In this document: in pieces, positions 1 through 64,000 of the stretch | Layout: each line of letters begins with the position of its first letter | Position numbering within the stretch: the first letter of the stretch is position 1 | Source of the DNA: Myxococcota bacterium | GTDB lineage: Bacteria; Myxococcota_A; UBA796; UBA2385 | NCBI GenBank assembly: GCA_044344255.1 | Contig: JBIJDH010000014.1 | Coordinates: forward strand, 140,313-204,312 | Reading direction: 5' to 3' | DNA: 64,000 bases | Made by a program: the position numbers and the translations under genes | The notes under the pieces: generated by a model | Seen by the model: the letters and a program-made list of their open reading frames with translations, nothing else | What the model was told of the DNA's origin: nothing | Databases searched by the model: none

Positions 1-46
1 CGATCCCGCCTCCGCGCGCACCCTCGACGAGCGGCGCCGGGCAGGC

Positions 47-82
47 CCGATGAGCGGACCGATGCGCGAACCGATGCGCGCG
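47..82. repeat. 12-bp tandem repeat x3 (CCGATGmGCGnn)
   Basis: ccgatgagcgga / ccgatgcgcgaa / ccgatgcgcgcg at 47, 59, 71; the first unit contains a TGA that may end an upstream gene. Confidence 0.7.
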
Positions 83-222
83 CATCCCCGCTCACCCGGC
101 CCACCGGTGAGGGGCGACGGCCCCGCGCGCCCGGCCATCCCGGCCGAGGGCCGCCCGCCGATCCTCCGCGCCGCGCGGCGGCGCCCCGCCGAGCGTGCTA
201 GGACCGGCTCCCGGAGGCTCCC

Positions 223-1695
223 ATGGGCAAGAAGCAGGCCGTCCTCGCCATCGATCAAGGCACCACCGGCACCACCGCGATGCTCCTCGACGGGGCCGTG
301 CGCGTGCTGGCCATCCACAACGTCGAGTTCCCGAACCACTACCCGGCGCCCGGGCAGGTGGAGCACGACACCGACGAGATCTGGCAGAGCGTGGGCTCGG
401 CCGTGGGCGCGGTGCTGAGCCGGGTGCCCGACGTCGAGATCGTAGCCATCGGCATCACCAACCAGCGGGAGACCAGCCTCTTCTGGGAGCGGGACACGGG
501 CCGCCCCATCCACCGCGCCCTCGTCTGGCAGGACCGCCGCACCGCCGAGGCCTGCGCCGCGCTCAAGGCCCGCGGCCTGGAGCCGATGGTGAAGGCCCGC
601 ACCGGCCTCGTGCTCGACCCCTACTTCTCCGGCACCAAGGCCGGCTGGCTGCTCGACCACGTCCCGGGCGCCCGGGCCCGCGCCGAGGCCGGCGAGCTCC
701 TCTTCGGCACCATCGACGCCTGGCTCACCTGGAAGCTCACGGGCGCCCACGTGACCGACCCCTCCAACGCCAGCCGCACCCTGCTCTTCAACCTGCACAC
801 CATGGGCTGGGACCCTGAGCTGCTCGCGCTCTTCGGCGTGCCCGCGGCCTGCCTGCCGCGGGTGGTCGACAACGCAGGCGTCATCGGCCACACGCGCGGC
901 CTCGGCTTCCTCCCCGACGGCATCCCCGTCGCCGGCCTCGCGGGCGACCAGCAGTCGGCCCTCTTCGGCCAGGCCTGCTTCCGGCCGGGGGCGGCCAAGT
1001 GCACCTACGGCACGGGCGCCTTCGTGCTCCTCAACACCGGCGACCAGCCCGTGACGAGCGAGCGCGGCATGCTCACCACGGTGGCCTGGCGCATCGACGG
1101 GCGGGTCACCTACGCGCTCGAGGGCAGCGCCTTCATCGCCGGGGCGGCGGTGCAGTGGCTGCGGGACGGCCTCGGCATCATCACCACCGCCGCCGAGATC
1201 GAGGCCCTCGCCGCCAGCGTGCCCGACGCCGGTGGGGTCATCTTCGTGCCGGCCCTCACCGGCCTCGGGGCCCCCCACTGGCGGCCGGAGGCGCGCGGCG
1301 TCCTCTCCGGCCTCACCCGCGGCACCACCCGCGCCCACATCGCCCGGGCCACCCTCGACGGCGTGGCGATGCAGATCGGCGACATGCTGGGCGCGATGGT
1401 GGAGGAGGCCGGCACCCCCCTCGCCGAGCTCAAGGTCGACGGCGGCGCCGCGAAGAACGACCTCCTGATGCAGCTCCAGGCCGACATCCTCGGCGTCACC
1501 TGCGCGCGCCCGACGGTGCTCGAGACCACCGCCCTCGGCGCGGCCTTCCTCGCCGGCCTCGGCGTCGGCCTCTGGAGCTCGACCGAGGCGATCTCGGCGG
1601 CTTGGGTGGTCGACCGCCGCTTCGAACCCCAAATGCCCGCCGAGGACGTGGCGGCTCGTAAGGCGGCCTGGTCGGCGGCGGTGGCGAAGGCCTGA
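223..1695 (+). CDS. glpK: glycerol kinase
   Basis: [48 protein letters not shown] motifs; GGAGG RBS upstream. Confidence 0.96.
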
Positions 1696-1723
1696 GCGAC
1701 CGGCGGCCGGGCGGGCCTCCGCC

Positions 1724-2575
1724 TCAGAGCCCCGCCAGCCGCTCCGAGGCCTCCCAGAGGCTGCGCGCAGCCTTGTCATCACGCGCCTGCGGCCAGGGCG
1801 CCTTCACGCGGCGGCTGGAGAAGTACTCCCCGCTCACCAGGGCGAGCTCCGGCGCGCAGCAGAGGTGGAGCTGGGTGGCCGCGCCCTCCTCGGCGGAGAG
1901 GAGCGCGGGCCCGACGAGCGCGGTCAGGCGGGCGAAGGCGCCCGTGTCTTGCACCGCGAAGCCGCTGCGGATCGCCCCCGGGTGGAGGCTGTTCGCCGTG
2001 ACGCCGCTGCCGCGCAGCCGCGCCGCCAGCTCGCGGGTGAAGAGGATGTTCATCAGCTTCGAGTCTGCATACGCGAGGAAGCCGACGTAACGGCGCCGTT
2101 GCCATTGCAGGTCATCGAGCACCACCCGGCCGAGGCGGTGGGCCCCCGAGGCGACGTTGACGATGCGGGCGCCCCCGCTCTCCCGCAGCCGGTCGAGGAG
2201 CAGGCGGGTGAGCAGGTAGGGCCCGAGGTGGTTGGCGCCGAAGCTGAGCTCGAGGCCGTCTGCCGTCTCGCGCCGCTCGGCCTGGTAGGCGCCGGCGTTG
2301 TTGAGCAGCACGTGGAGCGCGGGGTGGCGGGCGAGGAAGGCCAGGGCGAAGCGGCGGACATCGGCGAGGGAGGAGAGGTCGCAGCGCATGAGCTCGGCCG
2401 AGCCCGCCCGCTGCACCTCCGAGAGGGCCTCCTGGCCGCGACCGAGGTCTCGGCACACCATCACGACGTGGGCCCCCCGCTCGGCGAGGACGCGGGAGGA
2501 GACCCGCCCGATGCCCGAATTCGCCCCCGTCACGAGCACGACGCGGCCCGACATCGGCCCTCTCCCGCTGGACAT
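1724..2575 (-). CDS. short-chain dehydrogenase/reductase (retinol-DH/WWOX-like)
   Basis: TGANSGIG, NNAG, NHLG, YADSK catalytic motif; start may be 2554. Confidence 0.92.
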   Translation of the reverse strand: MSSGRGPMSGRVVLVTGANSGIGRVSSRVLAERGAHVVMVCRDLGRGQEALSEVQRAGSAELMRCDLSSLADVRRFALAFLARHPALHVLLNNAGAYQAERRETADGLELSFGANHLGPYLLTRLLLDRLRESGGARIVNVASGAHRLGRVVLDDLQWQRRRYVGFLAYADSKLMNILFTRELAARLRGSGVTANSLHPGAIRSGFAVQDTGAFARLTALVGPALLSAEEGAATQLHLCCAPELALVSGEYFSSRRVKAPWPQARDDKAARSLWEASERLAGL

Positions 2576-2658
2576 CCGGCACCCCCTCCGAGAATTCCAC
2601 GACGCGGTCGGGCTATCCCGGGTGGGTGCCGCCCGTCCGCCCGATTAGGCCGCCCCGC

Positions 2659-3816
2659 ATGAGCCGCCCCCTCTTCCCATCGCCCGACATCCGCCAGCAC
2701 GCCGCCACCGAGGCGCTGCTGTTGAGCCTGCCCGATCTCCCCGCCGGTGACGACGTCTTCGTCGCCGATGACGACGACGGCGGCGTCGAAGCCGGCCTCG
2801 TCGAGCGCGGTCACGCGGTCCGGAGCTGGAACCGCGTCACCGTCGGCCCCCGCATCGGCAAGCCCTGGCCCGCCGAGGGGGTCTGCCAGCAGGCCACCCT
2901 CCGCTTCCAGCGCGACCGGGACGCCTTCGAGGTCGCCCTCCACGCCACGGCCGCGCGCCTCGCCCCCGGCGGGCGGCTCTTCGTCTACGGCGCGAACGAC
3001 GAGGGCGTGAAGTCGGCCGACACCCGCATCGGCGCGCTCTTCTCCGACCTCGAGACGCTGAGCACCATGCGGCACTGCCGCGTGTGGATGGCCGTGCGGC
3101 CGGCCGAGATCCCGGGCCTCAAGCCCACCCTCGCCGACTGGAAGACGCGGGAGCCCGTGGAGATGCCCTGGGGCCCCGTGCCCTGGACCCGCTACCCGGG
3201 CCTCTTCGCCAAGGGCGGGCTCGACGCCGGCACCGCGCTGCTGCTCCACGCGCTGCCCAAGGTGGCCGACGGGGCGCAGGTGCTCGACTTCGCGTGCGGC
3301 ACGGGCGTCATCAGCGCCGCCGTGCTCAAGGGCACCCCCTCGGCGCGGGTGCAGATGATCGACTCCGACGCCCTCGCCATCGCCGCCGCCCGCGAGAACG
3401 CCGTCGGCGCGATGGCCCTCACCGGCGACGGCCCCGGCGCCCTCCCGGCCTGGCAGCGCTACCACCACATCTTCAGCAACCCGCCCCTGCACCGAGGCAA
3501 GGACCGCACCCGCAGCGTGCTCGAGGCCCTGGTGCGGGCCGCCCCGCCCCGGCTGCTCGAGGGGGGCGACCTCTGGCTGGTGGTGCAGCGCCACGAGCCG
3601 GTCGAGCCGCTGCTCCGCCAGTGCTTCCTCACCGTCGACTGCCCCTCCCAGGACGGTCATTACGCCGTCTGGCGCGCCGCAGATCCCTTCTCCTGGGCCG
3701 TCAAGGGCGAGGACACCGCGCCGGTGCACCGCGAGAAGCGGCGCCCCCGCATCAAGGGCGCCACCGAGGCCGTCCCCGAGGTCGCCCCGCTGGACCGGCG
3801 GCGACGCCGCGGATAA
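2659..3816 (+). CDS. class I SAM methyltransferase, RsmC/MTS-like
   Basis: PGLFAKGGLDAGTALLL, LDFACGTG, SNPPLH motifs; two-domain RsmC-type length. Confidence 0.8.
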   Translation: MSRPLFPSPDIRQHAATEALLLSLPDLPAGDDVFVADDDDGGVEAGLVERGHAVRSWNRVTVGPRIGKPWPAEGVCQQATLRFQRDRDAFEVALHATAARLAPGGRLFVYGANDEGVKSADTRIGALFSDLETLSTMRHCRVWMAVRPAEIPGLKPTLADWKTREPVEMPWGPVPWTRYPGLFAKGGLDAGTALLLHALPKVADGAQVLDFACGTGVISAAVLKGTPSARVQMIDSDALAIAAARENAVGAMALTGDGPGALPAWQRYHHIFSNPPLHRGKDRTRSVLEALVRAAPPRLLEGGDLWLVVQRHEPVEPLLRQCFLTVDCPSQDGHYAVWRAADPFSWAVKGEDTAPVHREKRRPRIKGATEAVPEVAPLDRRRRRG

Positions 3817-3842
3817 TCGCCGGGGTCTCTCCAGGAGCTCCC

Positions 3843-5195
3843 ATGGCCGACCATCCCGCCCGCACCCGCCTCCTCCTCCTCCTCGGCGCCCTCGGCGCCC
3901 TCAGCCTGACGGGCGCCTGCGGCGGAGACAAGGGCAAGGAGGGGGTCAAGAAGTCCGACAAGGAGGGGAAGGCCACCAAGGTCGAGGCCAGCAAGGTCGA
4001 GGCCCCCGCCGAGGTCGCTTACGTCCCCGTCCAGGAGGCCCTGGACGGGCCCGCCGAGCCGGCGATCGTGCTCAGCCAGGCCTGGTTCATGACCGGCGCC
4101 AACGGCAAGCCCAAGCCCGGCCCCGCCCGCCTGCAGATCTGGCGCCAGGGCGCGGCCGGCTGGAAGGCCACCCGCCTCGAAGACGGCGACTCCAACGTCT
4201 TCCACAAGGCCCTCTTCCACGACGGCGGCATCCTGACCATCGCCGGCGAGAAGGCCATCCTCAAGAAGTGGCAGTTCGCGGACGGCGCCTGGAAGCAGGA
4301 CAAGCTCTGGGAGAAGTCCTGGGGCGGTAAGTTCAACCGGCTGCGGGACCTCGAGATCGGCGACGTCGACGGCGACGGCAAGGACGAGTGGGTGATGGCC
4401 ACCCACGACGGCGGCGTGATCGCGGTCTACAACCCGCCCGACGCCCCGGGCGGCGCCCCCGAGGTCATCGAGCTCGACGCGAAGAAGGACACCTTCGTCC
4501 ACGAGATCGAGATCGGCGACATCGACGGCGACGGCAAGAAGGAGTTCTTCGCCACCCCGTCCGACCGCAACTCCTCGAGCGCCTCCCAGCCCGGCTTCGT
4601 CGTGATGTACCGCTGGGACGGCACCACCTACAAGCGCACGGTCGTCGACGGCGAAGAGGGCAACACCCACGCCAAGGAGGTGCTGGTCAACGACCTCGAC
4701 GGCGACGGCAAGGCCGAGTTCTTCAGCGTCCAGGAGGCGGAGATCGACTCCAACAAGGCCATCGTCAAGCCGGTCGAGATCCGCCAGTACCACTTCGATG
4801 ATGGCAAGTTCACGCACACCGTCGTGGGCACGATCGCCGACCGTCAGACCCGCTTCCTCGTCGCCGGAGACTTTGACGGTGACGGCAAGAAGGAGCTGGT
4901 GGCCGCCGCCATGAAGACGGGGCTCTACCACATCGTGTGGACCGCCGGCGCCAAGGGCCAGCCCTGGACCTGGGCCCAGACCAACTTCGACGCCAACTCC
5001 GGCGGCTTCGAGCACACCACCGCCCCCTTCGACATGGACGGGGACGGCAAGCCCGAGCTCTACGTGGCCGCCGACGACCAACGCGAGCTCAAGAAGTACG
5101 TCTGGAACGCCGAGAAGAAGAACTTCGACAAGGAGCTGCTCGGCAAGCTCGAGGCCCAGACCTTCACCTGGAACATCGACGCCGGGAAGCTCTGA
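3843..5195 (+). CDS. FG-GAP/VCBS-repeat lipoprotein (beta-propeller)
   Basis: ATG after GGAG RBS, lipobox-like LTGAC, five D-x-DGDGK-x-E Ca-binding motifs. Confidence 0.85.
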   Translation: MADHPARTRLLLLLGALGALSLTGACGGDKGKEGVKKSDKEGKATKVEASKVEAPAEVAYVPVQEALDGPAEPAIVLSQAWFMTGANGKPKPGPARLQIWRQGAAGWKATRLEDGDSNVFHKALFHDGGILTIAGEKAILKKWQFADGAWKQDKLWEKSWGGKFNRLRDLEIGDVDGDGKDEWVMATHDGGVIAVYNPPDAPGGAPEVIELDAKKDTFVHEIEIGDIDGDGKKEFFATPSDRNSSSASQPGFVVMYRWDGTTYKRTVVDGEEGNTHAKEVLVNDLDGDGKAEFFSVQEAEIDSNKAIVKPVEIRQYHFDDGKFTHTVVGTIADRQTRFLVAGDFDGDGKKELVAAAMKTGLYHIVWTAGAKGQPWTWAQTNFDANSGGFEHTTAPFDMDGDGKPELYVAADDQRELKKYVWNAEKKNFDKELLGKLEAQTFTWNIDAGKL

Positions 5196-5239
5196 GCGAC
5201 GAGGTGCTCTGAGCGCCGAGGCGCTCTAGGCGCCGGGGA
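5189..5239. repeat. 17-bp degenerate tandem repeat x3 spanning the stop codon of the FG-GAP gene
   Basis: gctctgagcgacgaggt / gctctgagcgccgaggc / gctctaggcgccgggga. Confidence 0.75.
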
Positions 5240-5249
5240 GCGACGGGGG

Positions 5250-5276
5250 CCGCCCTCCTCACCGAGAGGGGGGCGG
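5250..5276. terminator. GC-rich hairpin between convergent genes
   Basis: ccgccctcctc-accga-gaggggggcgg, 11-bp stem with one G-U pair; no clear U tract. Confidence 0.5.
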
Positions 5277-5286
5277 GGCCCACGGA

Positions 5287-5342
5287 CCTACTTCTTGAGG
5301 CCTACTTCTTCAGGCCTACTTCTTCAGGCCTACTTCTTCTTC
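5287..5342. repeat. 14-bp tandem repeat x4 (CCTACTTCTTCAGG) spanning the stop codon of the LysM gene
   Basis: units at 5287, 5301, 5315, 5329; each reads AAGAAGTAG on the minus strand. Confidence 0.9.
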
Positions 5343-6508
5343 GCGTTCGACTCACGCGGGATCTTGAGCTTCATGCCCGGCTGAAGGCTCTTGGAGCCGT
5401 GCAGGGTGTCCGGGTTGGCCGACACGATGCCCTTCCACTTCGAAGAGTCGCCGTAGTACTTCTGCGCGATGCTGCCGAGGGTGTCGCCCGAGCGCACCGT
5501 GTGGGTGGCCTTCGCGGCCACGGCGACGGGCTTGGCTGCAGCCTTCGGCGCGGCCTTGGGGAGGCCGGGCTTGGCCGACGGGGCGGGCACCGAGGCCTTC
5601 ACGGGCGCCGCCACAGGCTTCGGCGCGACGACGGGGGCAGCGACGGGGGCAGAGGCCACGACCGGCGCCGAGGCCACGACCGGCGCGGCGGCCACGACCG
5701 GCGCGCCAGCCACGACCGGCGCAGCGGTCATCGTGGGCACGCCGGCGCTCCCGACGGTGGGGGCGCTCACGGGCACGGAGGTCATGGTGGGCGCCCCACC
5801 GGCGACGGGGGCGGCGGCAGGCTCACCGGCGACGGCGATCGCTCCGGGCTCGGCGACCACCGCCGGGGCGGCGGCGAGGGCCGGGGCGGCGGCGGGGGCC
5901 GGTGTGTCGCTGCTGGGGCCGCCGAAGAGCATCGCGGCCAGCAGGAGGGCCGAGGCGCAGCCTGCGACCAGGGCCGTGGCGCTGCTCCACAGCTTGACGC
6001 GCCGGGTGAGCTCCTCGACCTGGAGCTCCATCGAGGCGTTCTCGCTGCGCAGGCGCTTGGCCTCGGCGCGGAGGTTGCGCACCTCGCTCTTGTCGCGGGT
6101 GGTGACCTGATTGCGCAGGTCTTCGCTCTCCGAGACCTGAGCCCGGAGGCGGCCCTCGACCTCGTCGCGGAGCCCCTCGGGAAGGATCGCGCCCTTGGCC
6201 AGGGCGGTGTCGAGGTTGGCGAGGGACTCCTGCCACTGGCCCCGCGCGGCGAGCACCTTCCCGAGGAGCAAGGCGGCGTCAGCGTCTGCGGGGTCGAGCA
6301 CCAGCAGCATCCGCAGCCGCTCGGAGGCCGGGCTCAGCTTGCCCTCCCGCGCGAGGGCCAGCGCCTCATCGTAGAGGGTGGCGGCCGCGTTCACACCCTG
6401 CTCGTTCAGGGTGCGCGCGATCTGCTCGGCGGCGCCAGCGCCACCGGCGCCGCGGGGCAGCTCATCGAAGGACAGGGGGGAGGTCGCGGTGGCGGTGGCA
6501 GTGGACAT
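5330..6508 (-). CDS. TPR + coiled-coil + TM + Ala/Pro/Val linker + C-terminal LysM protein
   Basis: N-terminal TPR pattern, TM ALVAGCASALLLAAMLFG, APVVAS repeats, LysM HTVRSGDTLGSIAQKYYG...LQPGMKLKIP. Confidence 0.85.
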   Translation of the reverse strand: MSTATATATSPLSFDELPRGAGGAGAAEQIARTLNEQGVNAAATLYDEALALAREGKLSPASERLRMLLVLDPADADAALLLGKVLAARGQWQESLANLDTALAKGAILPEGLRDEVEGRLRAQVSESEDLRNQVTTRDKSEVRNLRAEAKRLRSENASMELQVEELTRRVKLWSSATALVAGCASALLLAAMLFGGPSSDTPAPAAAPALAAAPAVVAEPGAIAVAGEPAAAPVAGGAPTMTSVPVSAPTVGSAGVPTMTAAPVVAGAPVVAAAPVVASAPVVASAPVAAPVVAPKPVAAPVKASVPAPSAKPGLPKAAPKAAAKPVAVAAKATHTVRSGDTLGSIAQKYYGDSSKWKGIVSANPDTLHGSKSLQPGMKLKIPRESNAKKK

Positions 6509-6629
6509 GGGGGGGCGTCCGGGGAGGGCGGCGGGGGGCGGCGAGGACCACCGGCGGCCTGCAGGAGCAGGAGCCGCGGGAGCGGGGGCCCGAGAGGAGG
6601 AGAGCTCGGATCATGGTGAGATCAGATCT

Positions 6630-6654
6630 CTATGTCCTCTTGACATAGCAAGAG
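6630..6654. promoter_or_regulatory. overlapping inverted repeats upstream of the LysM gene (possible operator)
   Basis: CTATGTC-n5-GACATAG and CTCTTG-n6-CAAGAG in an AT-richer patch. Confidence 0.35.
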
Positions 6655-6722
6655 CCAGCGCGCAAGTCCACCCCTCGCTCGGCCGCACCCCAACTCCCCA
6701 CGAAGGAGGCGGCCCGGCGCCG

Positions 6723-8027
6723 TCAGGGGGCGTGGATGGTGACCGTGCCCTTGTCGACCAGCACGGGCTCACCGCCGCCGCCGTCTCCACCGTTGCCGGC
6801 CTCGCCGCCCTCGTCGCCGGAGAGGCCGATCACGAGGCCGGTCACCCCGCCTGCGACGGCCACGCCGGCCCCCGCCCAGAGGTACCAGGGCAGGCCGCCC
6901 CCCCGAGCGGCTGCGACCGGCTCATCCGCAGCGGGTCGGAGGAGGAGGTCGGTCAACACGCGGTTGGTCGAGCGATCGAGGGGCACGGTGCGAGGCGAGA
7001 TCCGATCGGAGCGCAGCTTCCCCTGATCGCTCACATACGCGAGCAGCGAAGGCACGAGGTCGAGCAGGGCCCCCTCGGGATCGGAGCCGGCCTCAGCCGA
7101 GACCTCCTTGGAGAAATTCCCGGTCCGGGGCTCGTAGAGCTGGACCACCACCTTGCCGTCCCCAGACTCGCCGGCGAGCATCACGAGGTCGGTGTTGGCG
7201 TAGGTGCCGAGCGACTTGTAGAGAGCCGCGGTCTGCTCGCTCCGCTCGTCGGCGGTGGAGGCGGGCGCCCCGAGGCTGCGGCCGCTGAGCGCGGCGGTCC
7301 AGGTGAGGCGCTGACCGGGATCGAGGCTGAGGGTGGCGAAGTCTCGGCGCCCATCGGCGGCGACCACGAGCACATGGTGGACGCCCGGGAGCAAGGAGGC
7401 GACCTCGGCGAGGTTCTCGATGCCATCGACATACTGGCTGCCCTCCCCCACGATGGTGAGGCGGGCCTTGGGCTGGGCCTGCACGGCGGCGCGCACTTCG
7501 GCGAAGAGGCTCACCACGCCAGGCGCGTAGTTGACCCGATCGAGCTCGCGGGTGGGGTCGAGCAGGACCACCTTGCCGAAGGCCGCCCGGGCGCCATCCT
7601 CATCCCCATTGCCGACGAGGGCGAGCCCGAGGAGGAGCAGGGAGTCGATGAGGTCGCGGTTGTTGGGGGTGCCGAGCAGCCCATCCTCGAGGCTCTGGAC
7701 CGCCGCGTTGAGCGAGGCCACCGAGCCTTCGAAGTCAGCCCGCTCGTAGAGGATGCGCCCCTCTTCGAGCTTCTGGCGGCCCACGCGCAGGAAGGTGTCT
7801 TCGACGACCAGGTCTTGTCGGCCGGAGAGGCGCTCACTCACCTCGGCCGAGGACAGGGCGACGAGCTTGCCCCCACCGCTCACGGCCGCCGCCAGGGCCT
7901 CGGCGGTGCCCCGGGCGGCGTCACCGTCCTGGTTGGCCACGTGGGCGCCCACCACGACCACCTCGGGCTTTCGGGCCGCGAAGGCGCCCGTCGGGACCAG
8001 CAGAAGCAGCAGCGCGAGCCTCCCCAT
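6723..8027 (-). CDS. exported protein with TPR-like and PEGA-like segments and a C-terminal TM helix
   Basis: signal peptide MGRLALLLLLVPTGAFA, TPR-like helices, C-terminal PWYLWAGAGVAVAGG TM. Confidence 0.7.
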   Translation of the reverse strand: MGRLALLLLLVPTGAFAARKPEVVVVGAHVANQDGDAARGTAEALAAAVSGGGKLVALSSAEVSERLSGRQDLVVEDTFLRVGRQKLEEGRILYERADFEGSVASLNAAVQSLEDGLLGTPNNRDLIDSLLLLGLALVGNGDEDGARAAFGKVVLLDPTRELDRVNYAPGVVSLFAEVRAAVQAQPKARLTIVGEGSQYVDGIENLAEVASLLPGVHHVLVVAADGRRDFATLSLDPGQRLTWTAALSGRSLGAPASTADERSEQTAALYKSLGTYANTDLVMLAGESGDGKVVVQLYEPRTGNFSKEVSAEAGSDPEGALLDLVPSLLAYVSDQGKLRSDRISPRTVPLDRSTNRVLTDLLLRPAADEPVAAARGGGLPWYLWAGAGVAVAGGVTGLVIGLSGDEGGEAGNGGDGGGGEPVLVDKGTVTIHAP

Positions 8028-8241
8028 ACACACTCTCCCTGATCGGCCTGCGCCCCGGAGGCGCGACCAAGTCGCAATGAACACGCCCCCATTCTGCCAC
8101 GGGTGGGCCCCGCTGGGGGCGCCTGCGGCAGACCTACACGGGGGCGCCGCCGACCGGCCCCCGGCCCGAGAACCCATTAACCGAGCGCCCCCGTCCTCCC
8201 TCGCGCCCGTCCTCCCTCGCCGCCGCCCTCCGGGAGCGCAG

Positions 8242-9744
8242 ATGCTCGCCCGATCTCTCTCTGTGACTGGCCTCCTGCTGATCGGCCTCTCGTTCGGCCT
8301 CCTGCAGGGCGGCCTGGCCCACGCCGGGCCCGTCGAGACCGCCGAAGAGCTGCTCGAACGCGGGGAGCTGCCGACGGCCTACGCGCTGCTCGAGGCGCGC
8401 ACCCGCGAGGTCCAGAGCGACGTGGCGGCGGCTGAGCTCTTCATCGACCTCATGGGGACGCTCTCCCGCGGCACCGAGGCCGAGCAGATCTACCTCCAGC
8501 GCGCGCAGTCGAGGCCCTCCGCCGACGCCTGGTACCTCGCGGCGCGGGCCACGATGGAGCCCACCACCGCGGCGCAGCGCTACCAGGCGGCCCTCCAGCT
8601 CGAGCCGGAGCACGCCCGCGCCTGGATGGGCATGGGGGCGGTGCAGCGCTCCAAGCGCAGCTTCATCTCCGCCACCGAGTCGTATGGCCGCGCGGTCGCC
8701 CGAGATCCCGCCCTGGCCGAGGCCTGGACCGGCCTCATCGCCACGTGGCGGAGCCAAGGGGACCGCGACCAGGCCCTCGCCACCGCACGCCGCGCCGTAG
8801 CGGCCGCCCCCCGCAACCGCAGCGCCTGGCTGACGATCGCGGAGCTGGCCCCCGGAGAGGCGGTGATCACCCTCGAGAAGGCCTCGGTCTTCCACCCCAC
8901 TGACGGCCTCGTGCAGATGAACCTCGCCCGGGCCTGCTTCTCGGCCGAGCGCTGGGCAGAGGCCGCGGCTGCGTACCGCCGCGCCAGCCAGGCCCGCCCC
9001 GACGACGCCGACGTCCGCACGGAGGCCGCCCTGGTGGACGAGGTGCGGTCGGGCCTCCTCCAGGGCGCGGCGGCCAAGGGCCTCCTCGAGGTCCGCTCCA
9101 CCATCGGCCGGGACCCCGCCGGCACGCTCCAGCGCCTCGACGCCATCGTGAAGGGCAACCCCCGCTCGGGCTGGGCCCTCCTCGTGCGGGGCAACGTGCG
9201 ACAGGCGCGCGGGCAGCTCCCCGGCGCCGAGGAGGACCTCCGCGCCGCCCTCGACCGCATGCCCGGGAGCGCAGACGTGGCCGGAGCCCTCGGCGGCTTC
9301 CTCCTCGGACAGCGCCGCCCCCTCGAGGCCCGCACCTGGCTCGCCCAGGCCGCCTCTGCCCGCCCCGACGACGTGAACCTCGTCGTCGGCCTCGCCCTCG
9401 CCACCGCGGAGTCCGGCGATGTCCCCACCGCCGAGGCCGGGCTCCGCGCGGCCATCCGGAGCTTCCCGGGCAGCGCCTCGCCACCCCTCGCCCTCTCCCG
9501 CCTCCTCCTCAAGAAGGGCGATCCCCAGGGCGCCCTCAGCGTGCTGGTCGACGCCCTCGAGCGGCACCCGGACCCCGGGGTCGCCGCGGCCCTCGCGTCC
9601 ACCGCGACCCGGCTCGGGAGGGTCGAAGAGGCGGCCCTCCTGCTCGAGGCGACCACCCGCAAGACCGGCGACCCGCGCTACGCCAAGGCTGCGGCCACCC
9701 TCCGGGAGTCGTGGAACAAAGCCGCTAGTTCAAAGGCGCCATGA
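8242..9744 (+). CDS. exported tetratricopeptide-repeat protein
   Basis: signal peptide ending AHA, many TPR motifs (ALQLEPEHARAWMGMG etc.). Confidence 0.85.
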   Translation: MLARSLSVTGLLLIGLSFGLLQGGLAHAGPVETAEELLERGELPTAYALLEARTREVQSDVAAAELFIDLMGTLSRGTEAEQIYLQRAQSRPSADAWYLAARATMEPTTAAQRYQAALQLEPEHARAWMGMGAVQRSKRSFISATESYGRAVARDPALAEAWTGLIATWRSQGDRDQALATARRAVAAAPRNRSAWLTIAELAPGEAVITLEKASVFHPTDGLVQMNLARACFSAERWAEAAAAYRRASQARPDDADVRTEAALVDEVRSGLLQGAAAKGLLEVRSTIGRDPAGTLQRLDAIVKGNPRSGWALLVRGNVRQARGQLPGAEEDLRAALDRMPGSADVAGALGGFLLGQRRPLEARTWLAQAASARPDDVNLVVGLALATAESGDVPTAEAGLRAAIRSFPGSASPPLALSRLLLKKGDPQGALSVLVDALERHPDPGVAAALASTATRLGRVEEAALLLEATTRKTGDPRYAKAAATLRESWNKAASSKAP

Positions 9745-9978
9745 ACTATCTTGAAGTAATTCGTCACATTGCTGTTGCACAAATTGGGGGTGCGTAGTTA
9801 CTTTCGCAGTGCTTCCCGGTGGCGGCTGTAAACCACCTGTTCCACGAAAGCGCAGAGTGTCCCTGGCTGGCGGCTCCGCTGCCCTCCTCCGGCTCCTGCA
9901 CCCGTAGAGCTCCCTGCCGCTGTTCCGCGCCTCGGGTCGTTCCCAAACAACCCCCGACTCCTCCGAGACCGCCGGCTG

Positions 9979-10680
9979 ATGACCGTACTGTTGATCCTGG
10001 CCAGCCTCATTTCCGCGGCGAGCGCCCAGAAGAAGGGCCCTGACCTCGACGCGGAAGCACCCCAGATCTCCGATAGCGCGGAACCCCGCTTCGACGACAC
10101 CGGCCTTGACTCCCTCTCCCGCTGTGACGCCCAGCGCCTGAGCGACCCCGTTCAGCTCCCCTGGATGCCCGAGCTCTTCGTCCGCTACAACCCGAGCTCC
10201 ACCTGGGGCACCCAAGCGATGGTCGACACCATCGTCAGCGCGGCCCAAGAGGTCGCCTGGCTCCTCCCCGACGCTGACCCCTTCCTCGTCGGCGACATCT
10301 CGCAGGAGCGCGGCGGCAACTTCCCAGGGCACAAGTCTCACCGCTCCGGTATCGACGCCGACATCGGCCTCTATGCCGCGAAGGGCAAGCAGAGCCCGAA
10401 GGGCTTTCGCAACTTCACCCCGAGCGAGCTCGACCTCGAGGCCAACTGGCTGCTCATCCGCTCCTTCCTCTCTACGGGTGAGGTCGACCGCATCCTGCTC
10501 GACCAGAGCTTGATCAACGCCCTCCGGCGGTACACGATCAGCTCGGGAGAGCTCTCCCTCGCCGAGGCCGACGCCATCTTCCCCCTCCCCGGCACGGCCA
10601 AGCGCTGGGAGCTCTCGGGCGTGGTCCAGCACACGGTGGGCCACAAGAACCACATGCACATCCGGCTGCGCTGCGAGTAG
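9979..10680 (+). CDS. penicillin-insensitive murein endopeptidase (MepA/M74-like)
   Basis: WGT...VGDISQERGG..GHKSHRSGIDADIG and HKNHMHIRL zinc motifs; signal peptide. Confidence 0.85.
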   Translation: MTVLLILASLISAASAQKKGPDLDAEAPQISDSAEPRFDDTGLDSLSRCDAQRLSDPVQLPWMPELFVRYNPSSTWGTQAMVDTIVSAAQEVAWLLPDADPFLVGDISQERGGNFPGHKSHRSGIDADIGLYAAKGKQSPKGFRNFTPSELDLEANWLLIRSFLSTGEVDRILLDQSLINALRRYTISSGELSLAEADAIFPLPGTAKRWELSGVVQHTVGHKNHMHIRLRCE

Positions 10681-10703
10681 GCGGGGCCGGGCCTGGAGAG
10701 GCC

Positions 10704-11693
10704 ATGCGGGTCCCGCCAACAGCGCCGCATGTCGCCTCCCTCGGCCTCTGGTTGATCTTCGGCGCCTCGAGCGCCTGGGGACAGGCGCCACCGCCCGTGG
10801 TCAACGGCAGCCCCACCGACGAGGCGCCCGGCGTCGGCGCCCTCTTCACCTGTGACGGGGCCCGCTGTGAGCTCCTCTGCTCGGGGGAGCTCATCGAGCC
10901 CCGCTGGGTGCTGACGGCGGGGCACTGCGTCGGGCCGCTGCTCGACGGCATCCGCGAGGGGCGGTCGGCCTGGTTCGGGGTCGGCAGCGACCTCACCCGG
11001 CTCTCGGAGTCCGTCGGTGTGCGGGGCGCCACGGCGCACCCCGGCTACCGCTTCGGCGAGGCCGGGGTGGCCCACGACGTCGGTCTGGTCGAGCTCGACG
11101 CCGCGATTGAGCTCGCGCCCGTCTTCCGGCTCGAGGCCCTCACCCCCACCGCAGACTGGACCGAGACCGACCTGCTCTGGGTGGGCTGGGGCACCACCGG
11201 CGACGGGCGCTCCGACGCCGGCGCCCGCCGCGCAGTCGAGATGCCGCTCATCGCCTGGGACGACCAGCTCCTCTACGCGTGGGACGTCGAAGACCGACAG
11301 AACCTCTGCGAGGGCGACTCGGGCGGCGCCGTCCTCCGCGCCGATCCGGACGGCGAGCTGGTGCTCGTCGGCGTCAGCTCCTTCGTCTTCGGTGACGACC
11401 CCGACACGCTCTGCGAGAGCGGAGGAGCCGCCGCCACCCGCCTCGACCAGCAGCTCTCCTGGATTGAGCCCCTCCTGGCCGAGGCGGGCTCGGAGACCGG
11501 GGAGCCCCAGGGCGGCGGCCTCACGGAGGGCGGAGGGGGCGAAGGTGCGGCCCCCTTCCAGCCAGAGCCGGAGGGGGGCTGCTCAACCCTCTCCCGAGCG
11601 CGGGGCCACGCCGAGCGCACAGCCCTGCTGCCCCTCTTCGGCCTGCTCTGCGCCCTCGGCGGGGCCCGGCGCCGCGCGGTCGGCGCTACTTGA
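10704..11693 (+). CDS. S1 (trypsin-like) serine protease with MYXO-CTERM-like tail
   Basis: TAGHC, HDVGL, GDSGG triad; C-terminal GGCS..hydrophobic..RRR. Confidence 0.9.
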   Translation: MRVPPTAPHVASLGLWLIFGASSAWGQAPPPVVNGSPTDEAPGVGALFTCDGARCELLCSGELIEPRWVLTAGHCVGPLLDGIREGRSAWFGVGSDLTRLSESVGVRGATAHPGYRFGEAGVAHDVGLVELDAAIELAPVFRLEALTPTADWTETDLLWVGWGTTGDGRSDAGARRAVEMPLIAWDDQLLYAWDVEDRQNLCEGDSGGAVLRADPDGELVLVGVSSFVFGDDPDTLCESGGAAATRLDQQLSWIEPLLAEAGSETGEPQGGGLTEGGGGEGAAPFQPEPEGGCSTLSRARGHAERTALLPLFGLLCALGGARRRAVGAT

Positions 11694-12753
11694 TCCGCAC
11701 CGCCTGACAGAGGACGTCCACCCGCTCTGGCGCGGCGCCGCCGCAGGACTTGTCGCGGTACACGGTCACCACGTACTTGCCCGCCTTGCTGAAGGCATGA
11801 TCGAAGCCCCAGGCGAGCTTCCCGCCCTCGTCGGCCACCGGTGCCCCCTTCTGCACCGGCTCGTACTGCACGAAGGTGTCCTGGGTATAGGTACAGCCGG
11901 CCTCCGCCTTCGCGGTGATCTCACCCACGTAGCGGAAGGGCACGGCCGCGCCGACCCCCCAGTCGATCACCGACTCCCCGGGCTTGGCCGCGGCGCCGGG
12001 CGCGGAGAGGGCGACGAGGCTCTTGCTCTCCTTGCAGTGCTCGAAGACGAGCTCCTTGTCGGTGCGATTGAAGGCGGAGGTGCCGACGATGTTCTCCATC
12101 TCTCGGACCTGACCGAAGGTCATGGTCTGGTACCGATCCGAGATGTTGATCCGGCACTTCTCGGTCTTGATCTTCACGTGGATCACACCGCGGAGCTGGT
12201 TGTTCGGCTGGTTGAACATCAGCTTCATGTCCGCGAGCTCCTTCTCGGGGAGCTTCTTGACCTCCTCGAGCACCTTGTCGACCTCCTTCTGGGCCTCCTC
12301 CACCGAGGCTCCCGTGACGGCAGCCACCTCTGCGGCCGTGCACTCCTTGCCGTTGGCGATCAGGCTCCGGCAGAAGTCGCCGAGGCGCGGCGCGTCTTCG
12401 AGGCAGATGAGGCCGTCCTTCTCGGGGGCACAGCTGAACGTGTACATGTCGGTGAGCGCGCGGGCGTTGTACTTCACCTTGAGCGTGTCACCGTCTTTGA
12501 AGAAGCGGGCGCGGGCGAGGAGGTCATCCTCCTTCCCATTAGCGCCGTCGATCTCGCGGATGAACGCCTTCTCGGGGAGGGTCTCCGGGGTGAGGTCACA
12601 GGCTGGCTTGGCCTCAGCCTCCGCCTTCTTCTTGGCCTCTTCCTCGGCCCGCTTGTTCGTGCAGGCGCCGAGGACGGTCAGGGCGAGGAGCCCGCCCATC
12701 AGCCCGAGGCGCGGGAGAGGAGCGGGGAGAGACAAGTTCGGCCGTGCAGACAT
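11686..12753 (-). CDS. hypothetical Cys-rich lipoprotein
   Basis: lipobox LGAC, strong codon bias, GAGG RBS; no recognised domain. Confidence 0.75.
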   Translation of the reverse strand: MSARPNLSLPAPLPRLGLMGGLLALTVLGACTNKRAEEEAKKKAEAEAKPACDLTPETLPEKAFIREIDGANGKEDDLLARARFFKDGDTLKVKYNARALTDMYTFSCAPEKDGLICLEDAPRLGDFCRSLIANGKECTAAEVAAVTGASVEEAQKEVDKVLEEVKKLPEKELADMKLMFNQPNNQLRGVIHVKIKTEKCRINISDRYQTMTFGQVREMENIVGTSAFNRTDKELVFEHCKESKSLVALSAPGAAAKPGESVIDWGVGAAVPFRYVGEITAKAEAGCTYTQDTFVQYEPVQKGAPVADEGGKLAWGFDHAFSKAGKYVVTVYRDKSCGGAAPERVDVLCQAVRIK

Positions 12754-12781
12754 GAGGAACCTCCGGGGGAGCAGCGGCGCG

Positions 12782-12790
12782 AGTATAGCA
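12782..12790 (-). promoter_or_regulatory. possible extended -10 element (TGCTATACT) for the 12753 gene
   Basis: TGn-TATACT about 30 nt upstream of the start and downstream of the aglS terminator. Confidence 0.4.
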
Positions 12791-12816
12791 AAGATCGGGA
12801 TGTCGGAGATGGACGC

Positions 12817-12847
12817 AAAAAAACCGGCGGGAGGCCGCCGGTTCTTT
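12817..12847 (-). terminator. Rho-independent terminator after aglS-like gene
   Basis: AACCGGCGG-loop-CCGCCGGTT hairpin followed by a T run on the minus strand. Confidence 0.85.
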
Positions 12848-12864
12848 GGGGGACGAGGCTAAGA

Positions 12865-13473
12865 TCAGCCGCCGCCGCCCTCCGCGCCCTCTGCGCCCTC
12901 GCCCTCTGCCGGTTTGAGGGACGAGGACTCGTCCTTCACGGCGAAGTTGACGTGGGCCCAGCCCGCTGAGTTCATCGAGAAGATGACCTTGCGGACGAGG
13001 AGGAAGTCGGTGGTCTTGTCCGCCTGAACGATGATGTGACCGTCGAAGGCCTTGGTGGGGTCCCGGGGCTTGCCCAGGCGCTCCGCCAGCTTCTCCTCAC
13101 GCTCCCGAACCGCCTTCAGCTGCTCGGTGAGCTCAGGGATGCCTTGCTCGGCTTCGTCCAGCTTGTCCTGGGTCGCGACCTCCTTGCCTTCAACCAACAC
13201 CGTGCCCTGAAAAAGGGTGATCACGGGGCCGGTCTCGGCGAGGAGCTCGGCCTTCTTCGCGCCCGGCATCACGAGATCTTTCTGCGTGATGTTGAGCTCG
13301 CCGGAGGCGGCGAAGCTCTGCAGGAGGAAGATGACGATAACCGTGAACATGTCCACCATGGCGGTCAGGTTCAACGAGATCATGCCGCTCTTCTTGCCGT
13401 GGCTGAAGGGCCCGCTGCGCAGCTTGCCCATCGGCTTCAGGAAGTGCCGCCTCTGAGGGACGGAAACAGGCAT
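12865..13473 (-). CDS. aglS: ExbD/TolR-family protein, AglS-like
   Basis: LNLTAMVDMFTVIVIFLLQSF TM with conserved Asp, IVQADK motif; basic N-terminus resembling myxobacterial AglS; third gene of an ExbB-ExbD-ExbD operon. Confidence 0.7.
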   Translation of the reverse strand: MPVSVPQRRHFLKPMGKLRSGPFSHGKKSGMISLNLTAMVDMFTVIVIFLLQSFAASGELNITQKDLVMPGAKKAELLAETGPVITLFQGTVLVEGKEVATQDKLDEAEQGIPELTEQLKAVREREEKLAERLGKPRDPTKAFDGHIIVQADKTTDFLLVRKVIFSMNSAGWAHVNFAVKDESSSLKPAEGEGAEGAEGGGG

Positions 13474-13482
13474 TGGACCTCC

Positions 13483-14019
13483 TCAGCCGCCGGCCGGAGC
13501 GGGGGCTCCGGGCACGGGGGTGCTGAGCTTCATGTTGGTGCTGGCGGGGCCCCCGCCGAGGAGGGTCTTGTCGAAGCCGTGAATACGAGAGATGTCCAAG
13601 GAGTGGATCATGTGCTCGTAGGTCACGCCGTCGTCGGTCACGATGACCACCTGCTTCTCTTCCGGGTTGGTCTCGCGGTCGGTCTTGACGACCTCCTCGA
13701 TCGCGACCCAGTCATACTCACCTTCACCGATCGAGGGGAAGTTCTTCATCTCCTCGATCTTCCGCAGCACCGCCACACCGTCTGCCCGGATGTGGATGGT
13801 GAGCGGCGGCAGAGGCGGCTTGTCAGGAGGAGTTTCCTCGGTGTTCGGCTGCGAGATCTCCTGGTCCACGTTCATCGAGCTCATCTGCAGCCAGACGGCC
13901 GTGGAGATGAGGAAGGTGATGATCGCGGAGAGGAGGTCGATGAAGGGCACGAGGTTCAAATCGAAGTTCTTCGACTTGCCTCTCCCGCCCTTCCCGCCGG
14001 TATCGACGGAGACACCCAT
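13483..14019 (-). CDS. aglQ: ExbD/TolR-family protein, AglQ-like
   Basis: DLNLVPFIDLLSAIITFLISTAVW TM; Gly/Lys-rich N-terminus. Confidence 0.7.
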   Translation of the reverse strand: MGVSVDTGGKGGRGKSKNFDLNLVPFIDLLSAIITFLISTAVWLQMSSMNVDQEISQPNTEETPPDKPPLPPLTIHIRADGVAVLRKIEEMKNFPSIGEGEYDWVAIEEVVKTDRETNPEEKQVVIVTDDGVTYEHMIHSLDISRIHGFDKTLLGGGPASTNMKLSTPVPGAPAPAGG

Positions 14020-14050
14020 GGTTCACCTCAGCAGCTTGAAGGGGCCGAAA

Positions 14051-14728
14051 TCACTTGGCCTGGGCGCCTGCGCCTTCCATCTCTTCCTGGCCCTTGAAGA
14101 GCCGACGATTGGCGAGGACGAGGTTCATCTCGGTCACGACGGACTCGTTGATCGCGTCGGTGATGTGCTGAACCTTGGACTGCAGCCAGCCGAAGATGAA
14201 GAGCGCCGGGATGGCCGTGGCCAGACCGAAGGCGGTGCAGTTCATGGCCTCGGAGATACCGCCGGCGAGGATGGTCGCCTTCTGGGAGGCGTCCACGTGG
14301 GCCACGGCCTCGAAGCACTTGATCATGCCTTCGATGGTGCCGAGGAGGCCGAGGAGGGTCGCGCCGTTCGAGAGCACGGCGAGGAAGCCCACGCGCTTCT
14401 CGATATCGGGGACCTCACGGAGGCTCGCCTCGTCGAGGGCGGCCTGCACTTCGAGATCATCGCGGTGCGCCTTGAGGAGGCCGGCCTTGAGGATGCGGGA
14501 GATGGGGCCCTGCTTCTGGCTGTTGATGAAGCGGATGGCACCGTTGAGGTCGCCGCGGAGCACGTGGTTGTTCAGCCCCTTGAGGAGGGCCGACTTGTCT
14601 TCCCGCACGGTGACGTAGAGGAAGAAGACGCGCTCGACCGTGATGGACACCACCAGGATTCCGCAGATCAGGATGGGGTACATCCAGATACCGCCGCCCT
14701 CAAACGCCTTTTGCATCGCTTCGAACAT
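14051..14728 (-). CDS. aglR: MotA/TolQ/ExbB proton-channel protein, AglR-like
   Basis: GGIWMYPI, TLLGLLGTIEGMI, GISEAMNCTAFGL motifs; start MFEAMQ after GGAG. Confidence 0.75.
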   Translation of the reverse strand: MFEAMQKAFEGGGIWMYPILICGILVVSITVERVFFLYVTVREDKSALLKGLNNHVLRGDLNGAIRFINSQKQGPISRILKAGLLKAHRDDLEVQAALDEASLREVPDIEKRVGFLAVLSNGATLLGLLGTIEGMIKCFEAVAHVDASQKATILAGGISEAMNCTAFGLATAIPALFIFGWLQSKVQHITDAINESVVTEMNLVLANRRLFKGQEEMEGAGAQAK

Positions 14729-14870
14729 CGGGACTCCATCCGGGCGCGGGGCCCGTGTCGTTTCATTGCCGGACACGAATGAGCTTGATGATGCGGGAAA
14801 GGACTCTGCCGGTGGGTCTGCGGTTTGCAAAAACCTTCCGGGCTCTGCAAGTCGATGGGAGAACCACCGC

Positions 14871-14912
14871 TTGATCTCACCGGGTTGATCTCACCGGGTT
14901 GATCTCACAGGG
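14871..14912. repeat. 14-bp tandem repeat x3 (TTGATCTCACCGGG) upstream of the aglR-like operon
   Basis: units at 14871, 14885, 14899 (the last has one mismatch). Confidence 0.9.
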
Positions 14913-15218
14913 AGCTCGAACCGACGCGATCCGCGCTGCCCAAGCACCCTCAGCGGCTGCCAGGGGTACCATGCGCTCCGACACCAGTCAATCCGAGCTT
15001 CCTCAGCGGCTTCGGGCGCCTACCGTGGCCGGGCCCCGCCAAGAGGGCGACGTACTCAAGATCAGCACGGCCGAAACGCCCCGATCGCCCGGAGCGGGGG
15101 CCTCGCAGGGCCGATCTCTGTTCTTGTGAGAAACGTGTGAGAAGGGCCCATTGGGGGCCCGATCCTCGCCGAAGACCGGCATCCACACCCGGCGCGGCCG
15201 GCGCCCGTCCCACCGCGA

Positions 15219-15986
15219 TCACGGGGCCAATCCCGGCGCGGCGCCCTTGCGGACCCGAGCCTCGGGCAAGGAGAGCCCGAACCAAGTGCGGGGCTCGGCG
15301 GCCTGCTCGGCGAGCCAGGCCCGATCGCGGCGCTCGAAGTGCTCCACCGCGCAGGGGCTCCACAAGATCGGATCGCTCACCGACACATCGCTCGCTGGCG
15401 TGGACGGCGGCTGATCGAGGGCCGCGACGAGCTCGCCCACCTCGTAGGTGAGCAGCACGCTCGTCTTGCAGCTCGTGTGGAGCTCCACGATGTCGCGCCC
15501 CACTGCAAATGCGGCGTCGCTGTCACGGGTGGCGCGGGCGCCGAGGCGCGGCAGCTCTTCCAGGAGGGCTGTCGGATCGCGATCATCGGGCAGGTGGGTG
15601 ATGCGGAGGACCACGGGGGCGAAGGCCCGCTGATCGGAGGGCTTCACCTCGACCCAGAGCTCCCACGAGATGTAGGTCAGCGCCTGGCAGCGCTGGATCA
15701 TCTGCGCCCCCTCGGCGGCGAAGCGGGCGCTGAGCTCGGGGTCCCGCGCGGAGCGGATCGCGACGTCGCCCCCCGGCAAGGCGCTCGGGCAGAGCGGCCA
15801 GGCGGGAGCCGGGGGCCCATAGTGGAAGTCGAGCGTGGCCCCCTGGGGCCCGTAGTGGGCCTCGAGGCGATCGGCCCAGGTCTCGACGGCCGGGGGCATG
15901 CCCTCCGCCGCTCCGCGCGCGGGCTCCACGGCCCGGGCCCCCGCGCCGCCGACCAGGAGCAGACCGAGCAGGTACCGACGCGCCAC
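15219..15986 (-). CDS. hypothetical exported protein
   Basis: signal-peptide-like N-terminus; starts directly after the DsbA-family gene. Confidence 0.6.
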   Translation of the reverse strand: MARRYLLGLLLVGGAGARAVEPARGAAEGMPPAVETWADRLEAHYGPQGATLDFHYGPPAPAWPLCPSALPGGDVAIRSARDPELSARFAAEGAQMIQRCQALTYISWELWVEVKPSDQRAFAPVVLRITHLPDDRDPTALLEELPRLGARATRDSDAAFAVGRDIVELHTSCKTSVLLTYEVGELVAALDQPPSTPASDVSVSDPILWSPCAVEHFERRDRAWLAEQAAEPRTWFGLSLPEARVRKGAAPGLAP

Positions 15987-15988
15987 CT

Positions 15989-17218
15989 TCAGCCCGCCGC
16001 CCGCGGCGGGGCCGGCGTCGCGATCGCCGGGCTCCAGCCCGCCAGGATGTCCTCGAGCAGGGAGAGCCGATCCTGGCCCCAGACGACGGGCTCGTCATCG
16101 ACGATGAAGGACGGGGCCCCGAAGACCCCCGCGGCCACCGCGGCCTCGGTGTTGGCCCGCAGCCGATCCTTGACCGCCGGCTCGTTCGCCCGTTGCACGA
16201 GCGCAGGGTCGAGCCCCCCCTCGGTCAGCACCTCCGCCAGCACGGCGGGGTCGCCGATGTCTCGGCCCTGAGCCCAATAGGCCCGATACATCGGGTGGAT
16301 CGCCCGCGGCTCCAAGATGCTCACCCGCAGGGGGAGCACGGATCGGAGGGGGAAGTGGGCCGGGAAGCTGAAGTCGATCCCCCACCAGTCCGCCTGCTCG
16401 CCCAGATCGCGGGCCACCCAGGCCTGCTTCGCCTCCGGCAGCGTGAACAGCGGCACCTCCGGGGTGCCCACCGCCTTGAAGACCGCCCCGAGGAGCATCG
16501 GCACCCACTCGACCTCGCTGCCGTGCCGGCGGGCGATCGCCTCGACCTGGGTGGAGGCGATGTAGCTGAAGGGGCTCGAGAAGTCGTGGAAGACCCTCAA
16601 GCGACGGCCCGTGCGGTTGGAGAGGCGCACCATCGGCTCGACCCGGCGGCCCAGGAGCGCGGCCTCGAGGAGGTGGAGCCGATCCTGCCCCCACCAGAGC
16701 CGGTCACCGAGGCCGAAGGCCGGCACGCCGATCACCCCCGCCGCCGCGGCCGCCGCGGTGTTCTCCCGCAGGGCCCGCTTGGTGGACTCCTCGGTGAGGC
16801 GCTCGGGATCGATGCCATGGGCCCGCGCGAGGCCAGCGATGAGCTCGGCGGTGAGCTCAGCGCCCTCCGCCCAGTAGGCCTCGAAGAGCGCGTGCGTGAG
16901 CGCAGCGCGCGTGGCCCCCTCGGCGAGGGTGAGCAGGCGCATCGCGCTCACGGTGCGCTGTGGGTGGCTGGCCGGCCGACAAAACGGGAGGTCAGCCCGC
17001 GCGGTCTGCAAGGCGATGTCGCGCTCCCCGTGGGCGAACTTCGCGGGCCCCCACGCAGCGGCGGGGACGGCGGCCGTGCCCACCTCTTGAAAGATGCCGC
17101 CGAGCAGGATCGGGCGGAGCTCCACCTCGGCGCCCGTCGCGGCGGCGAGGCGCAGCAGACGGTGGTACCCGATCCGGGCATACGGGCAGACGACGTCGTA
17201 ATAAAAGGCGATGCGCAT
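15989..17218 (-). CDS. 2-hydroxychromene-2-carboxylate isomerase / kappa-GST (DsbA family), tandem double domain
   Basis: two repeats: FYYDVVCPY...GVIGVPAF..WGQDRL and HDFSSPFSY...GVFGAPSF..WGQDRL. Confidence 0.88.
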   Translation of the reverse strand: MRIAFYYDVVCPYARIGYHRLLRLAAATGAEVELRPILLGGIFQEVGTAAVPAAAWGPAKFAHGERDIALQTARADLPFCRPASHPQRTVSAMRLLTLAEGATRAALTHALFEAYWAEGAELTAELIAGLARAHGIDPERLTEESTKRALRENTAAAAAAGVIGVPAFGLGDRLWWGQDRLHLLEAALLGRRVEPMVRLSNRTGRRLRVFHDFSSPFSYIASTQVEAIARRHGSEVEWVPMLLGAVFKAVGTPEVPLFTLPEAKQAWVARDLGEQADWWGIDFSFPAHFPLRSVLPLRVSILEPRAIHPMYRAYWAQGRDIGDPAVLAEVLTEGGLDPALVQRANEPAVKDRLRANTEAAVAAGVFGAPSFIVDDEPVVWGQDRLSLLEDILAGWSPAIATPAPPRAAG

Positions 17219-17257
17219 CGGGTGACCCTAACCCCCTCTCCCCGCTGCCGGTGCACC

Positions 17258-17713
17258 ATGTTCCGACCCACCCCCGAGCGAGAGCAGGAAGGCGAAGAAG
17301 GCGACGGCGACGCGGTCAGCGAGGGCCCACCCGGCGCCAGCGGACACGATCCCCGCCTGAAGTCCGTGCGGGTGGACAAGTGGCTCTGGGCCGCCCGAAT
17401 GTTCAAGACGCGGACGTCGGCGACGGAGTCCTGCGACGGTGGCCACGTCCGGGTGAACGAGGGTGGGGTGAAGCCCGCCCACGCGGTCAAGCTGGGCGAC
17501 CGGGTCGAGGTGGTCACCCCGGGCGGCCTCCGGGTGCTCGAGGTGGTGGGCCTCGCCGAGAAGCGCGGTCCTGCCTCGGTCGCACGCACGCTCTATGTCG
17601 ATCACAGCCCGCCGCCGCCCCCGCGCACCCTGATGGCCAGCATCGAACGGGAGCACGGTCGCCTCGACCGCCGAGACCGTCGAGACGCCCAGCAGCTCCG
17701 GGGTCGCTGGTGA
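17258..17713 (+). CDS. S4 RNA-binding domain protein (Hsp15/HslR-like)
   Basis: VRVDKWLWAARMFKTRT...VKPAHAVKLGD...KRGPASVARTLY. Confidence 0.9.
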   Translation: MFRPTPEREQEGEEGDGDAVSEGPPGASGHDPRLKSVRVDKWLWAARMFKTRTSATESCDGGHVRVNEGGVKPAHAVKLGDRVEVVTPGGLRVLEVVGLAEKRGPASVARTLYVDHSPPPPPRTLMASIEREHGRLDRRDRRDAQQLRGRW

Positions 17714-18531
17714 CCGAACGCCTCGGGCCGAGCGACTACCTCGACGCCGAAGACGCCCCGGGGGCCGAGGAGGCGTCGCGGCAGCTCCAAGCCGAACACC
17801 ACGCCCTCTGGCTCGACAGCCTGATCACCCCCGCCCGCCAGCACGGCCTCGTGGCCGGCGCGCGGGTGCTGGAGGTCGGCTGCGGAGACGGGCACCTCCT
17901 CGCCGAGCTGAGCCGGTGGGTCGGCCCAAGCGGCTGGGTGGTGGGGATCGATCGCGACCCCGCCGCGGTGCTCCAGTCCCGCCGCGCCCTCGGGAGCCGA
18001 CCCCAGGCCGGGGTCATCGAGGGGGACCTCTATCGCACCCGCCTCGGCGGCCCGTGGGACCTCGTGCTGGCCCGCGGCGTGATGGCCGAGCTGCCCACCC
18101 CGGAGCTCGGCCTGCAGCGGCTCATCGGCGGGCTCGCGCGGGGCGGGCGCCTCATCCTCCAGGATCAGCTCCACGAGGGCATGCGCGTCTTCCCCGACGA
18201 GCCGGCCGTTGACCGCGCGGTCGCCGCCCTCCGCACGCTCGAGCGGTCTCGACGGCGCGACCTCTTCGCCGGCGGGCGCCTGCCCGGCCTCGCCGCCGCC
18301 GCCGGTCTCACGGTGGAGGTTGTCGCCCCTCGTCAGCTCTCCGGGGGCCCGGGCACCGCGGTCTGGGCACAGGTCGGGCGGCTGCTGTTCAGTCAGGCCG
18401 CCCAGCTCCAGCCCCTCCTCAGCGCCAGCGAGTGGGCCGAGCTCGTGGAGGCCTGGGCCTGGCTCGGCCGATCGCCGACGGCCCGGGTCTTCACCCCGAT
18501 CCAGGTCCTGACCATCGCCCGACGGCCCTGA
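17710..18531 (+). CDS. class I SAM-dependent methyltransferase
   Basis: VLEVGCGDG, VVGIDRD; GTG start overlapping the previous stop (GTGA). Confidence 0.8.
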   Translation: MTERLGPSDYLDAEDAPGAEEASRQLQAEHHALWLDSLITPARQHGLVAGARVLEVGCGDGHLLAELSRWVGPSGWVVGIDRDPAAVLQSRRALGSRPQAGVIEGDLYRTRLGGPWDLVLARGVMAELPTPELGLQRLIGGLARGGRLILQDQLHEGMRVFPDEPAVDRAVAALRTLERSRRRDLFAGGRLPGLAAAAGLTVEVVAPRQLSGGPGTAVWAQVGRLLFSQAAQLQPLLSASEWAELVEAWAWLGRSPTARVFTPIQVLTIARRP

Positions 18532-18586
18532 CCCTTCTGCCGCACACCTCGTTCGGGAGGCCCTTCGAGCCTCTGCTGATCGTGGC

Positions 18587-19669
18587 TCAGTGGCCGCCCA
18601 CCTGCGCAGCCCGCCCCGAGACCGCCGGGAGCTCCTCCATCGGGGTCAGCCGCTCCGCCCAGCCCGCCTCCCGCCAGACGTTCCGGGGATCCCGCGCCTG
18701 CCCGCGCAGCAGGACGTTGCGATGCAGCGTGATGTCGAGGTTCGATCCGTCGATGAAGTCGCCCTCCAGCCTCCCCGGGTAGATGAGCGTGGTGGTGGGG
18801 GTCACCCGGCAATTGACGGCCATGCGGTGCCCGTCGGTGTTGTTCGGGAGGGAGCGGTGCATGGTCCGCTCATAAAAGACCACGAAGTCACCCTTCTTCA
18901 TCCGCATCGTCGCCAGCGAGGAGGGCCGCGCGTCAAAGGGCAGCGTCACCGCGGCGCGGCGCGCGTCCATCCAGCGGTACACGTGGTCCTTCATCTGGCG
19001 CATCGACCAGCCCGACCAGTCGACCCCGGCGAAGACATCGCGGGTGTCGATGTCGAGGATGAGGTCTCGGTCTACCGCGGACCGCACCACCGCCTCCGGG
19101 GTCTCGAGCCCGATGAAGGGCTCGTGGAAGAAGCCCGAGCCGGTCATCGGGACGAACTCGATCGGGAAGCGGGTGTGGTGCGATCCCCGCACGAACTGGA
19201 GGGGCCCGTTGTTCCAGGTCATGTCGTCGAGGGCGAACCACACGCTGATGTTCCACGGATCGAGCTCGGTGCCCACCGGGCGGAGGCTCGGCTTGTCGTT
19301 TCCGATCTCCTCCCCGTTGAAACGGCCCCACTCCTGGTGCCAGCCCACCTCGAGGTCACGCGGCCGCTTGTGGAAGATCTTGGTGCGCCAGAGCGCGAGA
19401 TCGGGCCCCATGAGCTGCTCGAGGAGGTCCGCGAGCGCGGGGTGGCTCATCAGGCTGTCCACCTCGGGCGAGAGGAGGTGCCAGTCCCGCACGCTGAAGC
19501 GCTCGTACAGGGGGTGGATGGGCTTCCGCTGGACCACGTCGAAGAGCACCTCTCGGACACGATCAACCTCGGTCGGGGAGAGGTAGCTCGGCACGGGGCC
19601 AACAAAGCCGTCCCGCTCCAACAGCATCTTCGGGCTCAGGTCGCCCTGGGCTTCGCGCTCGACTTCCAT
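18587..19669 (-). CDS. Fe(II)/2-oxoglutarate dioxygenase, PhyH family
   Basis: WHQE, ISVWFALDD..NGPLQFVRGSH, MHRSLPN, RMAVNCR. Confidence 0.85.
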   Translation of the reverse strand: MEVEREAQGDLSPKMLLERDGFVGPVPSYLSPTEVDRVREVLFDVVQRKPIHPLYERFSVRDWHLLSPEVDSLMSHPALADLLEQLMGPDLALWRTKIFHKRPRDLEVGWHQEWGRFNGEEIGNDKPSLRPVGTELDPWNISVWFALDDMTWNNGPLQFVRGSHHTRFPIEFVPMTGSGFFHEPFIGLETPEAVVRSAVDRDLILDIDTRDVFAGVDWSGWSMRQMKDHVYRWMDARRAAVTLPFDARPSSLATMRMKKGDFVVFYERTMHRSLPNNTDGHRMAVNCRVTPTTTLIYPGRLEGDFIDGSNLDITLHRNVLLRGQARDPRNVWREAGWAERLTPMEELPAVSGRAAQVGGH

Positions 19670-19804
19670 CTCGGTCTGCTCCCCTCCCGGCCCTGGGCTG
19701 GGCTCCCCCGGGTGGCCGTGAAGCTCGGAGCTTAGCCCGAGGCGGAGCGCCGCCCAGCGGCCGGCGGTCCGGTGAAGGTCAGATGTCGGAGCCGCTCTGT
19801 TTAC

Positions 19805-22246
19805 TCAGGGGCAAGCCGGGTTCAGGAGCCCTGGTGTGCCGAGCTGAACCCCGCCGTCCTCGTAGCTGCCCGCGCCATCGGCGACACACCAGGCCGCCGG
19901 ATCGTCGTTCTCGCCGGCGGTGGACCGGCCTCCGTCGAGGGAGCCCGAGGCGCCGAGGTCAAAGATCGGCCAATCTCCGTCCACTTGGAGCTGGTCGACC
20001 AGCAGCTCCCCCCGGTCGGGGTCGGGGACCGAGAGGTAGAGTGAACCTCCGACGACGGCCTCGGGCAGCCTGAAGCTGGGATTCCACCCCGGGCAGTCGA
20101 TCGTGGAGCTCTCGAAGACCGCGAGCCCCCCATCCACCCCCCACCAGAGGTCGCAGGCCCCCTCCGACCAGGCGGTGCCCCCCTCGCAGAGGAGGAGCGT
20201 CTCCCCGACGCCGACCACGAGGCCGGCGTCCGGGGAGACGCAGAGCTCCTCGTGCACCGCCCCTCCGTCGTCCAGCGTGATCCGCCACCCATCGAGGACC
20301 AGCGCGCGCCCGGAGACGTTCAGGAGCTCCACCCAGGGGCTGCCCCCATCGACGGGGCTCGGGAGCAGCTCCGACCAGATGAGCTCACCCCCAACAACGA
20401 GGCCCTCGTCGATGAGGCCGTCGCAGTCGTCATCTTCGCCGTCGAGATCGTCATCTCCGGCCCCCGCGACGCCGTCGCGCAGGCTGGCGTAGGCGTCGTC
20501 GCAGTCGGCGCCCAGGGCCACGGGGTAGGCCGCGCTGGACGCGCAGGCGCAGCGGGGAGGACCGGCGCCGAGCCCGTCGCCGTCTGCGTCGGCGAAGAAG
20601 TCCGTACAGGAGAGGGCCCCCTCCTCGTCGGTGGCGCCGTCGCAGTCGTCATCCCCCGCCGTGGCGCAGTCCTCGAGGGCGCCGGGGTGGACCGCGCCGT
20701 CGCCGTCTGCGCAGTCGCCGTCCACCGCGGCGGTGAAAGCGGCCAGCCCGGCGCAACGGCACTCGCTCGCCCCGCCGCCGAACCCGTCCCCGTCCCCGTC
20801 CTCGTAGCGGGTGGTGCAGCCCGCCGCGCCGACCTCGTTGTCATCCCCGTCGCAGTCGTCGTCCTCGACGGTGTCGCAGCGCTCGGTGGCGGCGGGCGAG
20901 ACCGCAGAGGAGGCGTCGTCGCAGTCCCCGGTGAGCCAGCCCGGGCTGACCTCGTCCTCGTAGCCAAGGCCGACATAACCATCGCCGTCGGCGTCGAAGT
21001 CGTTGTCGGCGCCGCAGTCCTGATCGGTGCCGTCGTAGGGGGCGTCCGTTGCGCCGGAGTGGACAGAGGCCGCGGGGATCAAGGCTGGGTTGGCGACCTC
21101 ACCGCCGCAGCTCGCGGCGCACCACTCGGCCTGCGACTCGGTCGAGGGGGACCGGCATTGGTCCGGACAGTCGATACAGTCCCGACCATAGACCGGGCTC
21201 CCGCCGCTGGCGTCTGGCCAGGCGGCCGAGGCCTCCCCATCCCCATCCCAGTCGAAGTCGGTGTGACCGTCACAGTCCTGATCGATGCCATCGTAGGGCC
21301 GATCTTCGACGGGCGCGGCCTCCGTCGAGGGGTGGACGGCGGCGGCGGCGAGGTCTGCCAGCCCGTTCTCGGCGGCCAGCGTGCCGCTGTCGGCGCAGTC
21401 GTCCGCACGGACACCCTCGGGGAGGACCGCGTCGGGGAGCAGCTCCGCGTAGCCGAGGAGCCAGGCCCCGTCCCCGTCGGCGTCGCCGTCGCCGGTGCCA
21501 GGTTCGCAGTCGTCATCCACCCCGTTGTAATAGACCTCCTCGGCCGGGAGCGCCGGATCTTCATCGAAGCAGTCCGCGCCCGGACAGACCCCCTGCCCAG
21601 AGCCCTCCCCGTCGCCGTCCTGGTCACAGTCCTCGCCGTCACAGTCCTGGTCGATCCCGTCATACCAACGCTCGACCCCCGCCGGAGAGGAGGTCGGGTC
21701 GGCGTCGTCGCAGTCCTCCCCCGCGCCGCCGTCTCGCTGGACCCGGTCGGCCGCGTCGTAGCCGTCTCCGTCCTGGTCGAAGTCGCTGTCGCCCGCGCAG
21801 TCCTGGTCGACGCTGTCGTACCAGCGCTCGGACGCCCCCGGGCTCACCGCATCCGCCGTCAGCGTATCGAAGCCGGGCAGGACCTGGACGTCACCGGGGG
21901 TCGCGCTCGGATCGTCCCAGCAGTCTCCGGCTGGGAGCGCGCCGCTGCCCTCGAGGCCGACCGTGGCCAGCCCCACCCAGGCCTCGGGCACGTAGCCGTC
22001 CGCGTCCGCGTCGTAGTCATCGTCGAAGCCACAGTCCTGGTCGAAGCCGTCGTACCAGACCTCACGCGCGCCGGGCTGGATGTCGGCCCCCTCGAGGCCC
22101 GAGCCCGGGGGCCCCTCCGCCCGATCCCAGCAGTCGCCGTCCGCCACCGACACACCGTCGCCGTCGGCGTCCAGGCCCTTACCGCCCACCCAGGAGCAGG
22201 CGGCGAGGAGGAGGGCGGCGACACAGGCGGCGCGAGGAGGGACCAT
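19805..22246 (-). CDS. MopE-type putative metal-binding-repeat lipoprotein with C-terminal lamin-tail-like domain
   Basis: lipobox LAAC, many WYDGxDQDC / DxDGDG / DCDD repeats, IWSELL...WVELLN...GTPG. Confidence 0.85.
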   Translation of the reverse strand: MVPPRAACVAALLLAACSWVGGKGLDADGDGVSVADGDCWDRAEGPPGSGLEGADIQPGAREVWYDGFDQDCGFDDDYDADADGYVPEAWVGLATVGLEGSGALPAGDCWDDPSATPGDVQVLPGFDTLTADAVSPGASERWYDSVDQDCAGDSDFDQDGDGYDAADRVQRDGGAGEDCDDADPTSSPAGVERWYDGIDQDCDGEDCDQDGDGEGSGQGVCPGADCFDEDPALPAEEVYYNGVDDDCEPGTGDGDADGDGAWLLGYAELLPDAVLPEGVRADDCADSGTLAAENGLADLAAAAVHPSTEAAPVEDRPYDGIDQDCDGHTDFDWDGDGEASAAWPDASGGSPVYGRDCIDCPDQCRSPSTESQAEWCAASCGGEVANPALIPAASVHSGATDAPYDGTDQDCGADNDFDADGDGYVGLGYEDEVSPGWLTGDCDDASSAVSPAATERCDTVEDDDCDGDDNEVGAAGCTTRYEDGDGDGFGGGASECRCAGLAAFTAAVDGDCADGDGAVHPGALEDCATAGDDDCDGATDEEGALSCTDFFADADGDGLGAGPPRCACASSAAYPVALGADCDDAYASLRDGVAGAGDDDLDGEDDDCDGLIDEGLVVGGELIWSELLPSPVDGGSPWVELLNVSGRALVLDGWRITLDDGGAVHEELCVSPDAGLVVGVGETLLLCEGGTAWSEGACDLWWGVDGGLAVFESSTIDCPGWNPSFRLPEAVVGGSLYLSVPDPDRGELLVDQLQVDGDWPIFDLGASGSLDGGRSTAGENDDPAAWCVADGAGSYEDGGVQLGTPGLLNPACP

Positions 22247-22272
22247 CCGCAGAGGATACCCCTCGCGGCCGC

Positions 22273-25200
22273 TCAGAGCGCGCAGTCGTTGGTGGCGTTC
22301 GGCGTGCCGTCCTGGCTGGAGGTGTCGGTGTAGCTGTGGGCGCCCGAGGCGTCACACCAGTAGGCCGCGCTGTTGTTGGCCGTCTGCGGGGCCGCGCCCC
22401 CGAGCGCCGCCGTGCCAAACTCGAGTGACTTGCCGGCCGGGATAGCCCAGGCGGGGGTGGCCGCTGGGTTGACCGTGACGACGTCGATCGCGGTCCCGTT
22501 CAGCCGCACCGAGATCGTGTTGTACTCCCCGCCGGACAGGCTGCTCGAGAGCACCCACCCGAGGTCAAAGGCGTCCTGATCGACACCCGAGATGTCGAAG
22601 GGGTTCAGCCCGTCGTCCTCGGCGAGGTAGTAGTCACAGACCGCGGCGGTGGCCCAGCTGCTGCCGGCCTCGCAGAGCAGCGCCGTCCCGCCAGCGGGCA
22701 CGACGATGTCAGCGTCCGGCGAGATCCAGATCTGCCCCGGCGTCGAGGCCGAGGTGCCGTTGTAGTAGGTGAGCTTCATCTCCCAGCCGGTGAGGTGGAT
22801 GTCGAAGGCCTCGGTGTTGGCGAGCTCGATCCACTGCACGCCCGCGCCCTGCGGATCCATCATCAGCTCGTTGACGAGGATCGAGCCGCCGCCCATCGCG
22901 TCCTCGTCGATGTAGCCGTTGCAGTCGTCGTCCACGCCGTCCGTGTCGGCGTCGGTGCCGCCGGCGGTGCCGGTGCGGGCCGAGTAGCTGGCGTCGTTGC
23001 AGTCAAGCGCCGTGTAGCTCGAGGTGAGCGCGTAGCCGGCGCCCGGGCTGGTGCAGGCGGTGGTGGGGCTCGCGTAGTAGTCGTCGGCGTCGGCGTCGAG
23101 GGCGTAGCTGTCTCCGACCGTCACCCCGCTCGAGGCGTCGTTACAGTCCGAGCCCGCCGTCGCGCCCGAGGTCGGGCTGATCGAGCCGTAGCCGTCATTG
23201 TCCACGTCCTGCATGCAGGCGCTGGAGGACTCGATCTGCGCCGCGCCCGGGAAGATGTAGACGGCGTTGGTGCCCGTGTCGACACAGTCGGTGCTGAGCG
23301 CCGAGTAGCCCGAGGGCATCGAGCAGTAGAGCGTGGCCGTGCCCTTGCCGTAGGTGTCGCCGTCGGCGTCCACGTAGTAGCTCGTGCCGCCCGTCGCGCC
23401 GGCGTCGTTGGTGCTGCCATCGCAGTCGTCGTCGTAGGCGGTGGCGCAGGTCTCGGTGGCGCTCGGCTTGACGGCCGAGAGGGCGTCGTCACAGTCGGTG
23501 CCCGCGGTGCCGCCGGAGGTGGGGGCGGTCGAGCCGTAGCCGTCTCCGTCCACGTCCTGCATGCAGGCCGAGGCCGAGTCCGTCTCCGCCGCGCCCGGGA
23601 AGATGTAGACGGCGTTCGTGCCCGTGTCCACGCAGTCGGTGCTCACCGCCGAGTAGCCCGTGGGCTTCGAGCAGTAGAGCGTGGCCGAGCCCTTGCCGTA
23701 CGCGTCCCCGTCGGCGTCGACGTAGTAGCTGGTGCCGCCCGTGGCGCCGGCGTCGTTGGTGTCACCGTCACAGTCGTCGTCGTAGACGGTGGCGCAGGTC
23801 TCGGTGGCCAACGGCTTCACGCCTGCGAGCGCGTCGTCGCAGTCGGTGCCCGCGGTGACGCCCGAGACGCTGGGCGTCTTGTCGCCGTAGTTGTCACCGT
23901 CCAGGTCCTTCATGCAGGAGGAGGAGGAGTCGGTGGATGCGGCGCCCGGGAAGGTGTAGGCCGCGTAGGTGCCGGTGTCGTCGTCGCAGTCGGTGCCGAC
24001 GGTGGCGCCCGTGGTGGGGCTGGTGTCGCCGTAGCCGTCGCCGTCTTTGTCCTGGCGGCAGGACGAGGCGCTCTCGAGCTCGGCGGCGCCGGGGAAGATG
24101 TAGACGGCGTAGGTGCCGGAGTCCACACAGTCCGTCGAGACCGCGGAGAAGCCCGAGGGCATCGTGCAGTACTTGGTGGCCGAGCCTGCGCCGTAGCCGT
24201 CGGCGTCGGCGTCGGCGTAATAGTTCGTGCCATCGGCGACGCCCGCGTCGTTGATGTCGCTGTCGCAGTCGTCATCATAGGCCGTCGAGCAGACCTCGCT
24301 CGCCGCCGTGTTCACGCCGCTCTTGGTGTCGTCGCAGTCGGTGCCGGCGGTGGCGCCCGAGGTGGGGGCGGTCGAGCCGTAGCCGTCTCCATCGACGTCC
24401 TGGCGACAGGAGGAGGTCGACTCCTTCTCGGCCGAACCGGGGAAGATGTACACGGCGCTGGTACCGGAGTCCACACAGTCGGTGGAGACCGCAGAGTAGC
24501 CGGATGGCATCGTACAGTACTTGGTGGCCGTGCCCTTGCCGTAGGCGTCGCCGTCGGCGTCCACGTAGTAGCTCGTGCCATCGGCGACACCGGCGTCGTT
24601 GACGTCGCCGTCACAGTCGTCGTCGTAGGTGGTGGCGCAGACCTCGGCGTCGGCCGGGCTCACGGTGTCCCGGGTGTCGTCGCAGTCCGTGCCGTTGGTC
24701 ACGCCCGAGGCGCTCGGCGTCTTGTCGCCGTAGTTGTCGCCGTCCACGTCCTTCATGCAGGAGGAAGAGGAGTCGATCGAGGCGGCGCCCGGGAAGGTGT
24801 AGGCGGAGTAGCTGCCCTTGTCGTCGTCGCAGTCGGTGCCGGCGGTGACGCCAGAGGCCGGCGAGGTGTCGCCGTAGCCGTCGGCGTCGGCGTCCTGGCG
24901 GCAGGAGGAGGCCGACTCGAGCTGCGCGGCGCCGGGGAAGGTGCTGGCGGCGTTCGTGCCGGAGTCGAGGCAGTCCGTGCTGTACAGAGACCAGGAGGCG
25001 CTCGGCGCCGAGCAGTACTTCGTGGCGGTGCCGGCGCCGTAGAGGTCAGCGTCCGCGTCCACGTAGAAGTTGGTGCCATCCGACACGCCGGCGTCGTTGG
25101 TGTCGCCGTCGCAGTCGTCATCGTAGCTGGTGGAGCAGGTCTCGGCGTCGATCGGGCTCACGGTGGCGCGGCTGTCATCACAGTCCGTGCCCGCGGTCAC

Positions 25201-27705
25201 TCCGGTCGCGCTCGGGCTCTTGTCGCCGTAGTTGTCGCCGTCGGAGTCCTTCATGCAGGACGTGGCCGACTCGAGCGAGGCGGCGCCGGGGAAGGTGGCG
25301 GCCGCCGTCGAGCTGCTGTCGTCGCAGTCGGTGCCGGTCAGCACCGCAGCGACGCCGAGCCACTGGATGGGGGCGGTGGTCGAGGGCTTGTCGCAGTAGG
25401 CCGTGCCCGCCGAGTAGGTGCTGGAGATGTAATAGTCACCGTCGGCGTCGTAGTAGAAGGTGGTCTTGGTCGCCGCGGTGGCCGAGGTGTCGTTGTTATC
25501 GGCCAGCCCGTCACAGTCTTCGTCGGTGTTCGACGCGTCACAGATCTCGGTGTCCCCCGGGCTGATCGCCGACGAGGTGTCATCACAGTCGGTGCCCGTG
25601 ATCTTCACCGCCGAGGTGATCCACAAGGCCGAGGGCGCGTCACAATAGGCGGTGCCCGAGGCGTAGGCCGAGGCGATGTAGTAGTCGCCGTCCGCGTCGT
25701 AGTAGTAGGTGGTCTTCGTCGAGGTGGTCGCCGAGCTGTCGTTGTTGTCGGCGAGGCCGTCGCAGTCTTCGTCGGTGTTGGCGGCGTCGCAGATCTCGGC
25801 GTCCCCGGGGCTGATGGCGGCGTTCGTCTCGTCGCAGTCGTTGCCAGGGAGGGAGCCCGCGGCGAGGCCGGCGTCATCGGCGCCGAAGTTCGTCTTCTTG
25901 CCGGAGTCCGCGGTGGCGACGTAGCCGTCCGCGTCGTCGTCGTAGTCGTCGTTGCCCGAGCAGTTGGAGTCGACGCCGTCGTTGTAGGTGTCGGTGCGGC
26001 CCGGGTTCATCGTCGCGACGTGGTCGTCGCAGTCGTCACCGGGGAGGCTACCGCCGCCCACGCCGCCGCCGTCATCGCCGTAGTCGGTGGTCTTGCCGAC
26101 GTCGATCGTGCGGACGTAGGCGTCCTGGTCGGCGTCGTAGTCGTCGAGGTTGTCGCAGTTCTCGTCGATGCCGGTGTAGAAGTCGTCGGCGGCGCCGGGG
26201 TTGATCTTGGGATCGAGGTCGGCGCAGTCGTCGGCCGCGTAGCCGCCGGTCACGTAGGCGGCGTAAGCGTTGGGGACGAAGAGGTCACCGTCTGCGTCGT
26301 AGTCGTTCAGATCGTCGCAGTTCTCATCGGTGCCGTTGTACGGGGTCTCGAGCGCGTCTGGGTTGACCCCGAGCGCGGAGACGTCGCCGGGGTTGGCGTC
26401 CTCGACGGTACAGGAGGCGTCACAGAGGTCGGCGAGCTCGCCGGTGGCGGAGGCGCAGTCATCGGGGCAGTCGATACAGTCCGTGCCAAAGCTGCCCGAG
26501 CCGTCCACATAATACTCAGAGGGGTGGCCGTCGCCGTCCCAGTCGAAGTCGTCCTCGACCCCGTCGGTGTTCACGTCGAGGCCGGCGCAGTCCTGGTCGA
26601 TGGCGTCATAGGGCTGATCGAGGGCGTCGGGGTTGACCTCGAGCGCGGCCAACACCGCGAAGGAGCCCGCCGGCACGATGTTGAAGCCTGCGGGCGGCGC
26701 GGCCTCGTCGTCCCAGCAGTCGAGGTACTCGGCGGGGAGGGTGACCGAGCCGTCGGGGGTGGCGCTCACCCGGTCGAGGTAGTCCACCGCCCAATAGCCG
26801 TCGCGATCGGCGTCACCGTCTTCGTCCGGGTTGCCCTCGGCGTCCGACAGGGAGCAGTTGTCGTCGATGCCGTTGTAGAACTCCTCCTCTACCGTGAGGT
26901 CGGGGAAGGCGGTGCCATCGTTGTCATTACAGTCCTGCGCGGTGGCCACACAGACGCCGAGGCCGAGGCCGTCGACCCCGTAGCTGTCGCCGTCCTGGTC
27001 GCAGTCGTTGCTGTCGCAGTCCTGATCGGTGCCGTCGTACCAGACCTCGGTGGCCGAGGGGTTGACCTCCGCGGCGGCGTTCCCGGCGACGTTGACGGCG
27101 TCGCGCCAAGAGCCGTCGATGCAGTCATCCCCCTGACCACCCTCGGGCTGGAGGTGGGCGAGGGCGTCGAAGCCGTCGCCGTCCTGGTCGAAGTCGCTGT
27201 TGCCGGCGCAGTCCTGGTCGATACCGTCGTACCAGGTGTCGCCCGCGGTCGGGAAGATCTCGGCCGAGCTGCGGTCGACGTAGGCGCTGCCGTCCTCGGC
27301 GACGTCCTCGGTGTTCGCCGGGACGATGAAGCCGTCGTTGCCCTCGGGGAGGTCGACGCAGTCGCCGCCGCCCAGGTGCTGCCCGCTGGAGTCGACGCCG
27401 AGGGTGGTCTTGCCGACCATGTCCTCGGTGGGGACGTAGCCGTCACCGTCGGCGTCGTAGTCATCCTCGCCGCCGCAGTCCTGATCGACGCCGTCGTACC
27501 AGGCCTCGCTCGCGCCGAAGAAGATGTCCTTCCCCTTGAGGCCGGAGCCCTCGGGGCCCTCTTCGAAGTCCCAACAGTCGCCCTGGTCGACCGTCTGCCC
27601 GTCGCCGTCTACGTCGACGTAGCTCCACTTCGTCTCGCAGGCGCCGAGCAGCCCCGAGAAGAGGCTGAGCAACGCGGCATGCAAGGCGGACCTTCGAAGC
27701 ACCAT
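22273..27705 (-). CDS. giant (about 1810 aa) MopE-type repeat lipoprotein with C-terminal lamin-tail-like domain
   Basis: lipobox LGAC, dozens of DCDD...DDDCDG / YVDADGDxYG repeats, VNELM...WIELAN...GTPN. Confidence 0.88.
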   Translation of the reverse strand: MVLRRSALHAALLSLFSGLLGACETKWSYVDVDGDGQTVDQGDCWDFEEGPEGSGLKGKDIFFGASEAWYDGVDQDCGGEDDYDADGDGYVPTEDMVGKTTLGVDSSGQHLGGGDCVDLPEGNDGFIVPANTEDVAEDGSAYVDRSSAEIFPTAGDTWYDGIDQDCAGNSDFDQDGDGFDALAHLQPEGGQGDDCIDGSWRDAVNVAGNAAAEVNPSATEVWYDGTDQDCDSNDCDQDGDSYGVDGLGLGVCVATAQDCNDNDGTAFPDLTVEEEFYNGIDDNCSLSDAEGNPDEDGDADRDGYWAVDYLDRVSATPDGSVTLPAEYLDCWDDEAAPPAGFNIVPAGSFAVLAALEVNPDALDQPYDAIDQDCAGLDVNTDGVEDDFDWDGDGHPSEYYVDGSGSFGTDCIDCPDDCASATGELADLCDASCTVEDANPGDVSALGVNPDALETPYNGTDENCDDLNDYDADGDLFVPNAYAAYVTGGYAADDCADLDPKINPGAADDFYTGIDENCDNLDDYDADQDAYVRTIDVGKTTDYGDDGGGVGGGSLPGDDCDDHVATMNPGRTDTYNDGVDSNCSGNDDYDDDADGYVATADSGKKTNFGADDAGLAAGSLPGNDCDETNAAISPGDAEICDAANTDEDCDGLADNNDSSATTSTKTTYYYDADGDYYIASAYASGTAYCDAPSALWITSAVKITGTDCDDTSSAISPGDTEICDASNTDEDCDGLADNNDTSATAATKTTFYYDADGDYYISSTYSAGTAYCDKPSTTAPIQWLGVAAVLTGTDCDDSSSTAAATFPGAASLESATSCMKDSDGDNYGDKSPSATGVTAGTDCDDSRATVSPIDAETCSTSYDDDCDGDTNDAGVSDGTNFYVDADADLYGAGTATKYCSAPSASWSLYSTDCLDSGTNAASTFPGAAQLESASSCRQDADADGYGDTSPASGVTAGTDCDDDKGSYSAYTFPGAASIDSSSSCMKDVDGDNYGDKTPSASGVTNGTDCDDTRDTVSPADAEVCATTYDDDCDGDVNDAGVADGTSYYVDADGDAYGKGTATKYCTMPSGYSAVSTDCVDSGTSAVYIFPGSAEKESTSSCRQDVDGDGYGSTAPTSGATAGTDCDDTKSGVNTAASEVCSTAYDDDCDSDINDAGVADGTNYYADADADGYGAGSATKYCTMPSGFSAVSTDCVDSGTYAVYIFPGAAELESASSCRQDKDGDGYGDTSPTTGATVGTDCDDDTGTYAAYTFPGAASTDSSSSCMKDLDGDNYGDKTPSVSGVTAGTDCDDALAGVKPLATETCATVYDDDCDGDTNDAGATGGTSYYVDADGDAYGKGSATLYCSKPTGYSAVSTDCVDTGTNAVYIFPGAAETDSASACMQDVDGDGYGSTAPTSGGTAGTDCDDALSAVKPSATETCATAYDDDCDGSTNDAGATGGTSYYVDADGDTYGKGTATLYCSMPSGYSALSTDCVDTGTNAVYIFPGAAQIESSSACMQDVDNDGYGSISPTSGATAGSDCNDASSGVTVGDSYALDADADDYYASPTTACTSPGAGYALTSSYTALDCNDASYSARTGTAGGTDADTDGVDDDCNGYIDEDAMGGGSILVNELMMDPQGAGVQWIELANTEAFDIHLTGWEMKLTYYNGTSASTPGQIWISPDADIVVPAGGTALLCEAGSSWATAAVCDYYLAEDDGLNPFDISGVDQDAFDLGWVLSSSLSGGEYNTISVRLNGTAIDVVTVNPAATPAWAIPAGKSLEFGTAALGGAAPQTANNSAAYWCDASGAHSYTDTSSQDGTPNATNDCAL

Positions 27706-27826
27706 GGACCCCTCCGAAAGAACCTCCCCGGAGGACGAGGTTCCACGGTGCGAGGGTAGCCCAGCGCCCCCATCGGGAGCAAGGGTGGTGTTCGGAAAGG
27801 CGGATGACCCGAGGCCGCCGCGTCGG

Positions 27827-29518
27827 TCAGCGGAGCACACACTTGCTGAAGCCGCCGTCACAGCTCAGCGTCACGGCGGCCCCCTCTCGGAGGCGGACGG
27901 TCCCGCTGCTGGCGAGCCCCACGCCGAAGTCGGCGAGCACCGCGTAGCGCCCCGGCAGGAGCGTTACGGTGCCGCCGCGCTGCAGCTCGACATCTGCGCC
28001 CTCCCCGCGGAGGATCGCGCGCGTCGCGTCGCCGTCGAGCCGCACCTCCACCTGCGCAGCGGCGGCGGCCTCCGTTGATGCCGGTGGGGGCGTGGAAGCG
28101 CCGGCCTCGGTCGGGCCGGCGGCGGCCTCCGCCTTGCCAGCGGCGGCCTTCTTCTTGTTGGCCTCCCGCTTGTCAGCGGCCTTCTTGGAAGGGGGCGCAG
28201 CGGCCGGAGCGGCGGGCTGCGCCGGCGAGGCGACGGGCGCGTCCTCGACGGCCTCCGTGGCGGTCGGCGCAGCGCGGTCCGGGCCGGCCTCGACCTCCCG
28301 ACTGCCGCTGTACCACCACAGAGCCACCGCGACGACGACGACAACGGCGCCCAACACCACGAGCCCGAGGCCGAGCGCGCCGGCGGCGAGCCCCGCCGCG
28401 GGCGCGTACGATCGCCCCGGGGAGGCGGCGCCGGCCGCAGGCGACGGAGCGGCCACCGCAGCCCGCTCCGGAGGCCTCCGGGCCGCGGGCTCCGCTGCCC
28501 CCGCCCTCGGGGACGGGGGGTCCTTCATCGCCACCGGGCCCGAAGCCTGGCCCTCCATCGCGTCGGAGGCGCCCGTCTCGAACAAGGTGGAGCCCGAGAG
28601 CTCGGCCGGCGCCTCGGCGGGCCAGGTGGCCACCACGAGGGGGACCTGGTGCTCGGCCCAGTCGCGCAGGCTCTCACCGCCGAGCGCCCGGCGGAGCTCG
28701 AGGGCGGCGCGCTCCACCTCGCGGGCGACCGGCCGATCTTCGGCCTCATAGGACAACATCGAGGCGAGGAGCCGGCAGAGGCCCTTGCTCTCTGCCCCGA
28801 GCCGCTGATCGACGGCGTCCAAGGCCACCTTCAGCATCTTGCGGTGCTTCTCGGAGCTCGGCACCGTCTTGCCGAAGGGCTGTCCTGCGATGAGCTCGTA
28901 GAGGACCGCGCCGAGCGCGTAGATGTCTCCCGCGTGGCTGTCGATCATCTCGAAGCGCTCGGGGGCCATGTACTGGGTCGAGCCGAAGGCCATGGCGCGG
29001 GTCTGGGCCTCCCGCTCGTCGAAGTCGGCGCGGGCGATGCCGAAGTCGAGGACCTTGACCTCTCCGTGGCTGGTGAGCTGCACGTTCGAGGGCTTCAGAT
29101 CGCGATGGAGCAGCCGGAGCGGCCTCCCGTCGGCGCCCTTGTGGTTGTAGGCGACGTCGAGCGCGCCTGCGATCTCGGCCACCATCTCGAGCGCGACCCC
29201 GGCGGGCACCACGCCGTCGCGGATGAGCTGGTGGAGGCCGACCCCCTCCACGAACTCCATCACCACGACCTGCCGCCCGCCGAGCTTGACGAGCCCGTCA
29301 ACCCGCACGATCGCCCGGTGGCGGATGAGGCCGAGGATGCGCGCCTCGTCGCGGAAGCGGCGCGCGACCTCCTCCACCCCCTCCATGTCGGGGTTGAGCA
29401 CCTTGAGGGCGACGTCCTTCGTGAAGCCGCCGGGGCCGGTCAGCTCGGCGCGGTAGACGGTGCCGAAGCCGCCCCGACCGAGCACGGAGTCTACGCGATA
29501 GCGCCGCTCCTCACTCAA
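27827..29518 (-). CDS. membrane-bound Ser/Thr protein kinase
   Basis: GRGGFG, VALK, HRDLKPSN, DFG, YMAPE; TM and small extracytoplasmic beta domain; TTG start overlapping the upstream stop. Confidence 0.92.
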   Translation of the reverse strand: MSEERRYRVDSVLGRGGFGTVYRAELTGPGGFTKDVALKVLNPDMEGVEEVARRFRDEARILGLIRHRAIVRVDGLVKLGGRQVVVMEFVEGVGLHQLIRDGVVPAGVALEMVAEIAGALDVAYNHKGADGRPLRLLHRDLKPSNVQLTSHGEVKVLDFGIARADFDEREAQTRAMAFGSTQYMAPERFEMIDSHAGDIYALGAVLYELIAGQPFGKTVPSSEKHRKMLKVALDAVDQRLGAESKGLCRLLASMLSYEAEDRPVAREVERAALELRRALGGESLRDWAEHQVPLVVATWPAEAPAELSGSTLFETGASDAMEGQASGPVAMKDPPSPRAGAAEPAARRPPERAAVAAPSPAAGAASPGRSYAPAAGLAAGALGLGLVVLGAVVVVVAVALWWYSGSREVEAGPDRAAPTATEAVEDAPVASPAQPAAPAAAPPSKKAADKREANKKKAAAGKAEAAAGPTEAGASTPPPASTEAAAAAQVEVRLDGDATRAILRGEGADVELQRGGTVTLLPGRYAVLADFGVGLASSGTVRLREGAAVTLSCDGGFSKCVLR

Positions 29519-30453
29519 AAGGCCACCGACACGCCGAAACCCAGCGCGACGAGGCCGAGCCCCGCCGCCGACAAGCTGAGCGTGTTGGCCCGCCGCTGCG
29601 CCGCGCCGTACTCGGCGACGAACTGGTCCACCTCAGCGGGATCTTCGGCGTAGACGGGGGACTCGAGGGAGAGCGCCTCGTTGTGGGCCACCCGGGCGGC
29701 GGCGTACAGGCCCCCTGCGCCGAGGGCGGCGCTCCCGGCCACGACGCCCCGCCGCAGCCGACGGTTGGGCGCCCGCTTCGCGGTGGACGCGGCCGCCACC
29801 GGGGTGGGGCCGACGGAGAGCCAGGCGGGGGCGACGCTGGGATCGGCCTCGTAGGCGGTCCACAGCACCTTGCCCTCGCCGTCGAGGAGCTGGCCGACAA
29901 AGGGGCGCCCGCTCACGGCGCGGCGCGTGAGGCGCCCGTCGATGCCGAGCGAGCGACCGGCGGGCACCGCCAGCTCCACCGAGGCGGCCGGCTGGACCGC
30001 CTCCGCGGCGATGAAGAGCGCGCGGAGCGGGTGCCCCTCGGGGGCGACCTCCAGCGAGAGCTCGGCCTCCCGGTTCGTGGCGAGCCAGCCGCGGAGCGCG
30101 GCCTCGGCGCCCGGGAGGTCTTTGTCGAAGTATCGACGGAGGGCCATGAAGCGGTGCAGGGCCGCCGCGTCTCCGGGCTCGAAGACCTCGTCCATGCAGC
30201 GGAGCAGGCCGTCGACGCGCGTCGAGGCCTCCACGAAGCCCGCCCGGTCGGCGGCGGCGAAGGCGGCCTCCCCGACGTTGACGGTGGCCATCAGGGCGGC
30301 CGCGCGGGCCGGCTCGACGCAGTCCGCGGGCGCGGCGACGGCGGCTCGGCCGAGGGCGGCACCCAACAGCGCCGCGCCGCACCAACGGGACCAGGCCCGA
30401 CAGGGCATCTGCGACATCATCCGCATGCGCCAGAAGATAACAGGGGGCCTCAC
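29515..30453 (-). CDS. hypothetical exported/membrane protein coupled to the kinase
   Basis: signal-like segment, helical region, two C-terminal hydrophobic segments ending VAF; true start probably 30408-30423. Confidence 0.65.
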   Translation of the reverse strand: MRPPVIFWRMRMMSQMPCRAWSRWCGAALLGAALGRAAVAAPADCVEPARAAALMATVNVGEAAFAAADRAGFVEASTRVDGLLRCMDEVFEPGDAAALHRFMALRRYFDKDLPGAEAALRGWLATNREAELSLEVAPEGHPLRALFIAAEAVQPAASVELAVPAGRSLGIDGRLTRRAVSGRPFVGQLLDGEGKVLWTAYEADPSVAPAWLSVGPTPVAAASTAKRAPNRRLRRGVVAGSAALGAGGLYAAARVAHNEALSLESPVYAEDPAEVDQFVAEYGAAQRRANTLSLSAAGLGLVALGFGVSVAF

Positions 30454-30557
30454 GAGGTGCGGATGAACCTGGAAGGTGACACGCTCCGCGATCTGGTCGG
30501 ACCACCCCCGATCACGGAGGCCCGGTCGTCGCGCGCGCCGACCGCCGGGCTCGACCG

Positions 30558-31340
30558 ATGAGCGGCGCCCCCCACCGCGCCGCAGCGCCGCGTGGTCCGG
30601 CGGAGGCCGTCGAGGCGATCGTGGTCGGTGGCATGGACTACGGCGAGGCCGACCGGATCGTGCGCCTGCTCTCCCCCACCCTCGGCCGGATGTCGGCCCT
30701 GGCGCGGCGCGCCCGCTCGGGGAACCGGAAATTCGGCGGTGCCCTCGAGGCCGGCAACCGGGTGCGCCTGCTCGCCCGGCCCGGGCACGGCGACCTCTAC
30801 CACATCGACGAGGCCGAGCTCCTCGACGGCCGGCTCGGCGCCCGCTCCGAGCTCTCCCGCCTCAGCACCCTCGCCTACTGCTGCGAGGTCGCCGCCGCCC
30901 TCGCCCGCGAGGCCCAGCCGGAGCCCCGCCTCTGGGGCCTCCTCGAGATGGCCCTCTCCGTGCTCGACGCCCTCGAGGGTGCGCCTTCGCCGATGTTCCG
31001 CCTGGGCTTCGAGGCGAAGGCCCTCACCTTCGCCGGTCTCGCCCCGGTCCTCGATCGCTGCGCGCGCTGTGACCGCCCCCTCGAGGATGCGCTCGGCGTC
31101 TCGCTCCTCGCCGGCGGGGCGGTCCACCTCGACTGCGATCCCCAGGCCCAGCCCGTGACGCCGGCCTGGCTCGCCGCCGTGGCCCAAGCGCGGCGCACCC
31201 CCCTCCGCGACCTCGTCGATCTGCCCACCCCCGGCGGGCCGCGCTGGGCCCTCGCCGAGGCCGTCGAGACCCACACGGAGCGAGCCCTGAAGTCCCGCGC
31301 GCTGCTCGCCGAGCTGGAGCCCGCCCCGCCAGAGGGATAG
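30558..31340 (+). CDS. recO: DNA repair protein RecO
   Basis: DYGEADRIVRLLS, ARRARSGNRKFGGALE, CARC zinc-finger half; lies upstream of glyQS. Confidence 0.9.
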   Translation: MSGAPHRAAAPRGPAEAVEAIVVGGMDYGEADRIVRLLSPTLGRMSALARRARSGNRKFGGALEAGNRVRLLARPGHGDLYHIDEAELLDGRLGARSELSRLSTLAYCCEVAAALAREAQPEPRLWGLLEMALSVLDALEGAPSPMFRLGFEAKALTFAGLAPVLDRCARCDRPLEDALGVSLLAGGAVHLDCDPQAQPVTPAWLAAVAQARRTPLRDLVDLPTPGGPRWALAEAVETHTERALKSRALLAELEPAPPEG

Positions 31341-31349
31341 GATCTGCCG

Positions 31350-32156
31350 ATGTTCACCTCGCCACTTCGCCGCGGGGCCGCGCTCGCCGCGCTCCTCACC
31401 GGCTGCGCTGACCTCTCGCTCTCCTCCCTGCTCTCGTCCGTGCCGGGCGCGGGCGCCGAAGACGGCACCGCAACCTGGGAGGGTTACGTCTACACCTACC
31501 CCTTCGACGGGGGAGACCTCGTCCCGCTCGAGGACGGCGCGGTGTCAGCGGTTGACCTCGACGGGGCGCTCCTCGCCGAGGCAGCCCAGCCCTACGACAA
31601 CGCGCCCTCCTGGTACCAGCTCGAGCTCGCGGTCGACGTCGAGATCGGGCTGCGGGTCGAGGGCGGCGAGGGCACGGCCACGCTCTGGCGGGGCCGGGTG
31701 CCCGATGGCAACGCCATCTGGATCGGCGGCACGGTCTTCTCCTTCGACGCGCTCGACATGGCCGGCTTCTTCGCAGACCTCGCCGATCAGGGTGCCACGG
31801 GGAAAAAGACCCCGGAGCCGCTCGAGTCGGCCACGGTCGCCCACCTCTGGGGCACGCCGCTCAACGACGAGGTCGCCCAGGCGCTGGTGACCGCGGAGAT
31901 GGAGGTGGTGGACGGCGACGGCCTCGTGCACCCGGTCTACCGCCTCGCCACGGGACGCCAAGGAAACCTGATCGACGTCAGCTCCATGGCCACCCCGCCC
32001 GCCGCGGTCGAGATCTTCGTCGCGGTCAACCTGCCCCCCGGCCCCTGCACCCTGCTCACCCGCACCGCCGATGGCCGCGAGGTCGAGACCACCTGGCCCG
32101 CCCTCGGCGGAGACGTGCTCAGCGCCGCCTTCTACGCCTTGCCGGAGCCCGGATGA
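31350..32156 (+). CDS. hypothetical lipoprotein
   Basis: lipobox LTGC; beta-rich acidic sequence. Confidence 0.7.
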   Translation: MFTSPLRRGAALAALLTGCADLSLSSLLSSVPGAGAEDGTATWEGYVYTYPFDGGDLVPLEDGAVSAVDLDGALLAEAAQPYDNAPSWYQLELAVDVEIGLRVEGGEGTATLWRGRVPDGNAIWIGGTVFSFDALDMAGFFADLADQGATGKKTPEPLESATVAHLWGTPLNDEVAQALVTAEMEVVDGDGLVHPVYRLATGRQGNLIDVSSMATPPAAVEIFVAVNLPPGPCTLLTRTADGREVETTWPALGGDVLSAAFYALPEPG

Positions 32157-32875
32157 GCTCGCCGCTGCTGCTTGGCCCCCTCCTCTTCGCGTCTTGCACC
32201 AAGGGCTTTGACGACATCGTCCTCACCGGCACGCTCTACGACGGAGAGGAGAGCGCGTCGGCCCCCGTGAGCGGGGCAGACCTCCAGATCCGCAACGCCG
32301 ACGGCTCCAAAGGTGAGCACACCACCACAGCCTACGATGGCGTGTTTCAGATCGAGATCACCCCAGAGCAGTCGTTCACTGCGGTCTTCTCGGAGGCCGG
32401 CTCCGTCGAGACCTCCTTCGCCGCCACCGCCGGCCTCGGCGACATCGACGCCGAGACGCGCCAGCTCTGGCTCCGCAGCGAGGATGAGCTCGCCGACATC
32501 GCCACCACCTTTGGCGACTGCGGCGAGCGGGGTGGCGCCTCGATCGAGGGCGTCGTCCACCTCTACGTCCCCAGCGTGGCCGACTACCACTACCTGCCCC
32601 TCGTGACCTCGGCCGATGTCACGGCCCTCGACGACGCGGGCGACGTTCACATGGCCTGCTACCTCGACGACGAGGGCGTCTACGACGCCGACGCGGTCGA
32701 GACCGGCCTCACGGGGCGCTTTGCCATCTTCGGGCTCCCCGAGGGCCACGCCACAGTGCGGATCGGCTTCGTCCTCGGCACCGAAGAGATGCCCCAGACC
32801 GTGTTCCCAGTGTGGCTGAGCGAAGCCGGGACCGCGCCCTTGTACCCGGCGCTGGTTCAAGACGGCAACTACTGA
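32153..32875 (+). CDS. hypothetical lipoprotein (carboxypeptidase-regulatory-like beta domains)
   Basis: lipobox FASC; PVSGADLQI...TTAYDGVFQI and TGRFAIFGLPEG motifs; ATGA overlap. Confidence 0.7.
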   Translation: MSSPLLLGPLLFASCTKGFDDIVLTGTLYDGEESASAPVSGADLQIRNADGSKGEHTTTAYDGVFQIEITPEQSFTAVFSEAGSVETSFAATAGLGDIDAETRQLWLRSEDELADIATTFGDCGERGGASIEGVVHLYVPSVADYHYLPLVTSADVTALDDAGDVHMACYLDDEGVYDADAVETGLTGRFAIFGLPEGHATVRIGFVLGTEEMPQTVFPVWLSEAGTAPLYPALVQDGNY

Positions 32876-33078
32876 GCGGGCGGCACCCCCGGCCCACGCG
32901 CCAGAGAGGCGGCGCCGATCAAGGGCGCACCCTTGCCATTATCGGCCCGACAGCGTACTGTGAGCGCGTTCGGTGGATGCGGCTGGGCCCAGATCCCTGC
33001 CGCATCGGGAAGAGTACCCGCAGTACTAGAGACCCCGCCGGAAGTCACGAACACCCACCCTCATCGGAGGCCCCGCCC

Positions 33079-33366
33079 ATGGGCGAAATGATCCGCAAGC
33101 CTGATACGAACCCCATTGTCGTTGCCATCCTCAACGTAATTCTGTTGAACGGGGGCATCGGCTACTTCATCATGGGCCAGAAGAAGAAGGCCATCATCTC
33201 GATCATCATCACCTGGGTTGGATCGGCCTGTTTCGGCATCGGCCTCATCTTCCCCTGGATCGCCGCCTACGACGCCTACCTTCTCGGCCAGAAGCTGCAG
33301 AACGGCGAGGCCATCGGCGAGAACGAGAACGGGCTCTCCTTCCTCAACGCCATCTTCAAGGACTGA
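33079..33366 (+). CDS. small membrane protein (TM2-like)
   Basis: GGAGG RBS; NPIVVAILN...GIGYFIMGQKKKAI pattern, multiple TM segments. Confidence 0.8.
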   Translation: MGEMIRKPDTNPIVVAILNVILLNGGIGYFIMGQKKKAIISIIITWVGSACFGIGLIFPWIAAYDAYLLGQKLQNGEAIGENENGLSFLNAIFKD

Positions 33367-33474
33367 GCCCCCGAGGCTCCGTTCGACCCACCGAGCTCCC
33401 CGCCCCCGCTCCGATATTTCGGCGCCAGGCGGGGCTCGTACGTTTAGCCTGCCCCCCGAGGACGCCCTACCGCC

Positions 33475-34632
33475 GTGGCGATCGCCTTCGCGAGCTTTGA
33501 CGAGCCGCACGCCTGGTTGATCCGCGGTCTCGTCGAGTACGGCTGGACCGACCTCGGGCGTGGCGGCCCCGTGCCGCCGGGGTCCTTCGGCGCCCTCAGC
33601 CTCGTCCGCCTCACTGGGAACGACGGCTGTGACGGCTTCCTGCTCGAGGTGCCCGCCGTCGTCGACGGCCGGCCCTGCCGGGAGGACGGCACCTACTCCT
33701 TCCAGGTGCAGGTGAGCAGCAACGCGGAGGGCCTCGTGGCCTCCGTCCGCTGCCCCGAGGCCAATTACTTCCAAGAATTTTCCTACGACCGTCACAATCC
33801 CCTCTGGGCGGCCGGCTACATCCACCAGTCGCTGTCGGAATACGTGCCCGGCTTCGTCCGCTGGCGCCTCGCCGGCAACGAGGTGAGCTGGTCGCAGCGC
33901 TCCGGCCTCCCCACCGTGAAGGGCGAGCCCGCCTCGCGGCCCCTGCTTGAGTTCGTGACCGAGCGAATCGGCGCGAACCGCCGCTTTGACCTTGGTCCTG
34001 CAGAGGCCTGGTGGACCGGCGGCGCTCCCCCCCCCCGCAAGGCCGTGGTCCCCGCCTCGAGCTGGAGCGGGCCCGTCGCGACCGCCGGCCGCGGCGGCGG
34101 CGATCCCACCTACGTCTCCGCCGAGGGGAAGAGCTTCCTCGCCGAAGCCGGCCCGACGACCCACATCGTCGCCGTCGCCGAGGTGGTGCTGGCCCGCGAG
34201 CGCACCGCGGGCCCCGGCCTCGCGCTGACGATCCTCTCCGGGCTCACCTTGCTGCAGGGCTTCGGCTGGCTCCTCAACGCGGCCAGCGTGCTCTTCTACT
34301 ACCGTGACCGGGTGGGCGCGCTCCTCTTCAGCCTCTTCTTCGCCTTCTTCCTGATGATCAACGGCTTCGCCGGCATCTTTGGTGGGATGCAGTATCGACA
34401 GGCCCGCGGCGGCCCGCTGCCGTACCACGCGATGGCGGTAGCGGCGCTCTCCCCCGTCTGCTGCCTGTTTGGGCTGCCGATCAGCGGATGGGCGATGTGG
34501 GTCTGGATGAACCCCTCGGTGAGGCTGGCCCGGAACAGCCAGGCCCTGCCCACCCCGGCGTTGAACAGCGCCGCGAGCCCCCCCCTCATCGAGAAGATGA
34601 AGGCCTGGTTCCCAACCTTTCGTAAGAAGTGA
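33475..34632 (+). CDS. hypothetical protein with C-terminal multi-TM domain
   Basis: coding-like codon usage; hydrophobic C-terminus with [17 protein letters not shown]. Confidence 0.7.
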
Positions 34633-34685
34633 TCCGCGCGGCCAGACCCGCGGGGCCCCACGAGCACATCACCCGAGAGAGCATC

Positions 34686-35573
34686 ATGTACTTCCAGGAC
34701 TTGATCCTGACCCTTCAGCGCTTCTGGGGAGCCCAGGGCTGCGCGGTCCTCCAGCCGCTCGACACGGAGATGGGGGCGGGCACCTTCCACCCGGCCACCT
34801 TCCTCCGCGCGCTCGGCCCCAAGCCCTGGCGGGCCTGCTACGTCCAGCCCTGCCGCCGCCCCGCTGACGCCCGCTACGGTGACAATCCGAACCGCCTCGG
34901 CCACTATTACCAGTTCCAGGTGATCCTCAAGCCGAGCCCCGCCGACATCCAGGACGTCTACATCCGCAGCCTCGAGGCCATCGGCCTCGACCTCAAGAAG
35001 CACGACCTGCGCTTCGTCGAGGACGACTGGGAGTCTCCCACCCTCGGGGCCTGGGGCCTCGGCTGGGAGGTCTGGATGGACGGGATGGAGGTCACCCAGT
35101 ACACCTACTTCCAGCAGGTGGGCGGCTTCGAGCTCGACCCCATCAGCGTCGAGCTCACCTACGGCCTCGAGCGCCTCGCGATGTACCTCCAGGGCGTGGA
35201 CAACGTCTACGATCTCCAGTGGGTGGAGGGCATCAGCTACGGTGACGTCTATCACCGAAATGAGGTGGAGCAGTCCACCTTCAACTTCGAGCAGTCGAAC
35301 ACCGCCGTGCTCTTCCGCACCTTCCAGGACAGCTTCGACGAGTCGCAGCGCCTCGCCCGCCTCGGCCTCGTCCTGCCCGCCTACGACCACTGCATGAAGA
35401 GCTCGCACACCTTCAACCTGCTCGACGCCCGCGGCGCGATCAGCGTCGCCGAGCGGGCCCGCTACATCGGCCGCGTGCGCCAGCTCGCCGTCATGTGCGC
35501 CCGCGTCTGGCAGGGCCTGAGCGCCGACGCCGCCCCCACCGAGGGTCAGCGCACCGAGGAGGTGGCCTCATGA
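34686..35573 (+). CDS. glyQ: glycine--tRNA ligase alpha subunit
   Basis: [50 protein letters not shown]. Confidence 0.98.
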
Positions 35574-37597
35574 GCGAGCTCTTCATCGAGGTCCGCAGCG
35601 AGGAGCTGCCGGCCCGCTTCGTCCCCACCGCCATCCAGTCCCTCGCCGCCGGCCTCAGCGGGCTGCTCAAGGGCGTCGCCTTCGGAGCGGTCACCACCTG
35701 GGCCACCCCCCGGCGGCTCGCGGTCTCGATCCAGGGCGTCGCCCTCTCGCGACCGGTGGTCGAGCAGCTCATCACCGGCCCCGCCGCCGCCCAGGGCTTC
35801 GTGGACGGCAAGCCCACGAAGATCGCCGAGGGCTTCGCCCGCGGGAAGGGCGTGCCCGTCGAGGCCATCGAGATCGTGGACGGCCCCAAGGGCAAGGTCA
35901 TCGCCGCGCGGGTCCAGAGCGGGGGCGAGTCGACCGCCGCCCTCGTCGCCGCCGGCCTCGAGGCCGTCATCCTCGGCGTCACCTTCCCGAAGTCGATGCG
36001 CTGGGGCTCGAGCCGCGTGCGCTGGGCGCGGCCCCTGCACGGCGTCATCGCGCTGCTCGACGGGGCGGTGATCCCCGCCACCGTCGCCGGCATCCCCACC
36101 GGTGACCGCACCCTCGGCCACCGCCTCGCCCCCGAGCCCCTCATCGTCACCGGCTCCGCGGACTGGGCGTCGCAGCTCGAGGCCCACTTCGTCCTGCCCT
36201 CGATCGAGGCCCGCCGGGCGCGCATCCTCGCCCAGCTCGACGAGCGGGCCGCGGCCATCGGGCTGCAGGTCGAGGCCGACGAGGCCCTGGTCGAGCAGGT
36301 CACGAACCTCGTCGAGTGGCCCGTGGTCATCGAGGCGAGCTTCGCCGAGAGCCTGCTCGAGCTGCCGCCGCGGCTGCTCGTGGAGTCGATGAAGGTGCAC
36401 CAGCGCCTCTTCCCGCTCTACGCGGGGGGCGCGCTGTCCCACCGGCTGCTCGTCGTGACGAACCACCCCTTCGCCCACGACCCCGAGGTCGCCGCCCTCA
36501 TCGCCGCTGGCAACAGCCGCGTGCTCGGCGCCCGCTTCTACGACGCCCGCTTCTTCAACGCCGAGGACCGCAAGAAGCACCTCGCCGACCACGGCGCGAA
36601 GCTGGCCCAGCGGCAGTGGATCCGCGACGGCGGCACGATGGCCGACAAGCAGCTCCGCGTCGAGCAGCTCGCCCGGGCGCTCGCCCCCGTCTTCGGCGCC
36701 GACCCCCTCGCCACCGCCCGCGCCGCCAGCCTCTGTAAGGCCGACCTCGCCACGCAGATGGTGGGCGAGTTCCCCGAGCTCCAGGGCCACGTCGGCCGCC
36801 TGCTCGCCCTCCACGGCGGGGAGACGGAGGGGGTCGCCCTCGCGATCGAGGAGCACTACCTGCCGCGCTTCTCCGGCGACGCCCTGCCCACCTCGCCCGA
36901 GGGCCGCGCCCTCGCCGTCGCCGACCGCCTCGACACCCTCACCGGCTGTTTCAGCCGCGGCCTCAAGCCCAAGGGCAACGCCGATCCCCTCGGCCTCCGC
37001 CGCGCCGCGATCGGGATGCTCACCCTGCTGCTCGAGGCCGGCGTCCGGATCGATCTCCCCACCCTGCTCACCGCCGGCGGCGCCGCCCCCGACGCCGACC
37101 TGCAGGACTTCGTGACCACCCGCCTCCGCGCCCTGCTCATCGAGGCCTTCGCCACCGATCAGGTCGACGCCGTGCTCGCGACCGGCGACAAGGAACCGCT
37201 CGCCCTCCGCGCCCGGGCCCTGGCCTTGCAGGAGCTGGCGCGCGGCGCCGACTTCAGCGCCTTGAAGACCACCTTCAAGCGCATGATGAACATCGCCCGC
37301 GAGCACACGAGCGGCGAGCACGACCCCAGCGCCATGGTGGAGCCCGCCGAGCAAGCCCTGCTCGCCGCCTTTCACGAGGTGCGAGAGGGCGCCCGGGCCT
37401 CCACCCTGGCGCTCGACTACGGCGCGGCGCTGGCGAAGCTCGCCACGCTCCGGCCGGCGGTCGATCGGCTCTTCACCGAGCTGATGGTGATGGCCGACGA
37501 CCCCGGCGTCCGCGCCAACCGCCTGGGCCTGCTGCGCTCGATCGCCGACGAGTTCGCGCTCATCGCCGACTTCACGCGGCTCTCCTCGGAGGGCTGA
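35570..37597 (+). CDS. glyS: glycine--tRNA ligase beta subunit
   Basis: [53 protein letters not shown] overlap with glyQ. Confidence 0.97.
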
Positions 37598-37631
37598 CCG
37601 CGGCGGCGCGCGTGCCGGCCCTCGGGGCCCC

Positions 37632-37670
37632 TCCCCTCGGATCTTCCCCCCGGATCTTCCCCTCGGAGTC
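37632..37670. repeat. 13-bp tandem repeat x3 ending in the RBS of the next gene
   Basis: tcccctcggatct / tccccccggatct / tcccctcggagtc. Confidence 0.75.
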
Positions 37671-37673
37671 CCC

Positions 37674-39776
37674 ATGCGAGCCACGCCGCGCCTCGTCCCC
37701 CCTGCCGTCCGGGCCGTCACCGCGCTGCTGACCGCCGCTCCGCTGACCGCAGCGCTGCTCGGCTGTCGACCCGATCCCGTCGGCTTCACGCTCTACGCCG
37801 GGGCCGACTCCGTCGAGGCCGTGAGCGCCTTCGCCCGCTCCACCCCGGGCGACCTCGTCGTGCACCAGGAGTACGAGCCGGTGCACGCCCTCGACGATCG
37901 GGAGCGCGACCGCCTCGGGGTGGCGGTGGTGCTCGACCTCGAGGGGGAGGGGGTCTACCGCATCGGGGGCGAGGAGCGGGCCTGGACGATCCACGCCAGC
38001 GACCGCCTCGGCGCGCAGTACGGCCTCGCCGACCTCTTCGAGCAGCTCGGCTACCGCTTCTTCCACCCCTTCGACACCCGCGTCCCCGACGCCCTCGATC
38101 CGAGCCTCGTGGCGCTCGACGACACCGCCCACGCCCCCGCCATCGCCCGCCGCGGCCTCCACCTGCACACGCTCCACCCCATCGAGGGCCTCGACGCCTT
38201 CTGGACCGGCGGCGAGGAGGGCCTCGACCGGGCCGAGCGCATCCTCGACTGGACGGTGAAGAACCGCGCCAACTACATCGAGTGGGTGGCCCTCGACGAC
38301 ATCGAGAGCAGCCCCACCCGGGCCGCCGAGTGGGCCGACTACACCGCCTCCGTCAACGCGCTCGCCCACCGCCGCGGCCTCACGACCGGCCTAGGCGTGC
38401 AGCTCTTCGGCAGCGGGAACCTGCAGCGGGCCTTCGATCTCATCGACTCGCCCACCACCACCGCCGCCAACACGGCCTCTATCGACGAGCGCCTCGGCGT
38501 CGCCCTCACCGGGACAGACTTCGATCGTATCAACCTGTCCTTCGGGGAGTTCTTCGCGGAGGAGCCCTCCCTCTTCATTGACACGGTCAATCAGACCCTC
38601 CGCTCGGCGCGGGCCATCGACCCCGAGGTCGAGATGGCCGCCACCGTCCACGTCGGCGGCGAGCTCACCGTCACCTATGAGGGTGAGGAGCTGCCCTACT
38701 ACTTCCTCGTGAAGTACGCCGATCCCGAGATCGTGCCCCTCCTCCACACGGTGATGTACTACAATCTCTACGAGGACGCGGGCGGAGCCTACGCCCAGGC
38801 CGACTTCTCCGAGCACCGCGAATTTATCGAGGCGCGCATCCGGTCTGGGGAGCCGGTCGGCTATTACCCAGAGACAGCCTATTGGGTCGCCTTCGATGAC
38901 TGTGTACCCACTTACCTCCCCCTCTATATGCGCTCCCGTGGCCTCGACCTCGACCGCCTGGCCGAGGTGGGCACCCTGCCCGAGCACCTGCTCTTCAGCA
39001 CCGGCTGGGAGTGGGGCTACTGGCAGAACGACGCCGCCTCGCTGCGGCTGAGCTACGATCCGAGCCCCGGCTGGCAGGGGGAGACCGAGCACTTCTATGC
39101 CCCATGGGGGAGCGCGGGCGCCCAGGTCTCGGCGATCATCGAGGCGCTGGCCGAGGCCGAGCACCGCTACCTGATCGAGCAGCGTCTCGCCGGTTACCTC
39201 GCCGGTCGGGACGCCGTGATGGACCTCGGCTACAAGGCGGGCATCGTCTCGCAGCCCGAGCGCCTCACCGCGGCGCAGATCGTCGCCCTGGACACGGCGG
39301 GCCTCGCCGACTTCCAGGCGACGGTGGTGGAGCCCCTCGCCGCGATGGCCGACGAGCTCACCCCGCTCCAGGGCGCGATGGCCGAGCTCTCCCTCCCCGA
39401 CGGCTCCCCAGCCAAGGACGACCCCTGGCTCGCCGAGGTGCGCGACGGCGTCATCATCACCGCCACCCGCGCCCGCTACGTGGCCGCCCTGGCCGCGGCC
39501 GCCCACGCATTCGCCTCGGGCGGCGAGGTCGAGGTGGCGCTCGCCCAGGCCGAGGCCGAGCTCGGCGCCGCCCGGGGTGTTGTGGACGAGCGGCACGCCC
39601 ACCTCCACGACCCCGCCGGCGCGACGCTCATCTCCCCCGACTGGGACAACCCCACCATCTACGACTACGGCTACCTCCTACGGGCCGACGAGCTCTGCTT
39701 CTGGGAGCGAGAGCGCGCCGAGCTCGACGTCGTGATGGGCCTGCCCGACATCACCGTCCCGGCCTGCGCCTTGTAG
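37674..39776 (+). CDS. large hypothetical lipoprotein, possible glycoside-hydrolase-like fold
   Basis: lipobox LLGC; EGVYRI...IHASDRLGAQYGL...LGYRFFHP then RRGLHLH, resembling a GH20/GH67-type N-domain followed by a barrel. Confidence 0.65.
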   Translation: MRATPRLVPPAVRAVTALLTAAPLTAALLGCRPDPVGFTLYAGADSVEAVSAFARSTPGDLVVHQEYEPVHALDDRERDRLGVAVVLDLEGEGVYRIGGEERAWTIHASDRLGAQYGLADLFEQLGYRFFHPFDTRVPDALDPSLVALDDTAHAPAIARRGLHLHTLHPIEGLDAFWTGGEEGLDRAERILDWTVKNRANYIEWVALDDIESSPTRAAEWADYTASVNALAHRRGLTTGLGVQLFGSGNLQRAFDLIDSPTTTAANTASIDERLGVALTGTDFDRINLSFGEFFAEEPSLFIDTVNQTLRSARAIDPEVEMAATVHVGGELTVTYEGEELPYYFLVKYADPEIVPLLHTVMYYNLYEDAGGAYAQADFSEHREFIEARIRSGEPVGYYPETAYWVAFDDCVPTYLPLYMRSRGLDLDRLAEVGTLPEHLLFSTGWEWGYWQNDAASLRLSYDPSPGWQGETEHFYAPWGSAGAQVSAIIEALAEAEHRYLIEQRLAGYLAGRDAVMDLGYKAGIVSQPERLTAAQIVALDTAGLADFQATVVEPLAAMADELTPLQGAMAELSLPDGSPAKDDPWLAEVRDGVIITATRARYVAALAAAAHAFASGGEVEVALAQAEAELGAARGVVDERHAHLHDPAGATLISPDWDNPTIYDYGYLLRADELCFWERERAELDVVMGLPDITVPACAL

Positions 39777-39831
39777 GCCTCCTCCGGGGCCCGCCCTTGC
39801 GGGGCCGGGTTGCCTCCGGTAGGCTCGCCCG

Positions 39832-40485
39832 ATGTTCGGGCTCCTCCTGCCGCTGCTGCTCTCCCAACCCGCTGGCGCGACCGACGTCTACTCGGCCGAG
39901 CTCTCGGACGGCAGCGTCTCCTTCACGGACTCCCCGCAGCACACCGGCTTCTCGCTCCTGTTCTCCGACAAGCCGATGCCGGAGCCGAGCAAGGCCACCG
40001 TGCGGAATTTCCCCATGCGCGACGCCTGGGACGAGGAGATCCTCGACGCCTCGCGCCGCTACGGCGTGCCGGCCGAGCTGATCAAGGCCGTCATGATGAC
40101 CGAGAGCGGCATGAACCCCGAGGCCCGGTCGCGCTCCGGCGCCATGGGCCTGATGCAGCTCATCCCCAGCACCGCCAAGGCGATGGGGGTAGAGGACGCC
40201 TGGGACCCCATCCAGAACATCGACGGTGGGGCCCACTACCTCAAGCTGCAGCTGGACCGCTTCGGCGACATGCGGCGGGCCGTGGCGGCTTACAACGCCG
40301 GTCCCCGCAACGTCGAGAAGTTCGGCGGGATACCCCCCTTCGAAGAGACCCAGCTCTACGTCCCCCGTGTGATGGCGCTCTACGACATGTTCCGCGGCGC
40401 CGGCCTGCTCCAGAAGATGGAGCTCACGGTCCTCACGCCTCCGCCCGCCCTTGATGGCCCCCCGCCCGAAACGGGCCTGGAATGA
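39832..40485 (+). CDS. lytic transglycosylase (SLT domain) with DUF4124-like N-terminus
   Basis: AVMMTESG, GAMGLMQL, AAYNAGP, GIPPFEET. Confidence 0.93.
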   Translation: MFGLLLPLLLSQPAGATDVYSAELSDGSVSFTDSPQHTGFSLLFSDKPMPEPSKATVRNFPMRDAWDEEILDASRRYGVPAELIKAVMMTESGMNPEARSRSGAMGLMQLIPSTAKAMGVEDAWDPIQNIDGGAHYLKLQLDRFGDMRRAVAAYNAGPRNVEKFGGIPPFEETQLYVPRVMALYDMFRGAGLLQKMELTVLTPPPALDGPPPETGLE

Positions 40486-41072
40486 CGATGTCTTGGATGA
40501 AGAGCAAGGGCTTCTGGAACCTCCCCAACACCATCACGGTGGGCCGGGTCGTGCTCGTCCCGCTGATGGTGGTGCTGCTCTGGGACGTGCCGAGCGCCCT
40601 CGAGTGGAAGATCTCCTTCGTCGTCTTCGTGGGCGCGATGCTGACCGACATCGTCGACGGTTGGCTCGCCCGCAAGTGGGACCTCCAGAGCCCGGCCGGC
40701 GCCTACCTTGACCCTCTGGCCGACAAGCTGATGGTGGGCACCACCCTCATCATGCTGGTGCCGCTCGGCTACCTGCCCGCCTGGCTGGTCGCGCTGCTCA
40801 TCGCCCGCGAGAGCGCCATCACCGGGCTCCGCGGCATCGCCAGCCAGGAGGGCATGGTGATCAGCGCCTCCACCCTCGGCAAGTTCAAGACGGCCTACCA
40901 GGGCACCGCGCTCGGCTTCGTCCTCTTCCACGAGCCGCTGTTCGGGATGAACCCGCCCTCCACCGGGCTCTTCCTGCTCTACATCTCGACCTTCTTCTCC
41001 CTCATCAGCGCCGCCGAGTACCTCTACCAGTTCTTCAAGCTCTCCTCGAAGAAGGTGCTCTCCTCCTCCTGA
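40482..41072 (+). CDS. pgsA: CDP-diacylglycerol--glycerol-3-phosphate 3-phosphatidyltransferase
   Basis: NLPNTIT..R, TDIVDGWLARK, LDPLADKL, GKFKT. Confidence 0.93.
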   Translation: MTMSWMKSKGFWNLPNTITVGRVVLVPLMVVLLWDVPSALEWKISFVVFVGAMLTDIVDGWLARKWDLQSPAGAYLDPLADKLMVGTTLIMLVPLGYLPAWLVALLIARESAITGLRGIASQEGMVISASTLGKFKTAYQGTALGFVLFHEPLFGMNPPSTGLFLLYISTFFSLISAAEYLYQFFKLSSKKVLSSS

Positions 41073-41096
41073 ATCCGGATCGAGTCCAGATGGGGT

Positions 41097-42206
41097 TCAA
41101 AGGAGGACGACCTCGCTGTAGGGGCAGAGCGCGCCCTCGGGGCTCTGGAAGAGCCAGTCCCCGCCCTCCCGCGAGACGGTGAAGGGCATCTGGCCGAGCG
41201 GGATCTTGCCCTGGCCGCCGGGCAGGTCGAGCACGTAGGTGGGCAGGCACAGCCCCGACAGGCGTCCCCGGAGCGCCGCCATCAGCGCGAGCCCCTGGTC
41301 GATGGGCGTGCGCAGGTGGGCGAGCCCGCGCGTCAGATCGCAATGGTGCAGGTAGTAGGGCTTGACGCCGAGCGTGTAGACGAGGGCCTCGAAGAGCTCC
41401 GAGAGCGCGCCCACGCTGTCGTTGACGCCGCGCAGCAGCACCGTCTGGTTGAGGAGGAGGAAGCCCGCCTCGCGCAGGCGCCGCGCGGCCTCCGCCGTCT
41501 CGGGGCCGATCTCGCGGGCGTGGTTGAAGTGGGTGACCACCGCCACCTGGAGGCGCCCGCCCCCGCGGAGCGCGCGCACGAGGCCCGCGTTCACCCGCCC
41601 CGGCTGCACCACGGGCAGCCGGCTGTGGACGCGCAGCAGCCGGAGGTGGTCGATCTGCTCGAGCTGCTGGCAGAGCGCCTCGAGGGCCGCGTTGCTGAGC
41701 ACCAGCGGATCTCCGCCGGTGAGGATGACCTCGCGGAGCTCGGGGTGGGCCCGGATGTAGTCGAGGGCGGGCGTGAGGGTGTCGGCCGAGTAGGGATCGG
41801 AGGAGAGCAGGGACTCCTTCCGGAAGCAGTGCCGGCAGTAGACCGCGCACTGGTAGGTGGGCACGAGCAAGACGCGGTTCGGGTAGCGGTGGGTGAGCCG
41901 CGGCGCCGGGCTGTGGGCGAGGTCACCGATGGGGTCCTCCACCTCGCGGGGATCGACGGTGAGCTCGGCGAGCTCGGGCACCACCTGCCGCCGGATGGGG
42001 TCAGAGGGGTCGGCGGGGTCGATCCGATCGAGGTAGGCGCCGGGGGCCCCCACGGGGAAGACCGCCGCCACCTGTGCGGCCCCGGCGGCCTCCGCCTCGG
42101 TGAGGGTCAGGCGGGAGAGCGGGCGGGGAGCGGGCTTCATCGTCCTCCGAGTCATCCACCGAAGATTCCACCGTGCGGGCGCGGGGCCGCGCTCAGAACG
42201 CGACAC
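41097..42206 (-). CDS. KamA-family radical SAM enzyme (lysine 2,3-aminomutase/EpmB-like)
   Basis: HRYPNRVLL, CAVYCRHCFRK, LTGGDPL, NQTVLLRGVND, PYYLH, PGGQGK; start may be 42139-42154. Confidence 0.92.
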   Translation of the reverse strand: MSRSERGPAPARWNLRWMTRRTMKPAPRPLSRLTLTEAEAAGAAQVAAVFPVGAPGAYLDRIDPADPSDPIRRQVVPELAELTVDPREVEDPIGDLAHSPAPRLTHRYPNRVLLVPTYQCAVYCRHCFRKESLLSSDPYSADTLTPALDYIRAHPELREVILTGGDPLVLSNAALEALCQQLEQIDHLRLLRVHSRLPVVQPGRVNAGLVRALRGGGRLQVAVVTHFNHAREIGPETAEAARRLREAGFLLLNQTVLLRGVNDSVGALSELFEALVYTLGVKPYYLHHCDLTRGLAHLRTPIDQGLALMAALRGRLSGLCLPTYVLDLPGGQGKIPLGQMPFTVSREGGDWLFQSPEGALCPYSEVVLL

Positions 42207-42795
42207 CGTAGTCGAGGCCCAGGTAGGGGAAGGCCGGGACGGCCGCGATGTCCGCCGCCGAGGGGTTGTGCGGCGGGTTGCAGCTGTTCAGCTCCTGATC
42301 GCGCCCGGTGGGCACCCCCTCACAGAGGGGGGAGAGGTTCTCCTGCACGCGCACCGCCACCCCGAGCACGAAGCGGAGGCGGAACCAAGCCCAATTGCCC
42401 TCGACGGCGCCCTCGGCGTTGAGCCAGGTGGCGGTGTAGATCTTGCTCGCGTCGACGTCGGCCTCATCGGCGTGCGGCGGCTCGTAGCCCACCGGCCGAC
42501 CGTTCAGCGCGAGGGAGGGGCCGGCGGCGGCGGTGAGCATGCCGTGACCGCGCTGGCCGAAGGGGTGGTAGAAGCGGCCCATCGCGGTGGCCTGCCAGCC
42601 CGTGAAGCCGAGCCCGCCGCCCGCCTCGACCCCCCAGCGGGGATCGAGCTGGTAGGAGAGGCGGCCCCCCATCAGGCCCGTCGGCGCGCCGAAGCCGCTG
42701 TCGAGCCAGATCGAGATCGGGCGCTCGACCGCGCCCTCCTCCGCCCGCGAAGGGGGAGTGCAGACCATCCAGAACACGGACAACAACGACAACAT
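42193..42795 (-). CDS. hypothetical outer-membrane beta-barrel-like protein
   Basis: signal peptide, alternating Gly/aromatic strands, terminal Phe. Confidence 0.6.
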   Translation of the reverse strand: MLSLLSVFWMVCTPPSRAEEGAVERPISIWLDSGFGAPTGLMGGRLSYQLDPRWGVEAGGGLGFTGWQATAMGRFYHPFGQRGHGMLTAAAGPSLALNGRPVGYEPPHADEADVDASKIYTATWLNAEGAVEGNWAWFRLRFVLGVAVRVQENLSPLCEGVPTGRDQELNSCNPPHNPSAADIAAVPAFPYLGLDYGVAF

Positions 42796-43012
42796 CGAGG
42801 CTCCTGACGGCGAGGTGCACCGCGTCCGGCTCCCGCCGAACCGCGACCTCGCCTCCCGGCGACCGCCCCGCCCACCGCGACCTTAACCGCAGGTACACTC
42901 CGTCGTCGCGCCCCAACGCCCCTCTGGGTGGCCCAATCGCGAGGTACCTCTGCGCCCCCCCTCCCCTTGTCTCCCCGCCTGCACGGCGCTCCAGCGGGCG
43001 CTCTTCGTCGGG

Positions 43013-44215
43013 GTGGCCGCCTCTGCGGCCTGCCGCGGGGAAGGAGAGGACTGGGCGCCGGTGCAGGCGCAGATCCGGGCCGCCGACCCCGAAAGACGCT
43101 TCGAGGAGGGGATCCACAGCCGAACTCTGGGGCGCCTCGATCGGGAGGAGCGCTGCGAGACCTGCCACGCCGCCACGCTCCCCGGCCTCACCTCGCTCGG
43201 GCCGCTGGGCACGCACCCCGAGGGCGCCCACCTCCTCGGCGCGCACGACCCCGCCCTCTTCGGCTGCGTCACCTGCCACGGCGGCGACGGGGAGGCCCTC
43301 CGCTCGGAGCTCGCCCACCGGAGCGAGGCGGAGCGCCCCTTCCGCGCGCGCCCGGAGGCGGCATGTTTCGGCTGTCACCCCGCAGGCGTGGCGGGCGCGC
43401 CCACCCTCACCCTCGGCCTCGAGACCCTCCGCGCGCGGGGCTGCGCCGCCTGTCACGACTGGGAGGGCGCCCCCGCGGGCCCTCGGGCCGGACCGCTCAC
43501 GCGCCTCGCCGCCGCGACCGGCAACCACCCCGAGCGGATGACCGACTGGCTCCTGCTCTCGCACCGCCCCGGCCTCGGGCTGCGCGCCGAGCCCCTCCAT
43601 GACCTCGTCACCTGGCTGCGCTTCGTCTCTGACGCCGTCGAGCTCCCGACCGCCCCGCACGGCGACGAGGCCCGCGGCGCTGCGCTGCTCGCCCCCTGCT
43701 TCGACTGCCACGGCGAGGGCGCGAGCGCCGTCGAGGGGCTCGGCCAGCGCCTCGATCGGGACTGGCTCTACGCCTTCCTCCAGGCCCCCGCCGCCACCCT
43801 GCCCGGCAGCCACCACCCGGCCACGCCGAGCCCCGCGGACGCCGCCGACCTCGTCGCCGCGCTCACCCACGCCCCCGCCGAGCGCGACCTCCAAGACGTC
43901 GACATCGCCGCCGCCGGCCGCGGGGCCTCGCTGGCCCGAAAGCAGGCCTGCGGCGCCTGCCACGCCCTCCCGGTCGAGCTCCCCCTCCCGCCGCGTCCGG
44001 CCGGCTTCCCGCCGCGCACCGGGAGCGCCCATGGCTGGGGGGCCGAGCCCCTCCCCGACCAGCTCTGGTTCCCCCTCTCCGTCGCCGAGGCCGAGGCCCT
44101 CGACCTCACCCTCGAGGCCATCCGCCAGCCCCCACCCGAGGCCGCCCGCCTCCGGCCCGGCGCCCCCCCCGATGAAGGTTGGGGATCCACCGTGCGGCGC
44201 TGGCTCGGGGGCTGA
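43013..44215 (+). CDS. multiheme c-type cytochrome (6 CxxCH), probable lipoprotein
   Basis: CETCH, CVTCH, CFGCH, CAACH, CFDCH, CGACH; SAAC lipobox; true start is probably upstream of 43013. Confidence 0.85.
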   Translation: MAASAACRGEGEDWAPVQAQIRAADPERRFEEGIHSRTLGRLDREERCETCHAATLPGLTSLGPLGTHPEGAHLLGAHDPALFGCVTCHGGDGEALRSELAHRSEAERPFRARPEAACFGCHPAGVAGAPTLTLGLETLRARGCAACHDWEGAPAGPRAGPLTRLAAATGNHPERMTDWLLLSHRPGLGLRAEPLHDLVTWLRFVSDAVELPTAPHGDEARGAALLAPCFDCHGEGASAVEGLGQRLDRDWLYAFLQAPAATLPGSHHPATPSPADAADLVAALTHAPAERDLQDVDIAAAGRGASLARKQACGACHALPVELPLPPRPAGFPPRTGSAHGWGAEPLPDQLWFPLSVAEAEALDLTLEAIRQPPPEAARLRPGAPPDEGWGSTVRRWLGG

Positions 44216-44309
44216 ACCGGCCACGAAGGCACTGTCCGAGAGACAATTCAACAATCGACGAACGAACCGGTGCCCTTCGCCGCCGCGACCGGCGGGATAA
44301 GCCCCGCCG

Positions 44310-45677
44310 ATGAGCACCGACTCCCCCAACCGCCCCGCCCCCATCTCCCCCGGCCCCCTCCCGCCGGGGGCGCGCCTCAGCCGTGAGCGGCTCATCGCCA
44401 CCTTCCAGGCCTACGGCAAGCCCCGGGAGCGCTGGCGCGTCGGCGGCGAGTTCGAGCGCGCGGTGGTGCGGGGGGACGGCCGCCCCGTCGCTTACGACGA
44501 CGAGGACGGGATCCGCTGGATCCTCCGCCGCCTCTCCGAGCTCGAGGCGGGCTGGGCTGACTACGAGGAGGAGGGCAAGCTCATCGCCCTCATCCGCCCC
44601 GACTCCTCGAGCATCACCCTCGAGCCGGGCGGGCAGGTCGAGCTCTCAGGCGCGCCCCACCACAGCCTGCTTGCCCTCGCCCGCGAGATGAACGAGAACC
44701 GCGCCGCGATGCTGGCCCTCGCCGAGGGCCACGATCTGCGCTGGATCGCCTGCGGGCTCAGCCCGATCTGCGACATGGACGACGTGAGCTGGATGCCCAA
44801 GGGGCGCTACCGCGTGATGCGCGAGTACCTGCCTCGGTACGGTGACCTCGCGCACTTCATGATGAAGGGCACCTGCAGCGTGCAGGCCAACTTCGACTAC
44901 GCCGATGAGGCCGACTGCGCCCGCAAGGTGCGCCTCTGTGCGGGCATCGCCCCCCTCACCACCGCGATCTTCGCCAACTCCCCGCTCTACAAGAACCAGG
45001 ACACCGGCTTTCAGAGCTACCGCGGCCATGTCTGGACGCGGACAGACCCCGCCCGCACCGGCTTCCCGCCCGGGCTGCGCGCCGACTACACGCACGAGCG
45101 CTGGGTCGACTATCTGCTCGACGTCCCGATGATGTTCTACAAGCGGCGCGGCGAGTGGACGCCCGCCCACGGCCGGAGCTTCCGCAGCTACATGGAGGCG
45201 GGCATCGACGGCCACTTCCCCAACGACGAAGACTGGGCCCTGCACCAGACCAGCGTCTTCCCCGAGGTGCGCATCAAGCACACCATCGAGGTGCGGGGCG
45301 CCGACTGTGTGGGCCCCGAGCTCGCCCTCGGCTTCTGCGCCTTCTTCACCGGGCTGCTCTACAGCGAGGCAGCGCTCGACGCCGGCCTCGCGCTGGCCGA
45401 GGCCTTCGAGCAGGAGGGGGAGCGCGAGCAGCGCTTCGACATGGCAGCGCGGCTCGGCCTCGGCGGCGTCGTGGGGGGGCGCAGCCTCGCGAGCTGGTCA
45501 GCCGAGCTCGGCCGCATCGCCCAGGCTGGCCTCGCCGAGGTCGAGCCGGCGGCCCTCCCCCTCCTCGAGCCCCTGCTGGCGCAGATCGCGACCGGCAAGA
45601 GCCCCGCGGAGTCCGTGCTCGACGCCTGGCGCCGAGATCCCTCCCCCGGGTCGGTCTTGGCCGCGGTAGCCTACTGA
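44310..45677 (+). CDS. gshA: glutamate--cysteine ligase (GCS2, plant/alphaproteobacterial type)
   Basis: GGEFER, ITLEPGGQVELSG, WMPKGRYRVM, TCSVQANFDY, FPEVRIK..IEVRGAD. Confidence 0.88.
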   Translation: MSTDSPNRPAPISPGPLPPGARLSRERLIATFQAYGKPRERWRVGGEFERAVVRGDGRPVAYDDEDGIRWILRRLSELEAGWADYEEEGKLIALIRPDSSSITLEPGGQVELSGAPHHSLLALAREMNENRAAMLALAEGHDLRWIACGLSPICDMDDVSWMPKGRYRVMREYLPRYGDLAHFMMKGTCSVQANFDYADEADCARKVRLCAGIAPLTTAIFANSPLYKNQDTGFQSYRGHVWTRTDPARTGFPPGLRADYTHERWVDYLLDVPMMFYKRRGEWTPAHGRSFRSYMEAGIDGHFPNDEDWALHQTSVFPEVRIKHTIEVRGADCVGPELALGFCAFFTGLLYSEAALDAGLALAEAFEQEGEREQRFDMAARLGLGGVVGGRSLASWSAELGRIAQAGLAEVEPAALPLLEPLLAQIATGKSPAESVLDAWRRDPSPGSVLAAVAY

Positions 45678-45712
45678 CCCCTCGGCGGCGGGCCCCGAGC
45701 TCCCCCCGAGCG

Positions 45713-45797
45713 CCCGAAAGAACGCGAGACCCGAAAGAACGGGAGACCCGAAAGAACGGGAGACCCAAAGGAACGAGAGACCCGAGGGAACCGGAGA
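45713..45797. repeat. 17-bp purine-rich tandem repeat x5 (CCCGAAAGAACGGGAGA)
   Basis: units at 45713, 45730, 45747, 45764, 45781, degenerating toward the next RBS. Confidence 0.92.
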
Positions 45798-45809
45798 GTT
45801 GAGGACCAG

Positions 45810-46958
45810 ATGCGCCTGATGATCGTGGGACTGAGCGACAATGCCGTGCGCGCGCTGCGCGAGACCCTCGGCACGCTCGTGAGCGACGCCGGCGCCATCC
45901 GCGATCCGGGCCAGCTCGAGGCCGTGATGGGCGGCACCCGCCCTGAGGTCGTGGCGATCTACCTGGGTATGCGCCCGGGCCAGACACTCCAGACCATCCG
46001 CAGGGTCAAGGCGCTCTTCCCCGCCACCGCCTACATCGCGATCGTCGACGAGACGGGCCCCACCCTCATCCAGTCCGCCACGGAGGCCGGCTGCGCCGAC
46101 ATCGTCCTCCTGCAGCGCCTCCCCTCTGACCTCAAGCGCTCCCTCTCGCTGCTCATCCAGCGCGACCGGCCGAGCGACGCCGACGGCGAGATCACCGCCA
46201 TCCTCGGCGCCAAAGGGGGGATGGGCACCACCACGGTGGCGATCAACCTCGCCGCCGAGATCGCCGCCCGCACACAGCAGCGCGTGATCCTCGTCGACCT
46301 GCACGTCTACCTGGGCAACGTCGCGGTGATGCTCGACATCGTCCCCAAGCCCACCGTGCTCTGGTTCCTCCACCACGGCTCGATGGCCGACGCCCGCACC
46401 TGGGCGGACGCCCCGCCCACACACAAGGCCGGCTTCCGCGTGCTCGGCCTCGACGGCGACGTCGCCACCGCCGACCCCATCACCGCCGAGCAGGTGGTCT
46501 TCCTCTGCGCCCGGCTGAAGGAGCGCTACGAGCACGTCGTGCTCGACTGCGGCGCCGAGTTCAACGAGGTCACCCTCGCCGCCTGCTCCGCGGCCAACCG
46601 CCGTGTGATGGTCACCACCGACGAGCGCACCGCCCTCGTCGGGGCCATCCGCCGCCGGGACGCCCTCAAGGCGCTCGAGCTCGGCCCCACCCCGGCCCGC
46701 CTCGTCATCAACCGGGCCCAGGCCATGAGCCCCGAAGAGTGCCAGAAGCTCGCCGATCAGATCGGCCTGCCCTTGGCTGGGATCGTCTCCAACGCCTGGC
46801 AGGACACCCAGGCCGCCCTCGATCAGGGCACCGTGCTCCGCATCGCCGCCCCCCGCGCCCAGGTCACGCGAGACGTGAAGGCGCTGGTGGACGGCATCTC
46901 GGGCACGCTTCAGGAGGAGGAGCGCAGGAAGCGCACCTTCTTCACGTTCTTCCGTTGA
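45810..46958 (+). CDS. CpaE/TadZ-like protein (receiver-like domain + MinD/ParA-type ATPase)
   Basis: GAKGGMGTTTVAINLA, VILVDL, HVVLDCG, LVINR; N-terminal pseudo-receiver; amphipathic C-terminal FFTFFR. Confidence 0.85.
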   Translation: MRLMIVGLSDNAVRALRETLGTLVSDAGAIRDPGQLEAVMGGTRPEVVAIYLGMRPGQTLQTIRRVKALFPATAYIAIVDETGPTLIQSATEAGCADIVLLQRLPSDLKRSLSLLIQRDRPSDADGEITAILGAKGGMGTTTVAINLAAEIAARTQQRVILVDLHVYLGNVAVMLDIVPKPTVLWFLHHGSMADARTWADAPPTHKAGFRVLGLDGDVATADPITAEQVVFLCARLKERYEHVVLDCGAEFNEVTLAACSAANRRVMVTTDERTALVGAIRRRDALKALELGPTPARLVINRAQAMSPEECQKLADQIGLPLAGIVSNAWQDTQAALDQGTVLRIAAPRAQVTRDVKALVDGISGTLQEEERRKRTFFTFFR

Positions 46959-47009
46959 TCCCCCATCGTGACGGCTCGGGCGGACGGCCCGGGCCGCGTT
47001 GAGGCCGGC

Positions 47010-47810
47010 ATGACCATCCATCCGACCGCCATCGTCTCCCCCGAGGCCGAGCTCCACGCAGACGTCGAGATCGGCCCCTACGCGATCATCGGCCCCGGCG
47101 TCGTGCTGGAGACCGGCGTCCGCGTCGGCAGCCACGCCGTGGTGAGCGGGCCCACCCTCGTCGGCGCCCACACCCGCATCTTCCCCCACGCCGTCCTCGG
47201 CGAAGACCCCCAAGACCTCAAGTACGACGGAGGGGAGAGCCGGCTCATCATCGGCCAGCACAACACCTTCCGCGAGTTCTCGACGGCGAACCGCGGGACG
47301 GCCGCCGGGGGCGGGATCACCCGCATCGGCGATCACAACCTCTTCATGGCCTACTCCCACGTGGCCCATGACTGCGTGGTGGGCAGCCACTGCGTCTTCG
47401 CCAACTCCGCCAACCTCGCCGGCCACGTCACGGTGCAGGACCACGTGGTGCTCGGCGGGCTCGTGGCGGTCCACCAGCACAGCCGCATCGGCCGCTGCGC
47501 GATGGCCGGCGGCGGCGCGATGGTCGCCCAGGACGTGCCCCCCTACACCATCGCCCAGGGCGACCGGGCGCGGCTCTTCGGCCTCAACATCGTGGGGCTG
47601 CGGCGGAACGGCTACAAGATCGACGTGGTCAACGCGCTCAAGGCGGCCTACCGCGAGCTCTTCCATCAGGCCCTCCCCTTGCGCATCGCCATCGAGGCGG
47701 TGCGCGAGGGCTCGGCTGACGTCCCCGAGGTCCGCGAGCTGGTCGAGTTCATCGAGCAGAGCCAGCGCGGCATCTGCCGCTCCGCCGGCACCGAGGCCAG
47801 CCCGGAGTGA
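47010..47810 (+). CDS. lpxA: acyl-ACP--UDP-N-acetylglucosamine O-acyltransferase
   Basis: IHPTAIV, PQDLKY, HVAHDC, LAGHV, VHQ, QDVPPY, GLNIVGLRR. Confidence 0.97.
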   Translation: MTIHPTAIVSPEAELHADVEIGPYAIIGPGVVLETGVRVGSHAVVSGPTLVGAHTRIFPHAVLGEDPQDLKYDGGESRLIIGQHNTFREFSTANRGTAAGGGITRIGDHNLFMAYSHVAHDCVVGSHCVFANSANLAGHVTVQDHVVLGGLVAVHQHSRIGRCAMAGGGAMVAQDVPPYTIAQGDRARLFGLNIVGLRRNGYKIDVVNALKAAYRELFHQALPLRIAIEAVREGSADVPEVRELVEFIEQSQRGICRSAGTEASPE

Positions 47811-48694
47811 CCCCCCTCTCTCGGGGTCCCCGCGCCGGGCGGCTGCGCGGGGTGCTGCTCGGGCACGGGCACATGGGGGCCTTCCACGCCCGCCGCCTCG
47901 CCGAGCGCGGCGACGTGGCGCTCACCGTCCTCGACCCCGCTCAGGGACTGCACGGCCCGCTGCCCGGGGCGCTCGACTTCGCGGTCATCGCCACCCCGAC
48001 CTCCACCCACGCCGACCTCGCGCGGCCCCTGCTCGACCGGGGCGTGCCCTGCCTCATCGAGAAGCCGCTCGCCGCCACGCTCGCCGAGGCGCGGCTCCTC
48101 GCAGCCTACCCGCACCTCAGCGTCGGGCACGTCGAGCGCTGGAACCCCACTCTGTCCCTGATCGCGGGCTGTCGACCGCGCTTCTTCGTCTCCGAGCGCC
48201 TCGCCCCCTACCCGGCCCGCGGCACCGACGTCGACGTCATCTCCGACCTCCTCGTCCACGACCTCGACCTCGCCTGCCTCCTCCTCCCGGGCCCCCTCCG
48301 CGATCTGCGCGCCGTCGGCGTCGGCGTGCTCTCGGGGGTGACCGACATCGTCAACGTGCGCCTCGAGCTCGGCGCGGCGGTGGCCCAGCTCAGCGCCAGC
48401 CGCGTCTCCCGCGAGCCCGTGCGAAAGCTGCGCCTCTTTGAAGACGGCCAATACTGGAGCCTCGACCTCCTCCACCGCGCGGCCTTCCGAAGCCGCTGGG
48501 GCCAGGGCGAGCAGGGGGTAGAGCTCCAGGGAGAGCCCCTGCCCGTGCCCGCGGGCGACGCCCTCCAGGGCGAGCACGCCGCCTTCCTCGCCGCGGTGCG
48601 CGGAGAGGCGCCCTACCCGGTGCCCGGCCCCGAGGCCCTCGCCGTGCTGGAGCTGGCCGAGCAGGTGCGGGGCGCGCTCTCGAGCGGGGCCTGA
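47807..48694 (+). CDS. Gfo/Idh/MocA oxidoreductase (GnnA-like)
   Basis: GHGHMG..H, IATPT..H, LIEKP, VGHVERWNP, DVDVISDLLVHDLD, ASRVS; GTGA-coupled to lpxA. Confidence 0.85.
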   Translation: MTPLSRGPRAGRLRGVLLGHGHMGAFHARRLAERGDVALTVLDPAQGLHGPLPGALDFAVIATPTSTHADLARPLLDRGVPCLIEKPLAATLAEARLLAAYPHLSVGHVERWNPTLSLIAGCRPRFFVSERLAPYPARGTDVDVISDLLVHDLDLACLLLPGPLRDLRAVGVGVLSGVTDIVNVRLELGAAVAQLSASRVSREPVRKLRLFEDGQYWSLDLLHRAAFRSRWGQGEQGVELQGEPLPVPAGDALQGEHAAFLAAVRGEAPYPVPGPEALAVLELAEQVRGALSSGA

Positions 48695-48748
48695 GCCGGA
48701 CCGCGAGGACCCTTCCCCGCCGCCGGGATACGCTCCGCTGCTCTCAAC

Positions 48749-49249
48749 GTGGAGGAAGGCATGCAGGAGCTCACCGGCGACATCTCGCTCACCCTCGCCC
48801 AGGCGAAGGACATCGCCCGCGCGCTCTCGACCGTCGCCCGCGCCGACGGCGGCGTCGGGCCAGCGGAGCGGGAGCTCATCACCGCCTTCTACACGGCCGC
48901 TTGTGCCGAGGGCGGTGAGGTCCCCGAAGACCTCGACGCCCACGTGTGGAGCGCCGACGAGAGTCGCGCCGTACAGGACTCCGACGCCTCCCGCGAGGCG
49001 CTGCTCCGCTCGGTGCTGCTGATGGCCTGGCTGGACGGCGCCTGCGCCCCCGCCGAGCGCGCGACCATCGACGAGATCGTGCAGGGCCTCGGCATCACGG
49101 CCGAGACCCACCGGGCCGTGGAGGCGGGCGTCCTCCGGATGCTGCTGGCCCCCTTCGTGCTCGAGCACTTCCCCGAGGCGCGGTACACCGCAGGGCAGCA
49201 CCTCGGGCTCGGGGCCGACGAGGTCGATCAGCTCCTCGCCGAGGCCTGA
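48749..49249 (+). CDS. TerB-like protein (two repeats)
   Basis: VARADGGVGPAERELI and MAWLDGACAPAERATI; start may be 48761. Confidence 0.75.
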   Translation: MEEGMQELTGDISLTLAQAKDIARALSTVARADGGVGPAERELITAFYTAACAEGGEVPEDLDAHVWSADESRAVQDSDASREALLRSVLLMAWLDGACAPAERATIDEIVQGLGITAETHRAVEAGVLRMLLAPFVLEHFPEARYTAGQHLGLGADEVDQLLAEA

Positions 49250-49262
49250 GCGAGGGGCGCGG

Positions 49263-50252
49263 ATGGACCCCTCCGACAGCGTCGAGCGCTACATCCTCAC
49301 CGGCACGGTTGACCCCACCTTCCCCGACTGGCCGGGCGGGCTGGCGGAGCGACGGCGGCAGGGCGCGCAGACCTTGCGGGCGGTGCTCTGTCGGGTGGTG
49401 GCCTGGCGGGCCCGCCAGTCGCCGATGGCCGGGGCGCGGCTGCCGATCGACGTCGAGGGGGTCGTGCGGGCCCGCGTGTCGCCGATGCTGCGCGGCCTGT
49501 TCTCCCCCGAGGAGGCAGAGGTGCTCACCCGCTCGCTGCCGCCGCGGGTGGTGGTGCTCACGGCGGGCACCTTCCCGGCGGCCGCCGAGCGCGTGCCGCT
49601 GGAGGCGGCCTGGGACCTCGCCAACCTGCTCCTCGACGACCTCCGGGTGCCCACCCTGGCCGACGACGTCCCCGAGCTGCTCGGCCTCTGCGCCGGGGGC
49701 CGGGCCTGGGTGCTGCCGCGGGCCCTGCGCGCCGCGCCGCTCGCCAGCGGCGCCAATCCCAACAGCGGCGCCGTCGGCACCGACGTGATCGTCCACGAGG
49801 TGGCCCACCTGCTGCACATCGTCCCCCGCGGCGAGCTCGGCCTGCTGCCACCCGAGGGGACGGCGCTCGCGGTCCCCGCCCGCCGCCGCGAGACCTTCGC
49901 GTACGCCGCCGAGGCCTGGGCCTGCCACAGTCGAACGGGGGGCCCGCCCCTAGGGGAGCTCCACCTCGGTCGAGATGACGCCCGGGTCGACCCCGAGGCC
50001 CTCGCCCGGCTCCTCCAGGAGGCCGAGGCCACGGCCGACGGGCCCGGGGGAGGCTGGCCGGCGCTCCGCCGCTGGGCCGAGGGCGGGCGCGCTCAGCGCG
50101 CGGTGACGCTCAAGGTCCCCGAGGGCGAGGCCTCCGCCGCCGCGCCGCCGTCGAGCCATTCGGCCCCGGCGGCCTCCCCGCGGAGGGCCTCGGCGAAGAA
50201 GGCCACCGCGACAGCGCCCGTGAGCCCCTTGCCCGCCGCGGGCGCGAGGTAG
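49263..50252 (+). CDS. hypothetical protein with HExxH zinc-peptidase-like motif
   Basis: VIVHEVAHLLH followed by RETFA; 3' end overlaps the convergent gene by 160 nt. Confidence 0.6.
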   Translation: MDPSDSVERYILTGTVDPTFPDWPGGLAERRRQGAQTLRAVLCRVVAWRARQSPMAGARLPIDVEGVVRARVSPMLRGLFSPEEAEVLTRSLPPRVVVLTAGTFPAAAERVPLEAAWDLANLLLDDLRVPTLADDVPELLGLCAGGRAWVLPRALRAAPLASGANPNSGAVGTDVIVHEVAHLLHIVPRGELGLLPPEGTALAVPARRRETFAYAAEAWACHSRTGGPPLGELHLGRDDARVDPEALARLLQEAEATADGPGGGWPALRRWAEGGRAQRAVTLKVPEGEASAAAPPSSHSAPAASPRRASAKKATATAPVSPLPAAGAR

Positions 50253-51247
50253 GAGAAGGGCTCACCCCCCTCCTGCCGGGTGTCGTCTCCGCAGCCCGGC
50301 AGGAAGCCCGGCGTGAGCCCGACGAGGTCCGAGGGAGACCAATGGCCGGCGTCGGCCATGGTCACGAGGCGGGCCGGGGCGGTGGCCTCGGCAAAGTTCG
50401 ACGCGATGAGGGTGTTGCCGAGCACGCCCACGCTGTGGTCCTCGGCGAGGAGCAGGAAGAGCAGCGGCGACTGTAACGAGGCGACGTCCACGCCGGCCAG
50501 CAGCGGGTTCTCGGGGGGAGCCCCGACGAAGAGCGCCGCCTGCGGAGCCCCGAGCTCGGAGTCAGCGGCCTGTCGGTCCTGGAGGAGCTTGCCGGCGGTG
50601 ACAGCGCCGAAGCTGTGGCCCATCAGGCCGACCCGATCGGGATCCACCTCGACCCCGAGCGCGCCGGAGAGGGCGAGGTCGAGGGCGAAGCCGAGGTCGC
50701 CCACGCGGAGGGCGAGGGTGTCGGTGTCGAGCGGGAGCCCCGCCTCGGCCTGCTGGTCGAAGAGCGTGTCCCCCGCGTGGTCGGGGGCGACCACCACGAA
50801 GCCGTGGCTGGCCAGGCGCTCGGCCACCGTGGCGGTGGAGAAGCGGGCGCAGCCATAACAGTGGGACAGGGCGATCACCGGCCAGGGCCCCCCCTCGGCG
50901 ACGGGGGTGTCCAGGCCAGCCTCCAGCACCTCGCTCGGGCAGCCGGCCGGCGCGGCGTCGAGCAGGGCCTGATAGACCGCCCGGTCGCCCGGATCGGCGA
51001 GGAGGTCCGTCACGGGGCTCGGGGCGACCGAGCTCGCGGCGGGGTACCAGAGCTCGACGGTCAGCGCCCGCGCTCGGGCCAAGTCCTCCCCGCTCCAGGT
51101 CAATCGACCGGCCGCGTAGGCCCCGGGAGCCTCGGGATCGAATACCTCGGGGTCAAAGGGGGCAGCCCCCTCGGCGGCGCCGCTGTCCTCGGCCTTCCCA
51201 CAGGAGGCGAGCAGGAGGAGCCCCAGCGCCGCGCGACCCCTGCTCAT
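50093..51247 (-). CDS. alpha/beta hydrolase lipoprotein (PAF-acetylhydrolase/dienelactone hydrolase-like)
   Basis: lipobox LASC, VELWYPA, LASHGFVVVAPDH, GHSFG, AGH. Confidence 0.88.
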   Translation of the reverse strand: MSRGRAALGLLLLASCGKAEDSGAAEGAAPFDPEVFDPEAPGAYAAGRLTWSGEDLARARALTVELWYPAASSVAPSPVTDLLADPGDRAVYQALLDAAPAGCPSEVLEAGLDTPVAEGGPWPVIALSHCYGCARFSTATVAERLASHGFVVVAPDHAGDTLFDQQAEAGLPLDTDTLALRVGDLGFALDLALSGALGVEVDPDRVGLMGHSFGAVTAGKLLQDRQAADSELGAPQAALFVGAPPENPLLAGVDVASLQSPLLFLLLAEDHSVGVLGNTLIASNFAEATAPARLVTMADAGHWSPSDLVGLTPGFLPGCGDDTRQEGGEPFSYLAPAAGKGLTGAVAVAFFAEALRGEAAGAEWLDGGAAAEASPSGTLSVTAR

Positions 51248-51269
51248 TCGCCAGCTCCGTTTCATCGGT

Positions 51270-54257
51270 TCAGTCCACCTGATAGGAGACGACCACCGCC
51301 CGGTGGTCACTCGGCCAAGGGTCGGCGTCATAGACATAGGCATCGAGCGGGGTCAAGTGGAGCGCGCCGTCTCGACCATACACAAAGTCAATCCGGTCGT
51401 GCACGTCGTCCGCCTCGAAGCTGCCCTTGGGGTAGCCGGCGGTCCAGGTGAGGCCCCGATCGAGGGTGGGGTCGGGGTGGACCGCCCGATAAGCGTCCAC
51501 GAAGCCGCCCTCGGCGAAGGCGACCGAGCTCGGCCAGGCCACGACGAGATCAAAGTTCTGATCGGCGTTGTCGGCGGTCCAGTCGAGGTGGGAGGGGGCG
51601 TTGTGGTCGCCGAGCACGATCGCCGTGTCGAGGCCCTCGAGCAGGCCGAGCACCGCCGCGGCGTCGTCCCCGCGCACCCGCCCCTCGGTGTGCTCGATCT
51701 CCTCCACCGAGGCGCCGTCCCGCGCGAGGTAGGGCCCGTACTCGGTGTAGTCGAAGTGGGTGCCCACCACGGTGATGTCACCCCGATCGGGCAGGGAGAG
51801 GGTGGCGAGGAGGGAGTAGCCCCCCGGGTCGCCCACGGCGCCCGACAGCGGGAAGCGGGACAGCAGGACGTTGTCGGAGCCGTCGTCCACCGTCATCGCC
51901 CCGGCCCAGGCCGGGGAGAGGGCCACGACGGCGGCGAGCAGCTCGGCGGCGAAGGCTGGGCCGCCCTCCTGGAGGGCGACGAGGTCAGGGTCGCAGGCCA
52001 CGATGGCCGCCGCGATCTTGTCGACCCCGCCCGGCACCGCGCTGCCGTCCAGCCAGGAATTGAAGGTCATCACGGTGAGGTCGCCGACCGCCGCCGGCGG
52101 GACGCGCTCGCCGGGATCGGTCACCCGAAAGGGGGCTCGGGCCATCACCTCGTACCCATCGGCGAAGAAGAGGCGGGCCTCCCAGTCCCCTGCTGGCAAC
52201 CCCACGGGCAGGAAGCGGAGCCGGCCGCCGACAGGGCCGCCCTCTCCTGCCGACTGACTGCCGTTCGTATAGAGCCAGGCGGCGCTGCCCTGGTTCTCGG
52301 TCTGGTCGGCTGGATAGAGCCCCACCCAGTCCGTGGCGGCGCCGCTGGCCCCGGCGAAGGCCACCATCAGCCGCTCGCCCACCTCGTACTCCGCCTGGTC
52401 GGTGGAGAGGTTGGGCCCCGCCTCGCCGCTGTCCTGCGGGGCCGTGTCTCCGCCGCCCCCGTCGCCCCCGCCGCCGTCGATGCCCGGCCCATGGCCCTGC
52501 CGCTTGACGCCGGGGTCTGCCGCGCCGCAGCCCACCAAGAGGGAGAGGGACAGCAGGCCGATAGAGGGGCGACGGCGGCGACCGAGGGCGAGCAGCGCCG
52601 AGAGGGCGAGCCCGAGCGAGGAGCCGATCGGGGCGACCTGACAGCCCCCCTTGCCGGTGTCGGCCAGGGAGACGGCCGCGCCGGGGGGCTCTCCGTCTCG
52701 CGGGCCCTCCAAGCCTCCGCCCTCGCCGGCGGCGTCGGTGTCGAGGCCGCCTCCGTCGCCGCCGTCGGTCGCCCCGTCGGCGCCGCCGTCCGTCGCCCCG
52801 TCGCTCCCGCCGTCGGTCCCGCCGCCGTCGGACTCCTCCGCCTCGACCTGCACCGTGAGGGTGAGGAAGCCGTCCGCCGGCCCGCCTCCCCAGGGGATGT
52901 CAGCGAACCAGGTGACCCCGTCTTCGACCAGCGCCAGGGGAAGGCTGAGCTCCCCCACCTCTCCGCCGCGCACGGTGAAGGTGAAGGCCCCGGTCTCCCC
53001 CGGGGCGACGTCTGCGGCGGGGTGGGCGACGCGGGTGGTCGACACCCAGGTCTCGTTCGCCAGCGGAGAGGCGGCGTCCCGGGGCCAGGGGGCGAGCGAA
53101 GTATTGCTGGTCCAGGTCTCGGTGCCGTCATTCCGGAGGTCTACAGACAGGCTGACCTCCTCGCCCGGGTGCAGCAGGACGGGCACGCCCTCCGAGAAGC
53201 TCGCCGAGACCACGGAGGCCTGAAAGGGGGCCCCGGTCTCTCGGAGCTCGTCCAGGCGCGCATAGACGAGGTCACCCGGACAGGCGGTGGAATTCCCAGG
53301 CCAGTCCCGGTGGCCCTTCATCGTGTCGTCGTCGGTGACAAAGCTGTGCTCAGCGGCCAGGGTCTGGATGAGGAGGCGCGCGCTGACGATCATCGTGTCG
53401 GGCGGCGTGTCATACGAGCTGCCGCAGCCGCCGGAGTCAAAGCAGCCGAGGAAGCAGACGGCGATGTTGCCGTCGTTGTTTCCGCCGCCGGTAGCCCCCG
53501 ACTGGTACGTGAGCTCCCTCCCCTCCCACAGGCTGCCGTCGTAGCCGACGAGGTACTGATAGGGGATGTCGCAGTAGTCGCTGCCCATCGCGTAGGCCTG
53601 CAGCGCCTGGACGGCCCCCTCCACGGTGCCGCCGTAGGTCTCTCCCCCGGCGGTGTGGTGGATGGCCATCCGGTACCAGTCGTCCTCGGTGGTGCTGCAG
53701 GTGGTGCTGTCGGCCCCCCAGTCATCGCGCGAGGTGACGCCGATGGCCTCCATGCTGGGGCTGAGCGCGCTCGACGGCGGGGGCGGCGGGGCGCCGGGCA
53801 GCAGGCGGGGCTCACCGACGGGGTGCAGGAGCTCCCAGGAGAGGGCCTCGACCGCCCCCGCGCCCCGCACCCGCACCTGGGCGGCGAAGGCCTCGCCGTC
53901 GAGCTCGGCGCTGTAGACCCGGGCCTCCTCCCCCACCCAGAGCTCGGCGGCGGGGATCCAAGGCCCGAGGGCCCCGCCCTGCTCCACCCGCACCTCGACC
54001 ACGAGGCCGACGGTGGGCTCGATCTCGACGAGGGCGAGGAAGCGGGTGCCGCCCTCGGAGAACGCGCGCAGCCCGGACAGACCGACCGGCCCCCGCCAGG
54101 CCCAGCCCTGGGCGAGCGCGGCGCGGTCCTCCCGGAGCTCGGGGAGGACGTGGAGCGGGTCATCGAGCTCGAGCGCGGACGCCTCCCGGGCCGACAGGGG
54201 GCCGAAGGGCGACAGGACCGACAGGACGAGGAGGGGCGCGAGGGCAGAGAAGAGCAT
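51270..54257 (-). CDS. multidomain protein: type-2 (PGRP-like) amidase + Ig-like + internal MYXO-CTERM + lipoprotein signal + Ig-like + EEP nuclease/phosphatase
   Basis: AIHHTAG, DIPYQYLV..DGSLWEGR, GHRD..TACPG; MTFN, VALQE, LGDHN, DRIDFV, SDH. Confidence 0.85.
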   Translation of the reverse strand: MLFSALAPLLVLSVLSPFGPLSAREASALELDDPLHVLPELREDRAALAQGWAWRGPVGLSGLRAFSEGGTRFLALVEIEPTVGLVVEVRVEQGGALGPWIPAAELWVGEEARVYSAELDGEAFAAQVRVRGAGAVEALSWELLHPVGEPRLLPGAPPPPPSSALSPSMEAIGVTSRDDWGADSTTCSTTEDDWYRMAIHHTAGGETYGGTVEGAVQALQAYAMGSDYCDIPYQYLVGYDGSLWEGRELTYQSGATGGGNNDGNIAVCFLGCFDSGGCGSSYDTPPDTMIVSARLLIQTLAAEHSFVTDDDTMKGHRDWPGNSTACPGDLVYARLDELRETGAPFQASVVSASFSEGVPVLLHPGEEVSLSVDLRNDGTETWTSNTSLAPWPRDAASPLANETWVSTTRVAHPAADVAPGETGAFTFTVRGGEVGELSLPLALVEDGVTWFADIPWGGGPADGFLTLTVQVEAEESDGGGTDGGSDGATDGGADGATDGGDGGGLDTDAAGEGGGLEGPRDGEPPGAAVSLADTGKGGCQVAPIGSSLGLALSALLALGRRRRPSIGLLSLSLLVGCGAADPGVKRQGHGPGIDGGGGDGGGGDTAPQDSGEAGPNLSTDQAEYEVGERLMVAFAGASGAATDWVGLYPADQTENQGSAAWLYTNGSQSAGEGGPVGGRLRFLPVGLPAGDWEARLFFADGYEVMARAPFRVTDPGERVPPAAVGDLTVMTFNSWLDGSAVPGGVDKIAAAIVACDPDLVALQEGGPAFAAELLAAVVALSPAWAGAMTVDDGSDNVLLSRFPLSGAVGDPGGYSLLATLSLPDRGDITVVGTHFDYTEYGPYLARDGASVEEIEHTEGRVRGDDAAAVLGLLEGLDTAIVLGDHNAPSHLDWTADNADQNFDLVVAWPSSVAFAEGGFVDAYRAVHPDPTLDRGLTWTAGYPKGSFEADDVHDRIDFVYGRDGALHLTPLDAYVYDADPWPSDHRAVVVSYQVD

Positions 54258-54265
54258 GCCCGAGT

Positions 54266-54721
54266 CTACACGCGGAGAGGGTCCGCGGCCCGCGCGGTGG
54301 CCTGGCCGAGATCGGTCGCCACCGGGCTCCAGAGGCCGAGCAGCAGGGGCCCCACGCCCAAGAGCGCGAGCTTGTGGGCCTCTCCGACGACCACGAGCTG
54401 CCGCACACCGCCGAGCTTGACCGCCTCCGCGCGGAGCTGCGCCGCCGCGACCAGCTCCTGGGCGACGGCCGCGAGGGCCTCGGCGGAGGGGCCCTCCCCC
54501 GCGGCGGCGACCGGCAGCCCGTCGATGGCCGCGAAGGCGACGCCGACGCCCGGCCGCGCCGCGAGCTCGCCTACGAGCACGGTCACCGCCTCGATGAAGG
54601 CCTCCGGGCGCCGCCCGCTCGCCCGATCGGCCCGGTGGAGGGACTCGAGCGCCGCTACGCGGTCGGCGAGCCAGTGGGGGGAGCCGCCCACCGCGGCAGG
54701 GTCGCCCACCTCATCCGCCAA
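54266..54721 (-). CDS. roadblock/LC7-domain protein
   Basis: GVGVAFAAIDGLPVAA...ALAAVA...LGGVRQLVVVG pattern. Confidence 0.7.
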   Translation of the reverse strand: MADEVGDPAAVGGSPHWLADRVAALESLHRADRASGRRPEAFIEAVTVLVGELAARPGVGVAFAAIDGLPVAAAGEGPSAEALAAVAQELVAAAQLRAEAVKLGGVRQLVVVGEAHKLALLGVGPLLLGLWSPVATDLGQATARAADPLRV

Positions 54722-55100
54722 AGACGAGGTCGAGCTCGGGGATCGTCTCGCGGACCTCGTAGCGGACCGCGCCGAGCATGGCCGTGCTGTCGGCCACCAC
54801 CACCAGCACGAAGCCCCGCACTAGGGGGGCGAGGAGGATGAGCCCGTCCTTGTTCTCGGAGAGCACGAGCTTGGTGCTGCCCTGACCGACCTGCCCGGCG
54901 GCCTTCGCGGCGGCGGTGAACACGATCTGCACCGCGGCGCCCAGCGCGTCGGTGTCCACCTCGAAGTCCCGGCGGATGTGGGTCACGAAGCCGTCGGCGT
55001 CGACCACCGCGGCGGTGGTCACCCCGCGGAGGGAGACGAGGCTCTGCAGGGACTGATCGATGCGCTGGTTGCGCTCGGACTTGGACAGGGGTGCGCTCAT
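54711..55100 (-). CDS. roadblock/LC7 (MglB-like) protein
   Basis: GVTTAAVVDADGF, ALGAA, LVLSENKDGLILLAPL, LVVVAD..MLGAVRYE; GGAGG RBS. Confidence 0.88.
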   Translation of the reverse strand: MSAPLSKSERNQRIDQSLQSLVSLRGVTTAAVVDADGFVTHIRRDFEVDTDALGAAVQIVFTAAAKAAGQVGQGSTKLVLSENKDGLILLAPLVRGFVLVVVADSTAMLGAVRYEVRETIPELDLVFGG

Positions 55101-55173
55101 GGAGCCTCCAAAGGGCAGAATTCAAGGGGTTACAGGGCGTGAGGGACGGCGTACTCCACGCGGGACAGGCGGG

Positions 55174-55998
55174 TCACTCGGCACATCGCAGCTCCACGCG
55201 CCGGTTCAGCTTGCGATGGGCGACCGAGTCATTGGCGACGAGCGGCTCTCGGGCGCCCGCGCTGCGCAGGCGGAGCTCGGTCCGCGACCGCCCCTGCTCG
55301 ACCAGCTGAACCGCGACGGCCTCCGCCCTCGCCAGCCCCACCCGCTCGTTGGTGGCGGCGCTGCCGAGGTCGCAGGTGTGCCCCACCACCTCGATCACCG
55401 CGCACCGGCTCCAGCCCGGGGGCAGGGACAGGGAGTCTACGAAGGCCGCGCCGAAGGCGAAGCCGACCGCGAGCGGCTCAACGGGCAGCGGCTCAGCGGG
55501 CAGCGGCGCGGCCTCGGCGGGCGGCGCGGCCTCGGCGGGCGGCGCGGCCTCGGCGGGCGGCGCGGCGACCGGCGTCAGGCCGACCGCGGCCGCGGACGAG
55601 GGGACCTCCGGCGAAGGACCGCGCAGCAGCACGACGATGAGGCAGAGGGCGACGATCGACAGGGCGACGATCGCGCCGATCGCCCAGCCCCGGCCCCCGC
55701 CGGTCACCGCTGCGGCGGGCAGCGCCGAGGCGGGCGGGAGCGCCGGCACCGCGGGGGCGGGGATCGGCCGCGGCGGCGGCGGGGTCAGCCACCCCTCGTC
55801 GAGGAGGTCCTCCTCTGGCACATCCAACCCCGATCGCGACGGCGCTCGGCGCGCCACGAGCGGCTCATCGACGCTCACCTTGACGGGGACGATGACCACC
55901 GGAAGACCGCGCAGCGGCGCCTCCGCGGCCCCGCGTCGGACCGAGCGAGGGCCCAGCAGGCCGTCCAAACCATCCCAGTCGAGCTCGCGAGGCCTCAT
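55174..55998 (-). CDS. single-TM protein with C-terminal OmpA/MotB-type peptidoglycan-binding domain
   Basis: TM IGAIVALSIVALCLIVVLL; VVGHTCDLG...NERVGLARAEAV...NRRVE; ATGA-coupled to the kinase. Confidence 0.85.
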   Translation of the reverse strand: MRPRELDWDGLDGLLGPRSVRRGAAEAPLRGLPVVIVPVKVSVDEPLVARRAPSRSGLDVPEEDLLDEGWLTPPPPRPIPAPAVPALPPASALPAAAVTGGGRGWAIGAIVALSIVALCLIVVLLRGPSPEVPSSAAAVGLTPVAAPPAEAAPPAEAAPPAEAAPLPAEPLPVEPLAVGFAFGAAFVDSLSLPPGWSRCAVIEVVGHTCDLGSAATNERVGLARAEAVAVQLVEQGRSRTELRLRSAGAREPLVANDSVAHRKLNRRVELRCAE

Positions 55999-57701
55999 GG
56001 GGCCACCAATGACGACGCGACGCGAAAGCCGAGGTACTGATACCGCTTCGTGACCTGCATCTCCGTCCGTGGGATCTGCCCCGGTCGGGTGCAGGGGTGC
56101 CGATAGGAGCCGCCGAGGGCGACGCCGTGCCCGCTCTCCAGGGACAGGGCGCCAGACCCCGCCTCCACCCACTCCCAGACGTTCCCGAGCAGGTCGGCGA
56201 CCCCGTCGGGGGTGGAGCCGGCCGCGTGGGCGTCGACCGAGGCCGGCCCGTCCGCGCCGACGACCGAGCACTGGCAAGTCTTCCCCTCTCCACAGGCCTC
56301 CCCCCACGGGTAGGAGCGGCCCTCGGCCCCCCGCACCGCGGAGGTCCACTCCGCCTCTGTCGGCAGGCGGAGCCCCGACCAGCGGGCGTACTGGCGCGCC
56401 TCCTCCAAGGACACCCCCACCACCGGGTGTCGCGCGCGGCCAACGGGCGGCTTCCGGCCTCGCCAGTGTTCGGGGGGCGCGACCTCGGTGGCCGACACGT
56501 AGCGCTCGTACTCCGCCTCCGTGACGGGGTGTGCGGCGAGGGCATAGGCCTCCACGGCGCACTCTCGCTGGCCCACCCACACCTTCGCAGGCGGAACCAC
56601 GACCATCCCGGTCGGCGGGGGTGCGAAGCGCGGCGGCGGCGGCGGCGGCGGCGGCGGCAGCGGCAGCGGCGACGACGGCAGCGGCGGCCCGCCGCTCGGC
56701 TCCTCCAGGTGAATGGCCGAGAAGAACATCTCCGTCTCGCTCTCCGGCATCGCCAGCTCACCCCCGCTGCGGAGGTCGACCAGGCACACCCGGAGCGCGT
56801 CCCGCATCGCGCGGGCGTCCGCGTAGCGGTCATCGGGCGACTTGGACATCGCCTTGCGGAGCACCCGGTCCACCGAGGCCGGGATGAGCTCGGCGACGGG
56901 CATCGTCCGCGACAGGTGACCGATGACCGCGCCCGTCCGATGGGAGCCGAAGGGCTCCCGGCCCGCGCTCACCGTGTAGAGGGTACAGGCGAGGCAATAC
57001 AGATCGGATCGGCCATCCGAGGGCTCGCCGCGGAGGCGCTCGGGGCTCATGTAGATGGGCGTCCCCGGCACCGCCCCGCGGAGCCCAGCCCCACCGGCGA
57101 GGCCCGAGATGCCGAAGTCACAGACCTTCGCCCGCCCGCTCCGCTCGATCAGCACGTTGCCCGGCTTGATGTCGTTGTGAATGACCCCTTGGTCATGGGC
57201 GACCGCGAGGCCCTCGAGGCAGTCGATCCCGATCTCCAGCACGAGCTCGACCGGCAGCCGCTTGTCGGGGTGGGCGGCCCGCACGCGGGAGAGGTCGAGG
57301 CCGTCCACGAGCTCCATCACGAGGTACTCCCAGCGCCCCTCCCGCCCGTAGTGGTGGACCCGCACGATGTTCGGGTGGGAGAGGAGCATCGAGGTGCGCG
57401 CCTCCACCCGCAGGGTGGCGTCGACGCCCGCCTCCGCCTGGGCCGCCGCGAGGCCGTTCGGCAGCATCACCTTGATCGCCACCGGCACGTCGAGGACGCT
57501 GTCCCAGCCCCGATAGACCGCCGCCGCCGCTCCGCCGGCGATGCGCTTCTCGAGCCCGTACCGACCACCGAGGACAGACCCCTCCTTGGGCGGCCCCGCG
57601 GGCTCGGGCTCGGTGACCTCCACCGGCGACGCAGGGCCCAGGCCCAGCAGCCTGCGCAGCTGACCGATCGCGCCGCCGAAGGTTGAGTCTGACATCGCCA
57701 C
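55995..57701 (-). CDS. Ser/Thr kinase fused to FGE-sulfatase (SUMF1) domain
   Basis: VAIK, HNDIKPGN, DFG, GTPIYMSPE; poly-Pro linker; HPVVGVS, RLPTEAEW, DLLGNVWEW, GFR. Confidence 0.92.
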   Translation of the reverse strand: MAMSDSTFGGAIGQLRRLLGLGPASPVEVTEPEPAGPPKEGSVLGGRYGLEKRIAGGAAAAVYRGWDSVLDVPVAIKVMLPNGLAAAQAEAGVDATLRVEARTSMLLSHPNIVRVHHYGREGRWEYLVMELVDGLDLSRVRAAHPDKRLPVELVLEIGIDCLEGLAVAHDQGVIHNDIKPGNVLIERSGRAKVCDFGISGLAGGAGLRGAVPGTPIYMSPERLRGEPSDGRSDLYCLACTLYTVSAGREPFGSHRTGAVIGHLSRTMPVAELIPASVDRVLRKAMSKSPDDRYADARAMRDALRVCLVDLRSGGELAMPESETEMFFSAIHLEEPSGGPPLPSSPLPLPPPPPPPPPRFAPPPTGMVVVPPAKVWVGQRECAVEAYALAAHPVTEAEYERYVSATEVAPPEHWRGRKPPVGRARHPVVGVSLEEARQYARWSGLRLPTEAEWTSAVRGAEGRSYPWGEACGEGKTCQCSVVGADGPASVDAHAAGSTPDGVADLLGNVWEWVEAGSGALSLESGHGVALGGSYRHPCTRPGQIPRTEMQVTKRYQYLGFRVASSLVAP

Positions 57702-57940
57702 TCCTCCCAGCGTTCACTGCAACCACCGTGCCGGGTCAGGGTCCGGGAATTCGGCGCCGCCGGGTTCCCGACACGGCTCCGGCCGACGCGCGGCGCTGTG
57801 CGGAATCCCACAGCGGCGGGTGTACGGGGGCGCCCCATCGGCCCGAGAAGGCCACCCCTGGGGTTCCCCTTCCGGTTGGCGCAGTCCTTGCACAGCGTCC
57901 CGCGTGCGCGAGGCCAGACCGCCTCCCCGCCGGAGCCCCG

Positions 57941-58309
57941 ATGAACAGCGCCGCCCTCTTCTCACTCCTTCGACTGGAGATCCCCGGCTACGCGGGGACC
58001 GTCTTCGGGAACATCGACGGGACCAGCCTCTACACCGATGGCTACCCCGGCGAAGAGGGGGCGGCGGTCGGCCGGGCCCTCGCCGGCCTCGCCCGCGGCC
58101 ACCATGCCCTCTATCAGGAGCTCGGGGGCGCGATGGACTTCGGCAGCAACGACGAGGTGCTGGTCACCGCCTCGCGCGGCTTCCTCCTGCTCCGTCTCCA
58201 CCACGAGCGCAAGCGCTTCATCGGCGTGCAGCTCCACGCGAGCGGCAACATCGGCTACCTCCGCTTCCGGATGCGGGAGTACCTCCGCATGGTCCTGGAG
58301 GGCGCATGA
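57941..58309 (+). CDS. roadblock-like small protein
   Basis: LEIPGYAGTVFGNIDG...DEVLVT...FLLLRL...GNIGYLRFRM; GGAG RBS. Confidence 0.7.
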   Translation: MNSAALFSLLRLEIPGYAGTVFGNIDGTSLYTDGYPGEEGAAVGRALAGLARGHHALYQELGGAMDFGSNDEVLVTASRGFLLLRLHHERKRFIGVQLHASGNIGYLRFRMREYLRMVLEGA

Positions 58310-59127
58310 ACCGCATCCCCGACATCGCCGCCGCGCCGATTGACTTCAGCTGCCCCGTCGAGCTCTACGACGACCCCGGCCACCGCCTGTTCTGGGTCGG
58401 CTCCCAGGAGGACTCCCCCTTCCGATGTAACGCCTACCTGCTCGTGGATGGGGACACCCACGTGCTCTTTGACCCGGGCTCCCAATTCCACCACTACGAC
58501 CAGGTGCGGGAGCGGGTCGGTCGGATCGTGCCGCCCGACTCGATCACCCACATCGTCGTGCACCACCAGGACCCTGACCTCTGCGACTCGCTGCCCGCCT
58601 GGATCGAGGAGAACCCGAACGTCGTGCTCGTCTGCACCCCGCGGACCCGCATCTTGCTGCCCTACTACGGCTTCCGCCGCGACGTGGCCTGGCTCGACAT
58701 CTCTCCGGTCGACAACACCGTCCTCGAGCTCCCGAGCGGCAAGGCCCTCGCCTTCATCACGAGCCCCTTCCTCCACTTCCCCGAGGCCTGCGTCACCTTT
58801 GACGAGGCGAGCGGCTTCCTCTTGTCGAGCGACATCGGCGCGGCGATCGAGGACGACTGGCAGCTCATCGTGAGCGACTGGGAGGCCCACTGGCGCACCA
58901 TGGTGCCCTTCCACGTCTTCTACATGGCCTCCAACCGGGCGATGCGCGGCTTCCTCGACAAGATCGACCCCTTCCCCATCAGCGCCATCCTCCCGCAGCA
59001 CGGCTCGGTCATCCCCGGGCCCTTCGTGCGCGAGGCGCTGAAGCGGCTGCGCGAACTGCCCTGTGGGATTGACCTGCTCTATCCCCAGAGCAACATCGAG
59101 GCGGCGATGGGGTCGATGCGGCGCTGA
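58306..59127 (+). CDS. MBL-fold oxygen-binding di-iron protein (ODP-like)
   Basis: FRCNAYLL, LFDPG, HHQDPDLC, FLHFP, SSDIG, LPQHG; no flavodoxin domain; ATGA-coupled. Confidence 0.85.
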   Translation: MNRIPDIAAAPIDFSCPVELYDDPGHRLFWVGSQEDSPFRCNAYLLVDGDTHVLFDPGSQFHHYDQVRERVGRIVPPDSITHIVVHHQDPDLCDSLPAWIEENPNVVLVCTPRTRILLPYYGFRRDVAWLDISPVDNTVLELPSGKALAFITSPFLHFPEACVTFDEASGFLLSSDIGAAIEDDWQLIVSDWEAHWRTMVPFHVFYMASNRAMRGFLDKIDPFPISAILPQHGSVIPGPFVREALKRLRELPCGIDLLYPQSNIEAAMGSMRR

Positions 59128-59166
59128 GCGAGGCGCCGGGCGCCTCCCGCTCGGGTAGGGTGAGGG

Positions 59167-60561
59167 ATGACCGACGAACCGACGCCCCCGCCCACCCCCT
59201 CGCTGGCCACCCCCTCGTTGGCCCCGGCCGCGCTGGCCCCGTCCCCGCCACGCGAGAAGGAGGGCGGGCGGGCCGCGGGCGATGACCCTGCGGGGATCGG
59301 CCTGCGGCACCTCCGCGGAGTGAAGTCGCTGGTGCACGACGCGGTGGACGGCGTGGTCGACCTCGTGCGCATCGGCCACCGCTCCACCGCCCGCCTCGTG
59401 ATCGGGGCCCTCGAGGTGGGCGGCCCGCTGCCGCCGCCGATGAAGCAGGCCGACGCCCTCCGCGAGGCGCTGACCGAGGGCATCCTCAGCAGCATCCAGG
59501 GCGTAAACCGCCTCGTCGAGGGGCTCTCCGACGCCGGGCTCGACGCCCTGTCCCCCGCCGCGGCCGGGGGCCCGCCGACGATGGAGGCGCTCGTGCCGCT
59601 GCGCTCCGACGCTGTCGGCACCGCTGTCTGGATGGCCGACGCCGCCGTCGGCGCCACCAACGGCGTGGTGGGCGATCAGCTCCGGGTGAGCCCCCACAGC
59701 CTCGACCTCGGCCTGTCGCTGCGGTCAAGAGAGGCCTGGATCGGGACAGACGGACAGGGCATCCCCGCCGGCGCCGGGCCCCGCGTCGTGGTGCTGGTGC
59801 ACGGCCTCGCCACCACCGAGTGGTCCTGGTGCATGGACGCCGCCCTCCACTGGGGAGACCCTGCCACCAATTTCGGGACCCTGCTCGAGGCCGAGCTCGG
59901 ATACACCCCGGTCTATGCCCGGTACAACACCGGCCGCCCGATCCGCGAGAGCGGCCGCGCCCTCGCGCTGCGCCTCGAGGCCCTCGTGCAGGCCTGGCCG
60001 GAGCCCGTCGAGGAGCTCGTGCTGATCGGGCACAGCATGGGGGGCCTCGTCCTCCGGAGCGCGCTGCGTCACGGCCAGCGGTCGGGCCACGGCTGGGTGC
60101 GTCACGTCCAGCGGGCGGTGACCCTCGCCTCCCCGCTGCGGGGCGCGCCCCTCGAGCAGCTCGGCGCCCTCGCCGGCTCCTTCCTGTCGGCGATCGACCT
60201 GCCGGGCACCCTCATCACCGGCCGCATCCTCCAGGGGCGCAGCGCTGGCATCCGCGACCTCGGCGAGCCGCACAGCGCGATGGGCGGCCCCGAGGCCGAG
60301 GCTGACCTCCCGCCCGACATCTCCTGGTGCTTCGTGACCGCGAGCCTCGGCCCGAGCCCCGACCACCCCCTCAGCCGCGCCTTCGGAGACGGCCTCGTGC
60401 ACGTCGAGAGCGCCGCCGGGCCCGTCGAAGGGGGTAGGCAGCCCGAGGGCGCCCGCGCGCGCGTCCACCACGTGAGCGGCCTGCACCACGCGGCCATTCA
60501 GGTGCACCCCGAGGTCTATGCCCTGCTGCGGGCCTTCCTGTCGGAGGGGCGCGCGAGCTGA
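59167..60561 (+). CDS. alpha/beta hydrolase (PGAP1/lipase-like)
   Basis: VLVHGL, RYNTG, GHSMGGL, GAPLE, GDGLV, HH. Confidence 0.88.
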   Translation: MTDEPTPPPTPSLATPSLAPAALAPSPPREKEGGRAAGDDPAGIGLRHLRGVKSLVHDAVDGVVDLVRIGHRSTARLVIGALEVGGPLPPPMKQADALREALTEGILSSIQGVNRLVEGLSDAGLDALSPAAAGGPPTMEALVPLRSDAVGTAVWMADAAVGATNGVVGDQLRVSPHSLDLGLSLRSREAWIGTDGQGIPAGAGPRVVVLVHGLATTEWSWCMDAALHWGDPATNFGTLLEAELGYTPVYARYNTGRPIRESGRALALRLEALVQAWPEPVEELVLIGHSMGGLVLRSALRHGQRSGHGWVRHVQRAVTLASPLRGAPLEQLGALAGSFLSAIDLPGTLITGRILQGRSAGIRDLGEPHSAMGGPEAEADLPPDISWCFVTASLGPSPDHPLSRAFGDGLVHVESAAGPVEGGRQPEGARARVHHVSGLHHAAIQVHPEVYALLRAFLSEGRAS

Positions 60562-60582
60562 GCCTCCCCGGCCGGACGCTCC

Positions 60583-61203
60583 CTATCCGAGGGGGCTGGT
60601 CTCGGCCCAGGAGGGGCGGGCCGCGACACGACCGAGCCAGGCCTCGAGGTGCGGCAGCCCGTCGGTGTAACGGTCACCGTCGGACAGGCCGGCCGCGCTG
60701 GCGACGGTGGGGGCGAGCAGGAGATCGGCCAGCGACAGCGTGTCTCCTGCCAGGAAGGGCGAGGCGGAGAGGGCCTGGTCAAAGACCGCCAGCGCCCCCC
60801 GCGCCGTCGCCGCCGCGGCCGCGATCGCCGCGTCATCGACCGCGACCCCGCGGGGGGCGATCACGAAGCGGGGGATGAGCACGCCGCGGACGGCCGCCGG
60901 GGCGACAAAGTCATTGTAGGCGCTGGCCCACTGGGTCATCCGCGCCCGCCCCGCGGCGTCGGCCGGCTGGAGCGTTGGCCCGGGGAAGGCCTCGTCGATG
61001 TACCGCAAGATCGCCAGCGCCTCGAAGACGCGGAAGCCATCGTGCTCGAGCACCGGCATCTTGCGGAAGGGGTGCAGGGCCGCGTACTCGGGCGACCGCA
61101 GCCTCGCCGGGGCGAGCGTGTACTCCACCCCCTTCTCGGCGAGGGCGAGGCGGGCGGACCACGTGTAGGTGGAGAAGGCGAAGCCGTGCAGCGTGATGGA
61201 CAT
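60583..61203 (-). CDS. glutathione S-transferase
   Basis: STY..ARLALAEKGV, HPFRKMPVL, FEALAILRYID, FLAGDTLSLADL. Confidence 0.93.
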   Translation of the reverse strand: MSITLHGFAFSTYTWSARLALAEKGVEYTLAPARLRSPEYAALHPFRKMPVLEHDGFRVFEALAILRYIDEAFPGPTLQPADAAGRARMTQWASAYNDFVAPAAVRGVLIPRFVIAPRGVAVDDAAIAAAAATARGALAVFDQALSASPFLAGDTLSLADLLLAPTVASAAGLSDGDRYTDGLPHLEAWLGRVAARPSWAETSPLG

Positions 61204-61243
61204 CGAGAGAGTCTATCAAAGCCGCCCGGCCGCGCGCGAGCCC

Positions 61244-61864
61244 TCAGAAGGACAGGCCCGCGAGCACCCCCACCGTGGCGTTCGCCGGGCTCACCGTGAC
61301 CGTGTAGCCGTAGTCCACCCCATCGACCGCGATCGCGCGGGACTGGGTCACGAGGGTGTAGCTCCCGCGGAGGGCGGCGCGCCAGCGGAGCCCCTCCCCA
61401 CCCTCGACCCCGAGCGCGAGCAGCGCCACGGGCCCGATCGCGCTGTCCCAGTCGAAGGGGCCGGTGTGGTCGAGCACGAGGGCGCCGCCGAGCTGCACGT
61501 CGCCGTAGGGGTGGATCGGCCCCTCGAGCAGGGGGAGCCGCAGCCCGACCAGCGCCCGCGGCTCCATCAGGGTCGCGGAGAAGGTCTCGTCGGTCACGGC
61601 GCCGGCCTCCCAACTCACCCGCTCGGCGAGCAGATCGAGGCTGAAGAGCGGCCGCACCCCGCCATCCGAGAGCCGCTCGAGCTCGACGCCCACGCCCCCC
61701 ATGAGCCGGTGGTCGGCCGCGCCCGCGCCCCCGACCGAGTCGAAAGAGACGAGCTCCGTGCGCACCGGCACGTACTCGAGGGTGAGGCCCGGAGACCAGC
61801 GCGGCGCCGCCTCGGCCGCCCCATGGGCCGCCCCCGCCAAAAGGAGCGCACAGCGCTGGATCAT
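61244..61864 (-). CDS. hypothetical outer-membrane beta-barrel-like protein
   Basis: GAGG RBS, signal peptide MIQRCALLLAGAAHG, amphipathic strands, terminal LSF. Confidence 0.6.
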   Translation of the reverse strand: MIQRCALLLAGAAHGAAEAAPRWSPGLTLEYVPVRTELVSFDSVGGAGAADHRLMGGVGVELERLSDGGVRPLFSLDLLAERVSWEAGAVTDETFSATLMEPRALVGLRLPLLEGPIHPYGDVQLGGALVLDHTGPFDWDSAIGPVALLALGVEGGEGLRWRAALRGSYTLVTQSRAIAVDGVDYGYTVTVSPANATVGVLAGLSF

Positions 61865-62033
61865 CTCGCACCTCCGCTCGGTCGGGAGACCGGGCCTGTG
61901 CCGCTCAGGGTAGCCGCTCCCACGCCCACCGTTCACCCAAAGCCGCCGAGACCTGCGGCCCCGCAGGCATAGGGCCCTGCGCCCTCCCCCCGCTCCATCG
62001 GTGATTATCGTCTGGGAGCACCCGGGAGACCTC

Positions 62034-62462
62034 ATGCGCACCGAGCTCCATCCGCTGACCCTCCACCGCACCCCGACCGCGCTGCTCGCGCTCGGCCTCC
62101 TGCTCGGCGCCGGCTGCGGCGGGACCGACAAAGACGGCGGCGAAGAGGGCGACGCCGACACCGACACCGATACAGACGCCGACACCGACGCCGACACGGA
62201 CGCGGACACCGACACCGACACCGATCTCGTCGACTTCGCCTGCGGGGCCGAGACCTGCACCGCCGGCCTCCAGTACTGCTACTCCGCCTCCGGCGGGGCC
62301 TGGGAGGACACCGCCGACCAGCCCTACTGCCGCGACCTGCCCGTCGCCTGCCAGACCGACCTCACCTGCGCCTGCCTCCAGGCCAACGGCGCCGTCGAGG
62401 GCGGCGGCGAGTGCCAGGAGGGGACCGGCGGGGCGCTGACCGTGACCGTGAACTACCCCTGA
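62034..62462 (+). CDS. small lipoprotein with (DT/DA)n acidic linker and Cys-rich domain
   Basis: lipobox GAGC, DADTDTDT repeat, Cys-rich C-terminal domain; GGAG RBS. Confidence 0.8.
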   Translation: MRTELHPLTLHRTPTALLALGLLLGAGCGGTDKDGGEEGDADTDTDTDADTDADTDADTDTDTDLVDFACGAETCTAGLQYCYSASGGAWEDTADQPYCRDLPVACQTDLTCACLQANGAVEGGGECQEGTGGALTVTVNYP

Positions 62463-62583
62463 GGCGGGGGCGGGCGCCGAGGGCGGGGCGAGGTTTTCGA
62501 CCTCCACCAGAAAGTTCGCCTTGAGGGGAACGATCAGCCCTTGGGTGATTGTGCGGTACCATACCGGCCCCGGGAGTCTCGCG

Positions 62584-62799
62584 GTGGCCGGTCCGCTTCA
62601 AATCTACCTCCTCTCCGATCCCACAGACGAGGCCTTTGTGGCGGCCGTCGCGGAGGGGCTCCGTGCACAGAGCTGGCGCGTCTTCCACCGGGCTGACCTG
62701 CTCCCCGGCGACGAAATCAGGGTCGCCGAGGAGAAGGCGCGGACGCGGGCTTTACGGCCCGGCCGGATTCCGTCGGGCGTGACGATGTGGCCAAGGTAG
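62584..62799 (+). pseudogene. truncated TIR-like ORF fragment
   Basis: GGAG + GTG start; IYLLS..DEAFVAAVAEGLRAQSWRVF...LLPGD resembles the start of a TIR domain, then stops at 71 aa. Confidence 0.4.
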
Positions 62800-62863
62800 G
62801 GCACCGGCCCGCGGGTGGGGAGAGGCTCCGCCCCAGCTCCGGGCGGCCGCGGCCCCACGTGAT

Positions 62864-63273
62864 TCGGCCGGCAAAGATCCTCCTCCCGCGCCACGCGGGG
62901 GAGGAGGCGCCGCATCGACTCCGAAGGGGGGCTGCAGCCCACAGAGACTCGGCCGGCAAAGTCCCTCCTCCCGCGCCAAGCGGGGGAGGAGGCGCCGCAT
63001 CGGCGCCGGAGGGGGGCTGCAGCCCACAGAGACACAGTCGGAACGAATCCTCCTCCCGCGCCACGCGGGAGAGGAGGCGCCGCATCGGCGCCGGAGGGGG
63101 GCTGCAGTCCACAGAGACACAGTCGGAACGAATCCTCCTCCCGCGCCACGCGGGAGAGGAGGCGCCGCATCGGCGCCGAAAGGGGGCTGCAGCCCACAGA
63201 GACTCGGCCGGCAAAGATCCTCCTCCCGCGCCACGCGGGGGGAGGTGGCGCCGCATCGGCGCCGGAGGGGGGC
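62864..63273. repeat. tandem array of five ~85-bp REP-like double-hairpin units
   Basis: units at 62864, 62949, 63034, 63119, 63204 (last partial); each has CCTCCCGCG-CCA-CGCGGG..GAGG and GGCGCCG-CAT-CGGCGCC hairpins (some with mismatches). Confidence 0.95.
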
Positions 63274-63285
63274 CCGCATCCCCTC

Positions 63286-63666
63286 CTACACTCCCTCATC
63301 CTCACGCGACCTGTCCCCACCGACCGTAAGCGCCTCCAAGATCGCCTGCAGCGTAGCTTCTGGCTGTCCCGAGACCTCATGGTTCCAAAAGCGGATCACC
63401 CGAATGCCGCGCTCTCCCAACCATCGGGTTCGCGCCTCGTCCTTCCCCGCGTCGTCGATGTGACCACTCCCGTCCACCTCAACGGCCAATCGAGCCCTCA
63501 CGCAATAGAAGTCGAGGATGAATGGACCCACAGGATGCTGGCGCCGGAAGTTGAACCCCCCGAGTCGGCTGCCGCGAAGGTGCTGCCACAGCCAGAGCTC
63601 TGGCTCCGTGGCCTCGTGGCGCATCGCTCTGGCTCTGGCGGTTGAGATAGAGTCTTGGCGGGCCAT
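63286..63666 (-). CDS. DUF559 endonuclease-domain protein (Vsr-like PD-(D/E)xK)
   Basis: ARAMRHEATEPELWLWQHLR, FRRQHPVGPFILDFYC..RLAVEVDGSGH, D..RT.WL..RGIRVIRFWN. Confidence 0.93.
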   Translation of the reverse strand: MARQDSISTARARAMRHEATEPELWLWQHLRGSRLGGFNFRRQHPVGPFILDFYCVRARLAVEVDGSGHIDDAGKDEARTRWLGERGIRVIRFWNHEVSGQPEATLQAILEALTVGGDRSREDEGV

Positions 63667-63701
63667 GATGAGCGGCCTATCTCGGCGTGCTCGCAACTGT
63701 A

Positions 63702-63983
63702 AAGGGTCCCTTCGATGACTGGCCCCCCTCCGGCGCCGTTGCGGCGCCACCTCCCCCCGCGCGGCGCGGGAGGAGGATCAGGAGAGCGACCCGAGTGTGG
63801 ATCGGCGATGGACCTCTCGGGCGGACGCGGCCTGTCGCGGGATGGGCACCACGAGGATCAGGAGAGCGACCCGAGTGTGGATCGGCGATGGACCTCTCGG
63901 GCGGACGCGGCCTGTCGCGGGATGGGCACCACGATGAAGGGTCCCTCCGATGACTGGCCCCCCTCCGGCGCCGTTGCGGCGCC
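63702..63983. repeat. right-hand repeat complex: inverted REP-like unit, 80-bp tandem duplication, second partial unit
   Basis: 63722-63779 is the reverse complement of 63216-63273 (2 mismatches); 63773-63852 = 63853-63932; 63702-63748 recurs at 63937-63983. Confidence 0.93.
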
Positions 63984-64000
63984 CGACGAGGGCGGCCGAC

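Follow-up and report, generated by a model that had tools for sequence, protein, structure and literature searches.

An internal MYXO-CTERM tag has been described once in print, in MXAN_5598 of Myxococcus xanthus, which was proposed to be a fusion of two genes whose N-terminal part is processed and anchored at the surface (Guo, Haft and Wall 2025, PMC11980579). The same paper shows Cys-dependent cleavage for C-terminal tags, reports that MrtX suffices for tag cleavage to work in E. coli, and refers to other systems in which internal sorting tags are processed; its accessible text proposes neither a second signal nor a second product for MXAN_5598, and the word 'polyprotein' does not occur there. 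In Haloferax, ArtA acts on an internal PGF-type signal (Abdul Halim 2017, cited via PMC9263693), likewise a tripartite sorting signal away from the C-terminus, but the enzyme is unrelated and belongs to another domain of life, and the accessible text of PMC9263693 mentions no second exported lipoprotein. The locus described here resembles MXAN_5598, compared by its published description only, in carrying the tag in mid-protein; however, the partner in MXAN_5598 is an outer-membrane barrel/OmpA module, whereas here the partner begins with a lipobox, so that both products would be lipid-anchored. With the C-terminal MYXO-CTERM/myxosortase pathway (TraA, MXAN_4924; TIGR03901, NF040914) it shares a tripartite tag behind a low-complexity linker, an N-terminal signal, a myxosortase-family gene and GspD, but 432 residues follow the tag, against a median of one among the tags we sampled. 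A precedent of another kind is FbcH, the cytochrome b-c1 precursor of Bradyrhizobium japonicum, in which one gene gives two membrane proteins via an internal signal-peptide-like linker; unlike the present case, FbcH has a signal peptidase I type cut, its products are obligate complex partners, and it has neither a sortase tag nor lipid anchors. We found no description of a hairpin made of a tag plus a second signal in the titles and abstracts searched, which lie outside the subscription journals.

The window, i.e. the whole stretch of 64,000 nucleotides that was analysed, comes from an uncultured lake myxobacterium. A single open frame on its minus strand (51270..54257) encodes a protein of 995 aa (102.7 kDa) with the domain order signal peptide, PGRP-type amidase, MYXO-CTERM-like tag, lipoprotein signal, Ig-like domain and EEP phosphodiesterase. 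The predicted N-terminal Sec signal peptide (aa 1-28; 54174..54257) has its hydrophobic peak at aa 5-15 and a putative cut site after A-S-A, and a short signal before LELDDP is also present in the nearest orthologue. The amidase domain (PGRP/T7-lysozyme-type N-acetylmuramoyl-L-alanine amidase, aa 198-329; 53271..53666) matches PF01510 (Amidase_2) with 45.7 bits (cut-off 26), its best solved relative is PGRP3 (4z8i, E 3.5e-13), and H200, Y233, H316 and C326 are invariant across 21 sequences; we take H200, H316 and C326 to be the zinc ligands and Y233 the catalytic Tyr. It is followed by a possible Ig-like domain of the NBR1 type (aa 362-428; 52974..53174; PF16158, 17.6 bits, below the cut-off of 28) and a Gly/Asp-rich linker (aa 473-535; 52653..52841). 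Beyond the junction, the AlphaFold2 model of aa 564-995 suggests a disordered tether (pLDDT below 50 over most of aa 564-611) and a beta-sandwich (Ig-like) domain (aa ~616-713; 52119..52412; strands at model residues 53-150). The EEP (DNase I-like) phosphodiesterase domain (aa 730-985; 51303..52070) matches PF03372 (Exo_endo_phos) above cut-off with 46.6 bits and retains the catalytic set of Asn, Glu, Asp-x-Asn, Asp and SDH (N733, E764, D884/N886, D957, D984/H985), which is conserved in homologues. Foldseek related the EEP model to TDP2 (E 3e-13), LINE-1 endonuclease and ExoIII, the solved relatives among the matches listed having 13-22% identity and sequence matches being no better than E 2e-4; the enzyme may be a nuclease, a phosphatase or a lipid phosphodiesterase. 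The next gene (50093..51265, minus strand), an unfused alpha/beta-hydrolase lipoprotein with its own start and lipobox (PAF-AH_p_II, DLH and chlorophyllase matches), starts four bases past the stop of the fused frame and probably belongs to the same operon.

At the junction, the tag (aa 537-563; 52569..52649) shows the MYXO-CTERM signature of Cys (GGC539; C539 is codon 52643-52641), transmembrane helix (peak at 548-558) and Arg cluster (RRRR 560-563; 52580-52569). A second, lipoprotein-type signal follows immediately (aa 564-576 plus lipobox L574-V-G|C577; 52527..52568, with C577 at 52529-52527), which aligns with the N-terminal signal of a stand-alone homologue (P0072). Lipoboxes have the consensus [LVI][ASTVI][GAS]C, and L574-V-G-C577 conforms to it behind a hydrophobic region (peak at 566-576) whose best 8-residue hydropathy of 2.7 lies at the 39th percentile of the lipoprotein-like signals in the genome; the signal is neither N-terminal nor preceded by an ATG of its own. 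The only other hydrophobic peak of the protein (770-780) is a helix inside the EEP domain in the AlphaFold2 model. An earlier note, made from the sequence alone, had read this region as an internal MYXO-CTERM anchor joined to a lipobox without stop or ATG between the two cysteines, the RRRR serving both parts of a transmembrane hairpin, with a PGRP-like amidase on one side and an EEP enzyme on the other. The uninterrupted frame was confirmed on the minus strand, both enzyme assignments hold by their Pfam scores, and the two hydrophobic peaks and the P0072 alignment agree with the lipobox and with the predicted hairpin. For the tag the motif stood, but the profile search gave only 17.9 bits (TIGR03901, E 0.003; cut-off 20), which we count against a two-product reading; among the orthologues P0004 scores 23 and P0003 has no match. 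In the genome, 86 of 90 tag-like matches have a stop no more than 55 aa away, and of the other four two are tag-plus-lipobox hairpins and two were judged false; the internal tag therefore exceeds what chance would give.

We consider it rather probable that two operon neighbours were recently fused by in-frame read-through and that the fusion works as a secreted two-product precursor, to be cleaved by myxosortase and by Lgt/LspA. Sec would export the amidase and signal peptidase I would remove aa 1-28; the tag helix would halt transfer, leaving RRRR in the cytoplasm, and the second hydrophobic stretch, with RRRR as its n-region, would re-start export and bring the EEP half into the periplasm too. 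Lgt would then lipidate C577 and LspA cut between G576 and C577, yielding an EEP lipoprotein of 43 kDa, while C539 would be lipidated and myxosortase would cut beyond it, yielding a lipid-anchored amidase of 53 kDa for T2SS surface display; a hairpin of 3.7 kDa would be discarded. The 995-aa precursor would thus be cleaved into two products, and the cell would tolerate the fusion since the hairpin holds each enzyme on the outer side and the two processing routes separate them. The gain, if any, would be 1:1 co-translation; the enzymes need not be coupled, either physically or functionally. The genome encodes a myxosortase-family protease (Mrt_core NF040914, 111.5 bits, cut-off 100), which reaches none of the MrtX, MrtC and MrtP subfamily cut-offs, as well as GspD, five PF01790 (Lgt) matches and one PF01252 (LspA) match.

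The amidase is usually a separate protein: at 59 amidase loci, 47 frames stop after the tag, one is fused to another partner, eight are cut short and three are tagless, and none of the 59 has an EEP gene. The same amidase is fused to exported proteins twice more, in P0049 to NAGPA via a signal peptidase I-like signal, and in P0190 through a junction with a spacer, a retained Met and a lipobox, and the partner differs in every fusion; amidase and NAGPA are elsewhere encoded by a pair of separate genes that overlap (L416 vs L417). The closest amidase relative (G003, 65%) diverges ahead of the tag near a contig end and is therefore uninformative on the ancestral junction. A frame of 938 aa in G004 was rejected as a fusion, as its frame changes at an unresolved base and its tag ends in a stop in the other frame. 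This amidase was found at none of 80 metagenome EEP loci, and a profile search of 1.84 billion representatives with the EEP alignment brought up no further EEP fused to a tag in its best 150 matches. The amidase/EEP pairing is young and seen only in this species; since no sister species with the two genes side by side was found among the relatives searched, we can only infer the pre-fusion junction. Separate genes in all relatives had been named as grounds for giving up the polyprotein idea: both halves do stand alone in relatives, but a second strain (98.6% identity) is likewise fused. The coupled prey-digestion pair that the earlier note suggested is unsupported, because EEP and amidase were found together only at this locus and the partner of the amidase varies. 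Its alternative to a polyprotein, an accidental gene fusion, does not exclude the first reading: this appears to be a recent read-through fusion, which would persist as long as it can be processed.

Junctions of this kind recur with other partner domains (NAGPA, CotH/MopE, TraB-like), as a check proposed at the outset had sought. A second hairpin in this genome joins CotH to a MopE-repeat lipoprotein and is kept across genera: it runs without a stop through G000, G003, G008 and G011, can still be read in the frameshifted G019, and is split with an overlap in G002. Like the amidase/NAGPA pair, it thus occurs both fused and split-overlapping. In a survey of 150 tag loci, seven were set aside for want of a tag call; of the remaining 143 tags, 9 (~6%) are internal. 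All nine run into a signal-like segment, a feature seen in 31 of 60 downstream genes when the threshold is kept equal (Fisher P 0.008, a test in which related cases are not independent); the signal depends on the threshold, a strict one giving 6/9 versus 22/60 (P 0.14). Five of the nine belong to one TraB-like family, which shares the described layout of MXAN_5598, leaving about five independent events. One junction (L364) keeps a Met, like P0190. Not one of the 143 tags is internal with a non-signal tail.

The alternative that survives best, although we regard it as unlikely, is partial or absent processing: the hairpin would insert, but myxosortase would fail on a tail continuing into a second helix, or LspA on an internal lipobox. 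The outcome would be either an inner-membrane protein with two helices that exposes both enzymes to the periplasm, or a hairpin-held amidase and a free EEP lipoprotein. The sub-threshold score of the tag speaks for it, as does the G003 junction, which appears to lack the Cys motif of the tag; moreover, the tags for which MrtX cleavage was demonstrated were all C-terminal and followed by no more than a short FLAG tail, and uncleaved tagged proteins were proposed to partly reach the surface, as far as the accessible text of PMC11980579 goes. On the other hand, both cysteines are retained at this locus, in the copy of the second strain and at most of the other junctions, and an active amidase trapped in the periplasm would presumably endanger the cell's own wall. 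Outer-membrane barrel/OmpA proteins must leave the inner membrane, and the TraB-like partners in five of the nine internal cases are such proteins, which argues for release.

It is improbable that an accidental read-through silenced the EEP gene, with the amidase processed normally and the C-terminal half discarded or decaying. Such an accident would fit the confinement of the pairing to this species, the patchiness of the EEP subfamily (this query detects it in 1 of 40 relatives), and the occurrence in the genome of in-frame neighbours one change short of fusion, e.g. tag, stop, one codon and the ATG of a lipoprotein. However, the EEP half is single copy, its catalytic residues are intact, and between the strains, a comparison of ten substitutions at protein level only, it shows no excess of changes (5 in 418 mature residues vs 5 in 510 of the amidase half); for a rate five times as fast P is 0.03, a 3-fold rate being compatible (P 0.13). 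All five EEP changes fall in columns conserved in at most 31% of homologues, a class covering 44% of positions (P ~0.02). The EEP half therefore looks maintained, and the lack of internal tags with non-signal tails also speaks against silencing.

More doubtful still, and very improbable, is that the EEP lipoprotein is made separately from a non-canonical start (ATC566, CTG568 or CTG569), the long frame being a side product. In close EEP homologues the signal is very short, with its Cys at position 8-13 and no basic residue, so that initiation at 566-569 would leave a credible signal, and the Met kept in P0190 and L364 points the same way. Yet ATC and CTG codons initiate translation poorly, the second strain has Leu in place of I566, and, lacking a stop, the long product would be made regardless. 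The only common start codons within aa 471-577 are TTG516, TTG574 and GTG575, the latter two lying 2-3 codons upstream of C577, too close for a signal of their own. No SD-like motif precedes the candidate internal starts, ATC566, CTG568 and CTG569 included, while 196 of 317 lipoprotein-like genes of the genome have one.

The genome being a metagenome assembly, we compared the locus with 4 of the 24 listed sequencing runs (X9, X13, X16, X19). Contigs of X13 (spanning 51980-52803) and X9 (51404-52614), two runs that are not flagged as possible sources of the assembly, cross the junction with no differences and no gaps, answering the worry over a hidden stop or frameshift. Among the contigs listed for X16 and X19 none bridges it; a single X16 contig of depth 2 lacks three bases at 52600, and the RNA run X19 gave three 151-base pieces (depth ~2), none across the junction and too thin to show expression. 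Six contigs, drawn from three sources, carry the exact protein and three carry a 994-aa variant; the fusion is not an assembly error, and the chance that one conceals a stop or frameshift is negligible.

Returning to the cleaved precursor, we tentatively extend it, with not quite even confidence, to a general, hitherto unrecognised polyprotein route in Myxococcota, in which the hairpin of tag, Arg cluster and signal may act as a self-removing linker, cut by myxosortase on one side and by LspA or signal peptidase I on the other, so that loss of one stop absorbs an exported neighbour. Fusions would arise easily, since the tail after a tag is discarded anyway, and would persist only where the next gene is exported, some (TraA/TraB-like, CotH/MopE) being kept across genera. 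The boldest form, in which selection favoured amidase-phosphodiesterase fusions (EEP here, NAGPA in P0049) as 1:1 toolkits on the cell surface that digest prey envelopes, is unsupported. If cleavage is real, ordinary sorting enzymes turn one chain into two surface proteins with different anchors, a parallel to viruses that use host signal peptidase, and about 6% of sampled tags (9/143) mark proteins mis-annotated as single that are in fact two, including TraA/TraB-like fusions. The junction could also serve as a probe of myxosortase, asking if a short cytoplasmic tail is needed and if Lgt lipidates both cysteines, and the locus, as a young single-species case, could help to illustrate how such fusions begin. 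A survey of 22 family genomes with a degenerate DNA pattern was dropped, its matches being as frequent as in the reversed control and mostly non-genes. A profile built from five junctions returned mostly ordinary C-terminal tags over 151 genomes; its loci and 20 further stretches held six more hairpins (L230, L240-L243, L245), which were left out of the 9/143 count as query-biased.

The open reading frame at 51270-54257 of the reverse strand translates into 995 amino acids without an internal stop, which bears out the earlier note's reading of one frame carrying a MYXO-CTERM sorting signal (tag) and then a lipobox. A predicted signal peptide (aa 1-28) opens the protein and is followed by a PGRP-type amidase (aa 198-329), an Ig-like domain and a linker of Gly and Asp. 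Next comes the MYXO-CTERM-like tag, with C539, a helix at 548-558 and RRRR at 560-563, and after it another hydrophobic stretch that ends with the lipobox L-V-G-C577. A disordered tether then leads to a beta-sandwich and, last, to an EEP (DNase I-like phosphodiesterase) domain (aa 730-985). Both enzymes named in the note were found by Pfam. Catalytic residues are present in the sequence of the amidase half, and the fold neighbours of the EEP domain are TDP2, LINE-1 endonuclease and ExoIII (13-22% identity). The tag has the cysteine, helix and RRRR anatomy but scores 17.9 bits against TIGR03901, below the cut-off of 20. Because it departs from the MYXO-CTERM class in score and position, and the second signal from lipoprotein signals in position, the fused ORF acts as if a MYXO-CTERM substrate had been placed in tandem with a lipoprotein, and it is not a regular member of either class. 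A gene for an alpha/beta-hydrolase lipoprotein starts 4 bases past its stop. Directly upstream of the fused ORF lies a tandem Roadblock/LC7 (MglB-like) gene pair (54266-55100, reverse strand), ahead of which come a gene with an OmpA domain and one for a Ser/Thr kinase-FGE fusion.

The myxosortase MrtX has been shown to cleave C-terminal tags in a Cys-dependent manner, and lipidation, a cut beyond the Cys and T2SS export have been proposed for tags (Guo, Haft and Wall, PMC11980579). The source genome (G000) holds a myxosortase-family gene, LspA, GspD and about 85 tags. These tags, the myxosortase-family gene and the names of homologues put the organism in the Myxococcota. Its five Lgt-family matches (L033-L037) stand beside one LspA and about 85 tagged proteins; these paralogues could include an acyltransferase acting on the tag. 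In the fused ORF, the two hydrophobic stretches would form a hairpin with RRRR on the inside, LspA cutting at C577 would free a 43.4 kDa lipoprotein, and the myxosortase would yield an amidase of 52.7 kDa with its anchor at C539. We consider this processing into two anchored products moderately probable. FbcH is a precedent for the fused-precursor layout. According to a review, ArtA processes a tripartite signal that lies internally (PMC9263693).

Partial or no processing of the precursor is rather unlikely. Silencing of the EEP half is unlikely: the gene is single-copy in the source genome and its catalytic set is retained, the two strains differ at 5 of 418 residues in the mature EEP half and 5 of 510 in the amidase (EEP evolving 5-fold faster, P 0.03; 3-fold faster, P 0.13), and all five EEP changes lie at poorly conserved alignment positions (P about 0.02). 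Internal initiation of the EEP is very unlikely; the junction showed no ATG, usable GTG/TTG or ribosome-binding (SD-like) motif, so the EEP, if made, would most simply come from the long precursor. An SD-like motif precedes 196 of 317 lipoprotein-like genes in this genome. Lipoprotein signals in the lineage are very short, with the Cys at position 8-13 and no basic residue (P0070-P0075, P0099), and 60 of the 317 candidates lack Lys/Arg before the Cys. An artefactual junction can be dismissed almost entirely and assembly error is unlikely: among contigs from 4 of 24 listed runs, one of X13 (51980-52803) and one of X9 (51404-52614) match the window with no differences or gaps, while X16 and the RNA run X19 had no bridging contig among those listed; 6 contigs carry the exact protein, and the fusion is also present in a variant of 994 aa (98.6% identity; P564S and I566L at the junction). 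The best-matching runs are lake and freshwater metagenomes.

The amidase-EEP pairing is not conserved. An amidase orthologue occurs in 13 of 40 relatives, ending after the tag in 10 and, across an unresolved base, in one more; another diverges before the tag and the last is cut by a contig end. One other genome has the EEP gene without an amidase orthologue. Amidase homologues in the protein collection, searched from 547 aa upwards, measure 547-620 aa in 56 of 57 cases, and 59 genome loci divide into 47 that stop after the tag, one fused to another partner, 8 cut short and 3 without a tag. No EEP gene was found at these 59 loci, nor an amidase at 80 metagenome EEP loci. EEP homologues nearest to this one (55-64%) stand alone and measure 398-440 aa; a short lipoprotein signal is present in four of the top five, and that of P0072 aligns with the second signal of the fused ORF except for the start Met. 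The note would have counted it against its polyprotein if relatives always carried two separate genes; in those examined, each half stands alone. Since the halves are separate in relatives and in genome and metagenome loci, the fusion appears recent, its earlier state being inferred. In G003, the closest amidase orthologue (L002/L380) turns into unrelated sequence before the tag, near a contig end, which may be a misassembly or an insertion.

The tag-plus-signal junction itself recurs. In P0049 the amidase is followed by tag, RRRR, a signal peptidase I-like signal and a NAGPA domain, after which a second tag stands at the C-terminus; in P0190 the tag, a 21-residue spacer and a Met that has been kept link the amidase to a lipoprotein. 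Amidase and NAGPA phosphodiester glycosidase also occur as separate genes with a 4-base overlap (L416, 46% identical to the fused L417). These changing partners argue against a dedicated amidase-EEP pair, and the prey-digesting pair of the earlier note, found nowhere else examined, is not upheld, although the amidase-EEP-hydrolase operon would be consistent with digestion of prey or debris. A second hairpin in the source genome joins kinase-like CotH to a MopE-repeat lipoprotein (G000:C17:186724-190287, reverse strand; L118); no stop interrupts it in G003, G008 or G011, in G019 it is frameshifted yet readable, and G002 has its two parts as overlapping separate genes; its junction sequences differ among genomes. 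Internal tags followed by a lipobox, which the note proposed to look for with other partners, are seen in P0190, CotH/MopE and four survey loci. Fused across several genera, CotH/MopE is a better-conserved test case than the window locus. At G000:C59:5440-6819 (forward strand; L119:940-2320), a tag, a stop and one codon precede an in-frame lipoprotein ATG, one change short of fusion; similar in-frame cases lie on C52 and C50.

We surveyed 150 loci, the best TIGR03901 matches from 22 genomes, and obtained a tag call in 143, of which 134 were C-terminal (median tail 1 aa; above 20 aa in two) and nine internal. All nine run directly into a signal-like segment, five of signal peptidase I type and four with a lipobox. 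With one hydropathy threshold applied to both groups, 9/9 internal tags vs 31/60 downstream genes passed at 2.1 (P 0.008) and 6/9 vs 22/60 at 2.4 (P 0.14). Because five of the nine belong to one TraB-like family, they represent about five independent events, and the evidence for selection on hairpin topology is suggestive, not strong. In the searchable literature, the sole published internal MYXO-CTERM is MXAN_5598, a probable gene fusion whose N-terminal part is proposed to be processed (PMC11980579, where the word 'polyprotein' is absent); it shares the internal tag and the probable origin by gene fusion with our ORF. No paper on a tag-plus-second-signal hairpin was found in the literature searched, which lay outside subscription journals. 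Adhesin-tag-signal fusions to TraB-like barrel/OmpA proteins (L181, L292, L328, L330, L331; also L240-L242 and L245) are frequent in this class, with a layout similar to that published for MXAN_5598; at L269 and L297 the adhesin/TraB-like pair appears split.

Follow-up and report, generated by a model that had tools for sequence, protein, structure and literature searches.

A conserved six-gene roadblock locus of Myxococcota that looks like an undescribed oxygen-responsive signaling scaffold

What is understood of bacterial roadblock proteins concerns almost exclusively their role as partners of MglA-type GTPases; a 2014 survey lists 328 orphan MglB homologues, none of them characterized (PMC4316618). 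The locus described here encodes three roadblock proteins with no GTPase beside them. It lies in a window of 64,000 nucleotides from a Myxococcota bacterium (all positions are those of this window) and also encodes an oxygen-binding di-iron protein (ODP), a kinase fused to an FGE-sulfatase domain, and a membrane anchor with an OmpA-like domain. An initial annotation, made from the sequence alone, proposed an O2/Fe-sensing module that signals through roadblock heterodimers and Ser/Thr phosphorylation to a peptidoglycan-anchored scaffold and possibly feeds into the MglA polarity system. The locus looks like an undescribed oxygen-responsive signaling scaffold, because it is a conserved unit, has a low-oxygen promoter signature, and lacks a GTPase switch. 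The fuller reading, a hypoxia-induced, GTPase-free roadblock scaffold that is tethered to the envelope and read by a plug-in O2/Fe sensor, is given a probability of about 0.5.

Six open reading frames were confirmed, four on the minus strand and two on the plus strand, diverging from a gap of 245 bp between the kinase-FGE operon and the roadblock 3/ODP operon. ATGA overlaps are read in the sequence at 55995-55998 (kinase-FGE and TM-OmpA) and 58306-58309 (roadblock 3 and ODP). The two divergent, ATGA-coupled units with a gap of about 240 bp are thereby confirmed, and profile and fold searches bear out the gene set of kinase-FGE, TM-OmpA, three roadblock-fold proteins, and a true ODP. The stated lack of a GTPase or chemoreceptor also holds, as a Pfam domain search found neither among the six reading frames, and no MglA-type or chemoreceptor (MCP) gene was found in the genome of the window (G000, 95% complete). 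The annotators did not recognize the set as a described system, and no description was found in the literature searched; Muok 2019 (PNAS) and its supplement, which may list roadblock neighbors, are outside that scope. No RNA run contained more than 0.05 of the words, and three short near-identical contig pieces of depth 2 on roadblock 3 and the FGE domain are insufficient as a sign of transcription.

The six genes are a conserved unit. The comparison set is made up of 154 genomes of the order, which are related genomes and not independent samples. The ODP subfamily of the window is present in 11 of the 154. Roadblock 1 is carried by 12 genomes, which include all 11, and none of the 142 others has the ODP subfamily; five of the 11 are outside the ODP alignment. 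Homologues therefore co-occur in other genomes, a point on which the annotation had staked its reading. Carriers of the module are scattered over four of seven families, and all six genes stand in one stretch in six genomes, so the neighborhood check came out in favor of a conserved core. This near-constant core runs FGE protein, membrane anchor, roadblock 1, roadblock 2, and locus comparison identifies ODP and roadblock 3 as a linked sensor cassette. V4R proteins, found in six loci, replace or join ODP. The core is found without ODP in G224, G190, G425, G426, G427, and G457; G190 has the anchor, V4R, and roadblock 1, with no match to FGE or roadblock 2. G438 keeps ODP and has no roadblock 3 at the locus. 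In G003, a cluster of Usp, protoglobin kinase, sigma-54 regulator, CRP, and CBS genes lies directly beside ODP. No output gene is conserved beside the module.

The divergent gap contains two sigma-54-type promoters, one for the kinase-FGE operon (57718..57733, minus strand, 11 of 12 consensus positions) and one for roadblock 3 and ODP (57877..57892, plus strand, 10 of 12). A scan of the 245 bp for sigma-70 promoters and terminators found none. Centered between both promoters is a 16-bp palindrome of the TGTG-N8-CACA type (57797..57812), a putative enhancer of an NtrC-type activator. Among ten loci, sigma-54 sites match at least 10 of 12 positions toward roadblock 3/ODP in eight and at least 11 of 12 toward the FGE gene in seven, with a genome background of 0.006 sites per 250 bp and strand. 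A palindrome matrix trained only on seven module sites from other genomes ranks the site of the window first in G000. Scores of at least 14 are reached at 10 of the 375 sigma-54 sites of this genome (0.57 expected). The eight high-scoring sites outside the module face ccoN, nirK, nap/nrfD, the nosZ operon, a DMSO-reductase-family operon, and PFOR, SQR-like, and Usp genes. Among 14 relatives, 11 have a matrix match upstream of ccoN (0.23 expected). Because the palindrome is common to the cbb3 oxidase, nirK, nap, nosZ, and PFOR promoters, the module is, judged by its promoter sequences, a predicted member of a low-oxygen regulon. Together with the co-occurrence across genomes, this supports the earlier view of an O2-related module whose genes belong together. 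Low-oxygen control is not universal, because neither the promoter pair nor the palindrome is present in L072, L146, the collinear G015 locus, and the V4R-type loci tested.

The NmpRSTU regulon of Myxococcus xanthus is similar in its protoglobin kinase, NtrC-type regulator, and sigma-54 promoters. Its targets include a cbb3 oxidase, Usp, a CBS protein, and a single-domain hemerythrin, and the NmpR site is GCGCA-N5-TGCGC (PMC11841059). The site here is instead the 16-bp TGTG-N8-CACA, and the targets add denitrification genes, PFOR, and the roadblock-ODP module; the word "roadblock" is absent from the main text of PMC11841059. Only near-matches to the NmpR-type site are seen in the gap, either overlapping the sigma-54 box or downstream of that box. 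Contig C52 of G000 encodes a protoglobin kinase together with an NtrC-type regulator, a pair that resembles NmpU/NmpR. The regulator is assigned by gene context only, because the palindrome differs from the published NmpR site.

Sharing of the palindrome could by itself keep two unrelated operons together. The genes might then be co-regulated with no signaling chain, ODP being a hypoxic O2 scavenger, carrier, or iron store, roadblock 3 its chaperone, and the core a mere sharer of the enhancer. The genomes listed above that have the core without ODP fit this explanation, as does the single-domain hemerythrin of the NmpR regulon (PMC11841059). It is nevertheless doubtful, as the ODP subfamily is never found without the core (0/142), and G015 has all six genes on one strand, with roadblock 3 and ODP inside the core operon and no such promoter. 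Chance hardly accounts for a roadblock partner next to a roadblock operon, and ODPs in the literature are linked to signal transducers (PMC7319448, PMC7666581).

ODP (58306..59127, plus strand) is a stand-alone MBL fold of 273 aa without a flavodoxin domain, and it matches PF19583 with 185 bits (cut-off 27.2). The HQDPD, FLH, SD, and PQHG motifs are all present. Metal-site residues H87, Q88, D89, D91, H157, D176, Q231, and H232, aligned to 6QRQ, are invariant in 7/7 orthologues and agree with the full di-iron ligand list of ODPs. The family is marked by the absence of the third His of motif 2 and by a Gln before the motif 5 His (PMC7785958). Both marks are seen in the protein of the window. 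The best PDB matches are 6QNM and 6QRQ (E 4e-36 and 5e-33). The MBL protein is accordingly a genuine ODP, as first annotated, with O2 binding predicted. It shares the stand-alone fold, the metal-site residues, and genetic coupling to a signaling partner with the ODP signaling proteins of Treponema denticola and Thermotoga maritima (6QNM, 6QRQ). The partner here is a roadblock protein and an envelope scaffold, however, not a sensor-less chemoreceptor, and the subfamily of the window has an additional conserved C-terminal extension, YPxxNxExA. A second ODP copy in G306 adjoins a molybdoenzyme.

Roadblock 1 (54711..55100, minus strand; Robl_LC7, 44.5 bits) is the family marker and the most conserved gene, with 49-79% identity across 14 orthologues. 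Roadblock 2 (54266..54721, minus strand) scores 26.9 bits against the same family (cut-off 23). In its model (pLDDT 91), the roadblock fold is extended by an HWL helix at the N-terminus and a short helix at the C-terminus, and comparison to solved roadblocks gives Z 12.5 and rmsd 2.0 over 104 residues. Circular permutation of this protein is not supported, since the structural alignments span residues 34-141 in normal order, with the extra N-terminal helix outside. Its start is more likely GTG at 54709 or 54691 than TTG at 54721, as the starts of most homologues lie at the HWL motif or shortly before it. Roadblock 3 (57941..58309, plus strand) weakly resembles MglC and has no Pfam match; it belongs to a small family that sits directly upstream of the window-type ODP subfamily. 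The Atlas model (pTM 0.87) has a TM of 0.80 to a Robl_LC7 cluster, a comparison of predicted with predicted structures. MglC is matched only weakly (E 0.026): the aligned positions include Gly and Asp in the beta1-beta2 turn and GNxG in helix 3, but the FDI motif of MglC (PMC7949163) is not kept.

The three roadblock assignments therefore stand, the first two above the Pfam cut-off and the third by predicted fold; for the reading frames at 54266 and 57941, on whose fold the annotation depended, the predicted models (Z 12.5 and TM 0.80) are favorable. Profile comparison of roadblocks 1 and 2 is moderate (53%), and that of roadblocks 3 and 1 is not significant (probability 2%). Among 8000 candidates there was no lengthened, fused version of roadblock 1, a result of little weight, and no ODP fusion of roadblock 3 was seen among 27 representatives. 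Distant matches of roadblock 3 are REC-DUF4388-roadblock proteins. A complex prediction of the FGE domain, roadblocks 1 and 2, and a 36-aa anchor peptide scored 0.02 against a mark of 0.32 with unfolded controls, and counts neither way.

Several roadblock paralogues, with roadblock 3 weakly resembling MglC, are also a feature of the MglA-MglB-MglC-RomR system of M. xanthus, in which MglC binds MglB (PMC7949163). The roadblocks could serve an MglA polarity GTPase from another locus, as its GAP or adaptor. Some MglA-like match is present in 8/12 module genomes of the order, and a different ODP (28-30% identity) adjoins MglA and roadblocks in G010 and G011. In G000, PilB is over the cut-off and GltG/GltJ-like genes are below it. 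Yet no MglA-type GTPase was found in G000 by Pfam Arf, a seven-sequence MglA profile, or a motif scan, nor in G003, G015, G173 (99% complete), or G426. MglA frequency is alike with and without the module (8/12 and 95/142), so the presence of one is unrelated to that of the other. Roadblock 1 reaches 17.3 bits against the MglB equivalog NF052242, far from the cut-off of 200. This explanation is highly improbable, and the suggested feed into MglA in trans fails for G000 because no MglA-type GTPase was found in the genome, nor any roadblock protein outside the locus. The module differs from the M. xanthus system in that no MglA was found and in that a membrane anchor, an FGE protein, and an O2 sensor come with it. 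The conservons of actinobacteria (CvnA-D, mfp) likewise join a membrane sensor and a roadblock in a conserved operon (PMC4316618). Conservons contain a histidine kinase, one roadblock, and a GTPase, whereas two to three roadblocks, a Ser/Thr kinase-FGE protein, and an OmpA anchor are found here, with no such GTPase in locus or genome.

The kinase-FGE fusion (55995..57695, minus strand) scores 120.6 bits for Pkinase and 103.6 for FGE-sulfatase. A kinase domain (aa 48-292) is followed by a Pro-rich linker and a compact FGE-fold domain (aa 377-560); the protein has no TM segment or signal and is predicted to be cytoplasmic. The VAIK Lys, catalytic Asp, and DFG of Hanks-type kinases are present, and HND in place of HRD makes it non-RD, a group with allosteric rather than loop-phosphorylation activation. 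The closest sequence and fold match of the FGE domain is the FGE paralogue SUMF2. In catalytic FGE, two Cys residues that bind copper follow the GGS motif (C336/C341 in the human enzyme); such a pair is absent at the expected spacing, and homologues read GGS[FY]xHxC. Non-catalytic FGE domains are numerous, with 48 FGE domains in G000.

Comparison of loci identifies the FGE domain as the conserved part and the kinase as exchangeable. The FGE protein carries Zn_ribbon_4 in G224 and an AAA_22 ATPase instead of the kinase in G426, and is a bare FGE domain with no attached enzyme domain in G025 and G411. Ser/Thr phosphorylation as the signaling route, as first proposed, is weakened because several loci that retain everything else lack the kinase, carry a degenerate one, or have a Zn-ribbon or AAA domain in its place. 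A Zn-ribbon, that of GltJ, binds the roadblock MglB (PMC11135422). The scaffold could be real with its roadblocks regulating another NTPase or the kinase itself, in a GAP-like or allosteric manner, as a stress or envelope-remodeling switch unrelated to motility. The ATPase of G426 agrees with this, as does the prediction that the roadblock superfamily regulates NTPases (PMC4316618). The bare FGE domains of G025 and G411 leave no enzyme to regulate, and a motif scan of G000, not exhaustive, gave only housekeeping GTPases. The non-RD kinase of the window would need allosteric activation by the general rule, and the explanation overall is unlikely.

TM-OmpA (55174..55998, minus strand; OmpA Pfam, 36.6 bits) is a single-pass inner-membrane anchor composed of an N-terminal motif, a predicted TM helix (55624..55680, minus strand, mean hydropathy 3.2 over 19 aa), a Pro/Ala linker, and a C-terminal OmpA-like domain. 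The N-terminal linear motif, LDxD[GA]LDG (55960..55983, minus strand), is conserved and newly recognized. It has a single occurrence in a six-frame search of the 8.2-Mb genome, is repeated two to five times in three homologues, and, in every homologue compared that has an intact frame, precedes the TM helix and OmpA domain. It is a putative cytoplasmic docking site. OmpA-like domains bind DAP with an Asp/Arg pair, and their usual peptidoglycan-binding motif is GHTD. The window reads GHTC, with the Arg kept. Wall binding may be weak, because the Asp is Cys or Ser in most homologues; it is retained in L093, L096, L076, L101, and L135.

FGE, kinase, and OmpA domains are also the vocabulary of the type VI secretion control pathway, made up of TagR (FGE), PpkA (kinase), and TagL (OmpA). 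Another explanation is that the locus controls a secretion or conflict machine post-translationally; one locus (G043) is near baseplate/tail-like genes. This explanation is already disfavored and very unlikely: the sheath protein VipB/TssC was not found in G000, the FGE domain is predicted to be cytoplasmic and not periplasmic, no secretion gene is a conserved neighbor, and the promoters group with respiration genes.

Ragulator and TRAPP contain roadblock dimers tethered to the membrane by an extended peptide, and V4R is a TRAPPC3 relative (PMC10933270). The likeness is an analogy only, as those complexes serve Rag or Rab GTPases, whereas the module is GTPase-free and its binding is proposed. 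In the scaffold reading, falling O2 would switch the module on through the NmpU/NmpR-like protoglobin kinase and NtrC-type regulator. The anchor, held at the wall by its OmpA-like domain, would display LDxD[GA]LDG in the cytoplasm and there bring the FGE protein together with a dimer of roadblocks 1 and 2 as a stationary scaffold at the envelope, comparable to the tethering of roadblock dimers by LAMTOR1 in Ragulator. ODP would report Fe(II)/O2 occupancy through roadblock 3, which would dock on the other roadblocks as MglC does on MglB. This docking would gate the variable effector domain on the FGE protein, the kinase here and a Zn-ribbon or AAA domain elsewhere. The likeliest output, and the weakest step, would be that a machine of the envelope or of surface motility is controlled locally where oxic and anoxic zones meet, which would replace aerotaxis without chemoreceptors.

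More tentatively, the module may represent a new bacterial signaling class, possible but not favored: a GTPase-free, Ragulator-like scaffold pinned to the wall by its anchor motif, in which sensors can be exchanged (V4R, or ODP acting through an MglC-like adaptor), as can the effector domains that an FGE adaptor carries, converting O2 level into a spatial envelope or motility response in Myxococcota that lack chemoreceptors and MglA. The locus is a concrete GTPase-free roadblock context with a testable docking motif and inducing condition, and the work uncovers a sigma-54 low-oxygen regulon box common across this order. ODP would gain a new type of transducer, and one of many non-catalytic FGE domains a candidate adaptor role. 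If the scaffold model is true, the module would be a bacterial parallel to the eukaryotic membrane-tethered roadblock complexes.

The module is composed of a kinase-FGE fusion, a TM-OmpA anchor, three roadblock proteins (roadblocks 1-3), and an MBL-fold oxygen-binding di-iron protein (ODP). The sequence agrees with the initial annotation on all six genes and on their strands, overlaps, and motifs, and its assignment of the MBL protein to the ODPs is borne out by a score of 185 bits on PF19583 and by two solved ODPs as nearest structures. All eight metal-site residues are invariant in 7/7 orthologues. Both roadblock 1 and roadblock 2 score above the Robl_LC7 threshold. For roadblock 2, the predicted model (pLDDT 91) is similar to MglB, LAMTOR, and Asgard roadblocks (Z up to 12.5), with one extra predicted N-terminal helix relative to them. 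Roadblock 3 has no Pfam match; its predicted Atlas model resembles a Robl_LC7 cluster (TM 0.80), and a search with its profile reaches MglC at E 0.026. All three of the small proteins belong to the roadblocks, and the ODP is a true member of its family.

The core has the order FGE-domain protein, anchor, roadblock 1, and roadblock 2; in the window it lies on the minus strand, with roadblock 3 and the ODP divergent on the plus strand. The core was recovered in 18 GTDB genomes, including the genome studied here (G000), and in 8 metagenome contigs, of which three duplicate GTDB loci. The order of the first four genes is recurrent, the exception being G190, where neither an FGE nor a roadblock 2 match was found at the locus. 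All six genes lie in a single stretch in G000, G003, G015, G025, G173, and G306, and the module halves are on separate short contigs in G043, G411, G455, G456, and G481. In G015 all six run collinearly on a single strand, so a divergent arrangement is not essential. Among its best 120 of 336 matches, the roadblock 1 profile finds at least 120 clusters (90% identity) at E < 1e-53. Roadblock 1 orthologues occur in 12/154 genomes of the order and the ODP subfamily in 11/154, all within those 12, counts that include kin genomes and are not independent samples. Of the 11, five had no sequence in the ODP alignment. The remaining carrier, G457, is 72% complete. Carriers are patchy and spread over four families. 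Roadblock 3 is directly upstream of the ODP subfamily gene in 11 genomes; it is missing at the G438 locus, where the ODP is present. G306 has a further ODP copy, which adjoins a molybdoenzyme. The six genes are considered one functional module, with a probability of roughly 90%.

The 245-bp divergent gap between kinase-FGE and roadblock 3 contains GG-N10-GC boxes, seen in an alignment of eight intergenic regions. Against the sigma-54 consensus, 8/10 loci score at least 10 of 12 toward roadblock 3/ODP, and 6/10 score at least 11 of 12 toward the FGE gene, with a seventh (G025) at the edge of the region searched. A score of 9 of 12 was reached by 5-12% of shuffled regions; in G000, scores of at least 10 occur at a background rate of 0.006 per 250 bp and strand. 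G000 has five divergent sigma-54 pairs: the module gap, nap/nos, Usp/cbb3, a hemerythrin-radical SAM gene, and one other, for which no O2 link was seen.

Midway between the window's two sigma-54 boxes is a palindrome. A matrix from five module sites finds it in 3/6 held-out module loci, and with a matrix from seven sites, all in other genomes, the window's site comes out top in G000. The seven-site matrix scores at least 14 at 10/375 sigma-54 sites of G000 (seven distinct palindromes) vs 0.57 in shuffled upstream regions. Targets at this score are the cbb3 oxidase gene ccoN, copper nitrite reductase (nirK), a NapA-like/NrfD operon, a clade II nosZ operon, a DMSO-reductase type II operon, PFOR, an SQR-like flavoprotein, and a Usp gene ~950 bp away. 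The next-ranked site belongs to a CRP-family gene whose neighbors on contig C52 are a protoglobin-PAS kinase and an NtrC-type regulator. In an independent test, ccoN was found in 15 of 18 genomes searched; in the 14 genomes other than G000 with enough upstream sequence, a sigma-54 box precedes ccoN in 13/14 and the palindrome in 11/14 vs 0.23 expected. The protoglobin-PAS kinase is present in 93/154 genomes of the order and adjoins ccoN in several, and in G003 this regulator cluster (kinase, NtrC-type regulator, and CRP-family gene among its members) directly follows the ODP. The promoter signature is missing from L072, L146, G015, and the V4R-type loci tested. By computed regulon membership, the gap is probably a low-oxygen promoter, with the module under low-O2 regulation. 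The module/ccoN palindrome differs from the consensus of NmpR, the sigma-54 low-oxygen regulator of M. xanthus, as given in PMC11841059. The sigma-54 low-oxygen regulon of G000 is marked by a 16-bp TGTG-N8-CACA palindrome, with sites on contigs C54 (67027-67180), C29 (169305-169422 and 162183), C71 (9737), C58 (32368), C36 (7312), and C52 (479858).

The segment ahead of FGE is a kinase with recognizable motifs in most loci. In G438 it is truncated and in G043 degenerate; G025 and G411 lack it, and its place is taken by Zn_ribbon_4 in G224 and by AAA_22 in G426. The core contains V4R genes, or is immediately followed by them, in G224, G190, G425, G455, G456, and G457; in G427 the next gene encodes a PAS protein. 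The FGE domain, which is compact and cytoplasmic, does not have the catalytic Cys pair, and its nearest relative is the FGE paralogue SUMF2, so it is read as a putative adaptor. Cys113, His172, Cys174, and Cys198 (alignment A6 numbering) are conserved in the domain (window 55998-56612) and might form a metal or redox site, in a region modeled at low confidence. G000 encodes 48 FGE-sulfatase domains.

The anchor starts with LDxD[GA]LDG, a pattern that occurs once in all six frames of G000. It is seen in 19/22 loci, and the remaining three start inside the anchor gene. A hydrophobic helix follows in 17/19 loci; L138 has a frame break, and L155 reaches the locus end. The order motif, TM, OmpA would place the motif in the cytoplasm. 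Its repetition (five copies in G306, three in G224, two in G457) suggests a docking site that is employed in several copies.

In G000 (95% complete), Robl_LC7 matches two proteins, each encoded at the module locus, and profile searches of all reading frames gave no further roadblocks of substance. Across nine module genomes, 17/18 Robl_LC7 matches belong to the module. The proposal that the module feeds into the MglA polarity system in trans is not supported for G000. No Arf-family, MglA-profile, or chemoreceptor (MCP) match was found in G000, and its G-motif scan gave 14 ORFs, all judged by the author to be housekeeping types. Searches of G003, G015, G173 (99% complete), and G426 likewise gave no MglA. 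An MglA-like match occurs in 8/12 module genomes vs 95/142 other genomes of the order, and so the module is not associated with MglA. G000 carries motility genes (PilB, GltG/GltJ-like) in a genome where the usual switch for polarity was not found.

Another ODP lineage, which shares 28-30% identity with the ODP of the window, lies in operons of G011 (L080:5267-9987) and G010 (L086:4125-8889) that hold MglA, DUF4388, roadblocks, an HhH-type protein, and an HU-like protein. This suggests repeated recruitment of ODPs to roadblock systems. Other roadblock operons of the phylum (L077-L079, L081-L084) carry V4R-like proteins, protoglobin, or MglA, and a roadblock with a small-ligand sensor looks like a recurring theme. 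The core is also seen in a record titled Methylococcales (L094:1-3666), where AAA_22 is fused to FGE, and in a metagenome contig that resembles it (L102:951-2915), which suggests, if the binning is right, a range past Myxococcota.

The MglA/MglB module, the conservon, the catalytic FGE system, and the T6SS Tag pathway each failed a defining test, and the module is therefore none of these. It is alike in working to an ODP-coupled sensor path and alike in build to a tethered roadblock scaffold; that it represents a new class of system is doubtful. The gene set is real, conserved, made of known parts, and apparently undescribed. No description was found in the literature searched, including PMC7319448, PMC7666581, PMC7785958, and PMC4316618, in a search that covered a minority of subscription journals.

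Elsewhere in the window, a 995-aa ORF (51270-54257) combines Amidase_2, an Ig-like domain, a weak MYXO-CTERM segment, and an exo/endonuclease-phosphatase domain. This ORF may represent a merger of two genes, and it was not found next to the module in the relatives examined. A multiheme cytochrome c with paired CXXCH (43013-44215) is upstream of a glutamate-cysteine ligase gene, and a receiver-like plus ParA/MinD (CpaE-like) ATPase (45810-46958) is upstream of an lpxA-like gene. A tract of imperfect tandem repeats, each about 70-75 bp long (62604-63380), adjoins a DUF559 endonuclease-like gene (63286-63750).

Alongside the computed gene linkage, folds, catalytic-motif status, anchor topology, regulon membership, and MglA absence, a chain of events is proposed. 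Low O2 would induce the module, and roadblocks 1 and 2 would assemble with the FGE protein on the anchor motif. The ODP would then pass an O2/Fe-dependent signal through roadblock 3, gating the effector domain. The odds on the complete chain are even. Precedents are the binding of MglB by MglC (PMC7949163) and by the GltJ Zn-ribbon (PMC11135422), and LAMTOR1, which keeps roadblock dimers at the membrane (PMC10933270); roadblocks without the last helix take up a partner's helix (same source). In G000, PilB is above the cut-off and GltG/GltJ-like genes are below it, and VipB was also not found. From these genes without MCP, MglA, or VipB, the output, the least supported step, is guessed to be the steering of surface motility or of envelope assembly at boundaries between oxic and anoxic zones.
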